47,459 nucleotides of DNA from positions 1 through 47,459 of the forward strand of contig DASZOX010000015.1 in the NCBI GenBank assembly GCA_035550535.1, in the 5' to 3' direction. Shown here in pieces: positions 1 to 47,459 of this stretch; positions within the stretch are counted from its first letter, which is position 1; the number at the start of each line of letters is the position of its first letter. Below the pieces are notes generated by a model. That model was not told the origin of the DNA. It saw nothing but the letters and a program-made list of their open reading frames with translations, and did no database searches. This DNA comes from Minisyncoccota bacterium. GTDB taxonomy: Bacteria; Patescibacteriota; Minisyncoccia; Phycocordibacterales; UBA9973. Both the position numbers and the translations under genes were made by a program.

Positions 1-262
1 GTTTGTAGAGTGCAAACGTTTCTTTCGCCTCTTCTTCTTTGGAGAGCCCTTTACTTTTTATAGCGGCAATTTTCGGTTCGAGAAGCCGCATTTTGTATTG
101 CCCAATGATGCTTCTTTTGGAAAGCGGCATAATCAAAAACCGTATGAGCACCGTGAGCACAATGACTGCAAGTCCTACATCATGAAAGGTGAGATACTGC
201 GCGAGAGCAACCAGCGCGTTGTAAATGGGGTTGTAAATAAGCGTATTCCAAAGGGTATGCAT
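1..262 (-). CDS. yidC: Membrane protein insertase YidC, N-terminal part (gene runs off the window start)
   Basis: Own translation of the minus strand from the ATG at 262 gives MHTLWNTLIYNPIYNALVALAQYLTFHDVGLAVIVLTVLIRFLIMPLSKRSIIGQYKMRLLEPKIAAIKSKG... This shows TM1 followed by the LPL..K....M..L.P.I pattern of short YidC/Oxa1 insertases. It sits in the canonical rpmH-rnpA-yidD-yidC order. It is absent from the ORF track because it is truncated by the window edge. Confidence 0.8.
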   Translation of the reverse strand, partial: MHTLWNTLIYNPIYNALVALAQYLTFHDVGLAVIVLTVLIRFLIMPLSKRSIIGQYKMRLLEPKIAAIKSKGLSKEEEAKETFALYK

Positions 263-315
263 ATGACTTCCTATTGTACTTGTGAGCACAAAAATAGCAA
301 TGAATCAGTTTGTTT

Positions 316-537
316 TTAGGGAAGGTCTACCGAAGGGGTGTGGTGTGGGGTACACCTGCTGAGGCGGCCGATGAGCTTTTTGCTCGCGGTAAAAAAGGGG
401 TAGGTATTAAAACATATTTTTCCATATTCGGAACAGGTGGGATAAAACACGCAGCTCGGGGCGGGATAGAAGGGGAGGTAGCGCAATATTCCCACCGACG
501 GAGAAAATACGAGGCGGTATACTTCTATAAGTAACAC
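316..537 (-). CDS. yidD: Membrane protein insertion efficiency factor YidD
   Basis: The C-terminal 73 aa of track ORF 316..738 read LLIEVYRLVFSPSVGILRYLPFYPAPSCVFYPTCSEYGKICF..., which contains the YidD C.F.PTCS.Y motif. The upstream part of the track ORF overlaps rnpA. A GTG at 537 gives a typical YidD length and lies 10 nt after the rnpA stop. Confidence 0.8.
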   Translation of the reverse strand: MLLIEVYRLVFSPSVGILRYLPFYPAPSCVFYPTCSEYGKICFNTYPFFTASKKLIGRLSRCTPHHTPSVDLP

Positions 538-547
538 TGCTGCAGTG

Positions 548-886
548 TTAGGGATTCTGAGGAATATTTTTTTTGACCTTCTCCAACAGCTCGCAAAAGG
601 ATTGCTTGAAGGTTTGGTAGGGAAGTGTATAGCTTGTCTTTGAGGGATAGAAGATGCCTGAAACAACGATCCCTGATTGACCGAAGAGTGCGTACGCTCT
701 TCGGCGAAGGGTGTTGCGCGCGGTTGCTCTTTTTTCATGTTTTTTATTTGTTACCACCGAAAATTTTATTTCCGCAGAGGGAGTAGAGAGAAGTGTTCCG
801 CTACGATTATAGAGAGTGCTTTTATGGGGGTGCTCCGAAAATTTTTTAAACTCGGCGCGATTCATCCGCTCACGTGCGGGTAGCAT
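548..886 (-). CDS. rnpA: Ribonuclease P protein component
   Basis: 112 aa basic protein (RNTLRRRAYALF...). It starts 8 nt downstream of rpmH in the conserved rpmH-rnpA arrangement. Confidence 0.85.
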   Translation of the reverse strand: MLPARERMNRAEFKKFSEHPHKSTLYNRSGTLLSTPSAEIKFSVVTNKKHEKRATARNTLRRRAYALFGQSGIVVSGIFYPSKTSYTLPYQTFKQSFCELLEKVKKNIPQNP

Positions 887-894
887 AGGAGGTA

Positions 895-1029
895 TTATAC
901 ACTTATTCTAGCCCTTCCTTTTCTGCGTCGCGCTTTGAGCACTTTTCTTCCTCCCACACGTGCACCTCTCACCAAAAAGCCGTGTGTTTTTGATCGTTTT
1001 CTTTTGTTTGGTTGATAGGTTTGGGACAT
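895..1029 (-). CDS. rpmH: 50S ribosomal protein L34
   Basis: Own translation gives [44 protein letters not shown] (44 aa, TAA stop at 895-897), matching the L34 signature (YQPS/N.RKR...HGFR.R). It is too short for the ORF track. Track ORF 908..1117 is an out-of-frame shadow of it. Confidence 0.9.
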
Positions 1030-1043
1030 AGACGAGGCATGTA

Positions 1044-1118
1044 CTATACACAATGTTGAGCGAGTAATCAAGTGTTATATTTTTTGATATAGTGCACCCT
1101 ATCCACAGTTTATACACA
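1044..1118. promoter_or_regulatory. Three DnaA-box-like 9-mers upstream of dnaA
   Basis: CTATACACA (1044-1052), CTATCCACA (1099-1107) and TTATACACA (1110-1118) each differ by 1-2 mismatches from the TTATCCACA consensus. They lie in the rpmH-dnaA intergenic region. Confidence 0.5.
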
Positions 1119-1145
1119 TTTTTAATAAACTGCTAGTTATGCGCT

Positions 1146-2507
1146 ATGATGGAGATAATGAATATGGAGCAAGGGGAGCTTTGGAACACCTGCTTAAAGG
1201 AAATAGAGCCGCAAGTTACTAGTGCCAATTTCACTACTTGGTTCAAATATACGTCCGTGGTAAAGGAAGAGGAGGGAATCATTTCAATCGCTGTACCAAA
1301 CGAGTTTGTAAGGGAGTGGATGATAACCAAATACCAAAAGCTCATTTTGAAGACCATTGTCAACCATCTCGACCACATCCGAGGCGTCGAATTTGTGATC
1401 GGAGCACCTATTACTCCCCCGCCTTCGTATAAAAAAGCGCCCCCTACTCCACAAAAGAATGAGCTTCCGCTCCAATCCGAATACATCAATAGAGACGACA
1501 ACCTCAACCCGCGTTACACATTCGAAAACTTCATTGTAGGCCCCTTTAACGAGCTTGCCTACGCCGCCGCACAAGGGGTGGTAAAAAATCCAGGGCATGC
1601 GTACAACCCACTGTTCTTTTACGGTGCGAGCGGGTTGGGGAAAACCCACCTGATTCAAGCTATCGGCAATCAGTTGAAAAAAGTTTTTCCCGAAAAACGT
1701 ATTCTTTACACTACCGCAGAAAAATTTAGCAATGACTATGTAAGTTCGGTGCAGAACAACCGCTCACTTTCTTTTCGGGAAAAATATCGGAAGTTTGATG
1801 TGCTTATCCTTGATGACATTCAATTTATTTCCGGAAAAGAGGGAACGCAGACGGAGCTATTTCACCTCTTCAATACGCTTTATGAACAAAACAAGAATAT
1901 TGTTTTTTCTTCGGATAAACACCCCAACCATATCATCGGTCTCGAAGACCGGCTCAAAACCCGCTTTAACGCGGGGATGACCGTCGATATCCAAGAACCC
2001 GATCTCGAAAGCCGCCTTGCTATTATCCGAGAGAAGAGTGCTGCCCTTTCGTATCACCTCAACGAAGAAGTGCTTGTGTACATCGCTTCGGTGGTGACGG
2101 GAAGTATTCGCGAACTCGAAGGAGTGCTCAATATCATATCGATGCATGCGGAGGTAAAACAACGACCAATCTCGCTTGCTGAGGTGAAATTGCTCATCAA
2201 AAATAGTGTAAAACCAAAAAAAGTAGTATCTATCGACACAGTAGTAAAAAGAGTATCTGAATATTACAATCTCGATGAACGAGTAATATATGAAAAAACC
2301 CGCCGAAAAGAAATAGTGCGTGCACGACAAATCATCATGTTTATGCTGCGAGAAGATTTCAACGAGTCCTACCCTTCGATAGGAGCAAAACTGGGGGGGA
2401 AAGATCACACGACCGTGATCCATTCATATGAAAAAATAAAACACGAACTCGAAAATGATCCCCAGCTCATGAAACAACTCGAAGACATTCGCATCTTGTT
2501 TAAATGA
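1146..2507 (+). CDS. dnaA: Chromosomal replication initiator protein DnaA
   Basis: 453 aa with Walker A GASGLGKTHL, the LILDDIQF box, and a C-terminal DNA-binding domain (GGKDHTTVIHSYEKI). Confidence 0.97.
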   Translation: MMEIMNMEQGELWNTCLKEIEPQVTSANFTTWFKYTSVVKEEEGIISIAVPNEFVREWMITKYQKLILKTIVNHLDHIRGVEFVIGAPITPPPSYKKAPPTPQKNELPLQSEYINRDDNLNPRYTFENFIVGPFNELAYAAAQGVVKNPGHAYNPLFFYGASGLGKTHLIQAIGNQLKKVFPEKRILYTTAEKFSNDYVSSVQNNRSLSFREKYRKFDVLILDDIQFISGKEGTQTELFHLFNTLYEQNKNIVFSSDKHPNHIIGLEDRLKTRFNAGMTVDIQEPDLESRLAIIREKSAALSYHLNEEVLVYIASVVTGSIRELEGVLNIISMHAEVKQRPISLAEVKLLIKNSVKPKKVVSIDTVVKRVSEYYNLDERVIYEKTRRKEIVRARQIIMFMLREDFNESYPSIGAKLGGKDHTTVIHSYEKIKHELENDPQLMKQLEDIRILFK

Positions 2508-2690
2508 TGTGTATAACAATGAGGAAATGATCTGCTTATGCTTATAAACAACTACCACAACAGAAAACGTACGGTGATTATCCAGTACCTATCCCCATCA
2601 CCGAAGTGGGAAATAGTATTTATGAAACAACGGTTTTTTGATGATTCTCCACAATTAACAGCCTATACTAAGTTAAACGAAATTTAAGCT
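2508..2690. promoter_or_regulatory. dnaA-dnaN intergenic region with DnaA-box-like motifs (candidate oriC)
   Basis: TGTGTATAA (2508-2516, reverse complement TTATACACA), TTATCCAGT (2578-2586), CTATCCCCA (2589-2597) and TTCTCCACA (2645-2653), with AT-rich stretches between them. This is a classic oriC position between dnaA and dnaN. Confidence 0.5.
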
Positions 2691-3788
2691 ATGAAAGCAC
2701 AATGTTCAGTAGAAAAATTGAAAAATGCCATCGCGCTTGCGGACCGCATGAGCGGAAGAAATCTCACCCTCCCGCTACTGCAAGCGGTACTCATCAGTGC
2801 GAAAGGAAAAAGCATCTGTGTACGGGCGACGAACTTAAATGTCGGCATTGAAATAGAGATTCCTGCAACGGTAACCCAAGAAGGTTCGGTTGTAGTGAAA
2901 GGTGATGTGGTCGCAAGTGTGTGCAGCAACCTTCCTCCTACAAACGAGGTGTTGCTTACCCTTGAAAATGACAACCTCACCTTGCAATCAGACAAAACGA
3001 CCACGGTGATAAAATCGCTTCCCGCTGAAGAATTCCCCGCACTTCCTGTGGTCGAAGGGGATACCTTTGAGATAAAAACCACTCTCTTTGAGGAAGGGGT
3101 TCGGTCGGTGGCTTTCGCTGCGGCGACGAGTGAAATAAAACCGGAAATTTCGAGCGTGTATGTGTACGCAGAAGAGGGAGTAATGACCTTTGTTGCGACG
3201 GATTCATTTCGTCTCGCCGAGAAGAAGCTCCCTATAAAAAATATTCCCGATATTTCAAAAATACTTATCCCCTATAAAAACATTGCCGACCTTTTGCGTG
3301 TGGTGGAAGTTATAGGCGACAAACTAACCGTAACCTACAGCCGCAATCAACTCTCGTTTCGTGGGGGTGGGGTGTATTTTACCTCGCGGTTGATTGATGG
3401 TGGTTTTCCTCCTTATACCCTCATCATTCCCAAAGAAGAAAACACAAAAGTGGTCGTCTTGAAACAAGACCTACTCCACACTCTCAAACTCTCCACGCTT
3501 TTTGTAGATACTTTTTTTCAAATCTCGTTTAAGGTTGATCCGGTGCAGAAACAGATAACCATTAGTTCAAAGAATAGTAATGTAGGTTCCTCGCAATCGT
3601 TGGTGGATTCAGTTATCAGCGGAGAGGCTATAGAAGTTGTCTGTAATCTCAAATATTTTCTTGATGTACTTCAGGTAGTGGCGGGAGATAGTGTTGCCCT
3701 TTCATTTACTACTCCCACCAAAGCGATCGCTATCCGAAGCGTTCAAGATAAACACTTCCTTTATCTATTGATGCCCGCTAATCGCTAG
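2691..3788 (+). CDS. dnaN: DNA polymerase III beta sliding clamp
   Basis: 365 aa. It lies directly after dnaA, has a three-domain clamp-like length, and ends in the typical LLMP motif (FLYLLMPANR). Confidence 0.95.
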   Translation: MKAQCSVEKLKNAIALADRMSGRNLTLPLLQAVLISAKGKSICVRATNLNVGIEIEIPATVTQEGSVVVKGDVVASVCSNLPPTNEVLLTLENDNLTLQSDKTTTVIKSLPAEEFPALPVVEGDTFEIKTTLFEEGVRSVAFAAATSEIKPEISSVYVYAEEGVMTFVATDSFRLAEKKLPIKNIPDISKILIPYKNIADLLRVVEVIGDKLTVTYSRNQLSFRGGGVYFTSRLIDGGFPPYTLIIPKEENTKVVVLKQDLLHTLKLSTLFVDTFFQISFKVDPVQKQITISSKNSNVGSSQSLVDSVISGEAIEVVCNLKYFLDVLQVVAGDSVALSFTTPTKAIAIRSVQDKHFLYLLMPANR

Positions 3789-3795
3789 AAATAGT

Positions 3796-4050
3796 ATGAC
3801 ACTCTTCACGACTTTTCTTGAAACGCTTAAAGGTAAGGTTGAGGCACAGACCGCCTATAAAGCTACGGTCATCGAGGTGGTGGCATCATTAACACACCAC
3901 CACCTCACCACCGATGAAATTGTTTCTCTTAAGGAAGGTGTGCTCACCCTCCATACTTCCCCGACAGTGAAGAGTATCATTTTTTTGAAACAACCGTTTA
4001 TCATCGAAGCGATGCAGGAAAAAGGGCTCACCGTCTATCGGATCATATAA
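3796..4050 (+). CDS. DUF721/DciA-like small protein
   Basis: 84 aa immediately after dnaN. The C-terminal pattern EGVLTLHTSPTVKSIIFLKQPFIIEAMQ...TVYRI resembles DUF721 (G.L.v.v.s..w..el......i). Position supports the call; similarity was judged by eye only. Confidence 0.45.
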   Translation: MTLFTTFLETLKGKVEAQTAYKATVIEVVASLTHHHLTTDEIVSLKEGVLTLHTSPTVKSIIFLKQPFIIEAMQEKGLTVYRII

Positions 4051-6571
4051 GCGTAAAAGTGGTGCTTGTGGTATTTTTTGAATAAATCGTGTTGGTACCT
4101 ACGGCCTTTAACGTATAGGTTCCCGCAGTGAGCCCGTGCTCTGAAGGGGTGAAGTCAAACTTGAATGGTGAGGTAAGGGTGGTGAGAAAGTTGTCGTTAA
4201 CAAAAATATCAACAGAGGTGAGTGGGTATTGATTTTGTGTGCTGAAAGTGATGGTTGCAGTGTCGGTACTTTTCATCTGTGAAGGAAGTCCGGTGATCGT
4301 GATGTCGGGCTTTGTTGCATCAGTGTGGAGGGTGTCGTAATCACTCGGGAGGGTGTCGGCGGTGGTAACCGGATATTTGGCAGCATTTTCTTCCCACCAT
4401 TTTTCGACTGGAGGATTCCAGAGGTGGAATTCTGGATCGCTTGAAGGGTCGGCGGGGACGGGACCGCGCGGATTTGATTTGTCCACCCAATACAAAATAC
4501 TCTGGACGTTGGTGATAACTTTTTCGATGATTGAATCGGGTGGTGTTGCGTCGGTGGCACGCAGCCCCGTCACTTTATCGATTTTTACTACATCATTTCC
4601 CATCCATTCCCCACGCAAAACAGGTTTCAAATTGTCGTAATCAGGATCAGGAATGGGTTTTTCAAAGGCGGGAGCCGGATTTTCATCAATCATTTCTTGC
4701 ATAAACGTCTTCCATATAGGTCCTGATACCGCCGACCCGCCGCTGTGCATAGGAGTGTTGTTGTTGTTCCCTGACCACACCCCCACCGAAAGGCTTGGGG
4801 TATAGCCGATAATCCACGCATCACGGTCGTCGTTGGTGGTTCCTGTTTTTACCGCAACTCCCGGAATAGTGATTGTATCCCCGAAAGTAGGGATACGAGC
4901 TTTTGCGTCACTTAGGACATCGTCCATGGTAAGTGCAATATTTTTGTCTATCACTTGTGTTGGGTTGGGGGCGTATTGTTCGACAATGTTTCCGCTGTGG
5001 TCTTTGATTTGCAAAATACCAACAGGAGGGTTGCGCATGCCCGCGTTGGCAAATACCCCGTACGCGCTTGTCATATCAAGGAGGGTTACCTCACCACCAC
5101 CGAGCACCAGAGAAAGTCCGTACTCACTTGGATTCTGTAGGGTGGTGATACCCATTGTATGTGCGGTGTTAATAACATTATTGATCCCTGCGAGATAGAG
5201 AAGTTTCACTGAGGGTACGTTTCTCGATTCGTCAATGGCACTGCGCAGTGTGATGGGTCCTTTGAATTTGTTATCAAAGTTTGAGGGGTGATAACAATCT
5301 TTGCTTGTGTGACCCGGGAGCGGTTGAGAGTCGGCGGTGCAGTTGGTTGAAAATTCGGTGGGGACATCAAAAAGGACAGTGTCAGGGGTGTACCCCTCTT
5401 CGAAGGCGGTAGCGTAGACAAAAGGCTTGAACGATGACCCTGGTTGTCGTGGTGCGGTGGCGACATTGAATGCACCGTCGATATCTTTGTTAAAATAATC
5501 TTTTGATCCCACCATAGAGAGGATCTGTCCGGTGGTGGGATCAATGACCACCATCGCTTCGTTTGATGCGTTGTAATTTTTGAGATTGCTATCAGCATAC
5601 TGATCTATGGCTGCCTGTGCCTTCTGCTGCATATCGTAATCGAGGGTGGTGGTGATGGTATAGCCACCATTTTCCATTACGTCTTGACCATATTTTTTTT
5701 CGAGATAATCGAGTATATAAAATACAAAATGGGGTGCCTTGATGCTGTTGGTTGCGGCAATGTTGAAGGTCACTGTCTCGTTTTTTGCTTGCTCATACTG
5801 GTCGTCAGTGATATAGCCGTATTGCTTCATTTTGCTAAGGACAAGGTCTTTGCGCGCATCGAGCTTGTCTTTGTTAGGACCAAAGGGTGAATAGTAGCTC
5901 GGGGCAGGGATCATGGCTGCCAAATAAGCTGATTGGGCAACGTCGAGATTTTTTGAAGGGATACCAAAGAACGCTTGGGACGCCTCTTCGACGCCGTAAA
6001 TAGTGCTCCCAAACGGTGCGTCATTGAGATAAATTTGCAGTATCTGATCCTTGGTAAAGGCGCGCTCGAGCTTAAGGGCAAGTACCCATTCTTTGAACTT
6101 TCGTGCCACTGTCTTGTCGCTATTGAGGAGGGTATTTTTGATGATTTGTTGAGTGAGAGTCGATCCGCCTTGCACAAAGCTTCCATGAAGAATGTTGACA
6201 AAGATGGCACGGAGGATCGAGGTGGGGCGAATGCCAATGTGGGTATAAAAATGGGCGTCCTCAATAGAGATAACCGCATTTTTGACATTGTCGTTTATCT
6301 GATCGAGTGGTACTTCAGTCCGTCGCACTCCTTGGTTAATATCATAGAGCACTATCTGGCCTGTCCTATCAGTGATCTTGGAAGAGTTGGCGATCTTGCG
6401 AGCTTCGAACGTCGAAATATCGGGCAGTTTTATGGTGCTTGCCCAGATGAGCGCTGCCCCACAAAGAATGAAGAAAAGTGAAAAGCAAATGATGACTATT
6501 TTTTTCCAAGGAAATCGGCGGCGAGTATGGTCTTTCTTTGACATCACCATATCATAAAAGAAAATACCCAA
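4043..6571 (-). CDS. Class A penicillin-binding protein (glycosyltransferase + transpeptidase) with C-terminal Ig-like extension
   Basis: GT51 motifs EDAHFYTHIG and GGSTLTQQ are present. Transpeptidase motifs SSFKP, SRN and KTGTT are present. There is an N-terminal TM anchor and a Thr/Ser-rich beta-type tail. Confidence 0.93.
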   Translation of the reverse strand: MGIFFYDMVMSKKDHTRRRFPWKKIVIICFSLFFILCGAALIWASTIKLPDISTFEARKIANSSKITDRTGQIVLYDINQGVRRTEVPLDQINDNVKNAVISIEDAHFYTHIGIRPTSILRAIFVNILHGSFVQGGSTLTQQIIKNTLLNSDKTVARKFKEWVLALKLERAFTKDQILQIYLNDAPFGSTIYGVEEASQAFFGIPSKNLDVAQSAYLAAMIPAPSYYSPFGPNKDKLDARKDLVLSKMKQYGYITDDQYEQAKNETVTFNIAATNSIKAPHFVFYILDYLEKKYGQDVMENGGYTITTTLDYDMQQKAQAAIDQYADSNLKNYNASNEAMVVIDPTTGQILSMVGSKDYFNKDIDGAFNVATAPRQPGSSFKPFVYATAFEEGYTPDTVLFDVPTEFSTNCTADSQPLPGHTSKDCYHPSNFDNKFKGPITLRSAIDESRNVPSVKLLYLAGINNVINTAHTMGITTLQNPSEYGLSLVLGGGEVTLLDMTSAYGVFANAGMRNPPVGILQIKDHSGNIVEQYAPNPTQVIDKNIALTMDDVLSDAKARIPTFGDTITIPGVAVKTGTTNDDRDAWIIGYTPSLSVGVWSGNNNNTPMHSGGSAVSGPIWKTFMQEMIDENPAPAFEKPIPDPDYDNLKPVLRGEWMGNDVVKIDKVTGLRATDATPPDSIIEKVITNVQSILYWVDKSNPRGPVPADPSSDPEFHLWNPPVEKWWEENAAKYPVTTADTLPSDYDTLHTDATKPDITITGLPSQMKSTDTATITFSTQNQYPLTSVDIFVNDNFLTTLTSPFKFDFTPSEHGLTAGTYTLKAVGTNTIYSKNTTSTTFTLI

Positions 6572-6608
6572 AAACCCTAGTGTCTCCGCAGCACCACGGC
6601 TTTTTTTA

Positions 6609-7991
6609 TTGGTTCAAAATGTTAGAATGCACGTATCTATGGATCAGCATGCAGCTATACAGGAACTTTTGACGAAAGGTGTTTCGGAAATATTGCCGAG
6701 TAGAGAGTTTGTAGAAAGCAGACTCAAAAGCGGGCAAAAACTCACGATTTACTGTGGTTTTGACCCGACGGCGCCAACGCTCCATATCGGGCACGCGATC
6801 ACACTTCGCAAGCTCAGGCAATTTCAAGATCTTGGGCACAAGATCATTTTCCTTATCGGGGATTTTACGGCGCGTATTGGGGATCCGACGGACAAACTTG
6901 TTGCAAGAAAGCAGTTGACCGAAAAGGAAATCAAGTCTAATTTGAAGCTGTACAAAAAGCAGGCGAGTGCGCTTATTCGCTTCTCTGGAAACAATGCAGC
7001 TGAAGTGAAATTCAACAGCAAGTGGCTCGGAGAAATGGAATTTGCCGATATAGTATCTCTCGCTTCAAACTTCACCCTCGGACAAATGAAAAGAAGAGAT
7101 ATGTTTGAAAAGCGCGAACAATGGCTAGTTCGATGCGAACATTGTAATTTCGAAACAGCATCACCAATACAATTCGGATCAGAAGAAAGTTTGGAAAATG
7201 TTCAATTGGAAGGGAATACATACAAGTGTCCCAACTGTGGAAATACCAGTCCGCTTGATAAGGCACATTTAATTCCGCCTCAGCAACCAGTTTTTCTTAG
7301 TGAGTTTATGTACCCACTGATGCAGGGGTACGATAGTGTTGCGATGGACGTTGACGGTGAAGTCGGCGGCAATGATCAACTTTTTAATATGCTTGTTGGA
7401 AGAACATTGCTTAAAAAACTTAAAAACAAAGAAAAATTCGTGATCACGATGAAGCTGCTTGCAGATGCAAATGGAAAGAAAATGGGCAAAAGCGAAGGGA
7501 ACATGATCGCGCTTTCTGATACGCCGAATGATATGTACGGCAAAGTGATGAGTTGGACTGATGGAATGATTGTGCCGGGGTTTGAATTGTGCACGGATTA
7601 TTCGCTCGCTGATGTTGCTCGAGTCGAGAAAGAGCTTTCGGATGGTGTGAATCCTCGGGACCTCAAAATGAAGCTTGCGTATGAAATCGTAAGAAGTTGT
7701 TTGGGGGGAAATGCTGCGCGAAAAGCACAAGCGGCATTCGTTGAAAGATTTCAAAAAAAGGAAGGAGTGAGTGATGCGATGGAAGTGAGCGCAAATGGAC
7801 GAACATTGGAAGCGATTTTGATCGAAGAAAGTATTGTTCCGTCAAAAAGCGAGTTGCGACGACTCATTCAAGGAGGTGCGATTATGCATTTTGATACCAA
7901 AGAAAAAGTAACAGAGGCCCAGTGCAAACAGGCACCACTGTCGGGGGTTTACAAAATCGGGAAAAATAGGTTTATTGCTCTCCGCTCCTAA
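6609..7991 (+). CDS. tyrS: Tyrosine--tRNA ligase with an inserted four-Cys zinc-ribbon module
   Basis: HIGH motif (LHIGH), KMSKS motif (KMGKS) and a C-terminal S4-like domain (SELRRLIQGGAI) are present. An extra CEHC...x30...CPNC segment lies between them. Several in-frame Met start candidates exist (6609-6639). Confidence 0.93.
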   Translation: MVQNVRMHVSMDQHAAIQELLTKGVSEILPSREFVESRLKSGQKLTIYCGFDPTAPTLHIGHAITLRKLRQFQDLGHKIIFLIGDFTARIGDPTDKLVARKQLTEKEIKSNLKLYKKQASALIRFSGNNAAEVKFNSKWLGEMEFADIVSLASNFTLGQMKRRDMFEKREQWLVRCEHCNFETASPIQFGSEESLENVQLEGNTYKCPNCGNTSPLDKAHLIPPQQPVFLSEFMYPLMQGYDSVAMDVDGEVGGNDQLFNMLVGRTLLKKLKNKEKFVITMKLLADANGKKMGKSEGNMIALSDTPNDMYGKVMSWTDGMIVPGFELCTDYSLADVARVEKELSDGVNPRDLKMKLAYEIVRSCLGGNAARKAQAAFVERFQKKEGVSDAMEVSANGRTLEAILIEESIVPSKSELRRLIQGGAIMHFDTKEKVTEAQCKQAPLSGVYKIGKNRFIALRS

Positions 7992-7992
7992 A

Positions 7993-8139
7993 TTAAAGTC
8001 CGAACACATCTTTCATTTTGCCGGACCACGTATCTTGTAGGGCGGTCACAATAAGGAATGCCGGGAGAAATACGACCGAAAGCGTTACAAAAAAGATAAA
8101 ATCAATTAAGAACAAAAGGGTTTTTTCTATTATTTCCAT
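7993..8139 (-). CDS. Hypothetical small membrane protein (48 aa)
   Basis: Own translation gives MEIIEKTLLFLIDFIFFVTLSVVFLPAFLIVTALQDTWSGKMKDVFGL, with one clear hydrophobic span. It fills an otherwise empty intergenic gap. There is no homology evidence. Confidence 0.3.
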   Translation of the reverse strand: MEIIEKTLLFLIDFIFFVTLSVVFLPAFLIVTALQDTWSGKMKDVFGL

Positions 8140-8246
8140 ACGTTGCCTATCCTAGCGTATCCGCCCTCTTTCGCAAGAGGTGACGAACGAGGGCTTTTAT
8201 TGTCTATCATAAACGACACAAGGAGCACATGTTACTATAAAGCTGT

Positions 8247-9158
8247 ATGACTGTTGTCGTTGCAGGGGGGTCTGGATTTATTGGCACGCTCCTCACCCAA
8301 AAGCTACTTGCACTTGGGGATATGGTTATTGTTGTGGATCAAAAAGCACCTGTCTTCACCCATGAACACCTCTATTTTATTCAGTCGGATATAGCCACTG
8401 AACAACTCCCTTTCAATGTGCTCGAACACACCGACGCAGTGATCAATCTTGTTGGAGCTCCTCTCATGCGACGCTGGACATCAACCTACAAAAAAACTAT
8501 TCGGGATAGTCGGCTGCTGAGCACGCGGCATATTGTCGAGAGTATGCAGCGAGCCACCAATCGCCCTCCACTACTCATCAACGCTTCTGCGGTGGGATAT
8601 TATGGTGACGGCGGAGATACAGTGCTCAATGAACAGGCACCGCAGGGTAAAGGTTTTTTGGCCGAGGTAGCGGCTGAGTGGGAAAAAGAAGCGCTTCAAG
8701 CAGAGGCGTTTGGTACGCGAGTCGTGTGTGTGCGCACCGCTATAGTACTTGGTCGAGGAGAGATAGTCGCAGCGTTGACGCGCTTCGCCCCATGGAAAGT
8801 GTTTTTTGCACTTTCAAAAAAACCATTTTGGCAGCCGTGGATCCATCATGATGACATAGTGAATGTGTATCTTTTTGCACTGCAAACCTCGACGCTCCAC
8901 GGTCCGCTCAATGCGGTTGCTCCAGAGTCTGTTACCCACCAAACTTTTGTTCGCACGATTGCACAGGCACTGCGTCGACCATGGGTGCTCCCTGTTCCCC
9001 GCATAATCAAACATCTTTTCTTCAAAGAAGCGATTGAAGCAGTAGTAATGAGCGAGCGCGTTGTTCCGCAACGCCTTGTGGACAAAGGATTCGTTTTTAC
9101 TTACCCCACGCTTGCTGTCGCCGCAGCGACACTGAGAAAAGACAATGGAAAAAATTGA
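8247..9158 (+). CDS. NAD-dependent epimerase family protein (YfcH/TIGR01777-like, DUF1731 C-terminus)
   Basis: Rossmann motif VAGGSGFIGT is present. The C-terminal RVVPQRLVDKGFVFTYPTL is typical of the YfcH family. Confidence 0.8.
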   Translation: MTVVVAGGSGFIGTLLTQKLLALGDMVIVVDQKAPVFTHEHLYFIQSDIATEQLPFNVLEHTDAVINLVGAPLMRRWTSTYKKTIRDSRLLSTRHIVESMQRATNRPPLLINASAVGYYGDGGDTVLNEQAPQGKGFLAEVAAEWEKEALQAEAFGTRVVCVRTAIVLGRGEIVAALTRFAPWKVFFALSKKPFWQPWIHHDDIVNVYLFALQTSTLHGPLNAVAPESVTHQTFVRTIAQALRRPWVLPVPRIIKHLFFKEAIEAVVMSERVVPQRLVDKGFVFTYPTLAVAAATLRKDNGKN

Positions 9159-10011
9159 CCACATGCTACGCGCGTCGTCGCTCTATGAACTCATTGATTG
9201 TGGAGAGGGGCGGAAGCTTGAGCGCTTTGGTGAGGTAGTACTCGATCGTCCTGATCCGCAGGCACTGTGGCAGAGGACGCATGCGCCGGAAATCTGGAGT
9301 ACTGCACACGCACAGTTTTTGTGGGGAGAGAAAGGAGAACGATGGAAAGTGATAAAAGAACTCCCAAAAAACTGGATGGTGCGGTGGAATGACGCGGCAT
9401 TTGTGCTCACACTAAAAGAATTCAAACACATCGGACTTTTTCCAGAGCACGCGCACCAATGGGAGGAAATCGCAGCGCTTGGCAGAAAATATAACGGTTT
9501 AAAAATGCTCAATCTTTTCGGCTACACCGGCGCGGCGAGTGTTGTTGCAGCGCTTTCTAGTATTGCGGTGACGCATGTCGATGCGTCCAAACAGACGATT
9601 GAAATATTGAAAGAAAATATGAAATTGTCTGGGCTTCCAGATAATGCAATTCGAACAGTGACAGAAGATGCGCTCAAATACGCAAAGCGCCTCGTCAGTC
9701 GCAAAGAAACATTTGATATTATCGTCATGGACCCGCCGGCGTTCGGCCGTGGCCCGAAGGGAGAAGTGTGGAAGATCGAAGAAGGACTTCCGGAACTCGT
9801 GTCGTTCATTCCGAAACTCCTTCCACCAAATGCGAAACTCGTGATCCTCAACGGCTACGCATCGGGTTTCGCCCCTCGAACATTTGGAGAACTATTGCAC
9901 GATGTGTTGAAAGAAAGAAACGGAGAAATTTCGTACGGTGACATATCTTTGCAACAAAAAAATTCCGACCGTCTTTTGACAACTGGAATTTATGCCTCCT
10001 GGACAAAATAA
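9145..10011 (+). CDS. Class I SAM-dependent (rRNA-type) methyltransferase, RlmI/RlmK-like
   Basis: LNLFGYTGAASV (SAM motif I) and IIVMDPPAFGRG (motif IV, DPP) are present. It overlaps the upstream gene by 14 nt. Confidence 0.75.
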   Translation: MEKIDHMLRASSLYELIDCGEGRKLERFGEVVLDRPDPQALWQRTHAPEIWSTAHAQFLWGEKGERWKVIKELPKNWMVRWNDAAFVLTLKEFKHIGLFPEHAHQWEEIAALGRKYNGLKMLNLFGYTGAASVVAALSSIAVTHVDASKQTIEILKENMKLSGLPDNAIRTVTEDALKYAKRLVSRKETFDIIVMDPPAFGRGPKGEVWKIEEGLPELVSFIPKLLPPNAKLVILNGYASGFAPRTFGELLHDVLKERNGEISYGDISLQQKNSDRLLTTGIYASWTK

Positions 10012-10053
10012 AATTGACATCATGTGGATTGGTAGTAAGGTTTAATAAAAACA

Positions 10054-10170
10054 ATGAAAATCGATAAAAACACCATTGAAGCAATCATGTTTGTTATATG
10101 TTTGCTACTATTAGTTCTAATTTGGGCAATCTCTCGATATGAAGATGTAATGGCACCATTTCAAAAATAA
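10054..10170 (+). CDS. Hypothetical small membrane protein (38 aa)
   Basis: Own translation gives MKIDKNTIEAIMFVICLLLLVLIWAISRYEDVMAPFQK, with one TM span. A strong terminator hairpin follows immediately. Confidence 0.4.
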   Translation: MKIDKNTIEAIMFVICLLLLVLIWAISRYEDVMAPFQK

Positions 10171-10192
10171 AGCTGCGAAAAGCAGCTTTTTA
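10171..10192 (+). terminator. Rho-independent terminator
   Basis: AGCTGC-GAAAA-GCAGCT followed by a T-run. Confidence 0.6.
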
Positions 10193-10227
10193 ATATATAA
10201 TTTCCGCGTTAAATTTATGCAAAAAAT

Positions 10228-10665
10228 ATGAAAGCGACGAAAGACAAAATAAATCCAAGACTCAAAGATCATTTGAAAGTCAAAAAAGGCGTCAATGGAC
10301 TCGGACTGTTTACGGACACCGACATCAAAAAGGGTGACTACATTATCGAATATTGGGGCAACATGCTTACTGCTGATGAGGCCGATGAAAAAGGCGGACA
10401 GTATCTCTTTGAGATCAATTCGAAGTGGACGATCGACGGCACGCGCCGCGACAACACCGCGCGCTATATCAATCACTCCTGTCGACCTAACTGTGAAAGC
10501 GACACGCGCGAGCGCGAGAAGCGCGTCTTTATCTTCGCGCGAAAAAATATCAAAGCCGGCGAAGAGCTCGCTTACGACTATGGTAAAAGTTTCTGGAACG
10601 AATGGATCAAACCAAAAGGGTGCCGCTGTGAAAAGTGTACTGAAAGAGCAACAAAAAGCGCTTAG
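10228..10665 (+). CDS. SET-domain protein (putative lysine methyltransferase) with post-SET Cys cluster
   Basis: GLFT..DIKKGDYIIEYWG, RYINHSCRPNC, ELAYDY and a C-terminal CRCEKC are present. Confidence 0.85.
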   Translation: MKATKDKINPRLKDHLKVKKGVNGLGLFTDTDIKKGDYIIEYWGNMLTADEADEKGGQYLFEINSKWTIDGTRRDNTARYINHSCRPNCESDTREREKRVFIFARKNIKAGEELAYDYGKSFWNEWIKPKGCRCEKCTERATKSA

Positions 10666-10686
10666 AGTCCTCCCTTAAAGAAGAAT

Positions 10687-10914
10687 TTAGTAATCACTCA
10701 TGAGTCCGTATGGATCCATCAGTTGTTCTATCTCGAGTTCTTCATCGTCATCAGCTGCATAGGGGTCTCTACCGTCGTCATCGAGCAACCCCATCGCATC
10801 ACCCTCCTCCTCTTCTCCCGCATTTTGCTCTGGATCTATCTCGTCTTCACCAGTGAACACTTCGTCAGGTATAGGGGTATCGGTATTTTCATGTACATCG
10901 CGTTCGTCATCCAT
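10687..10914 (-). CDS. Hypothetical highly acidic protein (75 aa)
   Basis: The ORF is Asp/Glu-rich throughout (DDERD..., EEEEGD, DDDEELE). It is co-directional with and 75 nt downstream of ruvC. There is no recognisable domain. Confidence 0.5.
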   Translation of the reverse strand: MDDERDVHENTDTPIPDEVFTGEDEIDPEQNAGEEEEGDAMGLLDDDGRDPYAADDDEELEIEQLMDPYGLMSDY

Positions 10915-10989
10915 AGTTTGTTGCCGATTTGTTGTTATTTAATTTATATGCACATAGTTGTAGCAAAATATATTTTTCTTTGCAATACT

Positions 10990-11475
10990 TCACGCAAGTT
11001 TTTTTTGGAACAGGGTGGGGATACCGGCGAGTCCGATGGCGATGGCATCAATCTCATCGTCAAACCTTCCTTGTAACTGGTTTTTGAGTAAAAGTTCTAC
11101 CATTTTTTTAACCTGTTTTTTATCAACAGCGCCACTGCCAGCAACGGCCAGCTTCACTTCTTGTGGAGAAAGCTCGATCACTTCTAAGGTATATGTCCCC
11201 GCGAGCAACAACACGACACCGCGAGCCTCGGCAACTTTGAGCGCCGTTTTTTTATTTATGGAAAAAAATAGTGTTTCAAGTGCGATTGTTTCAATATTCC
11301 ATTCTACAACGAGCCGCTCGAGTTCATTGTAGATGACCGCGAGACGTGTTTCTTGAGTATCGGTTTTTTTTGTAGTGATACATGCCGAGTGGAGGAGCTT
11401 CGGGTCTTTTGTTGTCGCATCGAACACTGCCACCCCACAACGGTCGTATCCGGGATCAATAGCGAGAAGTCTCAT
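10990..11475 (-). CDS. ruvC: Crossover junction endodeoxyribonuclease RuvC
   Basis: N-terminal MRLLAIDPGYDRCGVAV (catalytic Asp) and C-terminal DAIAIGL. Length 161 aa. Confidence 0.93.
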   Translation of the reverse strand: MRLLAIDPGYDRCGVAVFDATTKDPKLLHSACITTKKTDTQETRLAVIYNELERLVVEWNIETIALETLFFSINKKTALKVAEARGVVLLLAGTYTLEVIELSPQEVKLAVAGSGAVDKKQVKKMVELLLKNQLQGRFDDEIDAIAIGLAGIPTLFQKKLA

Positions 11476-11512
11476 ACGTCGATACTACCAGATTCTTAAG
11501 AGGAGCGCATAG

Positions 11513-12037
11513 TTATGCCGCATTGGTATACACCGCATGTACCTCGTCACTCTCTTCCAGTGCATCCACGAGTGCACCGAGCTTTTCAGCCTCATCGTCA
11601 TCAAGTGGCATTGTTGTGGTCGGAGTCCACTCACCATGTTCTTTGGAGAATCCCCACGCGACCGAGCCTATCGCGCCCAGGGTGCCGCCGTATTTAGAAA
11701 AGGCATGTTTGATTTCTGCAACGACCTTGTTGCGGTTGGCGGTAAGTGCTTCAACGATGATGCCAACCCCGCCCGGGCCGTACCCTTCGTAGGTAATCGA
11801 CTCGAGCAACTGTTGCCGATTGGCGCGGGCGATCGCTCGGTCGATGCTCTCGCCGGGCATATTTTCCGCGCGCGCCTTCTCTATTGCTGCACGAAGTCCC
11901 GGAGCGTTTTTGTCCCCGCCACTCTTTTTTGCTTCATTGGCGATCAGGAGCGCAAGCTTGGAAAAAAGTTTGCTCTTTTTCGCATCACTCGTGGCTTTTT
12001 TGTATTTGATCTGTTTCCATTTGCTATGACCTGACAT
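11513..12037 (-). CDS. yebC: YebC/PmpR family protein, short form (174 aa)
   Basis: Starts with the family signature MSGHSKWKQIKYKKA at the internal ATG 12037, 1 nt after the ruvB stop. The longer track ORF (to 12214) overlaps ruvB and is rejected. About 65 aa are missing relative to the roughly 240 aa of typical YebC. Confidence 0.85.
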   Translation of the reverse strand: MSGHSKWKQIKYKKATSDAKKSKLFSKLALLIANEAKKSGGDKNAPGLRAAIEKARAENMPGESIDRAIARANRQQLLESITYEGYGPGGVGIIVEALTANRNKVVAEIKHAFSKYGGTLGAIGSVAWGFSKEHGEWTPTTTMPLDDDEAEKLGALVDALEESDEVHAVYTNAA

Positions 12038-12038
12038 A

Positions 12039-13028
12039 CTATTTTTGGAGATACGCTTTTCCTTTTGCGGTGAGCACACGACCACGAGGAGTGCGTTCGA
12101 TGAGCCCGAGCTGGATAAGGTAGGGCTCGACCACTTCTTCGATGGTGCCCTCATCTTCACCGGTCGCGGCCGCAATGTTTTTGACACCTGTCGGGCCGCC
12201 CCCAAATTTTTCAAGAAGTGTTTTTAGTATGAGCACATCGCTTTTTGTAAGTCCTGCCTCATCGAGTCCGAGCAGTGCAAATGCTTCATGCACCGTTTGT
12301 TCATTAACGGACTGCTCGTACATCTGTGCATAATCGCGCACGCGGCGAAGCAGATAGTTGGCAGTGCGCGGCGTGCGGCGAGAGCGTGCGGCGATGGCGG
12401 CAACGGTAGCTGGGCTAGTAGTGATATGCAAGATGCGCGCCGACCGATCGAGAATATCCTCAATCTCTTCGTCGGAATAAAATTCGAGACGGAAGCTTCC
12501 TCCCGAGAAACGAGATCGCAGCGGTGCCGAGAGCATGCCAAAGCGCGTCGTTGCACCGACGAGGGTAAACGGAGGAAGCTCGAGTTGCACCGTGCGTGCA
12601 GAAGGACCTTTGCCGATCATGATGTCCATTTTTCCTGTTTCCATGACTGGATAGAGCACCTCCTCGATCGCTTTGTTAAGGCGATGAATCTCGTCAATGA
12701 AAAGCATATCGCCGGGGGTGAGATTGGTGAGGAGGGCGGCCAAGTCACCAACGCGTTCAATCGCGGGGCCGGAGGTAGTAGAGAGGTGGGCGCCCATCTC
12801 TTGCGCAATCACATGGGCAAGCGTCGTCTTGCCAAGCCCTGGCGGCCCGTAAAAAAGGATGTGTTCGGGGCTATGGCCGCGTGCCTTTGCTGCACCGATG
12901 AGAATAGAGAGATTTTTTTTGATGATCGGTTGACCGATATATTCATCAAAGGATGTTGGTCGCAACAGAGTATCAGAAAATTGATCGTCACCGAGCGGTT
13001 TGGGGGAAGGAGGGGGGGTACTTGACAT
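12039..13028 (-). CDS. ruvB: Holliday junction branch migration helicase RuvB
   Basis: Walker A GPPGLGKTTLA, Walker B DEIHRL, sensor region and a C-terminal winged helix. Length 329 aa. Confidence 0.97.
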   Translation of the reverse strand: MSSTPPPSPKPLGDDQFSDTLLRPTSFDEYIGQPIIKKNLSILIGAAKARGHSPEHILFYGPPGLGKTTLAHVIAQEMGAHLSTTSGPAIERVGDLAALLTNLTPGDMLFIDEIHRLNKAIEEVLYPVMETGKMDIMIGKGPSARTVQLELPPFTLVGATTRFGMLSAPLRSRFSGGSFRLEFYSDEEIEDILDRSARILHITTSPATVAAIAARSRRTPRTANYLLRRVRDYAQMYEQSVNEQTVHEAFALLGLDEAGLTKSDVLILKTLLEKFGGGPTGVKNIAAATGEDEGTIEEVVEPYLIQLGLIERTPRGRVLTAKGKAYLQK

Positions 13029-13084
13029 ATTTATTAGTTGTGCTAAACTCTTTTGCAGAAGAGAACACGACAGTAGTGTACCTT

Positions 13085-13230
13085 AAGAAGGCACTAATCT
13101 CTAAGCAGTCAGCCATTGGTTCTAGGTATATGCGCAGGACGTTTTGGTTACGACTGGGGCGCTCCTACAAGTATGCTTTACTTGCATATACTATTATTTG
13201 CAAGGACTGTTTAGAGATTAGTGCTTTTTT
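13085..13230 (+). ncRNA. Candidate structured ncRNA closed by a long helix and ending in a U-run (family unknown)
   Basis: GCACTAATCTCTAAGCAGTC (13091-13110) pairs with GACTGTTTAGAGATTAGTGC (13205-13224) over 20 bp. One pair is G-T, which works only as a plus-strand RNA. AAGAAG (13085-13090) can extend the helix against TTTTTT (13225-13230). An inner 8-bp helix forms between GTATATGC (13126-13133) and GCATATAC (13184-13191). The region is a 385-nt gap with no convincing ORF. Confidence 0.4.
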
Positions 13231-13253
13231 GGTAACTTTTAAAAAATTAAAAA

Positions 13254-13364
13254 ATGGAAAATAATAATTTAAAGAGTTCACGGCCAAACTCAACATTAAG
13301 TATCGTCGCGTTGATTATTGCAATAATGACTTTTTTCGCTCTAGTTGCGAAAAATTGTAATTAG
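13254..13364 (+). CDS. Hypothetical small membrane peptide (36 aa)
   Basis: Own translation gives MENNNLKSSRPNSTLSIVALIIAIMTFFALVAKNCN, with one hydrophobic span. A hairpin plus T-run follows. No obvious Shine-Dalgarno sequence was seen. Confidence 0.25.
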   Translation: MENNNLKSSRPNSTLSIVALIIAIMTFFALVAKNCN

Positions 13365-13387
13365 TTTATGAATTCATTTAAGTACTC

Positions 13388-13415
13388 CTCTGCAGGTTTT
13401 CCCTGCAGAGTTTTT
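13388..13415. terminator. Hairpin terminator between the small plus-strand ORF/ncRNA region and pilB
   Basis: CTCTGCAGG-TTTTC-CCTGCAGAG (9 bp) followed by TTTTT on the plus strand. It lies immediately after the pilB stop on the minus strand. Confidence 0.55.
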
Positions 13416-15153
13416 ATTTTTCATAGAGATCAACCACTGTTTTTAATTCGGCAAAATCAGTTTTTCCTTGCAAGATTTTTATAAGGCCATCTTCGCGCAT
13501 GTCGAGCGTCCCTTGGGCATCGGCGAGTTTCTTGATATCGCGCTCGCTCGGGTTTTGAGGAATTATCTTTTCAATAGTCTCGTTTGTTTCTATTGCCTCG
13601 AAAATGCCCGTGCGACCTTTGTAGCCAGTCTGATTGCACAGAGCGCACCCTTTTACTCCCCATAGTGTCGTGACATCTCGTGTTACACCGAATGCTTCCA
13701 TATGTTTTCCTTTTGCAACCGCTTCGTCCCAGATCGTGTTGATGAGTGTCCTTTCTTCTTCGGTTACTGGACGCTCATAGTTACAGTTGGGGCAGAGGGT
13801 GCGCACGAGTCGTTGCGCGATCGATAGCGTGAGTGCGCTCCCCATGATCTTGGGGTTCACCTCAAGGTCAATCAAGCGGGGAATCACTCCTGAGGCGCTG
13901 TTGGTGTGCAACGTGGAGAACACGAGGTGTCCGGTGAGTGCACTCTCGATCGCGATTTTTGCCGTCTCTGCATCGCGGATCTCGCCCACCATGATGACAT
14001 CGGGGTCTTGGCGCAGCGCTGAGCGAAGTCCTGCGAGAAAGGTGTACCCTTTTTTATGATCGGTTTGAGTTTGGGTAATACCGGGGAGGTGGTACTCGAT
14101 AGGGTCTTCGATGGTGATGATATTGATTTCAGGAGTGTAAATTTTTTGCAAAAAAGCGTAGAGCGTTGTTGTCTTTCCCGAGCCTGTCGGGCCAGTGAGG
14201 AGAATGAGCCCATTGGGTTTCTTGATCTCCCGCATAAAAATCTCAAGAAGTGGCGGAGAGATGCCGAGTCCTTCGAGTTGTACATGGATCGCTTTTGGGT
14301 TCAATATACGCAGCACGATGGACTCCCCATACGCCCCCGGGATGAGCGAAGTGCGAAAATTGATCTCCTGACTTTCCTGCATCGAGGACGGTGTTTGCTG
14401 CGGACCGACGCTTCCAAGGAATGCACTAAACCTGCCGTCCTGCGGAGTGTTGCTGATGGTGAGTTTGAGTCCGGAGAGCAGCTTGAGGCGAGTGGTGATT
14501 TGCCGATAGACTTCGTGGGTGAGCGTGGTGATGACATGGAGGACGCCGTCGAGGCGGAAACGAAGCTCCACCGTTTCTTCCATCGGTTCAATGTGAATAT
14601 CAGAGGCATCCAGACCAATGCCGGCGCCGATGACGATCTCGAGCAATCGAGAAAGGTGGTGGGTTGGGTCGTCGTCTTTGAGTGCACCTTGTATTTCGGC
14701 GACGGCATCGTCTATCGTTTTTACTTTTTGGCTGAGTTCGGTGAGCAACTGCGGTGAAATATCGAGTCCTCCCGCTCGGGAGCGTGTCGCAAACGAGAGA
14801 TCCTCATACCGCCCCCATACGCGCTGCATGCTCCGCTCACTCGCCATCACCAGAGTCACTTCGTACCCTTCTCCCTCGAGGAGCCGCTTCGCCTTGAGCG
14901 CGCCCTCGGCAACAGGAGAGCGGACGGCGAGAAATACTTTCTTGCCGATGAGTTTGTACGGGGCGACGTCGTAGGCACGAGCATCTTTTTCTTCAAGAAG
15001 GCGGAGCGCATCCGTGTCAATCGAGTGCCCAGTGAGGTCAACAAAGGGTACGCCGTAGCGGCTCTGCGCGAGCATCGCCACAAGGTCTTCCTCCTCCTGG
15101 GCGCGCAGCTCGCTGTAACGTTTTTGTTGTTGATCTTCGTCAAATTGCACCAT
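13414..15153 (-). CDS. pilB: Type IV pilus assembly / type II secretion ATPase (GspE/PilB family)
   Basis: Walker A GPTGSGKTTTLY, Asp box, Walker B IMVGEIRD, His box, and the tetra-Cys motif CPNC...CALC. Length 579 aa. Confidence 0.93.
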   Translation of the reverse strand: MVQFDEDQQQKRYSELRAQEEEDLVAMLAQSRYGVPFVDLTGHSIDTDALRLLEEKDARAYDVAPYKLIGKKVFLAVRSPVAEGALKAKRLLEGEGYEVTLVMASERSMQRVWGRYEDLSFATRSRAGGLDISPQLLTELSQKVKTIDDAVAEIQGALKDDDPTHHLSRLLEIVIGAGIGLDASDIHIEPMEETVELRFRLDGVLHVITTLTHEVYRQITTRLKLLSGLKLTISNTPQDGRFSAFLGSVGPQQTPSSMQESQEINFRTSLIPGAYGESIVLRILNPKAIHVQLEGLGISPPLLEIFMREIKKPNGLILLTGPTGSGKTTTLYAFLQKIYTPEINIITIEDPIEYHLPGITQTQTDHKKGYTFLAGLRSALRQDPDVIMVGEIRDAETAKIAIESALTGHLVFSTLHTNSASGVIPRLIDLEVNPKIMGSALTLSIAQRLVRTLCPNCNYERPVTEEERTLINTIWDEAVAKGKHMEAFGVTRDVTTLWGVKGCALCNQTGYKGRTGIFEAIETNETIEKIIPQNPSERDIKKLADAQGTLDMREDGLIKILQGKTDFAELKTVVDLYEK

Positions 15154-15248
15154 CGTCTCTCAAGTATAGCGTATATATGGATAAAACTGCCCAAAATAAG
15201 GGTGTTTTTGGGTATAACCACGACACAAAAATAGGGTATGAAAAGGAG

Positions 15249-15277
15249 TTGACAATGTATATCAAATATGCTATTAT
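15249..15277 (+). promoter_or_regulatory. Near-consensus sigma70-type promoter
   Basis: TTGACA (15249-15254), a 17-nt spacer, then TATTAT (15272-15277), about 40 nt upstream of the 15317/15323 start. Confidence 0.55.
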
Positions 15278-15316
15278 CATGTGGAATTAATTCATTTCTC
15301 TAACTAAAAAATATTT

Positions 15317-16375
15317 TTGAAAATGAAAAGGTACCTTGTAATTATAAATCTATTCCTAATAGGAATAGTAACAAAAGCGAACAACCTACCCTTTGTTTCG
15401 TGGGAAAATGTTCCGGGTAATCCAACACCCGATCAGTTGATTGGATATTTAAAATCGGCTGCATCAGGACAGGCAATCGATGGCGCGACAGTAAATGCCA
15501 AACCGTCTGATTATGAAGCTGTATGGGGGTCTAGCTTATATCAGTCAGTACTGAATGCCCCAGTCAGTAGTTTCTGTTTTGGTTTGTCCCAGGGCGGTGA
15601 AAGAAACAATGGCATTAGTCCAAATGGTGTTGCTGTAGGTGGGACATTAAAACCTGGAGTGCGTGTGATATTTTTTGTTGATAATGGCAAAAAAATTGCA
15701 ATCGCAAAATGGGGGTTTAATGGTTGCCTTAATCCTTTGGGAGAAATACAACCAAAAGCCGCTGGACCAGACATTGATGAACAAACCTCATCAGCCAATT
15801 CGCAACCTTCCGTAAATAATCAGCAGGTGACAATAGTTAATCCGCAGATTAGCTGGGACCAAGGCAAGAACATCTATGACCAAGGTCGTGATCAACGCGA
15901 GTTGGATATGTACCATGATGCTGATTTGTTTACGAAAATTCAGCAAAGTGGCAATAGTCAACAGCCCTCTACTGTCGGTGCATCAACAGTGGTTTACACC
16001 CAAGCGCCTGTGCAAAATGTTCCTTATCAGGAACCGGTGTACACGCAACAAAGGTCAAACTTTTGGGGCGACGTTGCAGGGACCGCGGTAGGAAGTTTTG
16101 TCGGGACATATCTCGGCAACCGTCTGGGCAACCGTAACTATGGTTATAGCTACTATCCGCAGCAGACGTACCAATATCGCGGCGGCGGTCGTCGTGGTAA
16201 TTATGGAAACAGTGGGAGAGTGTACAACACTACCCCACTAAATCCTTACGGATCCGTTGTGACCAATCCCGTGGTGAGGCGGTACAATACCTCTCAATTG
16301 AACGGCATTCTTGGTGGAAACCAGGGAGGTCAGGGATATGGAAATGGTAGTGGATATAATTACCACCCACTCTAA
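15317..16375 (+). CDS. Hypothetical secreted protein with Q/N/G/Y/R-rich low-complexity C-terminus
   Basis: Signal-peptide-like N-terminus (KRYLVIINLFLIGIVTKA). The start is TTG 15317 or ATG 15323. The C-terminal ~130 aa are rich in G, Y, N, Q and R (YGYSYYPQQTYQYRGGGRRGNYGNSG...GGNQGGQGYGNGSGYNY). A terminator hairpin follows. Confidence 0.7.
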   Translation: MKMKRYLVIINLFLIGIVTKANNLPFVSWENVPGNPTPDQLIGYLKSAASGQAIDGATVNAKPSDYEAVWGSSLYQSVLNAPVSSFCFGLSQGGERNNGISPNGVAVGGTLKPGVRVIFFVDNGKKIAIAKWGFNGCLNPLGEIQPKAAGPDIDEQTSSANSQPSVNNQQVTIVNPQISWDQGKNIYDQGRDQRELDMYHDADLFTKIQQSGNSQQPSTVGASTVVYTQAPVQNVPYQEPVYTQQRSNFWGDVAGTAVGSFVGTYLGNRLGNRNYGYSYYPQQTYQYRGGGRRGNYGNSGRVYNTTPLNPYGSVVTNPVVRRYNTSQLNGILGGNQGGQGYGNGSGYNYHPL

Positions 16376-16395
16376 GCTTTTGTTTCGAACTCATT

Positions 16396-16425
16396 AAGGA
16401 TGATGATCCGTCATCATCCTTTTAT
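16396..16425 (+). terminator. Rho-independent terminator
   Basis: AAGGATGATGA-TCCG-TCATCATCCTT (11 bp) followed by a T-rich tail. Confidence 0.65.
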
Positions 16426-16508
16426 TCTCTAGTGCTTCAGAGCCTATGTTCCAACCAATTTGGAGCACTAAAGAGTAATTATCGAATTATTAGTGGAAAG
16501 AAAAAAGT

Positions 16509-18302
16509 ATGAATATGAAAAAATTTATTATTTCAATTGCAGTGCTTGCCTTCGCATCGGTGATGACTGTTTCGACAGCCCCTGCTCATGCGGGCGGGAC
16601 GTGTACGGTGATGAGCTTTACCGCTAGTCCTTCGACCGTTTCCTCAGGTGGCACTTCAACCGTAAGTTGGACGACTTCGGGGTGTGATACGGTGTCAATT
16701 ACTCCGTCTCAAAATCCTGACAACCGTCCTCCTTCAAGTAGCGTAAGTACTGGGGCATTGACCCAGACCACCACGTTTACCATTGTCGGACACACCGATT
16801 ATGGTGGTGTGAGTAGTCCTCAGTCGGTGACTATTACCGTCAGCGGTAGTGGGAGCGGCGGAGGTGGCACCAGCGGTGGTACATGTCAGCCGACTAGTTT
16901 CACTGCGCAGGAATACACTGTGCAGGCTGGTGACAGTACGGTCCTTCACTGGGACAGCCAGAACTGTGACACGGCTTCGATTGTGCCCGCGGATTACCCC
17001 GGTGATCGCCCTCCCTATGGGAGTATCGATACTGGTGCAATCGACCGAAGTACGGAATACACGCTCACCGTCTATGATGCCAACGGCAACATCGGTGGTC
17101 AGCGATTCCTTACCATCAATGTCGTAGGCTCTGGACAAGGTGGCAACAATTACTGTCAGGTCAGCAGCTTCTCTGCGAATCCTTCAAGTATTACGCAGGG
17201 CGGCTACAGTACCTTGCAGTGGAACACTTCAGGTAATGTCAGTTATGTCACTATCAGTGGTCTCTCTGGCAACCAGAATGCAAGTGGTTCAATCACGGTA
17301 AATCCGTATACGACCACTACCTATACCTTGAATGCGTATTGTAATGGCGGATCGAATCAGACAAGTTCAACCACGGTGTACGTCACCAATAATGGTGGTG
17401 GTTACTATGGATCGGCACCGCAAGCGATTACTACGGTAGCGACCGTGCTCAACGGTACAGAGGCGCAACTCAACGGTATTGCTATTCCCAATACCACGTA
17501 CGGCACGACTAATGCGTGGTTTGAGTGGGGTATCGGTACGTCGCTTGGCAACCGCACTGCGACGCAGTTCGTCTCAAGCGGCAATAGTTCGCAGTATTAC
17601 AATTCCCTTATCGCAGGGCTTGCCCCGGGAGCAACGTACTCATATCGAGCGGTTGTTCAGAATGCGAACGGCACTGCGTACGGCAGTGTAGTAACCTTCC
17701 GTACGACAACTCCTCCCCCACAAGTTGCGGTACACACGACTACCACAACGACGGCACACACCGTAGTGGTAGCCCAGAGCGCGCCGTCATCGCTTAAACT
17801 TTCAGTGGACAGCAGTGCTGACCACATGTGTATCGACGGAGAGATCGACTATACGATTACGTATCAGAACATCTCGAAGCAGGTACTCAAAGACGCAGTG
17901 TTGCAGTTCACTCTTCCAAAAGAAGTCACCTACCTGCAAAGTTCTGGCGGCAACTATAGTGTTGAAGATCGCACCATCACTATTCCTCTCGACGCTATTG
18001 AGGCAGGGGAACAGGGAGTCATCACGGTACGTGGTATGGTAAATAGTAGCGCAGCCAATGGGAGTCTTACGGTTGCCACTGCAACTATTGTTTACACCGA
18101 CGTGAAAACGCACGCACAAGAAGATGCGACCGCGTATGCCTTGGTGACCGCGACGAATGGTTGTCCTGTAGTTGGCGGAAGTGTGTTTGGGGTTGGGTCA
18201 TTCCTTCCCACCACGCTCCTCGGATGGCTCTTGCTTATCCTCGTCATCTTCGGACTCATCGTGCTCGGCCGACAATTGCGCAAGAAGAGCGATCAGAAAT
18301 AA
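16509..18302 (+). CDS. Cell-surface protein: signal peptide, three tandem Cys-containing Ig-like repeats, DUF11-like domain, C-terminal anchor
   Basis: Signal peptide MKKFIISIAVLAFASVMTVSTAPAHA. Three repeats of about 90 aa share C..(S/T)SF.A.P......G..(T/S)(V/L).W......C/V....I.P. Later, DGEIDYTITYQN...TLPKEVTYL resembles the 'conserved repeat domain' type. The C-terminus is LPTTL + hydrophobic span + RQLRKKSDQK. Confidence 0.8.
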   Translation: MNMKKFIISIAVLAFASVMTVSTAPAHAGGTCTVMSFTASPSTVSSGGTSTVSWTTSGCDTVSITPSQNPDNRPPSSSVSTGALTQTTTFTIVGHTDYGGVSSPQSVTITVSGSGSGGGGTSGGTCQPTSFTAQEYTVQAGDSTVLHWDSQNCDTASIVPADYPGDRPPYGSIDTGAIDRSTEYTLTVYDANGNIGGQRFLTINVVGSGQGGNNYCQVSSFSANPSSITQGGYSTLQWNTSGNVSYVTISGLSGNQNASGSITVNPYTTTTYTLNAYCNGGSNQTSSTTVYVTNNGGGYYGSAPQAITTVATVLNGTEAQLNGIAIPNTTYGTTNAWFEWGIGTSLGNRTATQFVSSGNSSQYYNSLIAGLAPGATYSYRAVVQNANGTAYGSVVTFRTTTPPPQVAVHTTTTTTAHTVVVAQSAPSSLKLSVDSSADHMCIDGEIDYTITYQNISKQVLKDAVLQFTLPKEVTYLQSSGGNYSVEDRTITIPLDAIEAGEQGVITVRGMVNSSAANGSLTVATATIVYTDVKTHAQEDATAYALVTATNGCPVVGGSVFGVGSFLPTTLLGWLLLILVIFGLIVLGRQLRKKSDQK

Positions 18303-18323
18303 TCTTCCTCTTTAGGATGAAAC

Positions 18324-18355
18324 AAAACCCCCACCTTTTGGTGGGGGTTTTGTGT
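18324..18355 (+). terminator. Rho-independent terminator
   Basis: AAAACCCCCACC-TTTT-GGTGGGGGTTTT (12 bp) followed by T-rich sequence. Confidence 0.75.
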
Positions 18356-18368
18356 TAAAATCCCTCTT

Positions 18369-18809
18369 ATGGAAAGGACCTTTGAGGAGTCAGAAGTGGA
18401 AGTGGTCGCTCAAGCGGTGCTCGCCGAACTTACCCCTTTTTCTAATCGAGCTACTGTAGTCGGATTAGTAGGGGAATTGGGTGTAGGGAAAACAACACTT
18501 ACCCAAGCGATAGGAAAGGCGTTGGGGATAAGTGATTCTCTCATAAGTCCCACATTTGTTATCGCGAAGTTTTATGAAACTACCGCACCGGTACCGTGGC
18601 GGCGACTCGCTCATATCGATGCCTATCGGATCGAGGAAGGAAACGAGCTCGATCCGCTCGGGTGGGATGCACTTCTTCGCGATCCACAAACACTCGTGAT
18701 CGTAGAGTGGCCCGATCGAATAAAAGGGCGCCTTCCCGCGGAGACTTCACTGTATGAACTCAGCCATGTTCCTCGCGGGCGACATATTAAACACCGCTCG
18801 TCATTATGA
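18369..18809 (+). CDS. tsaE: tRNA t6A37 biosynthesis ATPase TsaE (YjeE)
   Basis: P-loop GELGVGKTTLTQ, the SPTF motif and HIDAYR. It overlaps polA by 4 nt. Confidence 0.88.
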   Translation: MERTFEESEVEVVAQAVLAELTPFSNRATVVGLVGELGVGKTTLTQAIGKALGISDSLISPTFVIAKFYETTAPVPWRRLAHIDAYRIEEGNELDPLGWDALLRDPQTLVIVEWPDRIKGRLPAETSLYELSHVPRGRHIKHRSSL

Positions 18810-21172
18810 CTACTGCAGCTGCTTCAAAAAAACAACAACAAACACTCGTTATCCTTGATGCACATGCCATTATCCATCGCGCCTATCATGCGCTCCCGAG
18901 TTTTACCAATAGTACCGGGGCTCCTACCGGTGCACTCTATGGCATCGCCACCATGCTCCTTCGCATCATTGAGACCTTTGCACCCGACTACGTGGTGGCG
19001 GCGTATGACCTGCCCAAACCTACCTTCCGTCACGCTGCGTACACCGAGTATAAAAAGGGGAGGGCAAAAGCCGAAGATGATCTTGTTGCTCAGATCGAAA
19101 GCTCGCGCACACTTTTCGATGCGTTCGGTGTGCCTTGTGTCGATGCCGAAGGATTTGAGGCAGACGATATCATCGGGACGATAGTCGAGCGCTACAAAAA
19201 CGACGCCTCACTCCACGTCGTTATTGCTTCCGGTGATATGGACACGTTGCAATTGGTCAAGGGAAAGAAGGTTGAGGTGTTTACCCTCAAAAAAGGAGTT
19301 ACCGATACAGTCGTCTACGACGAGCGCGCGGTGGTTGACCGCTACGGATTTGCACCAAGATATCTCCCCGACTACAAAGGACTTCGAGGCGACCCTTCGG
19401 ATAATATTATCGGCGTCCCCGGCATAGGAGAAAAGACGGCAACCGCGATTATTCATACGTTCGGTACCATCGAAAAAATGTACGCGGCACTCAAAAAGAC
19501 GCCGCAGCAGGTCAAAGCCGCCGGGGTCTCTGACCGGTTGATCGAGGTATTAAAAGCACACGAAGACGATGCATTCTTTTCCAAAACACTCGCCACCATC
19601 CGCCGCGATGCTCCAGTAGCGTTTACGCTTCCTCAGCAGTCATACCGCGTCACCGTTGATGAAAAGAAGGTGCGTGAGCTAATTTCGCAGTATGAGTTTC
19701 GAAGTCTGCTCCCTCGGGTGGAAAAAGTGTTTGCGTTCAAAAAAGAAATGCCATCGGCACCCGTTGACACATCACTCTTGCGGCGCGCGGCGATAGGGTT
19801 GTGGTTGGGGTACTCCGAGCTCACTACTCCTTCTTATGAAGATGTGCTCAATCGCACGCATACGACATCACTCGACGCAGCGTATGAAGTCGTCGTGGAT
19901 GACTTGCGCAAAAAAGACCTCTTGGCCCTCTTTGAAAAAGTCGAAGTGCCACTCATACCACTCATCGACGCGATGCAGAAGTGGGGTATTATGATTGACC
20001 GAACATACTTTCGGGAATTGCAAAAGCAGCTCCAAGAAAAACTTTCGGCAATTGAAGCGGCTATCACTGACGAAACGCAGGTACCCATCAACCTCAATTC
20101 GCCAAAGCAGCTCTCTCATCTCCTCTTTGGGGTCCTCAAGCTCAAGCCGAAAGGGAAGGTAAAAGCAAGTGGCGCCTACAGCACCAATGCTGATGTGCTC
20201 GCGTCGCTGCACGATGCGCATCCTGTTGTGCCGCGCATTCTTCAGTATCGAGAGATTCAAAAGTTGCTCACAACGTATGTCGAGGCGCTCCTTGCACATG
20301 CTGACGAGAGTGGTTGTGTCCACGCAACGTTCTTGCAGGACGGAACGAGTACGGGGCGGTTTTCTTCCGTGGACCCCAACCTCCAAAACATTCCTATCAG
20401 AGGAGCATTCGGCAAAGACATCAGACACGGCTTTGTCGCACGCACAGGGCACGTGTTTATCGGGAGTGATTATTCACAAATCGAACTGCGGGTACTCGCC
20501 ATACTCTCCGGCGATGCGCGACTCATCGCAACGTTCGCACGCGGCGAAGATATTCATACACGTGTTGCTGCGGAAATGTTTGGTATTGCGCCGGAAGCGG
20601 TGACGCCAGACATGCGCCGTAAGGCAAAAGTGATCAACTTCGGCATCCTCTACGGTATGGGCATCAATGCATTGCAAAAAAACCTTGGGTCAACGCGACA
20701 AGAAGCAGCTTCACACTACGAACGCTACTTTGCGACATTTCCCACTGTTGCAGCCTATCTCGAACATACCAAAGCCTTTGCGCGTACTCACGGGTATACC
20801 CAAACCCTCTTTGGACGTCGGCGCTATTTCCCCGGCATCAATGCACCAACACCGTTTGTTCGTTCGATAGCGGAGCGCATGGCGACGAATGCCCCGTTGC
20901 AAGGAACGAATGCAGACATTATCAAAATCGCAATCGCGCTCATCGATCATGACCTCAAAGAAAAGGGTATCGCTGAGGCTGTGCACCTCACTCTCCAAGT
21001 GCACGACGAATTGGTGTACGAAGTAGAAGATCGAGTAAAAGAGCAGGCAAAGGCGATCATCGCAGAGGCGATGACCCACGTCTTTGCTCGTAGCCCCATC
21101 GCTATCCCTATTCCTGAGGTGCCGCTTGAGGTGGCGATCGGGGAAGGAGACCGGCTCGATGCACTTAAGTAA
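18806..21172 (+). CDS. polA: DNA polymerase I (5' nuclease + polymerase; reduced middle region)
   Basis: N-terminal 5'-3' exonuclease domain (LDAHAIIHRAYHA, GDPSDNIIGVPGIGEKTA). Polymerase motif A DYSQIELRVLA, motif B RRKAKVINFGILYGM and motif C QVHDELV are present. Confidence 0.96.
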   Translation: MTTAAASKKQQQTLVILDAHAIIHRAYHALPSFTNSTGAPTGALYGIATMLLRIIETFAPDYVVAAYDLPKPTFRHAAYTEYKKGRAKAEDDLVAQIESSRTLFDAFGVPCVDAEGFEADDIIGTIVERYKNDASLHVVIASGDMDTLQLVKGKKVEVFTLKKGVTDTVVYDERAVVDRYGFAPRYLPDYKGLRGDPSDNIIGVPGIGEKTATAIIHTFGTIEKMYAALKKTPQQVKAAGVSDRLIEVLKAHEDDAFFSKTLATIRRDAPVAFTLPQQSYRVTVDEKKVRELISQYEFRSLLPRVEKVFAFKKEMPSAPVDTSLLRRAAIGLWLGYSELTTPSYEDVLNRTHTTSLDAAYEVVVDDLRKKDLLALFEKVEVPLIPLIDAMQKWGIMIDRTYFRELQKQLQEKLSAIEAAITDETQVPINLNSPKQLSHLLFGVLKLKPKGKVKASGAYSTNADVLASLHDAHPVVPRILQYREIQKLLTTYVEALLAHADESGCVHATFLQDGTSTGRFSSVDPNLQNIPIRGAFGKDIRHGFVARTGHVFIGSDYSQIELRVLAILSGDARLIATFARGEDIHTRVAAEMFGIAPEAVTPDMRRKAKVINFGILYGMGINALQKNLGSTRQEAASHYERYFATFPTVAAYLEHTKAFARTHGYTQTLFGRRRYFPGINAPTPFVRSIAERMATNAPLQGTNADIIKIAIALIDHDLKEKGIAEAVHLTLQVHDELVYEVEDRVKEQAKAIIAEAMTHVFARSPIAIPIPEVPLEVAIGEGDRLDALK

Positions 21173-21191
21173 AAGGGTATACTAGAGGAGT

Positions 21192-21644
21192 ATGGATACT
21201 CTATCACTGCATACCGCGCTTGCTCGCTCGTATCTCATGTATTTTTTATGGAGTAGTATTGGGCTGTTTGTGGACAGTCTCGTTGGGGTTTCCGTCTCTA
21301 TTCCTTTTGCCCACGCCATCGGCTTTTACTGTTTTGTAGTGGGGTCGTTTTTGATTGTGTGGGCGCAATACACTTCTCGCCATCACGGTACTCCGAGGGG
21401 TGAAAAGTACCCGCCATACTTTTCACGCGGCCCCTATCGCTTCATCCGCAATCCTACGCAGTGTGGCATATTGCTCGTGGTGCTCGGCTATACCGCGCTC
21501 AGCGGGTCGATCATCTTTTTTGCGATTACTCTTGTAGGCTACATACTCTCGAATATTTTTTTTCGCCGCTATGAAAGAGTGCTCGGTGCAACCTATAAGG
21601 ATGTCTATACCCACTACCAGAAAGACGTTCCAAAAATTTTTTAA
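21192..21644 (+). CDS. Isoprenylcysteine carboxyl / phospholipid methyltransferase family membrane protein
   Basis: Multi-TM protein with GPYRFIRNPTQCGILLVVLG (ICMT/PEMT-type G.Y..vR.P.Y motif). Confidence 0.75.
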   Translation: MDTLSLHTALARSYLMYFLWSSIGLFVDSLVGVSVSIPFAHAIGFYCFVVGSFLIVWAQYTSRHHGTPRGEKYPPYFSRGPYRFIRNPTQCGILLVVLGYTALSGSIIFFAITLVGYILSNIFFRRYERVLGATYKDVYTHYQKDVPKIF

Positions 21645-22262
21645 ATGCTTTTCCTCATTGCTTCTGACAATCGCACATTTCGCTCGACACACATTGCTCC
21701 TCTCCAAGGAGCGCTGGAGCTGATCGTCTATGACGATACGTATGGCACGCTCGCCGAGCTCGAGCAGTACGCCTATCCATCACTGTTCAATGCTGTCGCA
21801 CCAATGGTGCTCGTCAAGTTTATGCTCACCGACACTATCGAAGCACCATCGCTTCCCTTTCTCAAAAAACTACTGGCGAGCCCTACTACTTTTATTTTTG
21901 AAGAGCTCACCGTTGCCTCATCGGTGGTCACCGCGTTTAAGAAAGCAGGAGCGGTGGTGGAAGTGGATGAAAAACGTCCATCGGCAAAAAAAGAAGCGCC
22001 GCTTTTTTCGGTAACAGGATGTATTACGGCCGCCGATAAAAAAACTCGATGGATGACCTATCGCAGTGCGCTGGAGACTTATGCGGTCGAGGCAATTGTC
22101 GGAGTCTTGTACTGGAAAGTACGCGATCTCATTGCCAAGCAACCACACATCCGCAATCGCTATCGAGTGCTCTATGAGGCATTGATCACTGCACACATGC
22201 AGGCGTGGGAGAAGGGCATACCACTCGAACTTGCTATCGAAAGAGTGATCCTAGAGCAGTAG
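21645..22262 (+). CDS. Hypothetical protein, possibly a short DNA polymerase III delta (HolA)-like subunit
   Basis: The weak by-eye pattern fits HolA: SLFNAVAPMVLVKF, LKKLLASPTTFIFEE...KKAGAVVEV, LFSVTGCITAADKKTRWMTYRSAL...GVLYWKVRDLI. At 205 aa it is shorter than normal HolA. Confidence 0.35.
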   Translation: MLFLIASDNRTFRSTHIAPLQGALELIVYDDTYGTLAELEQYAYPSLFNAVAPMVLVKFMLTDTIEAPSLPFLKKLLASPTTFIFEELTVASSVVTAFKKAGAVVEVDEKRPSAKKEAPLFSVTGCITAADKKTRWMTYRSALETYAVEAIVGVLYWKVRDLIAKQPHIRNRYRVLYEALITAHMQAWEKGIPLELAIERVILEQ

Positions 22263-22291
22263 TCTTTGGAGACGGAGTTAAAAAAGAGAAA

Positions 22292-22318
22292 AGCTCCTTT
22301 TTTGTGAGGAGCTTTTTT
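22292..22318. terminator. Bidirectional terminator between convergent genes
   Basis: AGCTCCT-TTTTTGTG-AGGAGCT, with an A-run before it and a T-run after it. Confidence 0.6.
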
Positions 22319-22437
22319 ATATATAGAGTTTTAGATTAAAAAATTTTTAATGTGCTTTCACTAAGAACTAAATTTGGGTGCCGTACCACACTGACTTAGG
22401 TAAAGCGCTGAATGAACTTCTGATAGAGATTATAAAG

Positions 22438-22965
22438 TTATTTTGCCGTCTCGACAATGGATGCTTGTGGATAACTCTTGGCGATGAGCGGAAGGAGTAT
22501 TCCTGCAAGGAGTACCGTCGCCGACATCATGGGAATGGTGATGTAGCCAAAGACGTGCACGTAGCGCATCAAACACGAGGGGCCGGTCGCGCCGCACACA
22601 TCGAGTCCCGAAGGAAATATATCAATGTAATTGTGCAGAAACGCTATCAAAAATCCTCCCGACGCAAAGAGAAGTACCTGTGTGCGCAGCAGCGCACTTT
22701 TCCACAGATTGCCGGTAAAAGCGAGTATACCGATACCAAATATCGCGATGCGCTGGTACCAGCACAAGAGGCACGGCGCATAGCCAAATCCGTATTCATA
22801 TAGCAAGCTCCCTGCAATTGCCCCAACAAAAATAATGCGGAGTGCAAGCGATGCGTAAGGAGCGACCTTTGAAAGAAAGGAGGCTTGGGTAAGGAGTGCT
22901 ATGAGGACAATGACGATGAGGAGCTGGAGAATGATCGTGCCGATGGCGAGGATGGCGGTAAACAT
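22438..22965 (-). CDS. Disulfide bond formation protein, DsbB/BdbC family
   Basis: From the internal ATG 22965 the protein reads MFTAILAIGTIILQ... It is multi-TM, with CLLCWYQR (CxxC in the first loop) and a second Cys pair (CGATGPSC). The upstream part of track ORF 22438..23250 overlaps the thioredoxin-like gene and is rejected. Confidence 0.8.
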   Translation of the reverse strand: MFTAILAIGTIILQLLIVIVLIALLTQASFLSKVAPYASLALRIIFVGAIAGSLLYEYGFGYAPCLLCWYQRIAIFGIGILAFTGNLWKSALLRTQVLLFASGGFLIAFLHNYIDIFPSGLDVCGATGPSCLMRYVHVFGYITIPMMSATVLLAGILLPLIAKSYPQASIVETAK

Positions 22966-22969
22966 ACGA

Positions 22970-23350
22970 TTATTGGGGAAGGGTGCAGTTGGTACGATCG
23001 GCGAGTGTTTGCAATGTCTGCTCACCAGTGAGCTGGGTGCCGTCGGGGAAGCGCCATGTGGGGTAGCCTTGGATACCTGCATCGTTACACACAGGGAGTT
23101 GTCCGTTGCCGCTCGGTTCGGAGCACTCGATGTAGGGGAGGTACTTTGCCGATTTACCAAACATTGCTTTGGTCGCCTGGCAGTGCGGACACCAAAATGC
23201 CCCGTACATTTTCGTCCCGCTCGCGGCAATGCACTGTGCGAGCGCATCATACTTACCAGGTTTTCTCGCTTGCAGCACTAAAAAAGTAACGAGTCCTCCA
23301 ATGACTACAATACTTCCCACAGCCCACCATACCCATTGTTTCTTTTTCAT
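22970..23350 (-). CDS. Membrane-anchored thioredoxin-fold protein (CPHC)
   Basis: N-terminal TM anchor, then GAFWCPHCQATKAMF and GYPTW, typical of the thioredoxin-like partner domains of VKOR/DsbB systems. It ends 4 nt upstream of the DsbB-type gene. Confidence 0.75.
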   Translation of the reverse strand: MKKKQWVWWAVGSIVVIGGLVTFLVLQARKPGKYDALAQCIAASGTKMYGAFWCPHCQATKAMFGKSAKYLPYIECSEPSGNGQLPVCNDAGIQGYPTWRFPDGTQLTGEQTLQTLADRTNCTLPQ

Positions 23351-23356
23351 ACTCTA

Positions 23357-23788
23357 TTACGGTATCGCGCGAGCACATTTTTTGCAAGTGCCAAAAAATG
23401 AAAGTGCGTGACTGCGCACCGCTGTGAACTTTTTTGCTTTGTGCAATGCTTGAATGTCTGCATTTTTTAGACACAACGTGATCGGTTCGATTGTCTGGCA
23501 ATGGGTGCACACGACATAGTGCGCGTGCGATGGGGTATCGGTGAGTGCAAATGATGCCTTGTCTTCAAAGAGGGAGAGTTTTGTCACAATCCCTTTGTCG
23601 GTGAGAGTACGGAGTGTGCGGTAGCAGGTGGCCGTATCGGCGATGCGCCGCATCTGACGAGCGATCTCCTCTGCAGTACGTGGGGCAGTAGCTTTTTGGA
23701 GGAGCGTCACGATAGCAATGCGGATGTTTGTCACTTTGAGCCCGTGGGTACGCAGGAGTGTGAGAGCAGTAGGGAGTGATTTTTTCAT
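23357..23788 (-). CDS. Fur family transcriptional regulator (probably Zur-like)
   Basis: Winged-helix N-terminus (RIAIVTLL...TAEEIA), CTHC...x36...CKKC zinc site, 143 aa. It is divergent from a ZIP zinc transporter. Confidence 0.85.
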   Translation of the reverse strand: MKKSLPTALTLLRTHGLKVTNIRIAIVTLLQKATAPRTAEEIARQMRRIADTATCYRTLRTLTDKGIVTKLSLFEDKASFALTDTPSHAHYVVCTHCQTIEPITLCLKNADIQALHKAKKFTAVRSHALSFFGTCKKCARAIP

Positions 23789-23804
23789 AAGGCAAGGAAG
23801 TATT

Positions 23805-23833
23805 ATTGCAAATGATTTGCATCTAGAGTATAC
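23805..23833 (+). promoter_or_regulatory. Promoter of the ZIP transporter gene overlapped by a perfect 7-1-7 palindromic operator
   Basis: TTGCAA (23805-23810), 17-nt spacer, then TATACT (23828-23833). The palindrome TGCAAAT-G-ATTTGCA (23806-23820) has Fur/Zur-box 7-1-7 architecture and covers the -35 element and spacer. Confidence 0.55.
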
Positions 23834-23857
23834 TCGCTAAAAAAATATATTCAACCC

Positions 23858-24601
23858 ATGCACTACGAACTCATCATCACTATCGCGGTTGCCACTGGAC
23901 TCGCCACTATGGTCGGCGGGCTCTTTGCGTTGCGCTTCAAGGATAAACTCCATCTCATACTCGGGTTCTCTGCAGGGGCGGTGATAGCGGTTGCTTTTTT
24001 TGATCTCCTGCCCGAAGCGATTTCGTTGGGTGCGGATACTTTTTCTGCAGCGACCATCATCACGTTTGCGGCGGTGGGGTTCTTTGCTTTCATGGTGCTC
24101 GATCGGTTTGTCTTTTTTCACGGCTGCGCAACCGAAGGACACCATCATGACCATACGGGAAATAACGGAAAGGGAAATGCAGGGGCGGGAACATTGTCGC
24201 TCCACAGTTTTCTCGACGGACTTGCGATCGGGCTTTCGTTCCAAGTGTCCGTTGCAGTCGGTGCGATTGTTACCGCAGCCGTACTCACGCATGACTTCTC
24301 GGACGGTATCAACACCGTGAACCTCGTCGTGAAAAATGGTGGTGACAAGACGCGAGCACTGCGTTGGCTCATTGTCGATGCAGGAGCGCCGATAATAGGT
24401 ATCATTGCAACCTTTTTCTTCCACGTCCCCGAAGCGACACTCGGCATCATTCTCGCGCTGTTCTCTGGATTCTTCCTCTATATTGGTGCGAGCGATCTTT
24501 TGCCCGAAAGCCATCATGCCCATCCGACCGTCTGGACGACTATCGCGACACTCCTTGGTGTACTTGTTTTGTACGGAGCGATTTATCTAGCGAGAATATA
24601 A
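23858..24601 (+). CDS. zupT: ZIP family metal (zinc) transporter, ZupT-like
   Basis: Multi-TM protein with a His-rich loop (EGHHHDH), HSFLDGLAIG and HDFSDG motifs. Confidence 0.88.
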   Translation: MHYELIITIAVATGLATMVGGLFALRFKDKLHLILGFSAGAVIAVAFFDLLPEAISLGADTFSAATIITFAAVGFFAFMVLDRFVFFHGCATEGHHHDHTGNNGKGNAGAGTLSLHSFLDGLAIGLSFQVSVAVGAIVTAAVLTHDFSDGINTVNLVVKNGGDKTRALRWLIVDAGAPIIGIIATFFFHVPEATLGIILALFSGFFLYIGASDLLPESHHAHPTVWTTIATLLGVLVLYGAIYLARI

Positions 24602-24621
24602 GTTCTTTCCTCATCTCTTTC

Positions 24622-24648
24622 AAGATATCATACAATGATATCTTTTTT
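24622..24648 (+). terminator. Rho-independent terminator of the ZIP transporter gene
   Basis: AAGATATCA-TACAA-TGATATCTT followed by TTTT. Confidence 0.6.
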
Positions 24649-24653
24649 CAATT

Positions 24654-24681
24654 AAAAAACCGATCGAATAGTTAGATCGGT
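24654..24681 (-). terminator. Rho-independent terminator of the 24691..25194 gene
   Basis: On the minus strand: ACCGATC-TAACTATTC-GATCGGT followed by TTTTTT. Confidence 0.6.
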
Positions 24682-24690
24682 TTCAATGTG

Positions 24691-25194
24691 TTAGTTTAAA
24701 GACGGGTCCTCTGGTAACGGGAGCAGATCAATCAATGCATGTAAGCTCGCCGTGTCTTTCTCTGAAAGACACCCCCTGCGCTGAAGATAGGTTACATATA
24801 CTAACCCTTCGGATTTGAATCGAAACGGTAGACTTACTATCTCACCGTTGCCGTTATAGATATACGCGTGAGGTGTTTTTATATCGCAGTTACACATTTC
24901 CGTATAAGGGTTTTCAATTTTCTCCTCGTGAAGGTTGTCACCAAACAGTGCGGAATTAAGTGCTCTGGTGAAAGAAGAGAAACCTGCTGGGACACTGGGC
25001 ATATCCTTTGCGAGCACGATCTGTTCTATAAAAACATCCTGCTCTTCTTTGGATATTTTTCCCTTTGCATAACAATCGCGAATAGCGCCAAGCGCTTCCT
25101 CCTTGGTATCAAAATCCAAAGATTCGAATCCTGTTTTGAATTTAATAGAGGCTGTCTTACCATTTTCTGAAAAAACAAGTTGATTACCTTCCAT
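24691..25194 (-). CDS. Hypothetical protein (167 aa)
   Basis: Clean ORF with its own terminator. No recognisable motif. Confidence 0.6.
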   Translation of the reverse strand: MEGNQLVFSENGKTASIKFKTGFESLDFDTKEEALGAIRDCYAKGKISKEEQDVFIEQIVLAKDMPSVPAGFSSFTRALNSALFGDNLHEEKIENPYTEMCNCDIKTPHAYIYNGNGEIVSLPFRFKSEGLVYVTYLQRRGCLSEKDTASLHALIDLLPLPEDPSLN

Positions 25195-25390
25195 CCATTT
25201 TTTTTCTTCATTCTATCGTTCAAACTTGTTTTGTCAATTATATATATCGATACAATTTTTAATTTAGAAGATTATCTCTTTATAACAATGACAGAGAAAA
25301 AGCCCTTGTTAGGGCTGTCTCTCTCGAGCATTTTTTAGACCACCATACGTTTCATGGAATCTTCATGGAGAATGGTGTAGTATCCTCAAT

Positions 25391-26059
25391 ATGAGGGTGC
25401 TGCTTGTTGAAGACAATGAGAGATTGGCGCTTTCTACAAAAAAAGGTCTTGAGCAGGAGGGCTATGCTGTCGATGTAATGCATGACGGTTTGCAAGCGGA
25501 AAAGCGTCTATCGATCTCCTCGAAGGAATACGATATATGTATTCTTGATGTGATGCTTCCCGGGAAGGATGGCATTTCTGTTTGTAAAGCTCTGCGGGCA
25601 AAAAGCATTTCTCTCCCGATCATTATGGTTACCGCAAAGGACACCAAAAAAGACACAATTGCAGGACTTGATGCTGGTGCAGACGATTACCTTTTGAAAC
25701 CATTTTCTTTTGAAGAAATGCTTGCTCGATTGCGTGCATTACTACGAAGACAACCCGCAATGATTCCCGCAACGTTTACAGTCGGGGCTCTTGTGGTTGA
25801 TACAAACCAAAAGATTGCTACTATCAACGGAAGCGAGCTTCCACTTACTGTGCGAGAGTTCGGTGTGCTCGACTATTTGCTTCGCAACTCAAACCAAGTT
25901 GTCAGCCGCGAGCAACTGCTCGAGCATTTATGGGATTATTCATTTGAGGGCTTTAGTAATGTGGTCGATGCCCATATAAAAAATTTAAGGAAAAAATTGG
26001 GTCGGTATGAAAACAACATTCAAACGATTCGGGGTGTGGGTTACCGATTTACGTGCTAA
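25391..26059 (+). CDS. OmpR-family response regulator
   Basis: Receiver domain (VLLVEDN, phospho-acceptor ILDVMLPGKDG, KPF) plus a winged-helix output domain (LTVREFGVLDYLL...IRGVGYRF). Confidence 0.93.
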   Translation: MRVLLVEDNERLALSTKKGLEQEGYAVDVMHDGLQAEKRLSISSKEYDICILDVMLPGKDGISVCKALRAKSISLPIIMVTAKDTKKDTIAGLDAGADDYLLKPFSFEEMLARLRALLRRQPAMIPATFTVGALVVDTNQKIATINGSELPLTVREFGVLDYLLRNSNQVVSREQLLEHLWDYSFEGFSNVVDAHIKNLRKKLGRYENNIQTIRGVGYRFTC

Positions 26060-27035
26060 TCTTTTTATCTGGGCACGACTAAAACTCACCGCGCTCTATC
26101 TGTTTATTATCGTTATAATGCTCGCTATCTACAGCGCTGCGTTTTATTTCTCGGTCATTCAAAATGTCCGTGCGCGTATCAACGCTGCAGGTGATCGCTT
26201 GGGTGCACACCAGCTGTATGATTCAGCAACTGACGCTTTACAAGAGCAAATCATCATTATCGATAGCGTCATTTTCCTTCTCGCTGGTATCGGAAGTTTT
26301 TGGCTCTCAGAAAAAACACTGCGGCCGGTTAAACGAGCATACGAGGCACAAGAGCGATTCAGTGCCGATGCATCACATGAGTTTCGCACACCACTCGCAG
26401 TTATGAAAACCACTATTGAGGTATTGCTCCGCGGTAAGGAAGTGCTCTCCCCCGAAACAAAAAGAGTGTTGCAAAGCACCCTTGAAGAAATCCAGTCACT
26501 CGCCACTATTACGGACGACCTACTTGATTTAGCTCGAGACACATTAACCGCGATGCACATCGTGGACGTATCTTCAATTATTAAAAAGGTTGTTGAATCG
26601 CTTACCGCGATCGCGAGAGAAAAAAATCTTGTCATTGCTCTAGATGGACTGCCGAAGGCAGAAATAAAGGGAAATACTGACGCGCTGATACGTCTCTACA
26701 AAAATATTTTTTCAAATGCGATTTCTTATACGCCTGTAGGCGGTAGCATACGCATTGCTATGGACACCAAAGGAGATTTTCTCACGACAAAAATTAGCGA
26801 CAACGGCATTGGAATCAATGAAAAAGAGTTGGATAAAATCTTCAATCGGTTTTATAAAGCTGATAATGCACGAAGCAGTTCTGGCACGGGCTTGGGTCTC
26901 GCAATCGCAAAACATATTGCGGTACTTCATCACGGAGCTATCACTATAGAAAGTAGTGTCGGAAAAGGCACAACAGTAACTATCTCATTTCCTCTCCACC
27001 ACACTTCATCAAAACTTCATACAGAAACGATTTAA
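26007..27035 (+). CDS. Sensor histidine kinase
   Basis: Two TM segments, H-box SADASHEFRTPL, N-box, and G-boxes DNGIGI and GTGLGLAI. It overlaps the regulator by 53 nt if the ATG at 26007 is used, so the true start is uncertain. Confidence 0.9.
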   Translation: MKTTFKRFGVWVTDLRANLFIWARLKLTALYLFIIVIMLAIYSAAFYFSVIQNVRARINAAGDRLGAHQLYDSATDALQEQIIIIDSVIFLLAGIGSFWLSEKTLRPVKRAYEAQERFSADASHEFRTPLAVMKTTIEVLLRGKEVLSPETKRVLQSTLEEIQSLATITDDLLDLARDTLTAMHIVDVSSIIKKVVESLTAIAREKNLVIALDGLPKAEIKGNTDALIRLYKNIFSNAISYTPVGGSIRIAMDTKGDFLTTKISDNGIGINEKELDKIFNRFYKADNARSSSGTGLGLAIAKHIAVLHHGAITIESSVGKGTTVTISFPLHHTSSKLHTETI

Positions 27036-27042
27036 TGCACAA

Positions 27043-27582
27043 ATGTTTTTAACAGTGATGCACGCCATTGACGATGCTGTTGGGGGCTTTTTTGTCACTG
27101 CACGCACACCAATGCGAACTACATTTTTTACCGCAGTCACTTATGGAGGAAACGCTGAAGTAGTTGTTGGCCTGTTTGTTATTATTACCTTGCGGTTTTT
27201 GTACACCAAAAAATACCATTCTCTCGGCACATTTGTGCGCTGTTTATTGGTAACGGGAATAATCGTGTATGTCGCAAAGCTCTTGTTTCACCGGCCTCGC
27301 CCATTGCATGCGCTTATTCTTGAAACTGATTATTCATTTCCGAGCGGTCATGCGGCAATTGCGGTCGCGCTCTATGGATTCATCGGCTATCTGCTCTATA
27401 AAAAGTACAAGCATCCCACCGCTCGTTTCTTCATTATGCTTGCAACGCTCCTCATAATTCTTTTAATTGCATCAAGTCGTCTCTATCTTGGTGTACACTA
27501 TTTCAGCGACATTATCGCAGGAATTATTGTGGGAACTTCCAGTCTGTTGTTTTTTATTCGTTTGCAAAACAAAAAATCCTAA
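27043..27582 (+). CDS. PAP2 superfamily phosphatase (undecaprenyl-diphosphatase/lipid phosphatase type)
   Basis: KLLFHRPRP, PSGHA and SRLYLGVHYFSD (the three PAP2 motifs). Multi-TM. Confidence 0.85.
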   Translation: MFLTVMHAIDDAVGGFFVTARTPMRTTFFTAVTYGGNAEVVVGLFVIITLRFLYTKKYHSLGTFVRCLLVTGIIVYVAKLLFHRPRPLHALILETDYSFPSGHAAIAVALYGFIGYLLYKKYKHPTARFFIMLATLLIILLIASSRLYLGVHYFSDIIAGIIVGTSSLLFFIRLQNKKS

Positions 27583-27585
27583 ACC

Positions 27586-28194
27586 ATGTCTTTTCTTGCA
27601 GAAGCTTCAACAAGAATCATTTCGTTTAGTGCTATTCATCCACTATTGGTCTATGGGCTCATTTGCATTTTGGGATTGCTTGAAGGTCCATTTCTGGCGA
27701 TTATCACTGGTTCGCTGCTCCGGCTTGGTTTTTTGTCGTTTATTCCGTTGTATATTTCTCTTATGAGCGGCGATCTTATTGGAGACTGCCTGTGGTATGG
27801 TGTGGGCTATCTCTATGGCAGTACAGCGTTGCGAAAAATTGCAAAGCTATTCGCATTGGGAGATGATTCACCTAAGCGTGTCCAAAAACTGTTTAATAAA
27901 TACCATGAGAAAATTTTGTTCTTTTCAAAAGTAACCAACGGATTCGGGCTTGCGATACCAATCCTCGCTACCGCAGGAGCGACACGGGTGCCGTTTGGTC
28001 GGTTTATAACAATCAATATGTTGGGGCAATTTTTATGGACAGGTGCTTTGATCGGACTCGGATACTTTTTTAGTCATCTATTTATCATTTCTCATTCTGG
28101 CCTACTGAAAGCATTGTTGGCCGTTGCAACGATCATTACCATCTATGGTATATATCGTTATAGTGATCGACTTAAGAAACAACTTGTTTCATAA
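27586..28194 (+). CDS. DedA/SNARE-associated family membrane protein
   Basis: Multi-TM protein of typical DedA size with a GDLIGDCLWYGVGY-type segment. Confidence 0.8.
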   Translation: MSFLAEASTRIISFSAIHPLLVYGLICILGLLEGPFLAIITGSLLRLGFLSFIPLYISLMSGDLIGDCLWYGVGYLYGSTALRKIAKLFALGDDSPKRVQKLFNKYHEKILFFSKVTNGFGLAIPILATAGATRVPFGRFITINMLGQFLWTGALIGLGYFFSHLFIISHSGLLKALLAVATIITIYGIYRYSDRLKKQLVS

Positions 28195-28206
28195 TATACC
28201 GGCAGT

Positions 28207-28953
28207 ATGAAAATTAGTATTATCATTCCCGCATACAATGAAGCAAGGTTGATTCGCTCCTGTCTCGAATCAGTTGAAAAAGAGCGTGCTGCCAATCCTA
28301 CTCTATTGTGCGAAGTTATTGTTGTTAATAATGCGAGTACGGATACTACGGCGAAAGTAGCAAGCAGCTTCAGTCGGGTAACGGTAATAGACGAACCTCG
28401 AAAAGGTATCGTGTGGGCGCGTAAAGCGGGGTATGAGCACTCCAGAGGAGTGCTGCTGGCGAATATTGATGCCGATACGATACTCCCCTCTGGTTGGCTA
28501 CAAAAAGTGGTGCTTGAGTTTGGAAGAAACCCACAGCTCCTCGCGCTCACTGGACCACAAGTCTACTATGACCTCTCGAGAGCAGATAGAGCGCTGTCAA
28601 AAACATTTTATATAATTGGATATGGTGTAAATGTGCTTAGTGGGGTTGTTGCGGGCGTTCGGCCAATGCTTCAAGGGGGGAATTTTGTCTTGCGTCGTGA
28701 TGCACTTGAGAAGATCGGCGGTTACAACACCGACATTGAATTTTGGGGCGAAGACAGCGATGTTGGAAAACGACTGAGCAAGCTCGGGAAAATCAAATGG
28801 ACATTCAGTTTTCCAATTTATGCTTCAGGAAGACGTCTGAAAGACGCAGGTATTTTCAAAGCAGGTATCGAATACACTGCTGCATTCCTTTGGACGCTTG
28901 TAAACAAGAAGCCCTTTAACAAAAAGTATAAAGATGTCCGCCCACTACGGTAA
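28207..28953 (+). CDS. Family 2 glycosyltransferase
   Basis: ISIIIPAYNE, NNASTDTT and NIDADT (DxD). Confidence 0.88.
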   Translation: MKISIIIPAYNEARLIRSCLESVEKERAANPTLLCEVIVVNNASTDTTAKVASSFSRVTVIDEPRKGIVWARKAGYEHSRGVLLANIDADTILPSGWLQKVVLEFGRNPQLLALTGPQVYYDLSRADRALSKTFYIIGYGVNVLSGVVAGVRPMLQGGNFVLRRDALEKIGGYNTDIEFWGEDSDVGKRLSKLGKIKWTFSFPIYASGRRLKDAGIFKAGIEYTAAFLWTLVNKKPFNKKYKDVRPLR

Positions 28954-28995
28954 CCTCTTCATCAGGAATTCATATTAGGGAATTAAACTCTGCCG

Positions 28996-29778
28996 GTGAA
29001 TATTATTACGTATAACATATGGGACTTGCCGTTGTGGTTTGTACGAGAGCGCGACAAGCGGCTACAAAAAATAGGAACATTTCTTGCAGGAGCGAAGTAC
29101 GATATTATCTGCCTCCAAGAATCGTGGAGTCTAAAACACCGTGGAATGCTTTCGGCATTTTTGCGCGATAGTGGCTACCATGATGCAGTGCACCAAGCGG
29201 GTATCCGCAGGAAGAATGGCGGACTGCTCACGTTTTCCAAATTTCCCATTTCTTCCGTTAAGTTTATTCCCTTTGGCAGAATTAGTTTTTCGGTGAGTGA
29301 ATTTTTGGGGAACAAAGGTGTTCTTGAAACAATTATCGACACGCCGAGCGGAAAACTTCGCGTGTGCAATCTGCACTTACACTACGACCCCAGGGGATTT
29401 TTCAAGTCGCATAGCATGAGGCTCAGGCAGTTGAGAAAACTATTCGCCTCTCTTAAAAAAGAGTCTTCACTTCCGACAATTTTTGCGGGAGACTTCAATG
29501 AAGATGCTCTGTTTGCGAAGGAAAAATTTAAGCGTTTATTGGTTGAGAATGGAATTATCCTGCCAACCAAATCGGTAGTGTTTCCTACCTATCGTGTGGA
29601 AAATCTATTTGTTGATACATGGATCAACAGAACCAACGGTTCAAAACGCTATGACTACATTCTGTTCAATGAATATATATTAGCAGAAAACAACGAACCT
29701 CTTTACCTCGAGCCTGCGCTTTCAGACCATGATCCTGTTGTTATGAAATTTGAACTTTCTCCGAATCTTTTTTTGTAA
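28996..29778 (+). CDS. Endonuclease/exonuclease/phosphatase (EEP) family protein, sphingomyelinase-like
   Basis: GTG start. ITYNIW, DIICLQE, GDFNE and SDHDPV motifs are present. Confidence 0.8.
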   Translation: MNIITYNIWDLPLWFVRERDKRLQKIGTFLAGAKYDIICLQESWSLKHRGMLSAFLRDSGYHDAVHQAGIRRKNGGLLTFSKFPISSVKFIPFGRISFSVSEFLGNKGVLETIIDTPSGKLRVCNLHLHYDPRGFFKSHSMRLRQLRKLFASLKKESSLPTIFAGDFNEDALFAKEKFKRLLVENGIILPTKSVVFPTYRVENLFVDTWINRTNGSKRYDYILFNEYILAENNEPLYLEPALSDHDPVVMKFELSPNLFL

Positions 29779-30511
29779 CGGTAAGGTATATCACCACGAC
29801 TCCTATTGCGGCAACAAATATGCCGCTTGTGATAACGGTGCCAAGCCCTACTCCACCATCAGTTTTTGCTTGAGAAAGAAAATCTCCAATAGAAGCACCA
29901 AGCGGGCGAGTGAGGATATACGCGATCCAAAATGACAGGACTGGACCCACCTTCTTGAACTTATAGCATAGAAAGATAATTCCAATTGCCAACGTAAAAA
30001 GAATAATTGAAAGGAGATATCCAAGTCCGAAACTTTCAGCAATCAAATCCCCAAGTGCTGTTCCGAGAGCAAAAGTGAAAAGAATAGCGAACCAATAAAA
30101 CCATTCGCGGCTACGGGTTACGATGGAGTGAATTGAGAGTGTTTGTTCTTTTGCATACCACACCCAGAATACAACTCCAAGAATGACCGCGAATGTGGCA
30201 GTTGAAACAATGAGCGGCACGCCGAGTCCGTCAGTAAGATTGTCGGTGATCAATGTTCCAACAATGCTGATTAAGACAACAGAAAGCCAATAGCGAGTGG
30301 GTATATAGCGTTTGGCCTTAAATTGCCACACAAGTGCAATGACTAACAGCACTGACATAACAATACTAGTAATAGTTAACCCGAGTCCGAGCGTGTCGCT
30401 TAAAAAATCCGCCGCCGTTTCTCCGACAGTCGTGCAAAGCACTTTGATAATCCAGAAATATACTGTGATTTGTGGAACTTTACTCAAAAAAACATGTCCT
30501 TTTTCTTGCAT
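29741..30511 (-). CDS. Hypothetical multi-TM membrane protein (COG4705-like)
   Basis: YFWIIKVLCTTVGETAADFLS and a second ...GASIGDFLS repeat. About eight hydrophobic spans. Confidence 0.65.
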   Translation of the reverse strand: MQEKGHVFLSKVPQITVYFWIIKVLCTTVGETAADFLSDTLGLGLTITSIVMSVLLVIALVWQFKAKRYIPTRYWLSVVLISIVGTLITDNLTDGLGVPLIVSTATFAVILGVVFWVWYAKEQTLSIHSIVTRSREWFYWFAILFTFALGTALGDLIAESFGLGYLLSIILFTLAIGIIFLCYKFKKVGPVLSFWIAYILTRPLGASIGDFLSQAKTDGGVGLGTVITSGIFVAAIGVVVIYLTVTKKDSEKVQIS

Positions 30512-30590
30512 ACGGATTAGGTTATCCTAGAAAAATGAAGATTGAATGAAAATGATGAATCCACAGGTAAGAAGTCTCCAAGTCAAATTT

Positions 30591-30666
30591 TGGTGCCCCC
30601 AGCAGGATTTGAACCTGCGACCGTCTCCTTAAAAGGGAGCTGCTCTACCAACTGAGCTATAGGGGC
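30591..30666 (-). tRNA. tRNA-Lys (anticodon TTT), CCA encoded
   Basis: Hand fold: GCCCCTA/TGGGGGC acceptor, GCTC/GAGC D-stem, anticodon loop CTTTTAA, T-arm GCAGG-TTCAAAT-CCTGC, discriminator A, then CCA. Confidence 0.93.
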
Positions 30667-30759
30667 AAAATAAATTTATAAAGTCACAAGTTCAAAGGCC
30701 TAATGCGATAGGAACAGAACAGTTGCAAAACGCGTCAAAAACTATACCATGCAAATTAT

Positions 30760-31257
30760 ATGAAATCAATTGCTCCGCGCGCGTTTGCCGATGAAAAAAT
30801 ACTTATTCTCCATGACATCAGGAGTGCACTCAATGTCGGTGCATTATTTCGCACCGCCGATGCGGTGGGCATTGATCATATTTATCTTTCGAGCACCACC
30901 CCCGCACCCATTGACCGTTTCGGCAGAGCCGACGCGCGTATTGCAAAGACTGCACTTGGTGCTGAAGGTACTATCGTATGGGAACAGTATGACGACATAC
31001 AAAAGCTCTTGGGTGTATTGCAACGGCAGGGAGCGATGGTCGTTGCAATCGAACAAGCGCCCCGTGCTATCGATTACAAAGAGGCAAAGATACAACTGCC
31101 GGTGGCATTCGTCTTGGGGAACGAGGTCAATGGGGTGCCGCGAGCAGTACTGCACATGAGTGATATCGTTGCAGCGATCCCAATGGAAGGAAAAAAAGAG
31201 TCGCTCAACGTCGCAGTGGCAGGAGGCGTCGCACTCTTTCGCATGCTTGGTGTCTGA
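30760..31257 (+). CDS. SpoU/TrmH family RNA 2'-O-methyltransferase
   Basis: NVGALFRTADAVG, LGNEVNGV and IPMEGKKESLNVAVAGG (SPOUT motifs). Confidence 0.85.
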   Translation: MKSIAPRAFADEKILILHDIRSALNVGALFRTADAVGIDHIYLSSTTPAPIDRFGRADARIAKTALGAEGTIVWEQYDDIQKLLGVLQRQGAMVVAIEQAPRAIDYKEAKIQLPVAFVLGNEVNGVPRAVLHMSDIVAAIPMEGKKESLNVAVAGGVALFRMLGV

Positions 31258-31264
31258 TAGCCCT

Positions 31265-31447
31265 CTAGGGTTGTGTGCCGGTTTTGAGTTGTTGGAAAGT
31301 GTAAATTTGACCGTTCCCCAGAGGACTTGGCTGTTCGATAAAAGGATGGGTGCGGTTGGTATCAATGCGAGAGGGTCCTCCGGTCACAAGCCATGCGACC
31401 CACAACGCTGCAAAGAGGAGGAGAAACCATTTCAGTTCGCTGTGCAT
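31265..31447 (-). CDS. Hypothetical small secreted/membrane protein (60 aa)
   Basis: From the internal ATG 31447: MHSELKWFLLLFAALWVAWLVTGGPS... It lies downstream of ruvA. The longer track ORF overlaps ruvA. Confidence 0.3.
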   Translation of the reverse strand: MHSELKWFLLLFAALWVAWLVTGGPSRIDTNRTHPFIEQPSPLGNGQIYTFQQLKTGTQP

Positions 31448-31466
31448 AGATAGGAGAGAGTATAAG

Positions 31467-32012
31467 CTATTTTTTGAGAAGTTGCAGTGCGAGTGTAATT
31501 TGCTGTTCAATGGGAAGTGTGCCATCGACTGATGTTATGACAGTGCGGATATGAACCTCTTTGTATCCAAGAGAGAGCAATGCCTCCACGAGATCGCTCG
31601 ACGTTTCAGTTTCTAACGTTTCAAATACTTGTACCTTGTCTTTGAGGTCAATGCAGATCTTTTCCGCAGTCTTTTTACCAATACCGGGGACGAGTGAGAT
31701 CGCCTTTGCGTCCCCACGTTTGATATGGCGAACAAGGACGGGGAGTGTATAGAGCGAGAGCATGGCAAGCGCACTCTTGGGTCCAACACCAGAGACACTG
31801 AGAAGTGTGGTAAACAGTACTCGTTCTTCGGGGGTTGCAAACCCATAGAGCTCGTGTGTATCGTCGCGGACGATGAGATGTGTGTGGAGTGTGAGTGGCT
31901 CGTCGAGTGTTGCAACGACTGGGGTATAGATGAAGTAGCCCAGACCACCCGTTTCGATAACGACCCCTTTTTCACTCTGTTCGACGACAATGCCACTAAT
32001 CCGTGCAATCAT
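31467..32012 (-). CDS. ruvA: Holliday junction DNA helicase subunit RuvA
   Basis: MIARISGIVVE...GGLGYFIYTP (OB domain) and HhH motifs (VSGVGPKSALAML, VPGIGKKTAEKI). Confidence 0.93.
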   Translation of the reverse strand: MIARISGIVVEQSEKGVVIETGGLGYFIYTPVVATLDEPLTLHTHLIVRDDTHELYGFATPEERVLFTTLLSVSGVGPKSALAMLSLYTLPVLVRHIKRGDAKAISLVPGIGKKTAEKICIDLKDKVQVFETLETETSSDLVEALLSLGYKEVHIRTVITSVDGTLPIEQQITLALQLLKK

Positions 32013-32079
32013 GACTCTATCATACCAAGTCGGCGGTTCTATTGCGAAAGGGGAGAAATACTGCTATAGTGCTGCCACT

Positions 32080-32340
32080 ATGCCTATTACCAAAAACGCC
32101 AAAAAAGCCCTCCGCGTGTCTCAAAAGAAACAGGCGGTCAATGCTCGTACCAAAAAGGTGCTGAAGGAAAAAACAAAGGTGACCGAGAAGCTCGCGGCAC
32201 AAAAAAACTGGACAGAGGCGACGCAGTCACTCCCACAAGTGTATCAAGCGATCGACAAAGCGGTCAAAAAAGGAATCATCAAGAAGAATACTGCCAACCG
32301 AAAAAAAGCACGGCTCGCTCGCATCGCCAAAGTTCGCTAA
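32080..32340 (+). CDS. rpsT: 30S ribosomal protein S20
   Basis: From the internal ATG 32080: MPITKNAKKALRVSQKKQAVNARTKK...KKARLARIAKV. Basic, 86 aa, S20-type. Confidence 0.9.
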   Translation: MPITKNAKKALRVSQKKQAVNARTKKVLKEKTKVTEKLAAQKNWTEATQSLPQVYQAIDKAVKKGIIKKNTANRKKARLARIAKVR

Positions 32341-32363
32341 CAACCGTCTGCTATACTTGCGCT

Positions 32364-32630
32364 ATGCTGTATGAGTTCTATGGAAAGGAATGTCCACACT
32401 GCGCGCGCATGCGTGCACTCACTGATAAGTTGATGCAGGAATTCCCTTCGGTACATATCGAACGAAAAGAAGTCTGGCACGACAAACGTAACATGGCGTT
32501 TATTGAAGAGCTCGACAAAGGCAACGCGTGCGGCGGGGTGCCGTTTTACTTCAACACCGATACCAAGCAGTGGCTCTGTGGCGAAGTATCCTATGATGAT
32601 TTAAAAAAGTGGGCTGGCGTACAACAATAG
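32364..32630 (+). CDS. Small thioredoxin/glutaredoxin-like protein (CPHC)
   Basis: YGKECPHCARM active site, GVPFYF (cis-Pro region), 88 aa, no signal peptide. Confidence 0.8.
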   Translation: MLYEFYGKECPHCARMRALTDKLMQEFPSVHIERKEVWHDKRNMAFIEELDKGNACGGVPFYFNTDTKQWLCGEVSYDDLKKWAGVQQ

Positions 32631-32683
32631 GAAGTGATTGACAAGGATATACAAGATGCTAGTGTGGTGGAAATTGTTTTCCT

Positions 32684-32920
32684 ATGTCTAGACATAAAAG
32701 AAAGAGCGTGGGGCTTTCTCGAAGGGGAGCGCTCATAGCCACCGCACTTGCGGTTGTGATTTTTTTGATGTTCCCGCCACTGATCCAGCACGGCATTGAA
32801 TGTTTCGGGGTGTTGTTTTTGTTGAGGATGGTCGCTCCCTTTAGAACGATTATCCGTACCACCCTGATTGTCTCGATGCTGGTAATAGGAATTATTTTGG
32901 TGAAGGCACACTGTTATTGA
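32684..32920 (+). CDS. Hypothetical small membrane protein (78 aa)
   Basis: Basic N-terminus plus two hydrophobic spans. A plus-strand terminator follows. A competing minus-strand ORF (32591..32911) looks non-coding: His/Gln/Arg-rich with no terminator. Confidence 0.35.
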   Translation: MSRHKRKSVGLSRRGALIATALAVVIFLMFPPLIQHGIECFGVLFLLRMVAPFRTIIRTTLIVSMLVIGIILVKAHCY

Positions 32921-32926
32921 ATTGAG

Positions 32927-32950
32927 AGCCCTTTGTTATGGGGCTTTTTT
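32927..32950 (+). terminator. Rho-independent terminator
   Basis: AGCCC-TTTGTTATG-GGGCT followed by TTTTT. Confidence 0.6.
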
Positions 32951-32957
32951 ATGTATG

Positions 32958-33145
32958 TGTCCTCTCGGCAGGACGCTTCGCTATCTCACTTCTGGGAAAC
33001 CCACGGTTTTCCCATTCCTTCCTCCACAGGAAACTCTTGTTTCCCGACCCCTTCCCGCCGTTCGATTCCTCGCCTTTAAGGACACAAAGTGTTACTTAGC
33101 CCTACTTAACTCAGTCTTCTGTTACTTCTTGTCCTCTCGGCAGGA
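32958..33145 (-). repeat. tRNA-3'-end-bracketed conserved element, copy A (156-nt core between 16-nt direct repeats; homologous to 46751-46957)
   Basis: TGTCCTCTCGGCAGGA occurs at 33130-33145 (inside tRNA-Arg) and again at 32958-32973. The sequence between the two copies aligns with copy B: a shared GGAATCGAAC block, two hairpins, GTGGAGGAAGG, and a nearly identical 40-nt 3' block. Confidence 0.7.
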
Positions 33146-33203
33146 ATCGAACCTGCATCACAACTTCCGCAAAGTTGCGTCCTATCCATTGAACGACGAG
33201 AGG
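33132..33203 (-). tRNA. tRNA-Arg (anticodon GCG)
   Basis: Hand fold: acceptor CCTCTCG/CGAGAGG (C1-G72), D-arm GTTC-AATGGATA-GGAC, anticodon arm CAACT-TTGCGGA-AGTTG, variable TGAT, T-arm GCAGG-TTCGATT-CCTGC, discriminator A. No CCA is encoded. Confidence 0.8.
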
Positions 33204-33208
33204 GATAG

Positions 33209-33679
33209 TTAAAAGCCGAAACGTTCGAAAAGTTTGGTGGCAAACGATTCGTGCATTTCGATTTCTTGTGTGTGTGTTTTCAACAGGTCGCGCACTGTCT
33301 CTGCAGTGACCTCACCATGGAGGGGGAGTGCGAGCATCGGCACAAACGACCCCTTCACGAGTAGTAACAGCTTATCTGGTTTTGACGTTTCGTCAATCCA
33401 AAATTGGCGTACGCGCTCATAGAGAATGTATTCCTCGTCGACAGAAATACCTTTTTCACCAAGGGCGATGGTAATATATCGCGGCGGACGCAGTGCGAAA
33501 CCGATCACCGCTATCCCCGCAATGACCAAAAATATTCCAAAAAAAAGATCGTGGTAGAAAAAGGCGAGCGCTGCACCGATACCAAAGATAAGCCCCGCAT
33601 ACCATATCCAATCAGGGTGGCGATCTTTTTCTTCATATTCAAGTGTTTCCCACGAGAGCGCTGGAGGAGTATCACTCAT
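33209..33679 (-). CDS. Hypothetical membrane protein (156 aa)
   Basis: Two adjacent TM spans (WIWYAGLIFGIGAALAFF..., FFGIFLVIAGIAVIGFAL) followed by a soluble domain. No recognised motif. Confidence 0.65.
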   Translation of the reverse strand: MSDTPPALSWETLEYEEKDRHPDWIWYAGLIFGIGAALAFFYHDLFFGIFLVIAGIAVIGFALRPPRYITIALGEKGISVDEEYILYERVRQFWIDETSKPDKLLLLVKGSFVPMLALPLHGEVTAETVRDLLKTHTQEIEMHESFATKLFERFGF

Positions 33680-33726
33680 GGCAAAAGTGTAGCATGGTCA
33701 CTATCAAAATACTCTTTCGTCGAAGC

Positions 33727-34128
33727 TCATGCGACCGGCTGGGTGCAGTGTGCGCAGCGTGTCGCATCGATAGGAATCTCGCTTAAGCATTGGGGGCACT
33801 TTTTGGTTGTTGGATCAGCAGGCGGCTCTTTGCGTGCGCGGGAAATAAGTATGTTGACGGGTTTTACTACGAAGAAGAATACTGCTGCCGCAGTGAGTAT
33901 GAATGAAATAAAAGCGTTCAAGAAGTGTCCGTACATAAATTTGCTTCCGTTGATAGTGAAAGCGAGCCCACTAAAATCCGGCACCTTTACGATCGCCGCA
34001 ATGAACGGGGTGAGAAGGTCAGAGACGAGTGCGGTCACAATCGTACCAAACGCCGCACCGACCACAACACCAACTGCTAGATCGACAACGTTTCCTCGGA
34101 GTAAAAATTGTTTGAATTCTTTAAGCAT
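33727..34128 (-). CDS. mscL: Large-conductance mechanosensitive channel MscL with C-terminal zinc-ribbon tail
   Basis: MLKEFKQFLLRGNVVDLAVGVVVGAAFG (MscL signature) and a second TM span. The tail is KKCPQCLSEIPIDATRCAHC. Confidence 0.9.
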   Translation of the reverse strand: MLKEFKQFLLRGNVVDLAVGVVVGAAFGTIVTALVSDLLTPFIAAIVKVPDFSGLAFTINGSKFMYGHFLNAFISFILTAAAVFFFVVKPVNILISRARKEPPADPTTKKCPQCLSEIPIDATRCAHCTQPVA

Positions 34129-34154
34129 ATGTTGTTAGTATATACCAGAGAGCT

Positions 34155-34514
34155 TCATTTTTGAAAAGTTTGCTGCAGTGTTATTCCCGAAATCATCTCG
34201 TCATCGTACTCACACTTTGAAAGTGTGAGTTTTATTTTTTGCGCGCGTGGGTGGCGTGCGATAGTTGCAGCGATTTTTGCAGCGAGCGTTTCGATAAGGC
34301 GGACCGGCGGTCCAGCAATAACAGAAGCTGCGCACGCTGCTATATATTTGTAATCGAGTGTTTTTTCGAGTGAGTCGGTTTCTACTGCTTCTTTGATTGA
34401 GTCGAGAGAAACAGCAATGTCAAGAGTGAAGCTTCGTGCCGTGCCGGTCGTTAGAGCATGGGTGCCGTGAATACCCCAAAGAACAAGCCCTCGAACGAAA
34501 ATGGTTGTTTCCAT
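34155..34514 (-). CDS. Dihydroneopterin aldolase (FolB) family protein
   Basis: 119 aa with IFVRGLVLWGIHG...DYKYI...LIETLAAKIA...I.L.K pattern, typical of the FolB tunnel fold. Confidence 0.7.
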   Translation of the reverse strand: METTIFVRGLVLWGIHGTHALTTGTARSFTLDIAVSLDSIKEAVETDSLEKTLDYKYIAACAASVIAGPPVRLIETLAAKIAATIARHPRAQKIKLTLSKCEYDDEMISGITLQQTFQK

Positions 34515-34655
34515 ATATACAAAAAAAGACGAAGCTGATAATAATGTCTCGTTGTTATAGATGGATTAAATCATGCGATGGTTATTTATTTGCGGGCATC
34601 GTGGGTTCAGTACCAGAGCGGTGACGCACCGTAAAGGTAGTATAGCGATTTTCTT

Positions 34656-35210
34656 CTAGCCCTCCTGAGGTACGTAGGTCGCAAGCTGTTTCAGGATAGT
34701 CTCGACGGATTCAACAGTATCGACAACAATCTCGCCTTCTAATGATTTTAGGTTTAGGTTGCCATAGTGTCGCTCCAATTCATCCAGATCAGTAATGAGC
34801 TGATTTGGTACAGGATTTTCTGAACGAACATTGAAACGCCTCTTCCATACCTCTCGGTCAGAACAAATCACCAACACTGAAACAAGATGCACATTTCGTT
34901 CTTCGCACCACTTCTGAAAATTTATCACCTCTTCATCATTTTGAAAAGGATAATCAAGAACCAGAGAGGTTCCAGAGGATGTATTCGATTCAAGTATCCT
35001 AAAAAGAGAGTCGTAACTTATCTTGTTGCGAATAATGTGATCCTCAACATATACAGAAGTGGAATCGTAGATATCGTCCTTTCTGAGAATTGGCAACTTC
35101 CGTTCCTTTGCAAATGCATCAGAAACGGCACTTTTGCCGACTCCTGGGCGGCCTCTGAATAATATAACTGTTGTTTGTTCCTTTTCCATAGTTTTAAGTA
35201 TGTGGATCAT
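34656..35210 (-). CDS. P-loop kinase/ATPase (AAA_33-like)
   Basis: Walker A GRPGVGKSAVS, then LVLDYP (Walker B-like). 184 aa. The gene is AT-rich relative to its neighbours. Confidence 0.7.
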   Translation of the reverse strand: MIHILKTMEKEQTTVILFRGRPGVGKSAVSDAFAKERKLPILRKDDIYDSTSVYVEDHIIRNKISYDSLFRILESNTSSGTSLVLDYPFQNDEEVINFQKWCEERNVHLVSVLVICSDREVWKRRFNVRSENPVPNQLITDLDELERHYGNLNLKSLEGEIVVDTVESVETILKQLATYVPQEG

Positions 35211-35420
35211 GCCGATAACGAGTTCTTAGTGCGGTATCTACTGGACGAAATTCAAAATACATCTGAACTTTGAATTTTGGCGGGGACGATTGCCGGAACT
35301 TTGAACCGACAGGACGGCTTAGCTACAGTAACATTGATAAAATTATACGGAAACTAAAGCGGCTGTATCAAGAAAAGCCTGGTCTATTCGATGTGCCTAC
35401 TTTTGCTCGGAAGGTTTACT

Positions 35421-35523
35421 AGATATATACAACTTACTATACAGATTTGATAAGTAACTGCGATATATCTGCGGCTGAATAGTTTACTTATTCTATACAG
35501 AATTGATAAGAATAAGTAAACTA
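35421..35523. repeat. Two tandem hairpins sharing a 14-nt loop motif ATACAGAWTTGATA
   Basis: Hairpin 1 has outer stem AGATATAT (35421-35428)/ATATATCT (35463-35470), inner stem TTACT (35434-35438)/AGTAA (35453-35457), and loop ATACAGATTTGATA. Hairpin 2 has a 15-bp stem TAGTTTACTTATTCT (35480-35494)/AGAATAAGTAAACTA (35509-35523) and loop ATACAGAATTGATA. Confidence 0.6.
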
Positions 35524-35542
35524 ATGCCCGATTGGCCGAACT

Positions 35543-36151
35543 CTAGAGCGCCACAGTGCGCAAGCGAGGAAAGAGCTCGATAAGCAATTCTTCTCCCTTT
35601 TCGGTCTTGATAGGGCCGAGTATGACCCGCACAAACGGAACCTTGCTCTTGGTGCAGAAGTCGGCGAGCGCTTGCCAGTCTGGAGCATGCATTTGTGGCG
35701 CGAGATTGAGAGCAAGATAGAGACTAAGGTAAGGCGAGGGTGAGTATCCTTTCGAGAATATCTTTTGCAACTCACTGGTAACCGAAGCCGTGAAGTCGCC
35801 GTTGAACTGGTGATCGGTCAGCCGCTTCATTTGGAAGACATCGCCGCTGATGTCGTCTCTCGGTGTGGCATTGGAGTCGGCTGCGTCGAGGATGAGAATA
35901 TCAACGTCGGTATCGTCTTTGCGGAACTTTTTGATGGTCTCGTTCTTGGTGAGCGTCCCGGCTTTCATCTGCCGCAACCCCTCCTCGGTAACCGGAATGC
36001 CAACCAGGAACGGCTTCTTGAACTCCTTTTCGTACAGACGCTTGAGGCGTACTGCCTCCGAGAGCTCGGTATCGCGGCTGTCGCGCCCCTCGCCGAATTG
36101 GCGCAGGTAGTCAATGATTTCTTGCTCTGTGCAGTAGATAAAATGCTCCAT
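35543..36151 (-). CDS. Hypothetical protein (202 aa)
   Basis: Clean ORF, GC-richer than the adjacent kinase gene. It lies next to tRNA-Ser. No recognised motif. Confidence 0.6.
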   Translation of the reverse strand: MEHFIYCTEQEIIDYLRQFGEGRDSRDTELSEAVRLKRLYEKEFKKPFLVGIPVTEEGLRQMKAGTLTKNETIKKFRKDDTDVDILILDAADSNATPRDDISGDVFQMKRLTDHQFNGDFTASVTSELQKIFSKGYSPSPYLSLYLALNLAPQMHAPDWQALADFCTKSKVPFVRVILGPIKTEKGEELLIELFPRLRTVAL

Positions 36152-36212
36152 GGTTCAAAGATTCTACAAGGCCGTCTAAAAATGCTTTTATCTAAGCCAC
36201 AAAAACTACTAG

Positions 36213-36299
36213 CGGAAGCGGTGAGATTCGAACTCACGGTCCCCTTGCGAGGACTCCTGTTTTCAAGACAGGTGCATTCGACCACTCTGCCACGCTTCC
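36213..36299 (-). tRNA. tRNA-Ser (anticodon TGA)
   Basis: Hand fold: acceptor GGAAGCG/CGCTTCC, anticodon arm CCTGT-CTTGAAA-ACAGG, long variable arm AGTCCTCGCAAGGGGACC, T-arm GTGAG-TTCGAAT-CTCAC, discriminator G. Total 87 nt. Confidence 0.93.
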
Positions 36300-36357
36300 A
36301 TTGTGAATAGCCGAACTGTACCATGGAATAGCAGCAGATTCAATTGTCTGTTAGAGT

Positions 36358-36753
36358 ATGTTGATGAAATATATCGGTATTGATTACGGCACAAAAAAAG
36401 TTGGGGTCGCGATCAGTGGCGAACATGCTGCATTTGCATTCCCAAAAGAAATCGTTCCAACAGAGGGTGCACTTGAGCGGATTGCCGAAATCTGCGCGCA
36501 AGAACCCATCGGGGGAATTGTAATCGGGGAGTCGATCGCGACAAACGAAAAGGAGAATGCAGTGGGGGGAGCGGCGAGGGCTTTTGCAAAAGCCCTCGCC
36601 GCAAAAGCAGCGCTCCCCATTCATTTTGAGCGTGAAGATTTTTCTTCCGTTGAAGCGCATCGTTTTCAAACAAAAGCGGGGGATAGAGACGATAGCGCGG
36701 CGGCGATTATCCTACAGCGCTTTTTGGATAAAAGACGCTCTACGTTAAAATAA
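36358..36753 (+). CDS. ruvX: Putative pre-16S rRNA nuclease / Holliday junction resolvase-like YqgF (RuvX)
   Basis: KYIGIDYGTKKVGVAIS N-terminus and DDSAAAIILQRFL near the C-terminus. Confidence 0.9.
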   Translation: MLMKYIGIDYGTKKVGVAISGEHAAFAFPKEIVPTEGALERIAEICAQEPIGGIVIGESIATNEKENAVGGAARAFAKALAAKAALPIHFEREDFSSVEAHRFQTKAGDRDDSAAAIILQRFLDKRRSTLK

Positions 36754-36757
36754 GTCT

Positions 36758-37105
36758 ATGGACAAGGAAGAACAGCAAAAAATTTCTATTGATGATTTTA
36801 AAAAAATCCAAGCGCGAGTAGGCCGCGTAGTGGTTGCCGAAGCAGTACCCGACAGCGACAAGCTGATTCGGTTTGAAATCGATTTTGGTGACGAGCGGCG
36901 CCAGATACTTTCCGCGATCCGGCAGTGGTATCCTGAACCGTCTGCTCTTCTCGGCAAGCAGCTGCTTTTTTGCACCAATCTCGTACCCCGCACGATTCGC
37001 GGCTTCGAGAGCAACGGCATGCTCATGGCAGTCTCTGATGAACAGGAGATACCGATCTTGCTCACCCCGGAGCACTCCGTTCCCGATGGATCAATGATGC
37101 GATAG
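36758..37105 (+). CDS. tRNA-binding domain protein (CsaA/EMAP-II type)
   Basis: FKKIQARVGRVVVAEAVPDSDKLIRFEIDFG...RQILSAI and SNGMLMAV, an OB-fold tRNA-binding signature. Confidence 0.85.
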   Translation: MDKEEQQKISIDDFKKIQARVGRVVVAEAVPDSDKLIRFEIDFGDERRQILSAIRQWYPEPSALLGKQLLFCTNLVPRTIRGFESNGMLMAVSDEQEIPILLTPEHSVPDGSMMR

Positions 37106-37108
37106 CCA

Positions 37109-38209
37109 TTGTTGTATCGTATACTTATTTACGTGTCATCGCGTTTCTTTCGATTCTTTCCTCTCCCCTCATTTTTTACTATTCCTACCGTCGGATTGGA
37201 TTTTTCTGACGCCACTATGCGCTTCATCCGATTTCGTGAGGGGAGACATGGGCTCTTGCCTGCCGACTATGGAGCACTTTCTATTCCTCCCGGGTGCATG
37301 AAAGAGGGGCGCATCGATGATGAAAAAAAGTTTATCGATTTTCTCAAGGGGGTGCGCAAAAAGTATGGTATAAAATATGTGCGCGTCTCCATCCCCGAAT
37401 CGCAGGTATACTCATTCACCCTTCCTCTCGACAGCGCTGCCAAAGATGACCTTCGCGGCTCCATCGAACTTATGCTTGAAGACACTATTCCGCTCAAATC
37501 GACTGAGGCAATCTTTGACTATCAGATACTTTTTACGGATGAAAAGCATATTTTGGTGCAGGTAGTAGCGATTTCTGAAAAAACGGCAACCGCGTATCTC
37601 GATGCGTTTGCGCGTGCGGGGCTTGTCCCGGTATCCTTTGAGCTCGATGGTCAGGCGGCGGCACGCGCAGTGCTTCGCCCCGACGATGCTCGATCTTGTA
37701 TGCTCGTTGATATTGGAGCAACGAGGACGGGTATTACTATTATCACCAACAGCATTGCCGTATATACATCGACGCTTGATTTTGGTGGCGCCATGGTGGT
37801 TGAAAAGATCATGCACGAGCGCTCGGTGTCGCTTGAGGAGGCGCATCGGCTGGTTCATCTGTACGGATTCAACGCAATGGGTGCCGAGGCAGCTATCGTG
37901 CCACTCCTTTCAGAAGTGTTTGTAACATTGAAAGAAGAAATCAATCGTCGCTACATCTATTGGCAGGAAAGGAAAGATCAATTTGTTCATCTCTCGGCAA
38001 TTGATCAGATATATCTCTGCGGAGGGTACAGCACGATCGAGGGAGTGGCTGAGTATCTCAGCACCAATCTCAAACTTCCCGTAACGGCAGCAAATCCGTG
38101 GATAAATTGCCTCTCATTTCACGAAGTGATCCCGCTGCTTACCCAAGTGCAAGCGCAAAGCTATGTGACCGCGATCGGACTCGCACTCAGTGATTATTTA
38201 TATGATTGA
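37109..38209 (+). CDS. pilM: Type IV pilus assembly protein PilM (actin-like ATPase)
   Basis: VGLDFSD...RFIRF, LVDIGATRTGITI and IYLCGGYSTIEGVAEYL. TTG start 3 nt after the upstream stop. Confidence 0.85.
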   Translation: MLYRILIYVSSRFFRFFPLPSFFTIPTVGLDFSDATMRFIRFREGRHGLLPADYGALSIPPGCMKEGRIDDEKKFIDFLKGVRKKYGIKYVRVSIPESQVYSFTLPLDSAAKDDLRGSIELMLEDTIPLKSTEAIFDYQILFTDEKHILVQVVAISEKTATAYLDAFARAGLVPVSFELDGQAAARAVLRPDDARSCMLVDIGATRTGITIITNSIAVYTSTLDFGGAMVVEKIMHERSVSLEEAHRLVHLYGFNAMGAEAAIVPLLSEVFVTLKEEINRRYIYWQERKDQFVHLSAIDQIYLCGGYSTIEGVAEYLSTNLKLPVTAANPWINCLSFHEVIPLLTQVQAQSYVTAIGLALSDYLYD

Positions 38210-38735
38210 TATTCTTCCCTATCATCAAAAAAAATTGATCCGGCGCCTACGCTTCGTGCGCATGGCAACGGGGATACTTGTTGGGGTCATGGTGCTCATG
38301 GGGGTGAGCGCGCTCCTTTTTCTTCCCACCCTCGAGCTCATTTCGGCGCGGTACCTTTTGGTGAATACGCAAACCCGAGCGCTCGAAGCAAACGGCTCCA
38401 TCGCAAAATCAGTAGATGTCATGAGTCTCTCCAAAGCAGTGAAAACAATCAAAGAGAAACTCGATGCACCTATCCCGCCGTCGCCGCTTGCTTACATTGC
38501 GATTATGCGCAGTGATCAGACTGCAGGGATTACCTTCACCGGCTATGGTATCGCGGATGCAACACAGCCCATTGTTGAGCTCCATGGAGTTGCGGCGACG
38601 CGCGAAGCCCTGCAGCAGTTTGTTGATGCATTGCATCATGATAGTGCGGTTGCTTCGGTCGATAGCCCCGTCGAAAACTTCGTCAAAAGCACCCAGAGTC
38701 AATTTGTGATCACGGTTACCTTTGCAGCATCATGA
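38190..38735 (+). CDS. pilN: PilN-like pilus assembly protein
   Basis: LPYHQKK...RRLRF followed by a single TM span, then a periplasmic domain. An alternative ATG at 38202 overlaps the pilM stop (ATGATTGA). Confidence 0.65.
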   Translation: MIIYMIDILPYHQKKLIRRLRFVRMATGILVGVMVLMGVSALLFLPTLELISARYLLVNTQTRALEANGSIAKSVDVMSLSKAVKTIKEKLDAPIPPSPLAYIAIMRSDQTAGITFTGYGIADATQPIVELHGVAATREALQQFVDALHHDSAVASVDSPVENFVKSTQSQFVITVTFAAS

Positions 38736-39304
38736 CTACCGCCGCTGTTGTCAAAAAGCATATACTCTTATTCGTGATCGCTATGCTCGGAACTTTGGCG
38801 GGGGCGCTGCTGCTCGTGAGCATGGTTCGTCTTGTGAAAAGCCGCATGGGCAAGGTGCTTGCCGCCGATACCCAGCTCGCTTCCTATCAGGCAAACAAAG
38901 AAATATTTGCCCAAGAAGCAACGTCGCTTGCAGCCATCAAACAAAAAGTAGAAACGCTTGCAGGGTATGAAATAACCTCCGATACTATCCCGCAACTCCT
39001 CTCCTCCATGGAGGCGCTCGCACAGAGGGATGCTATCGACTTTTCTATTACCACTGTCCAGACACCGGGGAACGGCAGTAAACAGCAGCTCCTCATTGAC
39101 TTTTCGGCGAAGGGGACGCAAAAGAATCTCGATGCATTCCTTGGCGACCTGACTCACCAGTCGTACCAAATTGCATTTACCAAACTCTCTCTTTTTGCGG
39201 AGAGCGACACCTCGTTTGGTACGGGAGCAGCGGGAAATACTTCCACATTGCCTCCGCCGGGTGGCTGGGATGTGTTGGCGAGTATACGAGTCATGAGTTA
39301 TTGA
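38732..39304 (+). CDS. pilO: PilO-like pilus assembly protein
   Basis: N-terminal TM span, a coiled-coil segment and a C-terminal alpha/beta domain. It overlaps pilN by 4 nt. The assignment rests mostly on position. Confidence 0.55.
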   Translation: MTTAAVVKKHILLFVIAMLGTLAGALLLVSMVRLVKSRMGKVLAADTQLASYQANKEIFAQEATSLAAIKQKVETLAGYEITSDTIPQLLSSMEALAQRDAIDFSITTVQTPGNGSKQQLLIDFSAKGTQKNLDAFLGDLTHQSYQIAFTKLSLFAESDTSFGTGAAGNTSTLPPPGGWDVLASIRVMSY

Positions 39305-39305
39305 T

Positions 39306-39593
39306 ATGCATACCCCTTTTTCTTTTATCCATCATACGGCACCTCCTTCGCTCCAAAAGAAGCAATCGCATCCCCGACGATGGTGGAAACTGTACTGTAT
39401 CTCTTTTTTGAGCATACTGATGGTGCTGGCTGGCTACTTCGGGTGGTTCTTCTGGAAAACCGAACGCAAACTTGATGAACCGCCAGTGACTACCCCGCAG
39501 ACCAATGCAGCTGTTATTGCCGCTATGCAACAGACGCTTGCTGCAACAGAAGCTGCGATCGAAACACGTACCGGAACGTCAATAGGACAATGA
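39306..39593 (+). CDS. Hypothetical single-pass membrane protein, last gene of the pilMNO cluster
   Basis: RRWWKLYCISFLSILMVLAGYFGWFFW TM span. It starts 2 nt after pilO. Confidence 0.45.
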   Translation: MHTPFSFIHHTAPPSLQKKQSHPRRWWKLYCISFLSILMVLAGYFGWFFWKTERKLDEPPVTTPQTNAAVIAAMQQTLAATEAAIETRTGTSIGQ

Positions 39594-39715
39594 TGTGTGG
39601 TCACGAGTTTTTCGTGTGCAGCTCCTTGTGATCGAACTTTTCAGTGTGTTGTCCCACAGGGTTCTATTTGACTTTCAATGTTAATGACACAATGCATATT
39701 GTGCTCCTTTTTCAG

Positions 39716-39952
39716 CTAATCAGAAATAATTAGGCGACCATTTCTTGCTGTTACAGTATAGGCTGTATCATCAACATAAAATGTATGATCTGTTGCATAA
39801 AAAGTCATTGCGGGGCTGTTTGGGCCTTCTTCTTGCTCCACATATAATCTGTCATAACCCTGAAGGGAGATTTTAAAACCATTATATATAAACGTTCCTG
39901 ATTCGGGATCATATTTCGCATTTGGTAATTTTTCAAAATACCCCATTGCCAT
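39716..39952 (-). CDS. Hypothetical small protein (78 aa), AT-rich island
   Basis: ORF starting 3 nt downstream of the stop of the 371-aa ORF, on the same strand. No signal peptide or motif. Confidence 0.5.
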   Translation of the reverse strand: MAMGYFEKLPNAKYDPESGTFIYNGFKISLQGYDRLYVEQEEGPNSPAMTFYATDHTFYVDDTAYTVTARNGRLIISD

Positions 39953-39954
39953 AT

Positions 39955-41070
39955 TTATTGTGGAAAACCACTAAACGCTAAATCACCACCTTTAAAATTT
40001 TCATCAAGATTCCCCCTAGAAAAATATTTAGGATTCAACTCGGCAAGAATTTCCTGTATTTCCTGAACATGGCTCCCAGTTATTTCTGAAATCTTAATGG
40101 TAAGACCGTCTTTGCTCTTCTCGGTAAACGAAAAAATATTTCCAGTTGAATCTATGGCATCAATTATGGGAAAAGGATTGTTGTCTTTATCGAATCCAAA
40201 TCGGAGATTATAAACAATCTTGTTATCAGACGATATGCCTATAGTAGTTGATTCCCGGTTTAGCGTTGTCTTAAATACCTTACCCTCTTGAAAGTGTATA
40301 TTAACAGGGTTGTGAGATGAATTTTTTTTATGATATTTATCGGGAACATCGATTTTTCGAAAAGAAGGGTCAAGCACTATCCTGATAGATTTAGACTCTT
40401 CTTTAGAGCCTTCGTATTCAAAATATTCTATTTCCAGCCAAATATGATTTGCTGTCCCGTGTTCAGTCTCAACAAAATGAGTAGGGGCAAGACCATAACA
40501 CTTGCTTATACTAATTTTTTTTCTGTCGAAAGTATCGATTAAGGATTGAAGTCTTTCCTCTTCATCCAGAAGCCTGTTAAGCTCATTGCTATTTTCACTC
40601 ACGGATTGGTTATCCAAGAGGGCCATATACTCGTCGTCAATACTCAAAAATTTATTTTTTAAGTTTTTATACTCAGCACTAGTTCCGTTTTTATTGAACT
40701 CGCTAATATGATCACGTATCTGAGGGTCGGCACCCAATTTGTCTAATAGCAACAAAGAGAGAATTGCGCACTGCCCTTTATTTTCAGAGATATCATGAAA
40801 CTTCCTTATAACCACACTACGCTTTTCTGGGTCAAACACTATTCCACCTTTCACAAAACGCTTCACCTTACCCACGCAATCATCATAATCTAAATCGTGC
40901 ATTAGATCCTTTATCCGCTCTATATGGATTTCTGAGAACCCCATTTCAAGTAGATTATCTCGGGCAGTCGTCTCAATTTCCACTGACCCAAGGTTTTGCC
41001 TCTCTTTATTTTCAAAAGAATCAGATGGATCTTTCAGTGTATTCCATGGAAAATATTCCATATTTTCCAA
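39955..41070 (-). CDS. Hypothetical protein (371 aa), possible transglutaminase-like/papain-like Cys-His-Asp fold
   Basis: KGQCAILSLLLLDKLG (Cys at a helix start), then NHIWLEIEYF (H.W.E) and IVLDPSF (DP). This order resembles transglutaminase-like cysteine peptidases but has an unusually long coiled-coil insert between the Cys and the His. Very AT-rich. Confidence 0.6.
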   Translation of the reverse strand: MENMEYFPWNTLKDPSDSFENKERQNLGSVEIETTARDNLLEMGFSEIHIERIKDLMHDLDYDDCVGKVKRFVKGGIVFDPEKRSVVIRKFHDISENKGQCAILSLLLLDKLGADPQIRDHISEFNKNGTSAEYKNLKNKFLSIDDEYMALLDNQSVSENSNELNRLLDEEERLQSLIDTFDRKKISISKCYGLAPTHFVETEHGTANHIWLEIEYFEYEGSKEESKSIRIVLDPSFRKIDVPDKYHKKNSSHNPVNIHFQEGKVFKTTLNRESTTIGISSDNKIVYNLRFGFDKDNNPFPIIDAIDSTGNIFSFTEKSKDGLTIKISEITGSHVQEIQEILAELNPKYFSRGNLDENFKGGDLAFSGFPQ

Positions 41071-41116
41071 TTATATCAGAAAAGCATTTTTAAGTTTTTC
41101 GTGCTGGCACGAGCAG

Positions 41117-41188
41117 TGCCCCCGGCAGGAATCGAACCTACAATAACGGCTTAGAAGTCCGCAGTTATATCCATTTAACTACGGGGGC
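41117..41188 (-). tRNA. tRNA-Arg (anticodon TCT)
   Basis: Hand fold: acceptor GCCCCCG/CGGGGGC, D-arm GTTA-AATGGATA-TAAC, anticodon loop CTTCTAA (stem with one A-G mismatch at 31-39), T-arm GTAGG-TTCGATT-CCTGC, discriminator A. Confidence 0.85.
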
Positions 41189-41270
41189 AATAAAGATCAG
41201 CGATTATCTTATACTAGCAAAGATAATTGGCAAACGTAACGCGGTTTGCTATGCTCAGACTACGAGCATT

Positions 41271-41346
41271 GCGCTCTTAGCTCAGTTGGTAGAGCAGCGC
41301 TTTTACACAGCGAAGGTCGGGGGTTCGAATCCCTCAGGGCGCACCA
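41271..41346 (+). tRNA. tRNA-Val (anticodon TAC), CCA encoded
   Basis: Hand fold: acceptor GCGCTCT/AGGGCGC, D-arm GCTC-AGTTGGTA-GAGC, anticodon loop TTTACAC, T-arm GGGGG-TTCGAAT-CCCTC, then ACCA. Confidence 0.93.
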
Positions 41347-41362
41347 GTAATAGTTTGGGTAT

Positions 41363-42271
41363 ATGAAAGAAACATTTCCTATTTCAAAAGGCCAAGAGAC
41401 ACCGACTTTTTCTAAACGAGAAATTGAATTCCTCGATAATGAGGTACAAACAATGAAAAAAGGAGCTCTCATAGAAGACGACTTCCGTGGAAAAGAATTC
41501 AGCGATGAATTTGTCGATCAATGTAAAAAGGAAGTAGAAAAAATCAAAGAAGGTTTTGAAAAAGACAATAAAATTTCTGAGATGAAAAGTGAAATCGAAG
41601 AAAATTTTGCATTATCAAAAGAATACCGACAAGCATCAGAATATCTTGAGGCACTCTTCTACAACAAACTAGGAGGAAGAGATGGTTGGATTCCAAATGC
41701 TCTTGTATGGAAGACATCCGAGTACGATGACTATGTTAATGGTATCGACTTTGTTGTTGAAAGTGAAGATCGAGAATTGGCGCTCGGAACTGATGTGACT
41801 TTTTCACATAGCAGAGCTCTCGTTTCAAAACTCAATAGAATAAAAAAACAAATCGATACAGGAGAACTCCCACAACTTACTTTTTATGATCCAGTAAAAA
41901 TGACTGACCGCCCATTGCCACGAGCAGTCATCGCAGTTGAAAGAGAAAAAATTATTAAAGCGCTTAAACTCTGGGCTGATAGTGAGCACAATGAAGGATT
42001 TGAACATTTACTCCGCAATCATCCGCTTCGCGCAAAAACAATGCTCGAACTTGAAATGCAACTCGAAAGTTTTGCTGTATATGCAAAAAACATCGGACGC
42101 CGCGAAATCGCTTCTTCGTACAACGACCTTTTGTCACAAATACAATTGCTCATTATTGATCATGAAGAAACTATCAAAAATTATCGAGAGTTGATTGATG
42201 ATGATCTGGCATATCAGACCATTGCGTCATTTTGCGAAAGCTTAAAAAATACGAAAAATTTTGAAAATTAA
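41363..42271 (+). CDS. Hypothetical protein (302 aa), AT-rich island
   Basis: Clean ORF beginning 17 nt after tRNA-Val. Lys/Glu-rich with no recognised motif. Confidence 0.6.
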   Translation: MKETFPISKGQETPTFSKREIEFLDNEVQTMKKGALIEDDFRGKEFSDEFVDQCKKEVEKIKEGFEKDNKISEMKSEIEENFALSKEYRQASEYLEALFYNKLGGRDGWIPNALVWKTSEYDDYVNGIDFVVESEDRELALGTDVTFSHSRALVSKLNRIKKQIDTGELPQLTFYDPVKMTDRPLPRAVIAVEREKIIKALKLWADSEHNEGFEHLLRNHPLRAKTMLELEMQLESFAVYAKNIGRREIASSYNDLLSQIQLLIIDHEETIKNYRELIDDDLAYQTIASFCESLKNTKNFEN

Positions 42272-42289
42272 GAGTGATATACTTTCTAT

Positions 42290-42613
42290 ATGAATTTCGA
42301 ACAAGATCCATTTGGAGATAACGATCGCGCTAAAGAGCAGGACAAAGACCGAGAAAACGGCGGTTACGGTGGTGACTATTATGATGAAAACGAGCATCGT
42401 GCAGGACAAGAAAAATATGATCTAGCAACAGGAGAGGCATTTAGAAATGATGCAGATATTGAAGCACCAGAAGCAAATATTGTTGCACTGCATGAACATA
42501 CACAAGATCCGTTGACTGATCTAGAGACTGATCCAGCTGAAAAATGGCTTTTAGAAAATGATCCTGAGTATCTCGGAAAAGGCAAATGGAAAGAAAAGAA
42601 GCCAGCTGCATAA
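42290..42613 (+). CDS. Hypothetical acidic protein (107 aa)
   Basis: Asp/Glu-rich ORF. Its stop overlaps the start of the next gene (TAATG). Confidence 0.5.
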   Translation: MNFEQDPFGDNDRAKEQDKDRENGGYGGDYYDENEHRAGQEKYDLATGEAFRNDADIEAPEANIVALHEHTQDPLTDLETDPAEKWLLENDPEYLGKGKWKEKKPAA

Positions 42614-43341
42614 TGAATCCCGAAATCCTTTTCGAAGATAACGATCTACTTGCGCTCAACAAACCCGCGGGGCTTATGGTGCATGCTGATGGAAGGCAGC
42701 AGAAAGAAACCTTGGCTGATTGGATCATTCGAGAGCGACCAGAGATTGTGGGAATAGGAGAGCCGATGACGATTGATGGCAATGTCATCGATCGACCCGG
42801 CATCGTGCACCGCCTCGACGAAGCAACGTCGGGCGTGCTCCTCATTGCAAAGACCCAAGAAGCATTTTTGTTTCTCAAAAAACAATTTCAGGAACATAAA
42901 ATCCAAAAAGAATATCACGCATTTGTATGGGGTGTCTTCAAAGAAAGGGAAGGAGTGGTGCATGTGCCGATCGGAAGAAGCCCCAACGATTTTCGCCGTC
43001 GCCTTGCGGGACGCGGCGCCCGCGGGACGCTTCGCGAAGCGCTGACCGTATGGCAGGTCGCTGGTACTCTCGAAGAAAAGGGTAATCATTTTTCATTCAT
43101 GCACCTCTTCCCAAAAACTGGGCGGACCCATCAGCTGCGCGTGCACCTGCACTACCTCCAGCACCCGATTGTCTCCGACGAGCTCTATGCCCCTACCAAA
43201 CCGCACGCGCTCGGGTTTGACCGCCTCGCGCTCCATGCCCGAACGATTACTTTTTTGCTCCGGAGTGGTGAGGAGAAAACCCTTTCGGCACCGTATTCGA
43301 AAGATTTCGAAGCGGCTCTTGCTGGGGTCACCTTTTTGTGA
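42613..43341 (+). CDS. RluA-family pseudouridine synthase
   Basis: LALNKPAGLMVH, catalytic HRLDEATSGVLLIAK and KTGRTHQLRVH. The start is placed at ATG 42613 (MNPEILFED), in frame with the track start at 42586. Confidence 0.88.
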   Translation: MNPEILFEDNDLLALNKPAGLMVHADGRQQKETLADWIIRERPEIVGIGEPMTIDGNVIDRPGIVHRLDEATSGVLLIAKTQEAFLFLKKQFQEHKIQKEYHAFVWGVFKEREGVVHVPIGRSPNDFRRRLAGRGARGTLREALTVWQVAGTLEEKGNHFSFMHLFPKTGRTHQLRVHLHYLQHPIVSDELYAPTKPHALGFDRLALHARTITFLLRSGEEKTLSAPYSKDFEAALAGVTFL

Positions 43342-43356
43342 TACAGTGTCGCTGTT

Positions 43357-43770
43357 ATGGCAACCTATCTTACGCCTGTAAATATCGATGAGCGCAAAGC
43401 GCTTCAGTTTTCTGCCGGAGACACCATACGCGTGTGGTCAAAGATCGAAGACAAGGGTAAATATCGTCTTCAAGCTTTTGAAGGGGTGGTGCTCGCACGC
43501 AAACACGGCGCGAGCCCCAGTGCAACATTTACGGTCCGCAAAGTGTCCAACAGTGTGGGGGTTGAGCGCATCTTCCCGCTCTACTCTCCAATGATCGATC
43601 GTATTGAAGTCACCAGACACACCAAAACGCGTCGCAGCAAGCTCTACTATATCCGTGACAAGGCGGCAAAAGAAATCCGCCACAAAATGAAGCAGGTCGC
43701 ACTTGCGGTCGGGGTCCCCGAAGAGGGCGAGAGCGCTTTTGCTTCAGAAGAAGGACAGGCTCAGGCCTAA
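43357..43770 (+). CDS. rplS: 50S ribosomal protein L19 with C-terminal extension
   Basis: [13 protein letters not shown].....[10 protein letters not shown]....G...TFTVRK....[15 protein letters not shown]...TK.RRSKLYY. Confidence 0.93.
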
Positions 43771-43829
43771 CCTTTTGCGCTCCGCGTTCTTTTTGTTATA
43801 GTACGTGGGCGCGCTTTTTGTCATGCTAT

Positions 43830-43911
43830 GCCCGAGTGGTGAAATTGGTATACACGCATCCTTGAGGTGGATGTGCCGCAAGGTGTGGAGGTTCAAGTCC
43901 TCTCTCGGGCA
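43830..43911 (+). tRNA. tRNA-Leu (anticodon GAG)
   Basis: Hand fold: acceptor GCCCGAG/CTCGGGC, anticodon arm CATCC-TTGAGGT-GGATG, long variable arm TGCCGCAAGGTGT, T-arm GGAGG-TTCAAGT-CCTCT, discriminator A. Confidence 0.93.
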
Positions 43912-44007
43912 CCGATTAAAGAACAGTGTTGTGTACTCGCACTAGAGTATGGAAAGAGGAGTTTGCAGAGGTAGTCAAAGAGTATCACTTGTTGCTACAC
44001 TTCTGAT

Positions 44008-45012
44008 ATGCACGAACAATCAACGAGGAAATATTTTTACCTAGGACTTTTTGTCGCCGGCGCTGTCCTCACCCTCCTTATCTTTTGGCCGTTTGTGCGT
44101 GTTATTGTGCTCAGTGTAGCACTTTCGGCGGTGTTTTCTCCGGTCTATCTTTTTTTGAAACGCCATCTCCACGTGCCGTGGGTCGCGGCGTTGCTGACGG
44201 TAGCGATCTTTGTGCTTGTACTGTGTGTGCCGCTCTTTGCCATAGGGACGATTGTCTTTAAGCAGTCGCAGAGCCTTTATGCGTGGGTCAATGCGCATGG
44301 AGGATTCGACAACATCACGACCCTCTTCAACCAGTCCATCAGCCGCCTCTTTCCTTCGGGGGCGATCAATCTCCAACAGAGCATCAGTGCACTCACCGAG
44401 AAATTCAGCATACATGTAGAAAGTGCTTTCACCGCGACCCTCTCGACACTCTTTTCATTCCTCCTTGTGGTCCTAAGCATGTTTTATTTCCTCAGAGATG
44501 GATTTGATTGGAAAGAAATGCTCATCAAATTCAGTCCACTCTCCGACGAAAGCGGAAGAAAGATAGTGGAGCGACTCTATACGGCAGTCAATGGCATTAT
44601 CAAAGGCTACCTTTTGATCGCGGTTATCCAAGGAGCGCTTCTTGGGTTTGGTTTGTATATTTTTGGCGTGCCGCGTGCCGCGCTGTGGGGAGTCGCTGCG
44701 GGAATTGCCTCTCTCATACCGACCTTTGGGACCGCATTTGTTTCGGTGCCGTCGGTACTTTTTCTTTTGATAACCGGCCATACCGGTGCTGCGATCGGGC
44801 TTGCACTCTGGGCGGCACTGTTGGTCGGAACGATCGACAACATGCTCAATCCCGTCTTTGTGGGGCGTAACATCGCCATCCACCCGCTTTTGGTGCTCTT
44901 TGCTGTCCTCGGAGGGGTAGCGATGATGGGGCCGATAGGGATACTCATTGGACCGCTCGTGGTGAGTTTCATGTATGCGCTTATCTCAGTCTATAAAAAG
45001 GAAACCGCGTGA
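44008..45012 (+). CDS. AI-2E family transporter (PerM/UPF0118)
   Basis: Eight or so TM spans, FYFLRDG, and a typical ...IP.FG.......P segment. Confidence 0.88.
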   Translation: MHEQSTRKYFYLGLFVAGAVLTLLIFWPFVRVIVLSVALSAVFSPVYLFLKRHLHVPWVAALLTVAIFVLVLCVPLFAIGTIVFKQSQSLYAWVNAHGGFDNITTLFNQSISRLFPSGAINLQQSISALTEKFSIHVESAFTATLSTLFSFLLVVLSMFYFLRDGFDWKEMLIKFSPLSDESGRKIVERLYTAVNGIIKGYLLIAVIQGALLGFGLYIFGVPRAALWGVAAGIASLIPTFGTAFVSVPSVLFLLITGHTGAAIGLALWAALLVGTIDNMLNPVFVGRNIAIHPLLVLFAVLGGVAMMGPIGILIGPLVVSFMYALISVYKKETA

Positions 45013-45052
45013 GCTTTTTGTGCACGTCAACTGGTGAAGTACAATAGAGGGT

Positions 45053-46201
45053 ATGGAACCGCTCGCGGCAAAAATTCGCCCCCGTACGCTCGATACGTTT
45101 GTTGGCCAGCTGCATCTTGTCGGCAAGGACGCGCCCTTGCGCGTGGCTATCGAAGAGCGGCACCTTTTTTCATTTATCTTGTGGGGGCCGCCGGGTGTCG
45201 GGAAGACCACGCTCGCACGCATCTATGCGAGTGCGCTCAATGCCGATTATCATGAGCTCTCTGCCGTATCCGCCGGCAAGGATGATATCCGTGAGATCAT
45301 CGAAAAGACTGGCACACTGCTCGGTCCGAAAATGCTCTTTCTCGATGAAATCCACCGTTTCAACAAAGCGCAGCAGGACTATCTGCTCCCGTTTGTTGAG
45401 ACGGGGCAACTGACACTCATCGGCGCGACGACCGAAAACCCCAGTTTCGAGGTGATCTCGCCGCTCTTGTCGCGCTCACGCGTGTTCACGCTCCACGAGC
45501 TCACGGCGGAAGAGATCACAAAGATCATCCGCACGGACATACCGATGGACAAAGACGCCAAAGCGTGGATCGCGCAGGTCGCCCACGGCGATGCGCGGCA
45601 AGCGCTCGCGCTCATTGAACATACTCAGAAGCTCTACGGCACGATCTCCATCGACACACTCACGAAATCGCTGCAAGATACCAAGCTCCGTTTCGACAAG
45701 GGCGGGGAAGAACACTACAACACCATCAGTGCCTTTATCAAAAGTATGCGCGCGTCACAACCGGATGCAGCGCTGTACTATCTCGCCCGCATGATTGAAG
45801 GGGGTGAGGATCCAAAATTTATTGCGCGGCGCATGGTCATATTTGCCTCTGAAGACATCGGTATGCGCGATGCGCAGGCACTCCTTGTCGCCGAGGTGGC
45901 ATTTCGTGCGGCAGAAACGGTCGGTTATCCAGAAGTCGGCATCATCCTCTCACATGCCACAATCTATCTGTCGCAGGCACCCAAGACCAAGGCAGTCTAT
46001 TACGCCTATCTCGCGGCGATGGAAGATGCCAAAAAACATGGGAACCTCCCGATTCCGCTCAAGATTCGTAACGCTGCGACAAAACTCATGAAAGACATCG
46101 GCTACGGCAAAGACTACAAAAAATACACCAAAGAAGATCTCCTTCCCGAAAAACTCAAAGGCACCGTCTATTGGCAGCCGTCGAAAAAAGAAAAAGAGTA
46201 A
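45053..46201 (+). CDS. rarA: Replication-associated recombination protein A (RarA/MgsA)
   Basis: LWGPPGVGKTTLA, FLDEIHRFNK, HYNTISAFIKSMRASQPDAALYYLARM and DPKFIARRM. Confidence 0.95.
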   Translation: MEPLAAKIRPRTLDTFVGQLHLVGKDAPLRVAIEERHLFSFILWGPPGVGKTTLARIYASALNADYHELSAVSAGKDDIREIIEKTGTLLGPKMLFLDEIHRFNKAQQDYLLPFVETGQLTLIGATTENPSFEVISPLLSRSRVFTLHELTAEEITKIIRTDIPMDKDAKAWIAQVAHGDARQALALIEHTQKLYGTISIDTLTKSLQDTKLRFDKGGEEHYNTISAFIKSMRASQPDAALYYLARMIEGGEDPKFIARRMVIFASEDIGMRDAQALLVAEVAFRAAETVGYPEVGIILSHATIYLSQAPKTKAVYYAYLAAMEDAKKHGNLPIPLKIRNAATKLMKDIGYGKDYKKYTKEDLLPEKLKGTVYWQPSKKEKE

Positions 46202-46219
46202 TTTGCTACACTGAGGGGT

Positions 46220-46639
46220 ATGCTCTCTATCACTCTCGGATTTGTTGTGGCGATCATCGGATTTTTTGTCGCGCGTTCTATTGCAAAGAGCGTCCGCACC
46301 AACACACCGCTCGTATGCCCGCGCCGTGCACCTTGTGAAGATGTCGTGATGAGTCCGTATGGAAAATTCTTGGGGATATCGAATGCACGCATAGGGCAGT
46401 GGTACTATGGGTGCACTGCGATCCTCTTTCTTTTCGTTATGGACGGCATCTCTTTTCCATTGCAGCTACCGTGCATGGTGCTGATAACGACCGGAGGAGT
46501 GCTCTTTTCACTCTACCTCGTCGGCGTACAAGCGTTTGCACTGCGCAAATGGTGCGTGTGGTGTCTCATCTCTACCGCATGTGCGCTTAGCATCTTTGTC
46601 TGCGTGATCATCTTTGTGCACCGCATATTTTTGCGCTAG
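46220..46639 (+). CDS. Vitamin K epoxide reductase (VKOR) family membrane protein
   Basis: Four TM spans. Loop Cys pair CPRRAPC followed by SPYGKFLGISNA (S.Y motif), and the active-site CVWC in the last TM span. Confidence 0.8.
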   Translation: MLSITLGFVVAIIGFFVARSIAKSVRTNTPLVCPRRAPCEDVVMSPYGKFLGISNARIGQWYYGCTAILFLFVMDGISFPLQLPCMVLITTGGVLFSLYLVGVQAFALRKWCVWCLISTACALSIFVCVIIFVHRIFLR

Positions 46640-46691
46640 ATTTTTGTAGTACTGGATGGTATAACAACAGGACGTTCGCGAAAAAATACAT

Positions 46692-46764
46692 GGGGCTTAT
46701 GGTGTAACGGTTAACACTGAGGTTTGTGGAACCTTCGATTCGGGTTCGATTCCCGATAAGCCCC
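46692..46764 (+). tRNA. tRNA-His (anticodon GTG) with encoded G-1
   Basis: Hand fold: G-1, acceptor GGGCTTA/TAAGCCC, D-arm GTGT-AACGGTTA-ACAC, anticodon arm GAGGT-TTGTGGA-ACCTT, T-arm TCGGG-TTCGATT-CCCGA, discriminator C pairing with G-1. Confidence 0.93.
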
Positions 46765-46957
46765 CAATAGAGTTCCCCTTGTTAGGAAGGGTATTGGGGG
46801 CAACAACAAATATGGTTTGTTGTTGGAATCGAACCGGGAAAGGATTGGAAAACGGGAGTTTTCCGTGGAGGAAGGCAGCCCGAGCTTGCCGAGGGCGTTG
46901 GAAAACCATGGGTTTCCAAAGAGTGAGATAGCGAAGCGTCCCGATAAGCCCCCAATA
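46751..46957 (+). repeat. tRNA-3'-end-bracketed conserved element, copy B (169-nt core between 19-nt direct repeats; homologous to 32958-33145)
   Basis: TCCCGATAAGCCCCCAATA occurs at 46751-46769 (inside and just after tRNA-His) and again at 46939-46957. The interior shares blocks and hairpins with copy A. Confidence 0.7.
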
Positions 46958-47046
46958 CAAAACTCCCTCTAAAAATTGACTTTTTTCCTCTTATAATGTA
47001 AAGTTTGCGGAAATTTAAACCGTTTTTTAACAAAAAATCAAATAAA

Positions 47047-47459
47047 ATGAAACTAAAAAATTTATTCGTATCGCTGTTCGCAACGACAGTTTCAGTTGCT
47101 ACCTTTGATCATGCGCATGCCACCAATCGAACATGGATTGGGGCAGGGGCTGGAGGTATCGGAACTAATCTTAACACCGCGGCTAATTGGAGACCTAATG
47201 GAACACCTACTGCTGCCGACAATTGCACTATGAATTTAAATTCAAGTGCAACACTTACCCAGACCGCGACGTCGACATTTGGTACGCTGACGGTCAATGT
47301 TACAACCACCTTTGGGACGACGGCAAATGTTGTGTTCTCTATAACAAATGGGCTTAATGCCACAACGTTTACAGTCTTACCCACCGCCGTTTTGCTTGGC
47401 ACGACTAATGTTACTTTTAATTTCACCACGGGAAATTTCTCTGCTACTACAGCAACGAT
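47047..47459 (+). CDS. Secreted repeat protein, N-terminal part (runs off the window end)
   Basis: Own translation from ATG 47047 gives MKLKNLFVSLFATTVSVATFDHAHATNRTWIGAGAGGIGTNLNTAANWRPNGTPTAADN... This is a signal peptide with an AHA cleavage site, then Thr/Asn-rich beta-type sequence. It is open to the window end. Track ORF 47109..47429 (minus) is its antisense shadow. Confidence 0.55.
   Translation, partial: MKLKNLFVSLFATTVSVATFDHAHATNRTWIGAGAGGIGTNLNTAANWRPNGTPTAADNCTMNLNSSATLTQTATSTFGTLTVNVTTTFGTTANVVFSITNGLNATTFTVLPTAVLLGTTNVTFNFTTGNFSATTAT

Follow-up and report, generated by a model that had tools for sequence, protein, structure and literature searches.

A ~160-nt element behind a tRNA-Arg gene belongs to an apparently undescribed family of target-matched, probable insertion elements in Patescibacteria

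IS110/IS1111 elements carry within the mobile DNA a structured non-coding RNA of ~100-180 nt, the bridge RNA or seekRNA, whose variable segments complement the target. One scaffold thereby serves many targets, and the element's own end is also read by pairing. The IS200/IS605 elements (PATE, TnpB omega-RNA) follow a strand-specific, single-stranded logic: an internal guide beside a hairpin base-pairs with the target and with the element end and so identifies both. They have non-autonomous derivatives, and in the omega-RNA the right-end scaffold abuts the flanking target. In CTXphi attP(+) and integron attC, an imperfect hairpin of inverted copies with an unpaired centre imitates a duplex site, and exchange of one strand by a host or unlinked recombinase, followed by replication, gives the integrated form. 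Integrative elements of tRNA and tmRNA genes, and CIMEs, insert between the T-loop and the gene 3' end or at the 3' ends of ribosomal-protein genes; they supply a replacement gene end, leave direct repeats and accrete in tandem. Finally, group I and group II introns contain an antisense sequence whose pairing with the target reaches to either side of the insertion point, and they home to conserved genes including those for tRNA.

We describe here an element of ~160 nt, copy A, that lies 3' of a tRNA-Arg gene in the window, i.e., the whole stretch of 47,459 nucleotides that was analysed. It appears to be one member of an undescribed insertion-element family of Patescibacteria (CPR). On the sense strand the family order is an intact gene including the proximal repeat of its end (X), a spacer, an antisense segment (X'), a scaffold, an altered target mimic and a distal repeat of X, after which the native flank follows, as found by comparing two loci (L047 and L053). 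We suggest, with a probability of roughly 50%, that this is a non-autonomous insertion element guided by nucleic-acid pairing, which would work through a folded single strand (ssDNA or RNA) and an unlinked enzyme. The proposed mechanism is inferred from the anatomy of the sequences.

The family shares the features listed above with the described systems, the RNA form, the recognition of target and element end by pairing and the single-strand exchange by a host or unlinked recombinase being proposed on the side of the element, and differs from each of them in other respects. IS110/IS1111 elements encode a DEDD/serine recombinase, and bridge RNAs have two internal loops with short split guides, a 2-nt core and no long duplication, whereas the present element encodes nothing and has one continuous antisense segment, a target mimic in cis and a gene-end repeat of 14-55 nt. 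It does have segments that complement each of the two target strands, but these form a helix together instead of being presented in internal loops, and it has no sequence or Rfam similarity to IS110/IS1111. In IS200/IS605 the guide is 4 nt and the target motif 4-5 nt, there is no duplication, and TnpA/TnpB genes are present; here the guide is ~10-25 nt, the gene end is duplicated, and neither a TnpA (Y1 HUH) nor a TnpB gene was found near the copies or in the window. No match to an Rfam omega-RNA or HEARO was found in the window, in both copies or in eight loci. CTXphi and attC imitate one fixed sequence (dif, R/L boxes) that is read by XerCD or IntI. In contrast, the sequence imitated here follows the target, with no dif-like or GTTRRRY requirement at non-tRNA targets, and the conserved part is a three-way junction outside the mimic. 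The unpaired centre does occur: the helix of X' and mimic is broken by a patch of 1-5 nt or by an inserted mini-hairpin. As in the attL/attR of integrative elements and CIMEs, an identity block at the gene 3' end restores the gene; those elements, however, are kilobases long or deletion derivatives, an integrase sets their specificity, and both the antisense segment and a conserved folded scaffold are missing from them. Compared with group I/II introns, the element has no catalytic core or Rfam match, it is smaller than known self-splicing introns, and the duplicated exon end makes splicing unneeded. There are also no terminal inverted repeats of the element's own, and the length of the repeats depends on the target, unlike in a MITE. 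The features of copy A and of a second copy in the window, copy B, are as follows.

33131..33203, minus strand: intact tRNA-Arg(GCG), target of copy A (ARAGORN; Rfam tRNA, 59.8 bits); its last 16 nt are in the proximal repeat
33130..33145, minus strand: proximal repeat X of copy A, from T60 to the tRNA 3' end plus CA; exact 16-nt direct repeat
33087..33129, minus strand: spacer of copy A, with promoter-like site absent (sequence and family comparison)
33060..33086, minus strand: antisense segment X' of copy A (inverted repeats against the target)
33079-33086, minus strand: X' part TGTGTCCT, antisense to the acceptor end and 2 nt of native flank
33060-33070, minus strand: X' part AGGAATCGAAC, antisense to the T-loop and the start of the T-stem
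33046..33059, minus strand: junction strand 1 of copy A, GGCGGGAAGGGGTC (family alignments; consensus aGGAArGGGGUC)
33029..33045, minus strand: hairpin 1 of copy A, GGGAAAC-AAGA-GTTTCC (covarying helix 4/5)
33017..33028, minus strand: junction strand 2 of copy A, TGTGGAGGAAGG, with GGAGGAAGG nearly invariant (alignment A2 columns)
32993..33014, minus strand: hairpin 3 of copy A, TGGGAAAACC-GTG-GGTTTCCCA; the foot pairs covary (helix 6, columns 192-193 with 244-245)
32974..32989, minus strand: right end of copy A, T-loop mimic GTGAGAT and then the inserted AGCGAAGCG
32975-32981, minus strand: GNA-triloop mini-hairpin GCGAAGC inside AGCGAAGCG of copy A (mini-hairpin enrichment)
32956..32973, minus strand: distal repeat X of copy A plus CA (X = 32958-32973); pairs with X'; putative displaced native tRNA 3' end
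46693..46769, plus strand: tRNA-His (46693-46765), target of copy B, with the proximal repeat (46751-46769) (ARAGORN; direct repeat)
46770-46790, plus strand: spacer hairpin of copy B (inverted repeats)
46791-46801 and 46825-46834, plus strand: bipartite X' of copy B, GTATTGGGGGC and GGAATCGAAC (inverted repeats)
46802-46824, plus strand: hairpin of 23 nt that splits X' of copy B (coordinates from sequence)
46835..46922, plus strand: scaffold of copy B (cmsearch, 109.8 bits), beginning with junction strand 1
46847-46864, plus strand: hairpin 1 of copy B, within the scaffold
46865-46875, plus strand: GTGGAGGAAGG of copy B, within the scaffold
46876-46897, plus strand: optional hairpin 2 of copy B, within the scaffold
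46898-46919, plus strand: hairpin 3 of copy B, within the scaffold
46923-46938, plus strand: right end of copy B, GTGAGATAGCGAAGCG (sequence)
46939-46957, plus strand: distal repeat of copy B, an exact 19-nt copy of 46751-46769

A preliminary description of copy A, made from the letters of the window, proved to be real at its coordinates; each of its concrete statements was verified, and the observation extends to the family. The duplicated tRNA 3' end, TCCTGCCGAGAGGACA, is exact at 33130-33145 and 32958-32973 with 156 nt between, and by our own estimate ~1e-4 exact 16-mer pairs at most 800 nt apart would be expected by chance. The spacers of copies A and B, which had been called homologous, do align. 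They have in common the block GGAATCGAAC, an inverted repeat with the T-loop, as well as GTGGAGGAAGG and both hairpins, and a recount from the alignment gives the same 35 of 40 identities in the 3' 40-mer. The 8-mer TGTGTCCT (33079-33086) is indeed complementary to 32956-32963, 2 nt past the repeat. There are exactly two occurrences of GTGAGATAGCGAAGCG in the window, with 0.4 chance matches expected at up to 3 mismatches. The paired A/T insertion and the G-C to T-A change between the hairpins of the two copies are borne out by covariation across the family. The distal tRNA copy in A starts 7 nt earlier than noted: GTGAGAT is a degenerate GTTCGAT of the T-loop (TC changed to GA), which pairs with AATCGAAC of X', and AGCGAAGCG follows it. 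For the right end, RNAalifold gives the pairs 26-28/178-180 and 31-32/174-175.

The insertion point of copy A is in the tRNA T-loop, between T59 and T60, and two of the seven window tRNAs bear the element. In an excised circle the right end, ...GATAGCGAAGCG, would be joined to TCCTGCC and on to the spacer with no tRNA body before it, and an empty site would read tRNA and then directly CACATACATAAAAAAGCCCC. Because X' is interrupted in both window copies, by 8 unmatched nt in A and the 23-nt hairpin in B, these copies may be old and inactive. Between tRNA and X', no promoter and no terminator-like site was detected in either window copy, and the latter makes co-transcription with the tRNA possible. 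All contigs of the same population are identical to the window, with no strain-level presence/absence polymorphism seen among them. Some further candidates were discarded: a third copy of the tRNA-His 3' end near 14.3 kb is a chance match within a gene, a short peptide after the SD-like GGAGG shifts frame with the optional hairpin 2 in the alignment, and the stretch of a supposedly customised CGGCGGGA/TCCTGCCG pairing in copy A is the family junction strand.

More than 170 copies of the family were found, some in genome bins of Patescibacteria and others on taxonomically unassigned metagenome contigs. Of 54 genome matches 53 are true copies, all within Patescibacteria genome bins, and a metagenome scan gave at least 120 further loci. 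The elements are non-coding and ~130-200 nt long, a length in which no ORF fits, and the copies score 40-150 bits with the covariance model. At the gathering threshold, Rfam 15 matched only tRNAs in the whole window, and only tRNAs were matched at E up to 10 on copies A and B and at E up to 0.5 on eight loci. Weak YrlA and tmRNA-like Rfam matches stem from the tRNA portion. No match was found in phage and plasmid collections, nor for the composite pattern in viral contigs; the 20 matches to the 16-mer in viral contigs are all due to chance, within coding regions. Among the papers searched, on insertion into tRNA genes in Patescibacteria, on RNA-guided recombinases, on bridge RNA elements of the non-autonomous kind and on structured RNAs, none was relevant.

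The insertion sites are inside the ends of conserved, mostly translation-related genes. The upstream gene is a same-strand tRNA or tmRNA wherever ARAGORN detects one, with some loci having none within 450 nt. Not every copy sits 3' of a tRNA. Apart from T-loops, the same scaffold serves tmRNA and the tRNA acceptor strand as well as three ribosomal-protein genes (the rpmG, rpsI and rplK 3' ends) and the rnhA 5' end. On one contig, a tRNA-targeted copy (L142) and an rpmG-targeted copy (L172) have cores that are 94% identical. The polarity of the element always matches the sense strand of the target gene. The gene is kept whole by the proximal repeat, a copy of its end that comes directly after the junction and often includes a terminator. 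X' is complementary across the family to the uninterrupted target on both sides of the junction. Both X' and the repeats match the local target, every copy having its own antisense segment. The preliminary comparison to a scaffold-plus-variable-3'-segment guide RNA was partly right, but the 3' segment is, on our reading, the displaced target itself, and the guide-like part is the 5' X', which pairs with that target. Most direct repeats measure 14-25 nt; the longest, with the terminator counted in, has 55 nt. Where the repeat runs on into trailer and terminator, as in L038 (55 nt) and L163 (35 nt), it could alternatively be a target-site duplication made at insertion. The spacer is variable and often holds a terminator-like hairpin, as many copies do between gene and X', or an xC(GNA)Gx' mini-hairpin; in some copies, e.g., L037 and L036, X, terminator and X' form near-perfect long palindromes. 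The mimic is short and carries the 1-5-nt patch of altered bases and/or a GNA-triloop mini-hairpin, and X' pairs with the mimic and the distal repeat, so that the resulting hairpin looks like the double-stranded target apart from mismatches at its centre. The sequence before the junction differs between targets, and the junction-adjacent helix is GAAC/GTTC only at T-loop targets, GCAG/CTGC at rpmG and GTGG/CCAC at rpsI. A tRNA-like minihelix or aminoacylatable mimic was rejected, since in many copies X' pairs only with the T-stem part.

The scaffold is a conserved, covarying three-way junction that is closed by the helix of X' with the target mimic. Across 105 copies, 92.9% of cells are paired in the covariation check on the hairpins, with at most 64% in slid controls, and there are 387 double-change cells versus 117 in shuffles. 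The covariation includes the target-dependent helix. The helices covary freely, with GC, AU and CG at one position, and G.T pairs are present. The sense strand folds better than the antisense strand in 108 of 145 cores. In hairpins 1 and 3, G.T outnumbers A.C by 20 to 4 in alignment A2, an asymmetry that is weak, at 21 to 15, on the larger alignment. The sequences support the view that the scaffold helices would form in a single strand and are not protein-binding duplex sites. The sense strand is rich in xC(GNA)Gx' mini-hairpins, with 3.85 per kb compared with 0.61 for the antisense strand and 1.08 for the flanking DNA, and the values in an unbiased metagenome subset are 2.63 and 0.83. Such GNA-triloop mini-hairpins are exceptionally stable as DNA and far less so as RNA, and they mark single-strand initiation sites (PMC13037366). 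Their enrichment on the sense strand, together with this DNA-specific stability, hints at an ssDNA intermediate.

Several comparisons between loci speak for mobility. Empty orthologous loci, whose existence had been raised as a check, do occur. At the same locus (up-gene, tRNA-Arg(GCG), S20, RuvA), L109 is filled and L069 is empty; different right-end sub-families sit at this locus, and an element follows up-gene and tRNA-Arg(GCG) in more than 10 divergent genomes. Behind the same tRNA-Pro, type-1 and type-2 elements stand in tandem but in opposite order in L047 and L053, with the native flank after the last repeat. The two gene ends of the rpmG copies encode an identical peptide with many synonymous differences, as is expected if one end arrived with the element from another lineage. 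The flanking protein is 25-60% identical while the scaffold stays recognisable at 80-150 bits. Within-genome copies are usually no more similar than between-genome copies, so within-genome similarity is no general sign of recent bursts, which are not evident, and scaffold conservation could reflect host function. In the window, copies A and B are on opposite replication strands, with dnaA and dnaN at the window start. Thus, a simple lagging-strand-template insertion rule as in IS200/605 fails.

A partner enzyme does not show up beside the copies. Among 1504 ORFs within ~4 kb of 168 copies, there is no recombinase cluster. Clustering of the neighbourhoods gave housekeeping families and a LAGLIDADG cluster in 8 loci; the latter was rejected as partner because its position and orientation are inconsistent and the genes are outside the element. 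In L148, L152 and L138 they precede the target tRNA, and in L107 and L177 they come after the element. The statement that the window holds no recombinase was upheld by a Pfam search of 50 window ORFs (most of the 53 larger ones), which gave only the housekeeping RuvA, RuvB, RuvC and RuvX. The window genes are of the housekeeping kind, with a type IV pilus ATPase and PilM also encoded.

We propose that the folded single strand would be bound at the conserved junction by an enzyme encoded elsewhere, and that target choice would be made by X', through its complementarity to the gene's sense strand. Single-strand exchange just right of the patch would then yield the observed order of gene, X, spacer, X', scaffold, mimic, X and flank, with the junctions before the first X and after the mimic. 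The proximal repeat would be borne by the element and complete the gene, and the distal repeat would be the displaced native gene end; by sequence alone, the reverse assignment is indistinguishable. In the version that we prefer, the single strand may be an ssDNA circle, with the complementary strand primed at a mini-hairpin. This is by analogy with single-strand integration of CTXphi and integron attC and with DNA-guided target choice in IS200/605, though an RNA guide in the style of bridge RNAs is about equally likely. Taken further, and only tentatively, the elements could be mobile single strands of ~150 nt (ssDNA or RNA) with no protein gene, programmable by pairing through a guide (X'), a mismatched mimic and a replacement gene end. 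An unlinked and possibly host-encoded enzyme, recruited by the three-way junction, would insert them into any sequence that X' fits. Nucleic-acid-guided recombination of this kind would belong with none of CRISPR-associated transposons, OMEGA systems or IS110 bridge RNAs but would be a class by itself, and a new one.

The pairing-guided insertion has to be weighed against readings that explain part of the data. The elements could be a host-functional structured RNA, a conserved X'-scaffold-X ncRNA made as the 3' trailer of tRNA or mRNA or from a separate promoter. The transcript of the adjacent gene would then be the substrate on which the antisense segment and the tRNA-like 3' end work (in processing, quality control, decoying or stabilisation, for example); inheritance would be vertical, and the match to the gene would be held by selection or gene conversion. 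The covariation, which shows a structure under selection, a scaffold far better conserved than the neighbouring proteins, the constant polarity, the occupation of one tRNA-Arg(GCG) locus across divergent genomes, the lack of burst-like similarity within genomes and the lack of a terminator-like site before X' in the window copies all agree with it. We nevertheless consider it unlikely, given the empty orthologous sites and different sub-families at one site, the presence on only two of the seven window tRNAs, the tandem arrays in differing orders, the terminator-like hairpin between gene and X' in many copies, duplicated protein-gene ends that differ only synonymously, and targets as unrelated as T-loop, acceptor strand, tmRNA, three ribosomal-protein mRNA ends and the rnhA 5' end. 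The earlier proposal of co-transcription of a structured RNA with the tRNA is supported as far as a folded single strand in the sense of the tRNA is concerned, which may be RNA or ssDNA; a purely host-functional RNA is disfavoured by the presence/absence pattern and target variety. Also rather unlikely is an integrase-type site, an attP-only remnant or CIME-like, cis-mobilisable mini-element of tyrosine-integrase elements in which the scaffold would be arm-type protein-binding DNA. The integrases of Streptococcus ICEs have the same target repertoire, and the gene-restoring block from the T-loop to past the gene end, the use of tmRNA and the 3' ends of rpsI and rpmG, and tandem accretion behind one tRNA would all be expected. 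However, no integrase is found in the element, within ~4 kb of 168 copies or in the window; core sites read by a protein would not permit one scaffold with many unrelated cores; freely covarying helices and G.T pairs are unexpected for duplex protein sites; the antisense segment and mismatched mimic would have no role in a duplex attP; and the patch falls inside the would-be T-loop overlap region. The earlier suggestion of a miniature site-specific-recombination element survives in outline (gene-restoring identity block, filled and empty sites, tandem arrays, tmRNA and ribosomal-protein targets), and its classic tyrosine-integrase att footprint does not, with one scaffold at many unrelated targets with matched antisense and helices that covary as a single strand.

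Movement at the RNA level, by a small ribozyme or intron-like RNA or a non-autonomous retroelement, is quite improbable. X' would be an internal guide or exon-binding sequence and the distal repeat a primer-binding or 3'-exon sequence, with reverse splicing or target-primed reverse transcription by an unlinked RT. X' does span the junction like a group I internal guide sequence or the group II EBS/delta pairing, the conserved junction strands, set between helices that covary, are reminiscent of a small core for catalysis or protein binding, and the X/terminator/X' palindromes of L037 and L036 could arise by snap-back synthesis. The targets, always in sense polarity, are tRNA, tmRNA and ribosomal-protein genes and rnhA, most of which are expected to be highly transcribed. 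Against this, the ribozyme and intron models of Rfam gave no match even with E allowed up to 10, no reverse transcriptase was found among the ORFs neighbouring the copies, the duplicated exon end makes splicing needless and is not produced by known introns, X' matches genomic trailer bases rather than the CCA-ended mature tRNA, and GNA triloops are a stability motif of DNA rather than RNA (PMC13037366). Highly improbable, in our view, is passive spread by natural transformation and homologous recombination with no dedicated enzyme, the scaffold having an unrelated function or none. Since both homology arms lie inside a universally conserved gene, any allele still empty could receive the insertion by copying; the insert does lie between direct repeats of the conserved gene end, and the cross-lineage pattern fits conserved sites that were colonised again and again. 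Genes for DNA uptake are common in CPR bacteria, and the window encodes the pilus proteins named above. But the right arm is only 14-20 nt, which is very short for RecA-type recombination, and the retargeting of one scaffold to unrelated genes, the antisense segment and mismatched mimic, and the selection seen in scaffold covariation would all go unexplained.

If pairing-guided insertion is correct, these would be among the smallest known site-specific mobile elements, and target choice would be encodable in ~15-25 nt of a non-coding element without an enzyme of its own. It would explain how the minimal CPR genomes tolerate insertions in essential tRNA, tmRNA and ribosomal-protein genes, and the element would be a marker of horizontal DNA flow among CPR lineages. 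The target mimic in cis may serve to tell self from non-self or as an on/off switch. A compact scaffold for pairing-directed insertion would be of direct technological interest when its partner enzyme has been found. If the elements are a host RNA instead, they would be a widespread, strongly covarying class outside Rfam that is tied to tRNA 3' ends and worth describing. The right ends also fall into sub-family variants, namely GTGAAAT, GTTC plus patch, GCGTAGC and GCGGAGC.

The elements behind two tRNA genes of the window belong to a widespread, strongly structured and target-customised family of gene-restoring mini-insertions, and this much is established. Two of the seven window tRNAs carry the element, and both were called by ARAGORN and Rfam. 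Copy A lies 3' of tRNA-Arg(GCG) and copy B 3' of tRNA-His, each bracketed by a direct repeat (X) of the gene end.

33131-33203, minus strand: tRNA-Arg(GCG)
33130-33145 and 32958-32973: exact 16-nt repeat TCCTGCCGAGAGGACA of copy A, 156 nt between
46693-46765, plus strand: tRNA-His
46751-46769 and 46939-46957: exact 19-nt repeat of copy B

The two spacers can be aligned and have in common GGAATCGAAC, GTGGAGGAAGG and two hairpins. The 16-mer GTGAGATAGCGAAGCG, which occurs exactly twice in the window, directly precedes the distal repeat in both copies. As the preliminary description had it, GGAATCGAAC repeats the T-loop region in inverted orientation, and the 8-mer TGTGTCCT within copy A is complementary to the distal junction, including 2 bases past the repeat; its repeats and shared spacer blocks were also right, as judged by the tRNA calls, exact repeats and spacer alignment. 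This pattern of repeat and spacer is far beyond chance. In the predicted fold of both copies, pairing of the internal antisense pieces with the distal repeat closes a multi-branched structure; the antisense segment (X') is interrupted in both.

Neither element-bearing tRNA encodes a 3' CCA, nor do tRNA-Arg(TCT), tRNA-Ser and tRNA-Leu (41116-41188, 36212-36299, 43830-43913), while tRNA-Lys and tRNA-Val do (30591-30666, 41271-41346). The element repeats and X' match genomic trailer bases, not CCA. Two same-population Logan contigs from independent short-read assemblies, otherwise 100% identical to the window, end at 33172 and 32901, inside or just past the tRNA-element unit, as expected for repeated sequence.

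A scan of the genome collection with GGAAGG-N20-50-GTGAGATAGCGAAGCG returned 54 loci, 53 of them true copies. All 53 are in Patescibacteria/CPR genome bins (Yonath-, Nomura-, Wolfe-, Kaiser-, Taylor-, Vogel-, Lloyd- and Azambacteria, Paceibacterota), and a metagenome scan that left the 3' block unconstrained added at least 120 loci. A covariance model built from 49 copies recovers family copies at about 40-150 bits and finds only copies A and B in the window. As far as seen, this is a large family confined to Patescibacteria. The Rfam search proposed in the preliminary description found no matching family in Rfam 15, and there was no match in IMG/VR, in the phage and plasmid collections or in the literature searched.

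The order of parts is constant in every copy when taken along the sense strand of the adjoining gene.

1, target gene, intact
2, spacer, in which a terminator-like hairpin is frequent, or else a small hairpin of the form xC(GNA)Gx', e.g. ACGAAGT
3, X', antisense match to the uninterrupted target, extending to either side of the junction
4, junction strand aGGAArGGGGUC
5, hairpin 1
6, GUGGAGGAAGG
7, hairpin 2, optional
8, hairpin 3
9, 1-2 bases
10, copy of a short target stretch lying left of the junction
11, patch: a few bases unlike the native target, or an inserted mini-hairpin
12, gene end, direct repeat
13, native flank

In the window's sub-family, parts 10 and 11 read GTGAGAT then AGCGAAGCG, where GTGAGAT differs from the T-loop GTTCGAT by GA in place of TC. 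Other sub-families have GTGAAAT-A, mirroring a TTCAATT T-loop, or GTTC followed by T, TT, AT, CA and similar, and those at rpmG have CTGC-TTG or CTGC-TAACG. In many copies X' is a perfect match to the native target, and a small internal mismatch remains when it pairs with the element's own downstream target copy. The repeats are mostly 14-25 nt; the longest, of 35-55 nt, take in trailer and terminator. Hairpin 1 carries insertions of 25-90 nt in some copies (loci L062:208-370, L052:1604-1769, L063:1579-1761, L109:1057-1231 and L163 about 9100-9263), with GTTTACGTCCAAGACGCGAATCAGCTGATTC common to L052 and L062, which suggests that extra modules may be tolerated, or recruited, there.

The fold is real and strand-specific. 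Across 105 copies, 92.9% of cells are paired and both sides have changed in 387 cells, compared with 117±8.5 in shuffles, and slid controls reach at most 64% paired; the hairpins noted at the outset are therefore borne out as covarying structure. The junction-adjacent helix (GAAC/GUUC at T-loop targets) covaries as the target changes. The sense strand gives the better fold in 108 of 145 distinct cores (mean advantage 2.0 kcal/mol). In hairpins 1 and 3, the counts of G.T versus A.C are 20 versus 4 in A2, the first family alignment, and only 21 versus 15 in the larger alignment. Invariance of GTGAGATAGCGAAGCG in A2 is partly by construction, since the search pattern demanded it, and the same holds for GGAGGAAGG and hairpin 3 in the metagenome set.

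Most copies lie 3' of a same-strand tRNA, Arg isoacceptors foremost, then Gly, Pro, His, Glu, Gln, Leu, Met, Ala, Lys and Ile, and tmRNA is the upstream gene of three. The same core is also found in a tRNA acceptor 3' strand (anticodon-loop sequence CTCTTAAG, repeat GGGCGGACA), within the final codons of rpmG (L33), rpsI (S9) and rplK (L11), and near the rnhA start. In the rpmG copies both gene ends encode one peptide (e.g. WCRKQTVHKEAKK and stop) and differ at most synonymous positions, as expected if the element brought one end along from another lineage, the other being the displaced native end. Two copies on one contig, L142 at a tRNA and L172 at rpmG, have cores 94% identical; judged by this likeness, a single scaffold has evidently been retargeted between them.

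The order up-gene, tRNA-Arg(GCG), element, S20, RuvA at copy A is syntenic in more than 10 divergent genomes. Orthologues of this locus, which the preliminary description had proposed to compare, include an empty site (L069) and a filled one whose tRNA differs by 2 bases (L109); a second kind of element, type 2, sits there in L027, and other lineages have differing right-end sub-families. Behind one and the same tRNA-Pro, the order is tRNA, type 1 (the main family), X, type 2, X in L047, and tRNA, type 2, X, type 1, X, type-1 stub, X in L053, the last repeat being followed by native flank in both. At L053:4391-4430, a solo right-end block (GAGTGAGATAGCGAAGCG) precedes a third, slightly decayed tRNA-Pro 3' end and resembles the remaining stub of an earlier type-1 insertion.

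The element is too small to hold a gene. Among 1504 ORFs within about 4 kb of 168 copies, clustering yielded housekeeping families only, apart from LAGLIDADG genes in eight loci (L063, L077, L107, L138, L148, L152, L174, L177). These genes are free-standing ORFs of about 180-230 aa adjoining element-bearing tRNA genes. They are never within the element and their position is inconsistent: L148, L152 and L138 have the gene upstream of the target tRNA, whereas in L107 and L177 it comes downstream of the element. The L138 tRNA has an insertion of about 250 nt past the anticodon-stem region (about 1900-2260 of the reversed locus, minus-strand orientation) that looks like an intron. That the window holds no recombinase has stood: a Pfam scan of 50 ORFs, among them the majority of the 53 larger ones, identified dnaA, dnaN, RuvABC, PolA, genes for type IV pili, ribosomal proteins and the like, with no transposase or integrase.

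Since the imitated sequence varies with the target while the scaffold is constant, we infer that the target is recognised by X' pairing rather than by a sequence-reading protein. The hairpin of X' and target mimic would imitate a duplex target whose centre is unpaired, which is how folded single-strand recombination sites are built; integron attC sites behave in a similar way (PMC4792948). One strand would be exchanged between folded circle and target just right of the patch, with the conserved purine-rich junction as an obvious handle for an unlinked enzyme. The predicted product, gene.../X-spacer-X'-scaffold-mimic/X-flank, has exactly the order observed in the copies. The most recent insertion would be the one closest to the gene, in agreement with the tandem arrays.

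The active strand may be single-stranded DNA. This is hinted at by the xC(GNA)Gx' mini-hairpins, at 3.85/kb on the sense strand versus 0.61 antisense and 1.08 in flanks (2.63 and 0.83 in the unbiased metagenome subset), with GCGAAGC, GCGGAGC, GCGTAGC, ACGAAGT and CCGAAGG enriched on the sense strand; C-G-closed GNA triloops make up 19 of 58 hairpin-2 loops. Such mini-hairpins have extraordinary stability in DNA form and far less in RNA form, and are found at primase single-strand initiation sites and a single-stranded phage promoter (PMC13037366). About equally likely is an RNA guide acting in the manner of a bridge RNA: co-transcription with the tRNA is possible in the window copies, though no promoter was found there between tRNA and X'. 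With dnaA (1146-2507) and dnaN (2691-3788) at its left end and mostly positive plus-strand GC skew, the window is origin-proximal on one replichore; copies A and B are on opposite replication strands, which disfavours a simple IS200/605-like rule.

Whether the guide acts as DNA or RNA, we infer that the element works like a guide-bearing mobile element. Its logic echoes the IS110 bridge RNA or seekRNA, the IS200/605 internal guide and the guide sequences of group I and II introns, its fold echoes CTXphi and attC sites, and its target repertoire is that of integrative elements. In contrast to these families, it lacks any recombinase, HUH or TnpB gene, a catalytic core and a fixed core site, and its gene-end duplication is long. 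Because the defining features that could be tested failed for each, we file it under none of them. Of the earlier readings, a miniature site-specific-recombination element agrees in outline with the gene-restoring insertion and the filled and empty sites, whereas a classic tyrosine-integrase footprint does not fit a single scaffold serving many unrelated targets; a guide-RNA-like layout is partly right, with X' as the guide-like segment.

Type 2 is a second family of small tRNA T-loop elements, with no Rfam match and none in the window.

L026 about 2690-2900, minus strand: type 2
L053:4086-4254: type 2
L047, downstream of its type-1 copy, minus strand: type 2
L064:729-787: type 2, interrupting a distal repeat
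L027:2560-2800, minus strand: type 2
L177 about 7700-7798: type 2

Its layout is an antisense T-loop segment, GGCGGGGTCGAGAGTACTT, a long hairpin, TAACTCGTGAC and a tRNA 3' copy beginning at C56 (CGATTC...). The GGGGTCG motif and the overall logic are as in type 1, with which it stands in tandem in either order. A purine-rich motif around ACGAAGTGAGG or GAGTGAGCGGAGCGAACGAAGTG, absent from copies A and B, lies directly 3' of proximal and distal tRNA ends in the spacers or distal flanks of many loci (e.g. L142, L093, L122, L165, L166, L169). Within this motif are GNA-triloop mini-hairpins, one or two in number, whose stems covary (ACGAAGT, CACGAAGTG, TACGAAGTA, CCGAAGG).

Follow-up and report, generated by a model that had tools for sequence, protein, structure and literature searches.

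The two elements that follow tRNA genes in the window (the whole 47,459-nt stretch of DNA analysed here), copy A beside tRNA-Arg(GCG) and copy B beside tRNA-His(GTG), are members of a large, uncatalogued family of elements of the ultra-small Patescibacteria that we call core-1. When genomes and metagenomes were scanned with the pattern GGAGGAAGG-N-GATAGCGAAGCG, 61 genome loci and 83 metagenome loci matched, with true copies numbering ~54 and ~48, respectively. These ~100 further copies lie essentially all in Patescibacteria (CPR) genomes and metagenomes: every titled record with a copy is a Patescibacteria, Parcubacteria or Saccharibacteria MAG, and the window organism has synteny and proteins in common with copy-bearing genomes. 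The preliminary description had argued that the two loci were not a pair of decayed prophages, and finding the same ~95-nt scaffold ~100 more times beside many tRNAs and tmRNA in other genomes bears this out. The loci are also not a segmental duplication, the family being one of dedicated small elements, and no existing Rfam family describes it. Over the element, the best Rfam 15 scores were 13-19 bits against cut-offs of 43-69, with only the tRNA and tmRNA genes reaching threshold, and a description of the family was not found in the literature, of which our coverage was incomplete. Phage or plasmid origin was rejected, as IMG/VR, INPHARED and PLSDB yielded no true core-1 hits (IMG/VR gave 20 chance hits of the 16-mer). 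Our best reading, which we hold tentatively and at a little under an even chance, is that core-1 is a miniature non-autonomous integrative element in the tRNA T-loop that regenerates the tRNA and carries a tRNA-minihelix-like small RNA.

Copy B occupies a 190-base stretch after the tRNA-His gene on the plus strand and scores 108 bits against the family covariance model; its repeats, hairpins and motifs were all re-checked and fall exactly where the preliminary description had placed them. The host tRNA-His(GTG) (46693-46765; ARAGORN, 62 bits for Rfam tRNA) is intact, has no encoded CCA and is 100% identical to the tRNA at an empty site in locus L085. The exact 19-mer TCCCGATAAGCCCCCAATA is present twice, at 46751-46769 and 46939-46957. 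Its proximal copy comprises T60, the 3' strands of the T-stem and acceptor, the discriminator and AATA, the last of which is missing from the empty site. A spacer with a weak CCCTT/AAGGG hairpin, no T-run and no promoter (46770-46790) leads into the antisense arm, whose outer part GTATTGGGGGC (46791-46801) is the complement of the acceptor 3' end, discriminator and trailer, matches 46948-46958 as an exact complement, and closes the MFE fold. Between the anti-acceptor and anti-T-stem parts of this arm sits a copy-specific perfect 10-bp hairpin (46801-46825), at the equivalent of the tRNA 65/66 junction, the same junction at which elements L170, L127 and L147 of two other families, B and C, carry analogous hairpins. 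The inner part of the arm, GGAATCGAAC (46825-46834), is the reverse complement of the T-loop GTTCGATTCC.

The conserved core of copy B, seen in an alignment of 50 copies, spans 46835-46922. It is opened by J1 (CGGGAAAGGATT) and continues with hairpin H1 GGAAAACGGGAGTTTTCC (46847-46864), the invariant GTGGAGGAAGG directly after it (46865-46875), an optional GC-rich hairpin or insert (46876-46897), and hairpin H2 (within 46898-46919), with AGA after it. The end block GTGAGATAGCGAAGCG (46923-46938) is made up of a T-loop-like heptamer, GTGAGAT (46923-46929), and the 9-mer AGCGAAGCG (46930-46938), a GCGAAGC mini-hairpin with a GAA loop that falls precisely where tRNA positions 59 and 60 meet in the distal copy. 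The distal sense arm (46939-46958) copies the tRNA from T60 to the discriminator, plus AATAC, and is probably the displaced native 3' end. In comparison with L085, the last 11 nt (46959-46969) are missing from the empty site, and homology restarts at 46970 (TAAAAATTGAC...) in the promoter region of the downstream gene, with a promoter-like site at 46976-47004.

That copy A carries the same modules as copy B was likewise confirmed. This sister element (32958-33203, minus strand; 119 bits) lies 3' of tRNA-Arg(GCG) (33131-33203) and reads, in the tRNA sense, proximal 16-mer repeat (33130-33145), antisense GTGTCCT (33079-33085), GGAATCGAAC (33060-33069), H1 (33028-33045), GTGGAGGAAGG (33017-33027), H2 (32993-33014), GTGAGATAGCGAAGCG (32974-32989) and distal 16-mer repeat (32958-32973), the core being 32974-33069. 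The 16-mer end block is expected 0.4 times at up to 3 mismatches and was observed twice, exactly; 16-mer repeats within 300 nt occurred at 5 positions, all belonging to the copy A and copy B loci, versus 0 in 20 window shuffles; and the element RNAs of both copies fold better than shuffles (z = -3.8 and -2.3). Together these results exclude chance for both loci. No promoter or terminator lies between tRNA and element in either window copy, making co-transcription possible. A second helix, formed by the bases after GAAC with the sense arm (GGCGGGA/TCCTGCC in A, CGGGA/TCCCG in B), has the look of covariation within the window and was rejected as not significant in the family (275/2000 shuffles).

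Across the family the order from 5' to 3' is an intact tRNA, a spacer hairpin, an antisense arm complementary to the T-loop, T-stem and acceptor 3' strand, a ~95-nt core of two covarying hairpins and invariant purine-rich joints, the heptamer, the mini-hairpin, and a sense copy that starts at tRNA T60. Copies are oriented in the tRNA sense and follow tRNA or tmRNA genes on the 3' side, with at least 12 specificities represented: tRNA-Arg (5 anticodons, host of about 40% of copies), Gly, His, Lys, Leu, Glu, Gln, Met, Ala, Pro, Val and tmRNA. The tRNA end lies 8-93 nt upstream of the anti-T-loop. At ~100 loci the 3' part of the tRNA is directly repeated at a spacing of 126-212 nt, and the tRNAs are intact. 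The preliminary description would have been undermined by copies away from tRNA genes; the association holds wherever enough sequence is present, with exceptions at L076, L061 and L041 that are explained by later insertions and further exceptions at L049/L073, L081, L097 and L116.

In the alignment of 50 copies, H1 is 96% paired with 5 compensatory pairs and H2 is 99% paired with 3. The covariation score of 0.285, compared to 0.120 in shuffles, was reached by 0/500 of them and drops when the partners are slid. G·U or U·G pairs outnumber A·C in H1 and H2 (18 vs 2) and A·C or C·A in the arms (29 vs 8), which places the pairing on the tRNA-sense strand, and the plus-strand fold is the more stable one in 50/54 copies. 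On the minus strand a terminator-like hairpin comes after the left arm, which made an RNA from that strand attractive; this was rejected for core-1, as the wobbles would turn into A·C mismatches and the folds are weaker. Coding potential was also rejected, both for a short ORF downstream of the SD-like GGAGG and for a minus-strand frame that stays open across the core, since length differences in the optional hairpin and loops (+10, +12, +16, +18 nt) are not all multiples of three and there is no conserved start codon.

The 9-mer AGCGAAGCG is invariant in 50/50 aligned copies, a count that is partly circular given that the retrieval pattern contained GATAGCGAAGCG; the L127 copy at tRNA-Leu(tag) is without it. 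The heptamer, which is GTTCGAT instead of GTGAGAT in 14/50 copies, has the potential to pair with the antisense-arm segment ATCGAAC, GTGAGAT doing so with a tandem G·A. The invariant joints GGAGGAAGG and AGGAAGGGGG suggest a partner, either a protein or the 16S rRNA 3' end. Core identity is 85-100%, versus 27-34% for neighbouring proteins at the orthologous Arg locus. Such conservation bears on whether the copies could be functionless scars, decayed attL/attR junctions left by the deletion of larger islands or prophages. This is very improbable: although tRNA 3' flanks in these genomes are hot spots of integration, where partial tRNA ends form arrays, and the larger cargo-bearing inserts L076 and L097 end in the same core, scars would not be expected to yield ~100 copies of equal boundaries and size, identities this high across genomes whose flanking proteins are ~30% identical, compensatory changes in two hairpins with invariant joints, or interiors free of gene fragments.

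The arms always track the host tRNA, as the preliminary description had proposed to check, down to the T-loop variant of the neighbouring tRNA. GGAATCGAAC is target-specific in the family and no fixed core motif, its variants GAGACTTGAAC, GGAATTGAAC and GGAGTTGAAC each matching the T-loop of their own tRNA or tmRNA. The suggestion that the internal complement matches the distal tRNA end is true of both window copies, resting on 1 nt in each, and fails as a family rule: over 48 loci that have a proximal copy, positions at which the proximal and distal copies differ follow the proximal sequence in the antisense arm 117 times and the distal one 46 times. The arm is often just 6-10 nt long and usually forms, together with the proximal copy and its trailer, a palindrome of which it is the outer half. 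At L060 the terminator after the distal arm is common to a convergent native tRNA-Val, which points to a native origin of the distal arm.

The idea that the element takes up the 3' end of its target, or uses it as a template, is unproven; cores cluster by genome and not by tRNA, a pattern that is compatible with it and that concerted evolution equally predicts. In its strong form, which we consider quite unlikely, a ~105-nt mobile core would copy the target into both arms and have its specificity re-written at each hop, for example by fold-back or template switching at T-loop microhomology, or by an RNA-guided or RNA-templated step. Such copying would account for nearest-neighbour cores at different tRNAs of one genome (similarity 0.92 for Glu/Arg in H41-bin009, 0.88 for Gly/Lys in E14.256, 0.94 for Arg-cct/Arg-gcg in co185_274 and 0.95 for Gln/Gly in FW305_bin.8), for the match of the anti-T-loop to the target's variant, and for the sense-antisense-sense order of tRNA segments, a signature of two template switches. 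It would also fit the two further unrelated cores (families B and C), which share one arm architecture with core-1, and the copies of their own 3' ends found downstream of 35/98 other tRNAs in these loci. However, the clustering is accounted for just as well by gene conversion among cores, and an enzyme candidate is not known. Even copies with identical cores often have short, imperfect antisense arms, and the imperfect arms of apparently young copies (L058) speak against an exact templating step at insertion. Trailers and terminators usually differ between the proximal and the distal side (L147 is the exception), and the fold-back and re-copy model was rejected for this reason.

The loci bear two marks of att-type integration: a direct repeat of the tRNA end flanking the insert beside an intact tRNA (19 nt in B, 16 nt in A), and empty sites in relatives. 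At L085 the identical tRNA-His lies directly before the downstream gene's promoter region, and the window has 204 extra nt; AATA plus 12 further nt are missing there, so a simple attP x attB event needs an extra indel. For tRNA-Arg(GCG), L173-175 have an empty orthologous site, and L177, L180 and L182 carry other inserts there, L173 and L177 differing in site content next to an identical flanking protein. Arrays of arms are found in L041, L050 and L061. The tRNA and the element of L076 are separated by 1.6 kb of cargo and a decayed arm, a layout expected from successive integrations. A third mark is absent, as no integrase or recombinase was found inside or adjacent to the element in 52 loci, or in the cargo of L097 and L076, where the genes are of lipid or kinase type; none of the copies has an integrase, transposase or reverse transcriptase next to it. 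ORFs of at least 80 aa from the 52 loci clustered into syntenic housekeeping genes only, with no conserved neighbour protein, and the 144 loci (1-15 kb), IMG/VR and the phage and plasmid collections turned up no autonomous relative sharing the element's ends.

These sites also speak to the possibility, which we regard as doubtful, that core-1 is a family of small RNA genes which the host retains and passes on vertically, tied to particular tRNA genes and without mobility at present. Gene conversion would keep the cores within a genome alike, the arms would co-evolve with the tRNA, and empty sites would be losses by recombination between the direct repeats. Vertical descent would suit the element's presence at the orthologous MscL-p156-tRNA-Arg(GCG)...S20 locus in genomes whose neighbour proteins are only 27-34% identical, the very strong constraint on the core, the bias towards tRNA-Arg, and the identical cores with imperfect, not freshly copied arms in L050/L055/L058. 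It sits poorly with close relatives that differ at one site (L173/L177; L085 and the window) and with arrays of different inserts, each followed by an arm copy, which resemble repeated insertion. Nor is L085 a simple product of repeat-mediated deletion, with 16 nt more missing.

An integrative element in the T-loop has many relatives in outline. Integrative elements aimed at the T-loop or 3' end of tRNA and tmRNA genes, together with derivatives that lack a recombinase, namely CIMEs (cis-mobilizable elements) and tycheposon satellites (bioRxiv 10.1101/2020.12.28.424599), likewise insert in the 3' part, regenerate the tRNA and leave a direct repeat, and they share arrays of partial tRNA ends at hot spots and empty sites in relatives; CIMEs, like core-1, have no recombinase inside (PMC5704250). 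Core-1 differs in being ~190 nt long with a ~95-nt core showing RNA-type covariation, in carrying both an antisense and a sense copy of the target, in placing one core at 12 or more specificities, and in having no autonomous parent that we could find. Williams reportedly distinguished, in 2002, sublocation classes of integration within tRNA and tmRNA genes. TnpB/IscB omega-RNAs, encoded at IS200/IS605 right ends, and their miniature derivatives, PATEs, have a ~100-150 nt scaffold followed by 16-20 nt of target, with strand-specific hairpins and non-autonomous derivatives. Core-1 resembles them in its structured scaffold directly before flanking target sequence, its strand-specific hairpins and its non-autonomy, and it is inserted directly 3' of TTCGAT, to be compared with TTGAT of ISDra2 (IS200/IS605). 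In contrast to IS200/IS605 elements, which to our knowledge never restore the target gene, core-1 duplicates its target and restores the gene, and its would-be guide is paired to the internal antisense arm. An IS200/IS605 omega-RNA or PATE was rejected on the target duplication, tnpA and tnpB ORFs not being found, and no Rfam hit of omega-RNA type; an IS110 bridge RNA on the lack of an adjacent recombinase ORF and of Rfam support; and known ribozymes and riboswitches on the lack of Rfam support. The junction bases fit a group I intron (GAT|... ...GCG|), which was rejected: no splicing is needed for a complete tRNA, the insert measures ~190 nt, and Intron_gpI gave no match.

With tRNA-like handles (the tmRNA domain, YrlA, MALAT1 mascRNA, viral tRNA-like structures), core-1 shares paired acceptor/T-stem-like ends, genuine tRNA 3' sequence and a T-loop-like UNNRA pentamer beside a helix. 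Unlike in these handles, the helix is copied from the neighbouring tRNA and reaches the trailer, and a ~100-nt domain takes the place of the T-loop; the Rfam models for tmRNA, YrlA and mascRNA gave sub-threshold noise (13-24 bits against cut-offs of 42-69). RNase P, RNase Z and the CCA-adding enzyme all act on such acceptor/T-stem-like helices.

Folded single-strand recombination sites and origins such as integron attC, CTX phage attP(+) and ssoA of rolling-circle plasmids share with core-1 an orientation-specific fold and extrahelical features, and they raise the unlikely alternative that the fold works as single-stranded DNA. On the plus strand of an excised or transferred element, the heptamer, sense arm, trailer, loop and antisense arm would form a duplex mimicking the tRNA-gene target, with GCGAAGC as an extrahelical crossover mark, by analogy to integron attC and the CTX phage attP(+) hairpin, and the core hairpins might be a single-strand origin. 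Strand-specific pairing that tolerates G·T fits single-stranded DNA and RNA equally, and the palindrome with the proximal copy is the best-kept helix. GNA-type loops cap many hairpins here, and such loops, like GCGAAGC, form exceptionally stable DNA mini-hairpins. The attC R''/R' boxes have the form RYYYAAC...GTTRRRY, to which ATCGAAC...GTTCGAT corresponds in 6/7 positions each by sequence comparison. The upstream terminator-like hairpins speak against read-through transcription, and TAGCGA of the invariant block agrees with ssoA CS-6, TAGCGT, in 5/6 positions (PMC4598088). Against this, such motif matches are short enough to be chance, the RSB of ssoA (TTATGCCGAGAAAATTT) is absent, no IntI gene was found in the loci and no Xer-type, HUH or Rep gene is adjacent. 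Sequence is conserved in core-1, not just structure as in the folded single-strand sites, and its arms pair outside the boxes. A ~190-nt replicon would lack precedent, as we know of none.

Our preferred reading, a T-loop element carrying a small RNA, can be drawn as follows. Site-specific recombination would presumably place the element in the T-loop of a tRNA or tmRNA gene, with nucleotides 59 and 60 on either side of the insertion point. The insert would supply a replacement tRNA 3' end (the proximal repeat), keeping the tRNA intact, then a hairpin with an antisense copy of that end as its distal half, and then the ~95-nt core ending in the heptamer and GCGAAGC mini-hairpin; the native 3' end would be displaced and remain as the distal repeat. 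Core and arms would be used single-stranded in the tRNA sense, most likely as RNA made by read-through of the tRNA gene. The antisense arm and the tRNA-derived sense arm may then form a closing helix that mimics the acceptor/T-stem stack of the neighbouring tRNA, through which RNase P, RNase Z and the CCA-adding enzyme could define and stabilise the ends of the small RNA, while the purine-rich invariant joints (GGAGGAAGG and others) would serve as binding sites for a conserved partner. For the element to move or be retained, a recombinase would have to be supplied by a gene located elsewhere. Several observations weigh against this scheme. The spacer is a terminator-like hairpin in 29/52 family members, with no room for a promoter, which is awkward for a read-through RNA, and since the antisense arm is usually better matched to the proximal copy, the closing helix proposed here does not always offer the best pairing. 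How the arms come to be re-specified for a new tRNA is not explained by a classical att-specific element, and concerted evolution must be invoked.

A broader and rather speculative proposal, which we consider doubtful, is that core-1 and at least the two unrelated cores B and C form a superfamily of ~120-200-nt elements homing to tRNA T-loops, with sense and antisense arms that are target-written whenever an element inserts or that act as guides, a protein-light integration system that is target-templated or guided by nucleic acid, and a tRNA-mimicking small RNA as product. If our reading holds, core-1 elements would in practical terms confuse tRNA and genomic-island annotation in MAGs, and the covariance model would be ready for annotation use. 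One and probably three new families of structured RNAs or elements would be added to a huge and poorly understood bacterial radiation, the Patescibacteria, whose non-coding repertoire is almost unexplored. The tRNA 3' flanks of these tiny genomes would then be busy sites for ~0.2-kb inserts that rebuild tRNAs, and the arm design would raise the question of whether DNA or RNA target specificity can be re-written without a dedicated adjacent protein, which would be relevant to programmable recombination and to tRNA biology.

We found copy B, the element lying 3' of tRNA-His(GTG) (46693-46765, plus strand), to agree with the preliminary description at all positions checked. The last 15 nt of tRNA-His plus AATA (46751-46769) recur at 46939-46957, leaving an interval of 169 nt that holds, all on the plus strand, an antisense segment GTATTGGGGGC (46791-46801) exactly complementary to 46948-46958, a perfect 10-bp hairpin (46801-46825), GGAATCGAAC (46825-46834), which is the reverse complement of the T-loop, a hairpin (46847-46864), GTGGAGGAAGG (46865-46875), a GC-rich insert (46876-46897), a second hairpin within 46898-46919, and the end block GTGAGATAGCGAAGCG (46923-46938). 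As had been claimed, the shared modules are found again in copy A, on the minus strand 3' of tRNA-Arg(GCG) (33131-33203), where the repeats measure 16 nt (33130-33145 and 32958-32973). No 16-mer was repeated within 300 nt in the shuffled window, and both element sequences fold more stably than their shuffles (z = -3.8 and -2.3). Rfam gave no match to the element even at E = 10, and phage, plasmid and IMG/VR collections held no relatives.

Searching a species-representative genome collection and JGI metagenomes with a two-block pattern taken from the scaffold returned 61 and 83 loci, among which ~54 and ~48 are true copies of a family we call core-1; the remainder are chance matches within genes of unrelated bacteria. 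All titled records of true copies are Patescibacteria/CPR MAGs, including the Parcubacteria lineages Yonath-, Taylor-, Kaiser-, Wolfe-, Nomura- and Lloydbacteria, with other records labelled Saccharibacteria, and several genomes carry 2-4 copies. The window organism groups with these Patescibacteria because its MscL and the one from a fetched locus (L076) share 73% identity and because the order MscL, p156, tRNA-Arg(GCG) plus element ... S20 is common to the window, L030, L033, L082 and L084, where p156 retains only 27-34% identity. Host genes comprise tRNAs for Arg (five anticodons, ~40% of copies), Gly, His, Lys, Leu, Glu, Gln, Met, Ala, Pro and Val, as well as tmRNA. A covariance model built from a 50-sequence alignment (A3) identifies a single copy at each locus and, in the window, the two known copies and no others. 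Copy B is a real, non-random member of a widespread and apparently undescribed family.

Read in tRNA sense from A3, a copy begins with the intact tRNA or tmRNA, followed by a trailer with a hairpin that is terminator-like in 29 of 52 loci, the window copies not being among them. The antisense arm that comes next is complementary to the tRNA from roughly position 53 outwards. This arm contains, on its inner side, an anti-T-loop that varies with the T-loop of the target (GGAATCGAAC for TTCGATT, GGAATTGAAC for a tmRNA, GAGACTTGAAC for a tRNA-Leu, GGAGTTGAAC in L114), and its outer part spans 6-10 nt in many copies (median helix 8-9 bp). The core consists of AGGAAGGGGGUC, hairpin H1, GUGGAGGAAGG, an optional hairpin usually capped by a GNA triloop, hairpin H2 and GGA. 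A T-loop-like heptamer (GUGAGAU in 36/50, GUUCGAU in 14/50) and an invariant AGCGAAGCG lead into the sense arm, which repeats the tRNA from T60 until a few nucleotides past the discriminator.

Pairing in A3 is kept at 96% in H1 and 99% in H2, with compensatory double changes at five and three pairs, respectively, and the covariation score of the whole structure is 0.285 versus 0.120 ± 0.007 for shuffles and 0.07-0.11 with slid partners. G·U/U·G outnumber A·C mismatches 18 to 2 in H1/H2, and G·U/U·G outnumber A·C/C·A 29 to 8 in the arm helix; the tRNA-sense strand gives the more stable fold in 50 of 54 copies. Pairing therefore takes place in one single strand of tRNA sense, be it RNA or single-stranded DNA. 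A protein-coding core is ruled out because length differences are not in triplets, and the idea that the copies are pure decay products is very unlikely because the core is conserved. We hold the family, its anatomy and its strand with high confidence.

Relatives differ in what these sites hold. In L085, a relative whose VKOR is 68% identical and whose tRNA-His is 100% identical to the window's, tRNA-His runs straight into TAAAAATTGAC..., where the gene downstream has its promoter region, and the window has 204 additional nt (46766-46969). The orthologous tRNA-Arg(GCG) site is empty in L173-175; it holds another short insert in L177 (flanking protein identical, different sample), still another in L182, and, in L180, a terminator followed by a complete antisense arm, another core of ~65 nt and a sense arm. 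Three kinds of loci point to the distal arm being the native tRNA end, displaced, with newer inserts placed closest to the tRNA: in L060 the terminator 3' of the distal arm serves a convergent tRNA-Val as well; in L076 (1447-3140) 1.6 kb separate tRNA-His from the element's distal arm, with two cargo genes (P-loop kinase-like, 184 aa; UbiA-like membrane protein, 220 aa) and a decayed arm between; and in L041, L050 and L061 arm copies form arrays with different inserts in between. The L076 cargo segment, which has no recombinase gene, is apparently a later insertion into the same T-loop site. No integrase, transposase, HUH, RT or TnpB-like ORFs recur near the element in the fetched loci; its neighbours are housekeeping genes kept through synteny.

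Several loci depart from the standard layout. In L061 (4395-4450) the right end is partly duplicated in tandem, so that the distal arm is followed by an incomplete second unit (AGTGAGATAGCGAAGCG and one more arm copy). The core in L078 (1589-1738, minus strand) runs opposite to its tRNA-Gly and is flanked on each side by the 9-mer AGCGAAGCG or its complement, which looks like inversion between inverted arms. A chimeric copy (L139:1-250) combines an antisense arm that fits the adjacent tRNA-Ala with a tRNA-Glu-like sense arm and has lost the anti-T-loop, probably through recombination between two copies. Two related genomes (L049:1700-2120, L073:830-1240) carry core-1 with a tRNA-Met-like 3' end as distal arm and no recognisable tRNA upstream, where a degenerate arm-like segment TACCGTCTCGGGCAACAAG fits the antisense arm better than the distal arm. 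Upstream of the L069 copy, the host tRNA-Met(CAT) seems to be interrupted in its anticodon loop by a long, group-I-intron-like insertion (~430 nt), and ARAGORN makes no call. In L097, a 9.5-kb contig with no tRNA and no integrase or recombinase along its whole length, a copy with tRNA-Gln-like arms closes a stretch of 9 kb or more of upstream genes for lipid modification (CFA synthase, acyltransferase, UbiA, DUF3419); one more arm copy comes after a second small insert (...GTCGCGGGCGATAAATGTACTCATGG, then TCCAAG), which also occurs in L050. In the window itself, tRNA-Arg(TCT) (41116-41188, minus strand) has the T-loop GTTCGATTCC of both occupied tRNAs yet no element, and none of the seven tRNA genes encodes the 3' CCA as far as inspected. 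The gene 3' of copy B (window 47047-47459; L001:3786-6420) encodes a protein of >1100 aa with a signal-peptide-like N-terminus and a weak match to Por_Secre_tail (T9SS sorting domain), a combination unusual for a Patescibacteria-like genome.

Other cores share this setting. Of 98 further distinct tRNAs in the fetched Patescibacteria loci, 35 are followed within 400 nt by copies, inverted and/or direct, of at least 9 nt of their own 3' ends. At least two further conserved cores have the layout antisense T-stem/T-loop, core, GC hairpin and sense arm from inside the T-loop, neither with an Rfam match. Family B (...TCGAAAG-RCTTTTC...GAAAAGYACC...) has seven copies 3' of tRNAs (two in L025; L032, L051, L053, L127, L170), a GC hairpin with a GTA loop, a sense arm from G57 and a core unrelated to core-1. 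Family C (...GAAAG-CCGGAGNCATG-hairpin-GGC-GAGGCGGGGTCGCG-long hairpin-GTGACC, then the tRNA sense arm from inside the T-loop) has 15 (L024, L031, L033 twice, L042, L048, L061, L065, L070, L117, L125, L147 three times, L153), at times in tandem with core-1 or itself (L147, L043). At ordinary tRNA genes of these genomes (L086:3494-3625; L051, tRNA-Leu-tag) the stem of the terminator hairpin takes in the last 7-11 nt of the tRNA, the acceptor 3' strand, so short natural "antisense arms" occur without any core.

Cores group by genome and not by tRNA. Copies may hop between tRNAs and have their arms re-written, which is the target templating first proposed from the sequence and which fits the sense-antisense-sense order of segments and the sharing of one architecture by three unrelated cores; exact templating, however, is at odds with imperfect arms beside identical cores (L050/L055/L058) and with trailers that differ on the two sides. 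Equally, old copies may have been homogenised through gene conversion. The related claim that the internal complement matches the distal end is true of one additional base in each of the two window copies and goes no further, because across the family the antisense arm, where the two sense copies differ, agrees with the proximal one 117 times and with the distal one 46 times.

The reading that best accounts for the facts, held with moderate confidence, makes the element a miniature, non-autonomous insert of the integrative kind, lodged in the T-loop of a tRNA gene. It would restore the tRNA, and the native 3' end would persist as the distal repeat. This pattern is the classical mark of integrative elements that target tRNAs and of their derivatives without a recombinase. 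Unlike those, core-1 is only ~190 nt long, carries an antisense copy of its target and has a core 85-100% conserved with RNA-type covariation beside flanking proteins ~30% identical. In a rival to the small-RNA reading proposed below, the folded strand would be a single-stranded att site, by analogy with attC, CTX attP(+) or ssoA, with the GCGAAGC mini-hairpin marking the crossover as an extrahelical feature. This is favoured by a palindrome with the proximal copy that is well kept and by the terminator-like hairpins upstream of the element, but the motif resemblances are short.

For the product we propose, with low confidence, that core plus arms may constitute a small RNA made by read-through of the tRNA gene in organisms such as that of the window, whose copies have no terminator or promoter between tRNA and element. 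We infer that its two arms, antisense and sense, would pair into a helix that mimics the acceptor/T-stem stack of the adjacent tRNA and has a T-loop-like UNNRA pentamer next to it. RNase P, RNase Z and the CCA-adding enzyme recognise helices of this type, and such recognition could set and stabilise the ends of the putative RNA, while its invariant purine-rich joints would have a conserved protein or the anti-Shine-Dalgarno end of 16S rRNA as candidate partners.
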